Position numbers and translations under genes: made by a program. A stretch of DNA of 36,003 bases, taken from Eledone cirrhosa. Its lineage: Eukaryota. This document shows positions 1 to 36,003 of the stretch, one piece after another. Each line of letters opens with the position of its first letter. The first letter of the stretch is position 1. Location: positions 1-36,003 of the forward strand of contig CAXHJY010001720.1 of NCBI GenBank assembly GCA_964016885.1, in the 5' to 3' direction. The notes below the pieces were generated by a model. The model searched no databases. It was not told the DNA's origin and worked only from the letters and a program-made list of their open reading frames with translations.

Positions 1-26989: not shown

Positions 26990-27480
26990 TCTGGTAACAT
27001 AGCGATCACAATAACTTGTATAGGAGTAAACTCCTTCACACTTAACCTTCCATACACACGATTCTTCATATTTAAACAATGTGTAACATATAGAACAAGA
27101 TAGTAACAGTTAGGAAATGTATTAGCAATTCTCCTTGAATATAGTATTATCTTACATATTTGTACGATATGAATGGAGGTCAGAAATATGACACCAATAA
27201 TTAACATGTCAAAATTCTGAAGAAAATCTCTGTCTTCTCTAACAGAAGATCAATTATTATCAATCAACGCAGTTGCTTTTAATATCATTGAATTTTCCTA
27301 TCAATGATTTTAATACGAGTGGCTCTCATATCCCGTATTTTCTTATCAATGAATTTAATGGCTCGTAGTTTTAATAAATTTCACTTCCTGTTTCAATATC
27401 TGTGGTATACGTTGTGAACAATCCATTCTTCTTCAATTTCAATGTTCCTATTTTTAAGTAATTGTTTCGGTCAAATCTTA
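26990..27480 (-). mobile_element. Possible highly decayed RTE/RTEX LINE C-terminal fragment
   Basis: Minus-strand peptides KLKKNGLFTTYTTDIETGSEI and CYYLVLYVTHCLNMKNRVYGRL loosely recall RTE motifs (K..LF..V...L.YGSE.W; LVLW....R..GRP) in the right order, with many stops. Confidence 0.3.
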
Positions 27481-27686
27481 TTTGGCCGAAATCTTTATGA
27501 TCTATGAATTGTATCAATTTGAATGTATTTATGTATGTCTATATGTATGTATATATATATGTATGTATATAAATGTATGTATATATGTTCTGGTTTTATT
27601 ATTTTATCAATTTCCACCAAGAGGTGGAATTTAGACAACATCAAGTAGGTAAATACGTATGTATGTCTGTATGTGATTGAGTGCGA

Positions 27687-27738
27687 GAGTGAGTGAGTGA
27701 GTGAGTGAGTGAGTGAGTGAATGAGTGAGTGAGTGAGT
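27687..27738. repeat. (GAGT)n microsatellite
   Basis: Direct observation. Confidence 0.93.
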
Positions 27739-27868
27739 GTGTGTATGGGTGGGGGGTGGGTGAGGTTGATGGAAGGTATTCTATGTGTGGTTCTGTATAT
27801 TTTGAGTTATATGTGTACACGTACATACATTTCTGTATCTATAAGTGTGTATATGCAGTTATCACATG

Positions 27869-28357
27869 TAGAATTTCTGAAATATTTTACATAATTTTAC
27901 AGTTCCATTAATGATTTGCAGTTGCGACTTCCAAACTAACCGTTCTCGTTCTGGTTCTGTGAAGCCCAGCTTCTCAAGATTTGTACTGAAGCAGTAACAT
28001 ATCCCAGAGCAACAATAATCACAATTACAAATCTAAAGGTATAGTCAGGCTGGAGTATCTGCAGATTCCTCATTAGATCAACATAAATGTTTTCCTTTTC
28101 GCTGATATTTAGCATTTTATTGCCATCGGTTCAGCAGCTGGTTTCCACTACTATGCATGCCTTCTTTTCTCTATCTCATATCACTATATCTGGCGTATTA
28201 TGTTTGTATTTTATTGGGGTTTTGACTGGAAGATTCCATTAGTACTCTTTCATATTATGTATATACCTTCCATACCACTGTAAATATATTATCCTCAGGA
28301 CTACCCTTTCTATGGACTGCATTGTATAGTGTTCTAGCTTCTACATTATACATCGTA
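27869..28357 (-). mobile_element. Decayed R4/Dong-clade non-LTR retrotransposon, restriction-enzyme-like (PD-D/ExK) endonuclease domain
   Basis: Minus translation: YNVEARTLYNAV...KEY*WNLPVKTPIKYKHNTPDIVI*DREKKACIVVETSC*TD...SEKENIYVDLMRNLQILQPDYTFRFVIVIIVALGYV...NLEKLGF. This matches the RHN..A / HNRPD / EK..KY / IIIGALG pattern, with in-frame stops and frameshifts. Confidence 0.82.
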
Positions 28358-28384
28358 GATGTGTATGTATGTATGTATGTATGT

Positions 28385-28700
28385 AATGTCAGGTCGCTCG
28401 CTAGTGCCATTGGTAACATGTAACCCAGTACAACCTGTTTCATTGTCGGGTCGTCGGTGACTAAACCGGCAACCTCACCAAGCTTGCTTGGTGAGGAGGG
28501 TGATATTTGGAAACCCTGTAGGATGAAATACAAAACCCGGCAAAGGGGCGGAGGAACTCAGCAGAGTTAACGGCTATCCAAAGAGCAATTTTTTTTTTTT
28601 CACCTGGGAGTGAAAGGCCCTCAGTTGTTGTCACAACACCTTTCTAAGATAGGGAAATTCTGAAAAAGAACCTGCAGCTTCGGAAGCATCCGATGATGTT
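28385..28700 (+). mobile_element. GC-richer structured segment, possibly a LINE (RTE-like) 5' UTR
   Basis: Abrupt GC rise after (TGTA)n. Hairpins cctcaccaagc-tt-gcttggtgagg (28473-28496) and aactc-agca-gagtt. Family assignment is from recollection only. Confidence 0.3.
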
Positions 28701-28710
28701 GACCAGTTCT

Positions 28711-28820
28711 CCTTTTCGGGTAATGTTTTCGATGTTTCCTTTTCGGGTAATGTTTTAGATGTTTCCTTTTCGGGTAATGTTTTAGATATTTCCTTTTCGG
28801 GTAATGTTTTCGATGTTTCC
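28711..28820. repeat. 27-bp minisatellite, 4 copies
   Basis: ccttttcgggtaatgtttt[c/a]gat[g/a]ttt at 28711, 28738, 28765 and 28792. Confidence 0.95.
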
Positions 28821-29080
28821 CCACTTAAAAAACCTTCAAAGCACAGGCATTGCTTGTTCAGGATATGATACAGGTTCGTGTGTCTAGCCGTAGCCTAAAG
28901 GTGCACCAAACTCTGTAATTTGACAAGCGATTGGAATCCTCTTAGCAGAGTTTGCAGCCATCAAGTATGTATGTATATTTGTATGCATGTTTGTACATTT
29001 ATGTAACATTCAGTCTCCATTTCCAATTTTGTCTATCTCTGTTTCCGATTTCTCTTTCTCCTTCCATTTATTTTATGTAC

Positions 29081-29082
<2 letters not shown>

Positions 29083-29164
<82 letters not shown>

Positions 29165-29170
29165 TATATA
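29083..29170. repeat. (TA)n microsatellite
   Basis: Direct observation. Confidence 0.96.
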
Positions 29171-29837
29171 CAAAGATCGGAATTAAAGTATTCCGCAGTT
29201 CACAGTAAAAAATTATTACATGTGAGTTTAACCGTTACTGTATGGAGAACAATACCTACAGGTTAGCAATTAAATAGAAAAAAAAACTAAGTCAGAATCA
29301 AATCTCTAAAGTAGAGTTTTAAATTACTAACCTTATAACTATAAGCTTGCTGATACGAATTTAGTTCGTTTCACCACAGAAATGTGAAAATTATCTGTTC
29401 TTATTACTGTGAACTGCGGAATACTTTAATTCCGATCTTTGTATATTTAACGAGCTCCAGATTGTTGAGCTAAGAAATTCAAATGGTTGGGCTGCCCTCT
29501 CTAGCATTTCCCCCCAATTCATGAGAGCCGTTATTTGATGCAAATAACACGTGATTTCGCCCTACTCTGGACAGCGTGTTTATTAGCTTTCTCTCTATCC
29601 ATTAGGCTAGATGTGTCGTGAACAGTACCCATACTTGCTGACTGAGGATCCTATGGGCTGTTATACCGCACATTTCTGTGGTGAAACGAACTAAATCCCT
29701 ATCAGCAAGCTTATAGTTAATTTAAAACTCTACTTCATAGATTTGATTCTGACTTAGTTTTTTTCTATTTAATTGCTAACCTGTAGGTATTGTTCTCCAT
29801 AGAGTAACGGTTAAACTCGCATGTAATAGTTTTTTAC
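29166..29837. mobile_element. Hammerhead-containing non-autonomous retroelement (Penelope pLTR / retrozyme-like) with inverted, circularly permuted partial copy
   Basis: Layout A-B-A'-C-B': 29166-29208 is the reverse complement of 29404-29446, and ~29205-29386 is the reverse complement of ~29669-29837 with several substitutions and one ~11-bp indel. Confidence 0.7.
29634..29709 (+). ncRNA. Type I hammerhead ribozyme (stem III mutated in this copy)
   Basis: Perfect 8-bp stem I CTTGCTGA/TCAGCAAG, core CTGAGGA (29642-29648), GAAAC (29683-29687). The inverted copy at 29346-29372 keeps intact stem III ACGAA-ctaaa-TTCGT and the GTA triplet. Confidence 0.75.
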
Positions 29838-29859
29838 ACACTTCTCACTGTGTAACACA

Positions 29860-29946
29860 CAGGACCCCGTCGGCTGAGCTCCGATCGTTTAGACAAAGTT
29901 CAGATCAAGCTGTGGAAACCGCCGGAGCTCAGCTGTCGGGATCCTG
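29860..29946. repeat. GC-rich inverted repeat, 24-bp arms
   Basis: caggaccccgtcggctgagctccg / cggagctcagctgtcgggatcctg, 3 differences (one is a G-U pair on +). Confidence 0.88.
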
Positions 29947-30039
29947 ACTCTTTTTCGTATTACCCACTCTACTACCCTAAGTATCGAGTACTCTGGTGCG
30001 TTATGGTCCACCTGGTTCCTTACCACACCTTCTTTGTTG

Positions 30040-30061
<22 letters not shown>

Positions 30062-30070
<9 letters not shown>

Positions 30071-30176
30071 GACGTAAAATAAGAAAATTTTAAAAATTAA
30101 AATTTAACTTACTAAATTTTAGTAAATAAGTTAACTTTTAATTTTTAAAATTTTCTTATTTTACGTCTTTCATATA
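30062..30176. repeat. AT-rich near-perfect palindrome, 41-bp perfect outer arms
   Basis: 30062-30102 is the reverse complement of 30136-30176; the inner part also pairs (ttaactta/taagttaa). Confidence 0.93.
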
Positions 30177-30280
30177 ATTGTTCTGCATCCCCCTGCATAG
30201 AACCACAAAGGTACTAAGACATAACATATATATTTGCTAGCATGGGTATACATCTATATACATATGTTGGTAGATATACT

Positions 30281-30435
<155 letters not shown>

Positions 30436-30658
30436 CAACGCTGGGTACACAAGGCTGGGTTTATAACAATGTTTAAAAAAAAACAACAACCTCAATCTCA
30501 GGAAATACTGGGACCGTGAAGTTCTCAGTAATAACTCACAGAGACTCAGTATTCAATAACAAAAAGAATGCAATATTCCTATCTACTTGACCGTATTAAG
30601 TACCTTTTTAGGGGGTGCGGGCTTAATTGTATTTAACATTGTGAAACGCCATTGATTA

Positions 30659-30794
30659 TAATATATACATACATACTTATATATATATATATATATATAT
30701 ATTACTATATATATATTATTATATATATATTACTATATATATATATATATATATTACTATATATATATATATATTACTATATATATATATATAT

Positions 30795-30878
<84 letters not shown>

Positions 30879-31196
30879 CTATATATATATATATATTACT
30901 ATATATATATATATTACTATATATATATATATTACTATATATATATATATATTACTATATATATATATATATTACTATATATATATATATATTACTATAT
31001 ATATATATATATTACTATATATATATATTACTATATATATATATATATTACTATATATATATATATATTACTATATATATATATATATTACTATATATAT
31101 ATATATATATATATATATTACTATATATATATATATATATATATATATTACTATATATATATATATATATATATATTACTATATATATATATATAT

Positions 31197-31232
<36 letters not shown>

Positions 31233-31256
31233 CTATATATATATATATATATATAT

Positions 31257-31304
<48 letters not shown>

Positions 31305-31382
31305 CTATATATATATATATATATATATATATTACTATATATATATATATATATATATATATTACTATATATATATATATAT

Positions 31383-31446
<64 letters not shown>

Positions 31447-31458
31447 CTATATATATAT

Positions 31459-31502
<44 letters not shown>

Positions 31503-31514
31503 CTATATATATAT

Positions 31515-31580
<66 letters not shown>

Positions 31581-31592
31581 CTATATATATAT

Positions 31593-31640
<48 letters not shown>

Positions 31641-31652
31641 CTATATATATAT

Positions 31653-31692
<40 letters not shown>

Positions 31693-31704
31693 CTATATAT
31701 ATAT

Positions 31705-31778
<74 letters not shown>

Positions 31779-31784
31779 GTATTA

Positions 31785-31817
<33 letters not shown>
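30659..31817. repeat. ~1.15-kb (TA)n array punctuated by TTAC
   Basis: Unit (TA)n-TTAC with variable n, several dozen iterations. Confidence 0.96.
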
Positions 31818-31820
<3 letters not shown>

Positions 31821-32387
31821 ATAACAGTTGAATTTATATCCACCTCTATTCTCAATATATGTAATATAACATCATTTGCCATCAAAGACGTTTATGTCCT
31901 TGATAGAATACTCCTATCATAATATTCGTATATGGGTTTTCTTTGTATTCTACCTCTTAATATACAAATGGAATATTGGTAAATGGCATGTGCAATCTTG
32001 TCTTGTTTTCTTTTTTCTTTTTTCATTGTTTCTTCTTTCAGATTTTTTGGGGGATTTTTTTTTACGTTCCTTCTTTTTTTAATGAAGTACAATAATATAG
32101 ATAAAAGACAATTTATGTTCGTACAGAGAATTCCACCGTTGATGTCAGTTAACCACAAGAGAACTATGTCATTGAATTAGATGAGCTTTTTACTAAGTTT
32201 TATTTCATTTGATTTTAGTTTATTTTTTATCTCATTTATTTATATATTAATTTATTTATTTATTACTTAAACAATCACATTATAAACAGGGAGAGAGAAA
32301 GAGAGAGAGAGTTAGAGAGGGGGTACTTGGTCCATGAAATATTTCCATAGCAATTTATCCGATAAAGCTTGATGCCTTTTGGATGTC

Positions 32388-32389
<2 letters not shown>

Positions 32390-32450
<61 letters not shown>
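32390..32450. repeat. (ATT)n microsatellite
   Basis: Direct observation. Confidence 0.95.
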
Positions 32451-32643
32451 GAATTCAATTCCCAACGAGGTCAACTTTACCTTTCATCCTATCGGTATGG
32501 TCGATAAAATAATGTACCAGTAATGTACTAGTGTCAATGTAATCAACATTGCTGGCTTGGCACCAAAATCAGAAACCATTATAATTATTATCATCATCTC
32601 AGTTCAAATCCCGCCTTTCATCCTTACGGGGTCGATAAAAATA
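32451..32643 (+). mobile_element. Two tandem 5'-truncated family 2 SINE fragments (32451-32590 diverged; 32597-32643 internally deleted)
   Basis: Both carry B-box remnants and cctttcatcct...gtcgataaaa body motifs. Confidence 0.8.
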
Positions 32644-33562
32644 CAAACAAATGTAATGGACTTTGAGCTCATCCCCAAAACACCAGCAAGTAGACTTCTG
32701 CTGAAAATATCATCATACTTCTATATTCTCTTATGTATCGTACCCGTATAGGGCGTGAGAATTTTCAGGAATAGGGCAACGAAGATTATTGCTAAAGAAC
32801 GCCTTCGTGTTAAGGAGACCGGATTAAGGAGACCGGATTACGACTACGGTGAAGGACCTCTCTTTTATTTTATCAATATGGTCACACTCAGCGCAGGTTC
32901 CATACACTCTGTGACCGGACTGAGGTCAGTTTGGAAGCAATGCCATTTGTTCATAGACCGCTGTTTACATAGATAGATATGTAGTCATTGATAAGATCAG
33001 AACTTCCAGAACGCAGAAACTTCCGCCCATCTTCGACAACTATAAGACGCAGTGTTGTTTTTGAAAGGCTGAAAATTTCGCTATATAGACGGCCTAGAGT
33101 CGGGGATGCTAGACGTGGGCAGTAATAAAGGTGATTCCATCAGAATGACGATCGTTTATATCCTGACTCGTTTAGGGCTGTCAGATTTCTTCAAGCTTTT
33201 AGAAACATTCTTCGGAATGTCTAACCTTAGTTAATATGGTACACGAATGTTATTTTAGACGCAATCTCTGATTATGTGGGTGCTACATATAGAAGAAGGA
33301 GAGTAATGTCCTTGTGAATTTACTCAGGCATTTCCAACTGCCTGACAGGTACCCACTGGAATTCGCCTATGTATCAGTTTGGACATGGAAAATCGGTCCG
33401 GATTAGCCAAACACCAAAAGTATTTAGTTAAGTCAGTGAGAAATGATAGACTGTTTTATAAACTATTTCAACTTGTCTGCTACACAGAATGTGCCAAACA
33501 TTGATAAACACGTCGGTACCACAATAACTAAAAAACAAAAAAAACAACATCATCAGCTACAT

Positions 33563-34090
33563 CAGAGGTTCTCAAAATGGGTTCTACCGTCCCTGGGGGG
33601 TAATTGATAAAGTCCAGGAGCGCTGGGGTCTGTGGGGGAGGACGGGGTGGTAGAGATGATATAATAGTATATTAAATCTCAAATGATTTTCTTTTTTTAT
33701 AGATACATATGTATATATATAGTAAAATAAAAAATATATATTTATTTATACATCGTATATATTATATTATTCAGTATCGGTAGAGGGTCGGACGTCATGC
33801 TTTGACGCATAGAGTTACGGCCCTTTCCATTCTGAGTTCAAATCCCGCCGAGGTCAACTTTGCCTTTCATCCTTACAGGGTCGATAAAATAAAGTACCAG
33901 TAATGTACTGGATAATTGCTGGCCTTGTGCAAAAAGTAGAAAGAATTATTCATTTATATAAATAAACGATTTTATTTATTATATATCATTTGCAATTTGT
34001 GTGTAAGCAGATCTCTCTGGAAATAGGGTTGTGGGGGCGCTGAGGGTGTTACTGTGCCGTGAGGGGGCCTTAAAAGTTTGAGAACCTCTG
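33563..34090. mobile_element. hAT-superfamily (Charlie-like) MITE
   Basis: Perfect 14-bp TIRs CAGAGGTTCTCAAA (33563-33576) / TTTGAGAACCTCTG (34077-34090) and perfect 8-bp TSD agctacat (33555-33562, 34091-34098); no transposase. Confidence 0.93.
33772..33950 (+). mobile_element. Family 2 tRNA-derived SINE nested in the MITE
   Basis: High identity to the reverse complement of 26461-26640; B box GAGTTCAAATCC; likely TSD attatt(ca). Confidence 0.92.
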
Positions 34091-35034
34091 AGCTACATCG
34101 ACGTCGGATGCTGATGCTGGTTGCACTGAGAATTGAACATTTTACGTATGCTACATTATCCCCTAAAAAAAGAAGGAAGCATCATTCACTAGTTAATTAA
34201 CCACCGAGGAAGATTACATTGATATATGGAAGTAATTAGTAAGGTAATTATACAATCTAGTGTCAAACCATGACATGCTACTTCGTGCATATTTCAAGAT
34301 GTCTTGGCTGTTTCTAACGAAATATATATTTGACGGGTAGCTGTACCCTATTTTATATTTATTAGTATTTTATTTCCTATTTTAATTAACTATGTTGATA
34401 TATTTCTTATTTAATTATTCCCTAGTAGACAATTATTTGTGTAACTTATGAGATACCGTTCCCAGAGACTCAAACACTAATGATTATAAATATTTAGTTT
34501 TCACGTGAGTGTAATCTCACGCTTAAGTGGATAATAATTATAAACACCTAGAAATTTCTTAACCATATTTTTTTCTATCCTGCACTACAATATCTTTGAT
34601 ATAATAAAACTGTTGCCTTCTCGCCCATTACAGCAATATTTGCTATTTTATTTTATATTAAGTAGACGCTTTCTATGTTGAAATCGTGAAGAATCTATAT
34701 GATTCCAGATTCAGTAAAACAGCCACATTTTGCAACATGTTTAGTGTAGTTTCATGCAACTCCCTGTGGACATTTCCGGTAATATTATCTCCATGTTTTC
34801 TCTTAAGTTATTTCCGAACGAGTTTGCAGTTTTCGCTTATCAAATATACTGCAAACCCACCACATAATTTACATTTATCATCTGATTTTTATGACAATTC
34901 GGTGATCTTATCTTTATGGAAATTGATATTTCGTTCCTAGAAATCTGTTCCTGAGCTACAAGTATCAATGAATAATTATCAGACTTTAGTTGCGACCAGG
35001 ATTTAAACACGTCATCAATTTCAGCCGTTTCCAA

Positions 35035-35073
<39 letters not shown>

Positions 35074-35168
35074 TAAACAAATAATGAATAAACAATTCCT
35101 TATATTAAACAAAAAAAGTTCATTATTTAACGATCGTTTCTAGGGTATATATGTGTTATAATTGTATC

Positions 35169-35172
<4 letters not shown>

Positions 35173-35221
<49 letters not shown>
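35173..35221. repeat. (TA)n microsatellite
   Basis: Direct observation. Confidence 0.95.
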
Positions 35222-35223
<2 letters not shown>

Positions 35224-35357
35224 TTTAAATATTATTTGGAAAAATCAGTAGAATGCCAGTCAAAATGTCTTTCGCACTTTTAGTTACGAGATTCATTCAG
35301 TCTACAATCCTTTTAAGGTGCACAAAATAACTATCGAAGCAGATGCAGCACTTCATG

Positions 35358-35461
35358 TACAGTCTTACAGACACCAAGAGACAATGCCGCTCACACGCCA
35401 GGGACAGAGAGATGGGCCTAGTGCTACAGAATAAACTCGCGTAAATCTCTTGAAAATAGTA

Positions 35462-35521
<60 letters not shown>

Positions 35522-35649
35522 AGCTGTTGCTGTTACTATTACTACTACAGTCTTACAGACACCAAGAGACAATGTCGCTCACACGCCAGGGACAGAGAGA
35601 TGGGCCTAGTGCTACAGAATAAACTCGCGTAAATCTCTTGAAAATAGTA

Positions 35650-35709
<60 letters not shown>

Positions 35710-35858
35710 AGCTGTTGCTGTTACTATTACTACTACAGTCTTACAGACACCAAGAGACAATGTCGCTCACACGCCAGGGACAGAGAGATGGGCCTAGTGC
35801 TACAGAATAAACTCGCGTAAATCTCTTGAAAATAGCATACTACTACTACTACTACCAT

Positions 35859-35912
<54 letters not shown>

Positions 35913-35935
35913 AGCTGTTGCTGCTACTATTACTA
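35358..35935. repeat. 188-bp tandem repeat, 3 copies, each containing a (TAC)n tract
   Basis: tacagtcttacagacaccaagagac... starts at 35358, 35546 and 35734; the copies are nearly identical. Confidence 0.96.
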
Positions 35936-36003
35936 CTGCTGCTGCTGCTACTACTCCTATTACTAGCAAAGTGTTAGCTACCCAGCAATATGAGACGAGA
36001 CAT

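Follow-up and report, generated by a model that had tools for sequence, protein, structure and literature searches.

A decayed copy of a protein-free, 540-nt hammerhead retrozyme family in Eledone cirrhosa, probably mobilized in trans by Penelope elements

In the accessible text of two reports, metazoan non-LTR retrozymes are non-coding, low-GC repeats with a type I hammerhead ribozyme, which occur as monomers and dimers and co-exist with Penelope elements (PLEs) (Cervera and de la Pena 2020, PMC7229834; Li, Clavereau and Pollet 2026, 10.64898/2026.07.22.740005). The former describes circles of 170 to 400 nt and calls PLEs a "strong candidate" for copying animal retrozymes. The latter gives a size range of 51 to 972 bp and backs the link between retrozymes and PLEs by homology and co-occurrence. 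The hallmarks of PLEs listed in the available parts of Craig et al. (PMC8557442) are partial tandems, an inverted 5'-truncated copy, a 30- to 40-bp tail that is often one-ended, and (TA)n targets. According to the accessible text of Frangieh et al. (PMC11167929), a PLE enzyme introduces nicks into both strands and extends them; it starts from two sites inside the RNA, which delimit the tail. Non-autonomous PLE derivatives are also described: the Chlamys elements, e.g., MRC1, form pLTRs and head-to-tail multimers and resemble their autonomous family at the 3' end, in a clade without canonical hammerheads (PMC8557442, in the part available). Since the accessible portions of these four sources (PMC7229834, 10.64898/2026.07.22.740005, PMC8557442, and PMC11167929) already cover non-LTR retrozymes and their origin from PLEs, as well as inverted arms and a one-sided tail, the locus analyzed here does not represent the novel system proposed in a preliminary description of its sequence.

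The window, i.e., the whole stretch of DNA that was analyzed, comprises 36,003 nt of Eledone cirrhosa (contig CAXHJY010001720.1, forward strand). The left end of the insertion lies in a (TA)n target tract (29083-29167). It is followed by an inverted, 5'-truncated arm on the minus strand (29163-29386), in which monomer positions 268-448 are joined to positions 1-46 and which terminates at the longer of two alternative 3' ends, named B. The forward arm on the plus strand (~29385 to 29860) consists of monomer positions ~503-518, an 18-nt deletion, and then positions 1-471. Thus, the unit does not coincide with the stretch of ~430 nt (29404-29837) to which it had been assigned, and the monomer of the family measures 531 to 548 nt. 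Inverted and forward copies are 89% identical over 182 nt and 96% identical over 49 nt.

The type I hammerhead with an 8-bp stem I that had been noticed in the forward arm was found at 29634-29709, stem I being formed by 29634-29641 with 29702-29709; CUGAGGA is located at 29642-29648 and GAAA at 29683-29686. This forward copy is damaged, with two substitutions breaking stem III and an altered triplet. In the inverted arm, the 5' half of the hammerhead is absent, and only the 3' half, comprising GAAA, stem III, the GUA triplet, and the 3' strand of stem I (29346-29372, minus strand), is intact and matches the search pattern exactly. Rfam detected no hammerhead in the window at E ≤ 1. The unit was also correctly described as devoid of a coding ORF: the eight ATG ORFs of at least 40 aa that overlap 28300-30300 are 41 to 99 aa long and are mainly microsatellite translations.

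Besides the 18-nt deletion where the forward arm begins, the locus has lost 11 nt after the ribozyme and a further piece at the end of the forward arm. The near-duplicate locus L033 retains the shorter end, named A, and the TA tract; judged by this comparison, the end A and TA tail of the forward arm were removed by a later deletion. The window locus was scored as an A+B insertion. A twin of the window's right flank, 94% identical over 4.5 kb, is found on contig C14 (L033/L112); the window contig may therefore represent another haplotype or a duplicated region. An AT-rich palindrome of 110 nt lies between TA tracts at 30064-30174 and is also present at the twin locus.

A search of the own genome with the unit returned 1277 first-look candidates, the best 40 of which were scored and showed 88 to 93% identity. 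Loci were collected by four queries, and 112 were counted after 22 had been dropped (19 re-fetches, overlaps, or the twin of the window and three near-identical duplicates). Monomer coordinates follow the 539-nt monomer of locus L004; between successive cut sites, 531 to 548 nt were measured at four loci. Full copies are 84 to 97% alike across subfamilies. The longest array found, at locus L155, contains 2.3 units, and most loci contain fewer than 1.7. Two complete hammerhead motifs are located 548 nt apart in L155, and its two full units, which have rare variants in common, show differences at 32 of 522 sites. The longest frame of this tandem is 58 codons in sense and 140 in antisense orientation, and no ORF was found inside any sampled retrozyme insertion. 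A full self-join was present at 93 of the 112 loci, and thus the circularly permuted copies expected from the preliminary description do occur across the family, in the form of partial tandems.

The sequence features by which non-LTR retrozymes are recognized were all found: a type I hammerhead, tandem units including the double hammerhead of L155, lack of coding capacity, and a GC content below 50% (36% in the unit). Judged by them, the repeats represent a new non-LTR retrozyme family, dispersed, protein-free, and ~540 nt in length. Monomers and dimers and the co-existence with PLEs are shared with the described retrozymes. The 540-nt unit falls within the range given in the accessible part of 10.64898/2026.07.22.740005 and is longer than the circles of PMC7229834. 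A further difference is that the family consists almost wholly of dispersed partial tandems, with no long arrays found. Another retrozyme-like dimer with a 459-nt unit, unrelated in sequence to the 540-nt family, was seen in TA at L093:5510-6419; it contains two hammerheads, in which the base of stem II is unpaired and CC/GG is present. Furthermore, AT-rich spots of the retrozyme have repeatedly received insertions of a SINE-like, ATT-tailed element (L013, L019, L027, L151; 24290-24400 in the window). Co-mobilization of this piece in the four loci was considered and rejected: since sites, lengths, and orientations differ, the pieces are separate later insertions.

The exact pattern of stem III plus triplet was matched 473 times genome-wide and 0 times in the control, with at least 10 loop variants among the 100 matches listed. 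Subfamily variants (≥8%) were present in 13% of all columns, in 0 of the 34 columns of core and stems, and in 14 of the 37 other hammerhead columns, among them core position 7 and loop III, which vary freely (Fisher P = 3e-5 for core and stems versus other hammerhead columns, in a post hoc test on related copies). Sets chosen without the pattern of the 3' half showed the same conservation. In an alignment of 69 of the 86 available rows, those left out being mostly damaged or redundant, pairing was preserved in 97% of cells for stem I and in 99% for stem III. Of 66 rows, 32 have UA and 26 have CG as the outer pair of stem I, a covariation that may go back to a single inherited event. The base of stem II was unpaired in 61 of 66 rows; according to the accessible literature, helix II of axolotl HHR_Amex2 likewise has mismatched U-U at its base. 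All core and stem features were intact in 62 of 100 spanning arms, a proportion inflated by selection.

According to this structural model, the RNA is predicted to cleave itself at GUA. In seven copies, the hammerhead fold was compared with an alternative rod: it was less stable by 4.5 to 9.6 kcal/mol in five copies and by 2.4 kcal/mol in one, and equally stable in one. Because the rod was preferred in six of the seven copies, monomer activity may be weak. Cleavage of dimers was seen in one of nine cases in the available text of Li et al. (10.64898/2026.07.22.740005).

The 3' ends of the family lie at two places, A (~491) and B (~41-46 of the next unit), both of which are TTTGTAT-like. The tail between them has a median length of 93 nt (n = 52; range, 82 to 105). 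TA repeats are abutted by 152 of the 168 classified ends, and within these tracts target duplications are unreadable. Arms are arranged head to head at 75 of the 112 loci and directly at 35, and two loci are complex. Among the 60 head-to-head loci that could be scored for end pairs (15 of 75 were left out because of a truncated or interrupted end), 58 were A+B, two were B+B, and none was A+A. When the tail-selected set was omitted, A+B pairing was still observed in 35 of 36 cases (P = 5e-10). Outer arms converged at one locus. Contigs of three runs (one sample, kind unknown) that map to L004 show loose ends running into TA at the same two places; they list no joint for the window deletion or for splicing, which is uninformative.

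This arrangement was compared with the pLTR and tail of EN+ PLEs, as described in the available parts of PMC8557442, PMC11167929, and Arkhipova et al. 2013 (PMC3846280). Alike are the 5' truncation, the partial tandems, the inverted arm, the optional one-ended tail, the (TA)n targets, and the position of the hammerhead upstream of the ends. In contrast to EN+ PLEs, the retrozyme has no ORF and its tail measures about 89-93 nt instead of 30-40, the long tail being the only deviation from the PLE footprint. Moreover, stem III of the retrozyme hammerhead has 5 bp, whereas the hammerheads found in GIY-YIG loci of this genome mostly have a short palindromic helix III. Since ends, arms, and TA targets match the published PLE footprint, the retrozyme family works like a PLE substrate, and it is very probably a non-autonomous, PLE-mobilized retrozyme.

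In the available texts of PMC7229834 and 10.64898/2026.07.22.740005, retrozymes are not said to have inverted arms, ends that are fixed and paired, or TA targets. A literature search, with subscription journals, Repbase, and bioRxiv supplements outside its scope, found no paired-end PLE footprint on a retrozyme, and the accessible part of PMC13282606 makes no mention of ribozymes. The 540-nt family presents the footprint of a PLE enzyme on a protein-free retrozyme. It offers rules that can be counted, namely, A+B ends in 58 of 60 loci, no stop at the cut site, and a conserved catalytic core, and so provides a modest, testable handle on retrozyme movement.

Overall, we consider it likely that the window contains a decayed copy of a 540-nt retrozyme family which is mobilized by PLEs in trans and probably copied from an RNA circle. 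Transcription of a locus carrying two hammerheads would be followed by cleavage at both GUA sites, releasing a monomer that a host ligase would circularize. Each strand of a (TA)n tract would be nicked by the RT/GIY-YIG endonuclease of a PLE, with reverse transcription starting at the internal sites A and B, one per strand. The two cDNAs would extend back across the ribozyme site to variable end points and be joined at short microhomologies, giving direct or head-to-head insertions. The window copy would later have lost several small pieces, one loss creating the junction noticed first. Plausible, if somewhat doubtful, is the stricter version of this scheme, in which a single 540-nt circle is read from both nicked strands at once, at sites ~90 nt apart, and cleavage and ligation are obligatory. 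If true, it would make the insertions direct genomic evidence for the proposed path by which a retrozyme circle, via a PLE enzyme, reaches a new locus; the tail involved would exceed the published length more than twofold.

As to the template, the cut site was read through at 96 of the 112 loci and twice at five, counts which, like those of intact copies, are inflated because most loci were chosen by hammerhead-containing queries. The interval 290-306 contained 5 of 188 5' ends, approximately as expected from an even spread. The 5' ends were checked for accumulation at the cut site, and none was seen; four junctions near the cut are imprecise, and an exact start at it was observed in 0 of 8 inspected junctions. 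We infer that cut and re-joined RNA is the simplest reading, since the site shows conservation suited to cleavage and copying nevertheless does not stop there. At diagnostic sites, inverted arms agreed in 941 of 1083 cases (87%) and tandem arms in 468 of 511 (92%), versus ~55% expected; by this measure, the arms of one locus share one source sequence. Circular folds of four real monomers had z-scores of -2.4 to -4.5 (30 shuffles each). A rise in truncation after one unit length was discarded as evidence because the queries selected long copies. Taken together, we lean towards circular RNA as the main template.

The same family and the same PLE enzyme could also act on an uncleaved, linear partial-tandem transcript, or the RT could jump between linear monomers, with the hammerhead merely trimming transcripts or acting late. 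We regard this as possible, though rather improbable on balance. In the accessible text of Frangieh et al. (PMC11167929), hammerhead cleavage is dispensable, hammerhead mutants leave insertion in vitro unaffected, and unprocessed RNA is the main substrate in vitro. A linear template would also suit the absence of arrays longer than 2.3 units and the alternative fold, which sequesters the core in most copies, and the concordance of arms is equally expected from a homogeneous tandem source. However, such a template offers no explanation for why the catalytic core is conserved, and trimming should stack 5' ends at the cut, where none of the eight inspected junctions begins. Moreover, repeated 5' truncation would erode tandems unless they were regenerated.

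Both the preferred circular template and the linear one presuppose a family without its own enzyme. Open reading frames for RT plus GIY-YIG are present in the genome, with 10,596 GIY-YIG and 65,951 Hydra-type first-look candidates. The preliminary description had envisaged an autonomous PLE sharing the sequence of the unit; a profile of 19 copies detected none in a small sample of 109 coding PLE loci (80 GIY-YIG and 29 of one Hydra-type family). Its best E-value was 0.12 in the first 40 GIY-YIG loci, again a small sample, and nothing was detected at E ≤ 5 in 40 further GIY-YIG loci or in the 29 Hydra-type loci. Unlike the Chlamys elements, the 540-nt family thus has no resemblance to a coding family found in these 109 loci. 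Given how small this sample is compared with the number of candidates, and that every feature of the ends is a PLE pLTR feature, the copies could be the 5'-truncated pLTR ends of an unsampled autonomous PLE. This is improbable: copies that are long enough close on themselves (the 93 loci with a full self-join), up to 2.3 units and with no ORF between, and even L155 has a longest sense frame of just 58 codons. An ORF for RT plus GIY-YIG between pLTRs was absent from every sampled insertion, and the PLE protein fragments seen near units (11 loci) are nested insertions located outside the unit.

Two observations were made on coding PLEs of this genome. At the 3' ends of L092 and L097, a terminal repeat of a coding PLE contains a hammerhead-like motif, recognized by eye, with a non-canonical 5' core strand. 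The loci L224-L252 represent a young, very abundant family of PLEs that ends in TA and bears motifs of the Hydra clade (DKT, CxCX5C); the 65,951 first-look candidates were obtained for this family.

The junction that first drew attention to the locus, at which the inverted copy reads from the end of the supposed unit (29837) directly into its start (29404), is indeed present in the sequence (29205-29208, minus strand). In other family copies, these two points are ~92-100 nt apart. The shortened join has one exact match in the 3.0-Gb genome, the window itself, and is private to one of the 112 loci. It is located ~150 nt from the ribozyme site. Because of this single match, the 4-nt TTAC microhomology at the junction, and the other small deletions at the locus, it is best explained by local decay and not by the joining of a circle. 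A local deletion of about 93 nt is almost certain on this sequence comparison, with an RT skip or an assembly error as a possible alternative. The preliminary reading of a ~430-nt circular or tandem RNA, with its end-to-start join kept in the inverted copy, agrees with the join in the window and is nevertheless refuted at the genome level and extremely unlikely: it has the wrong size for a unit of ~540 nt, has one genome match, lies on a 4-nt microhomology at a locus with three other small deletions, and would delete end A and half of the tail, both of which the family uses. The flagged locus is a decayed copy, and its junction says nothing about the template.

An intron-like stretch with donor-, branch-, and acceptor-like words directly follows the ribozyme (L004:1822-1898; monomer ~322-398). 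It was missing from 0 of 120 spanning arms, a retention which is uninformative because PLEs retain introns. On the plus strand of the window, 29538-29553 contains two motifs that we liken, by name, to the octamer and the E-box. This stretch is a possible candidate for an internal promoter; it is part of a 38-column run free of subfamily variants, which by a rough estimate is not significant alone. Newt satellite 2 is reported to use an snRNA-type promoter, as cited in the available text of PMC2220036.

The forward arm is bordered by an unrelated mini-element (29860-30045, plus strand), which is separate from the retrozyme. It belongs to a second non-coding, TA-targeted family with 2839 first-look candidates, the best 40 of which were scored, and consists of a ~105-nt hairpin and a ~80-nt tail, repeating the short-end/long-end layout of the retrozyme within a 190-nt element. 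Farther upstream in the window, a 16-kb C/A-rich array with spacings of 9 to 15 nt and an almost G-free plus strand extends over 5700-22100; it may represent a satellite or else a coding exon rich in Thr and Asn.
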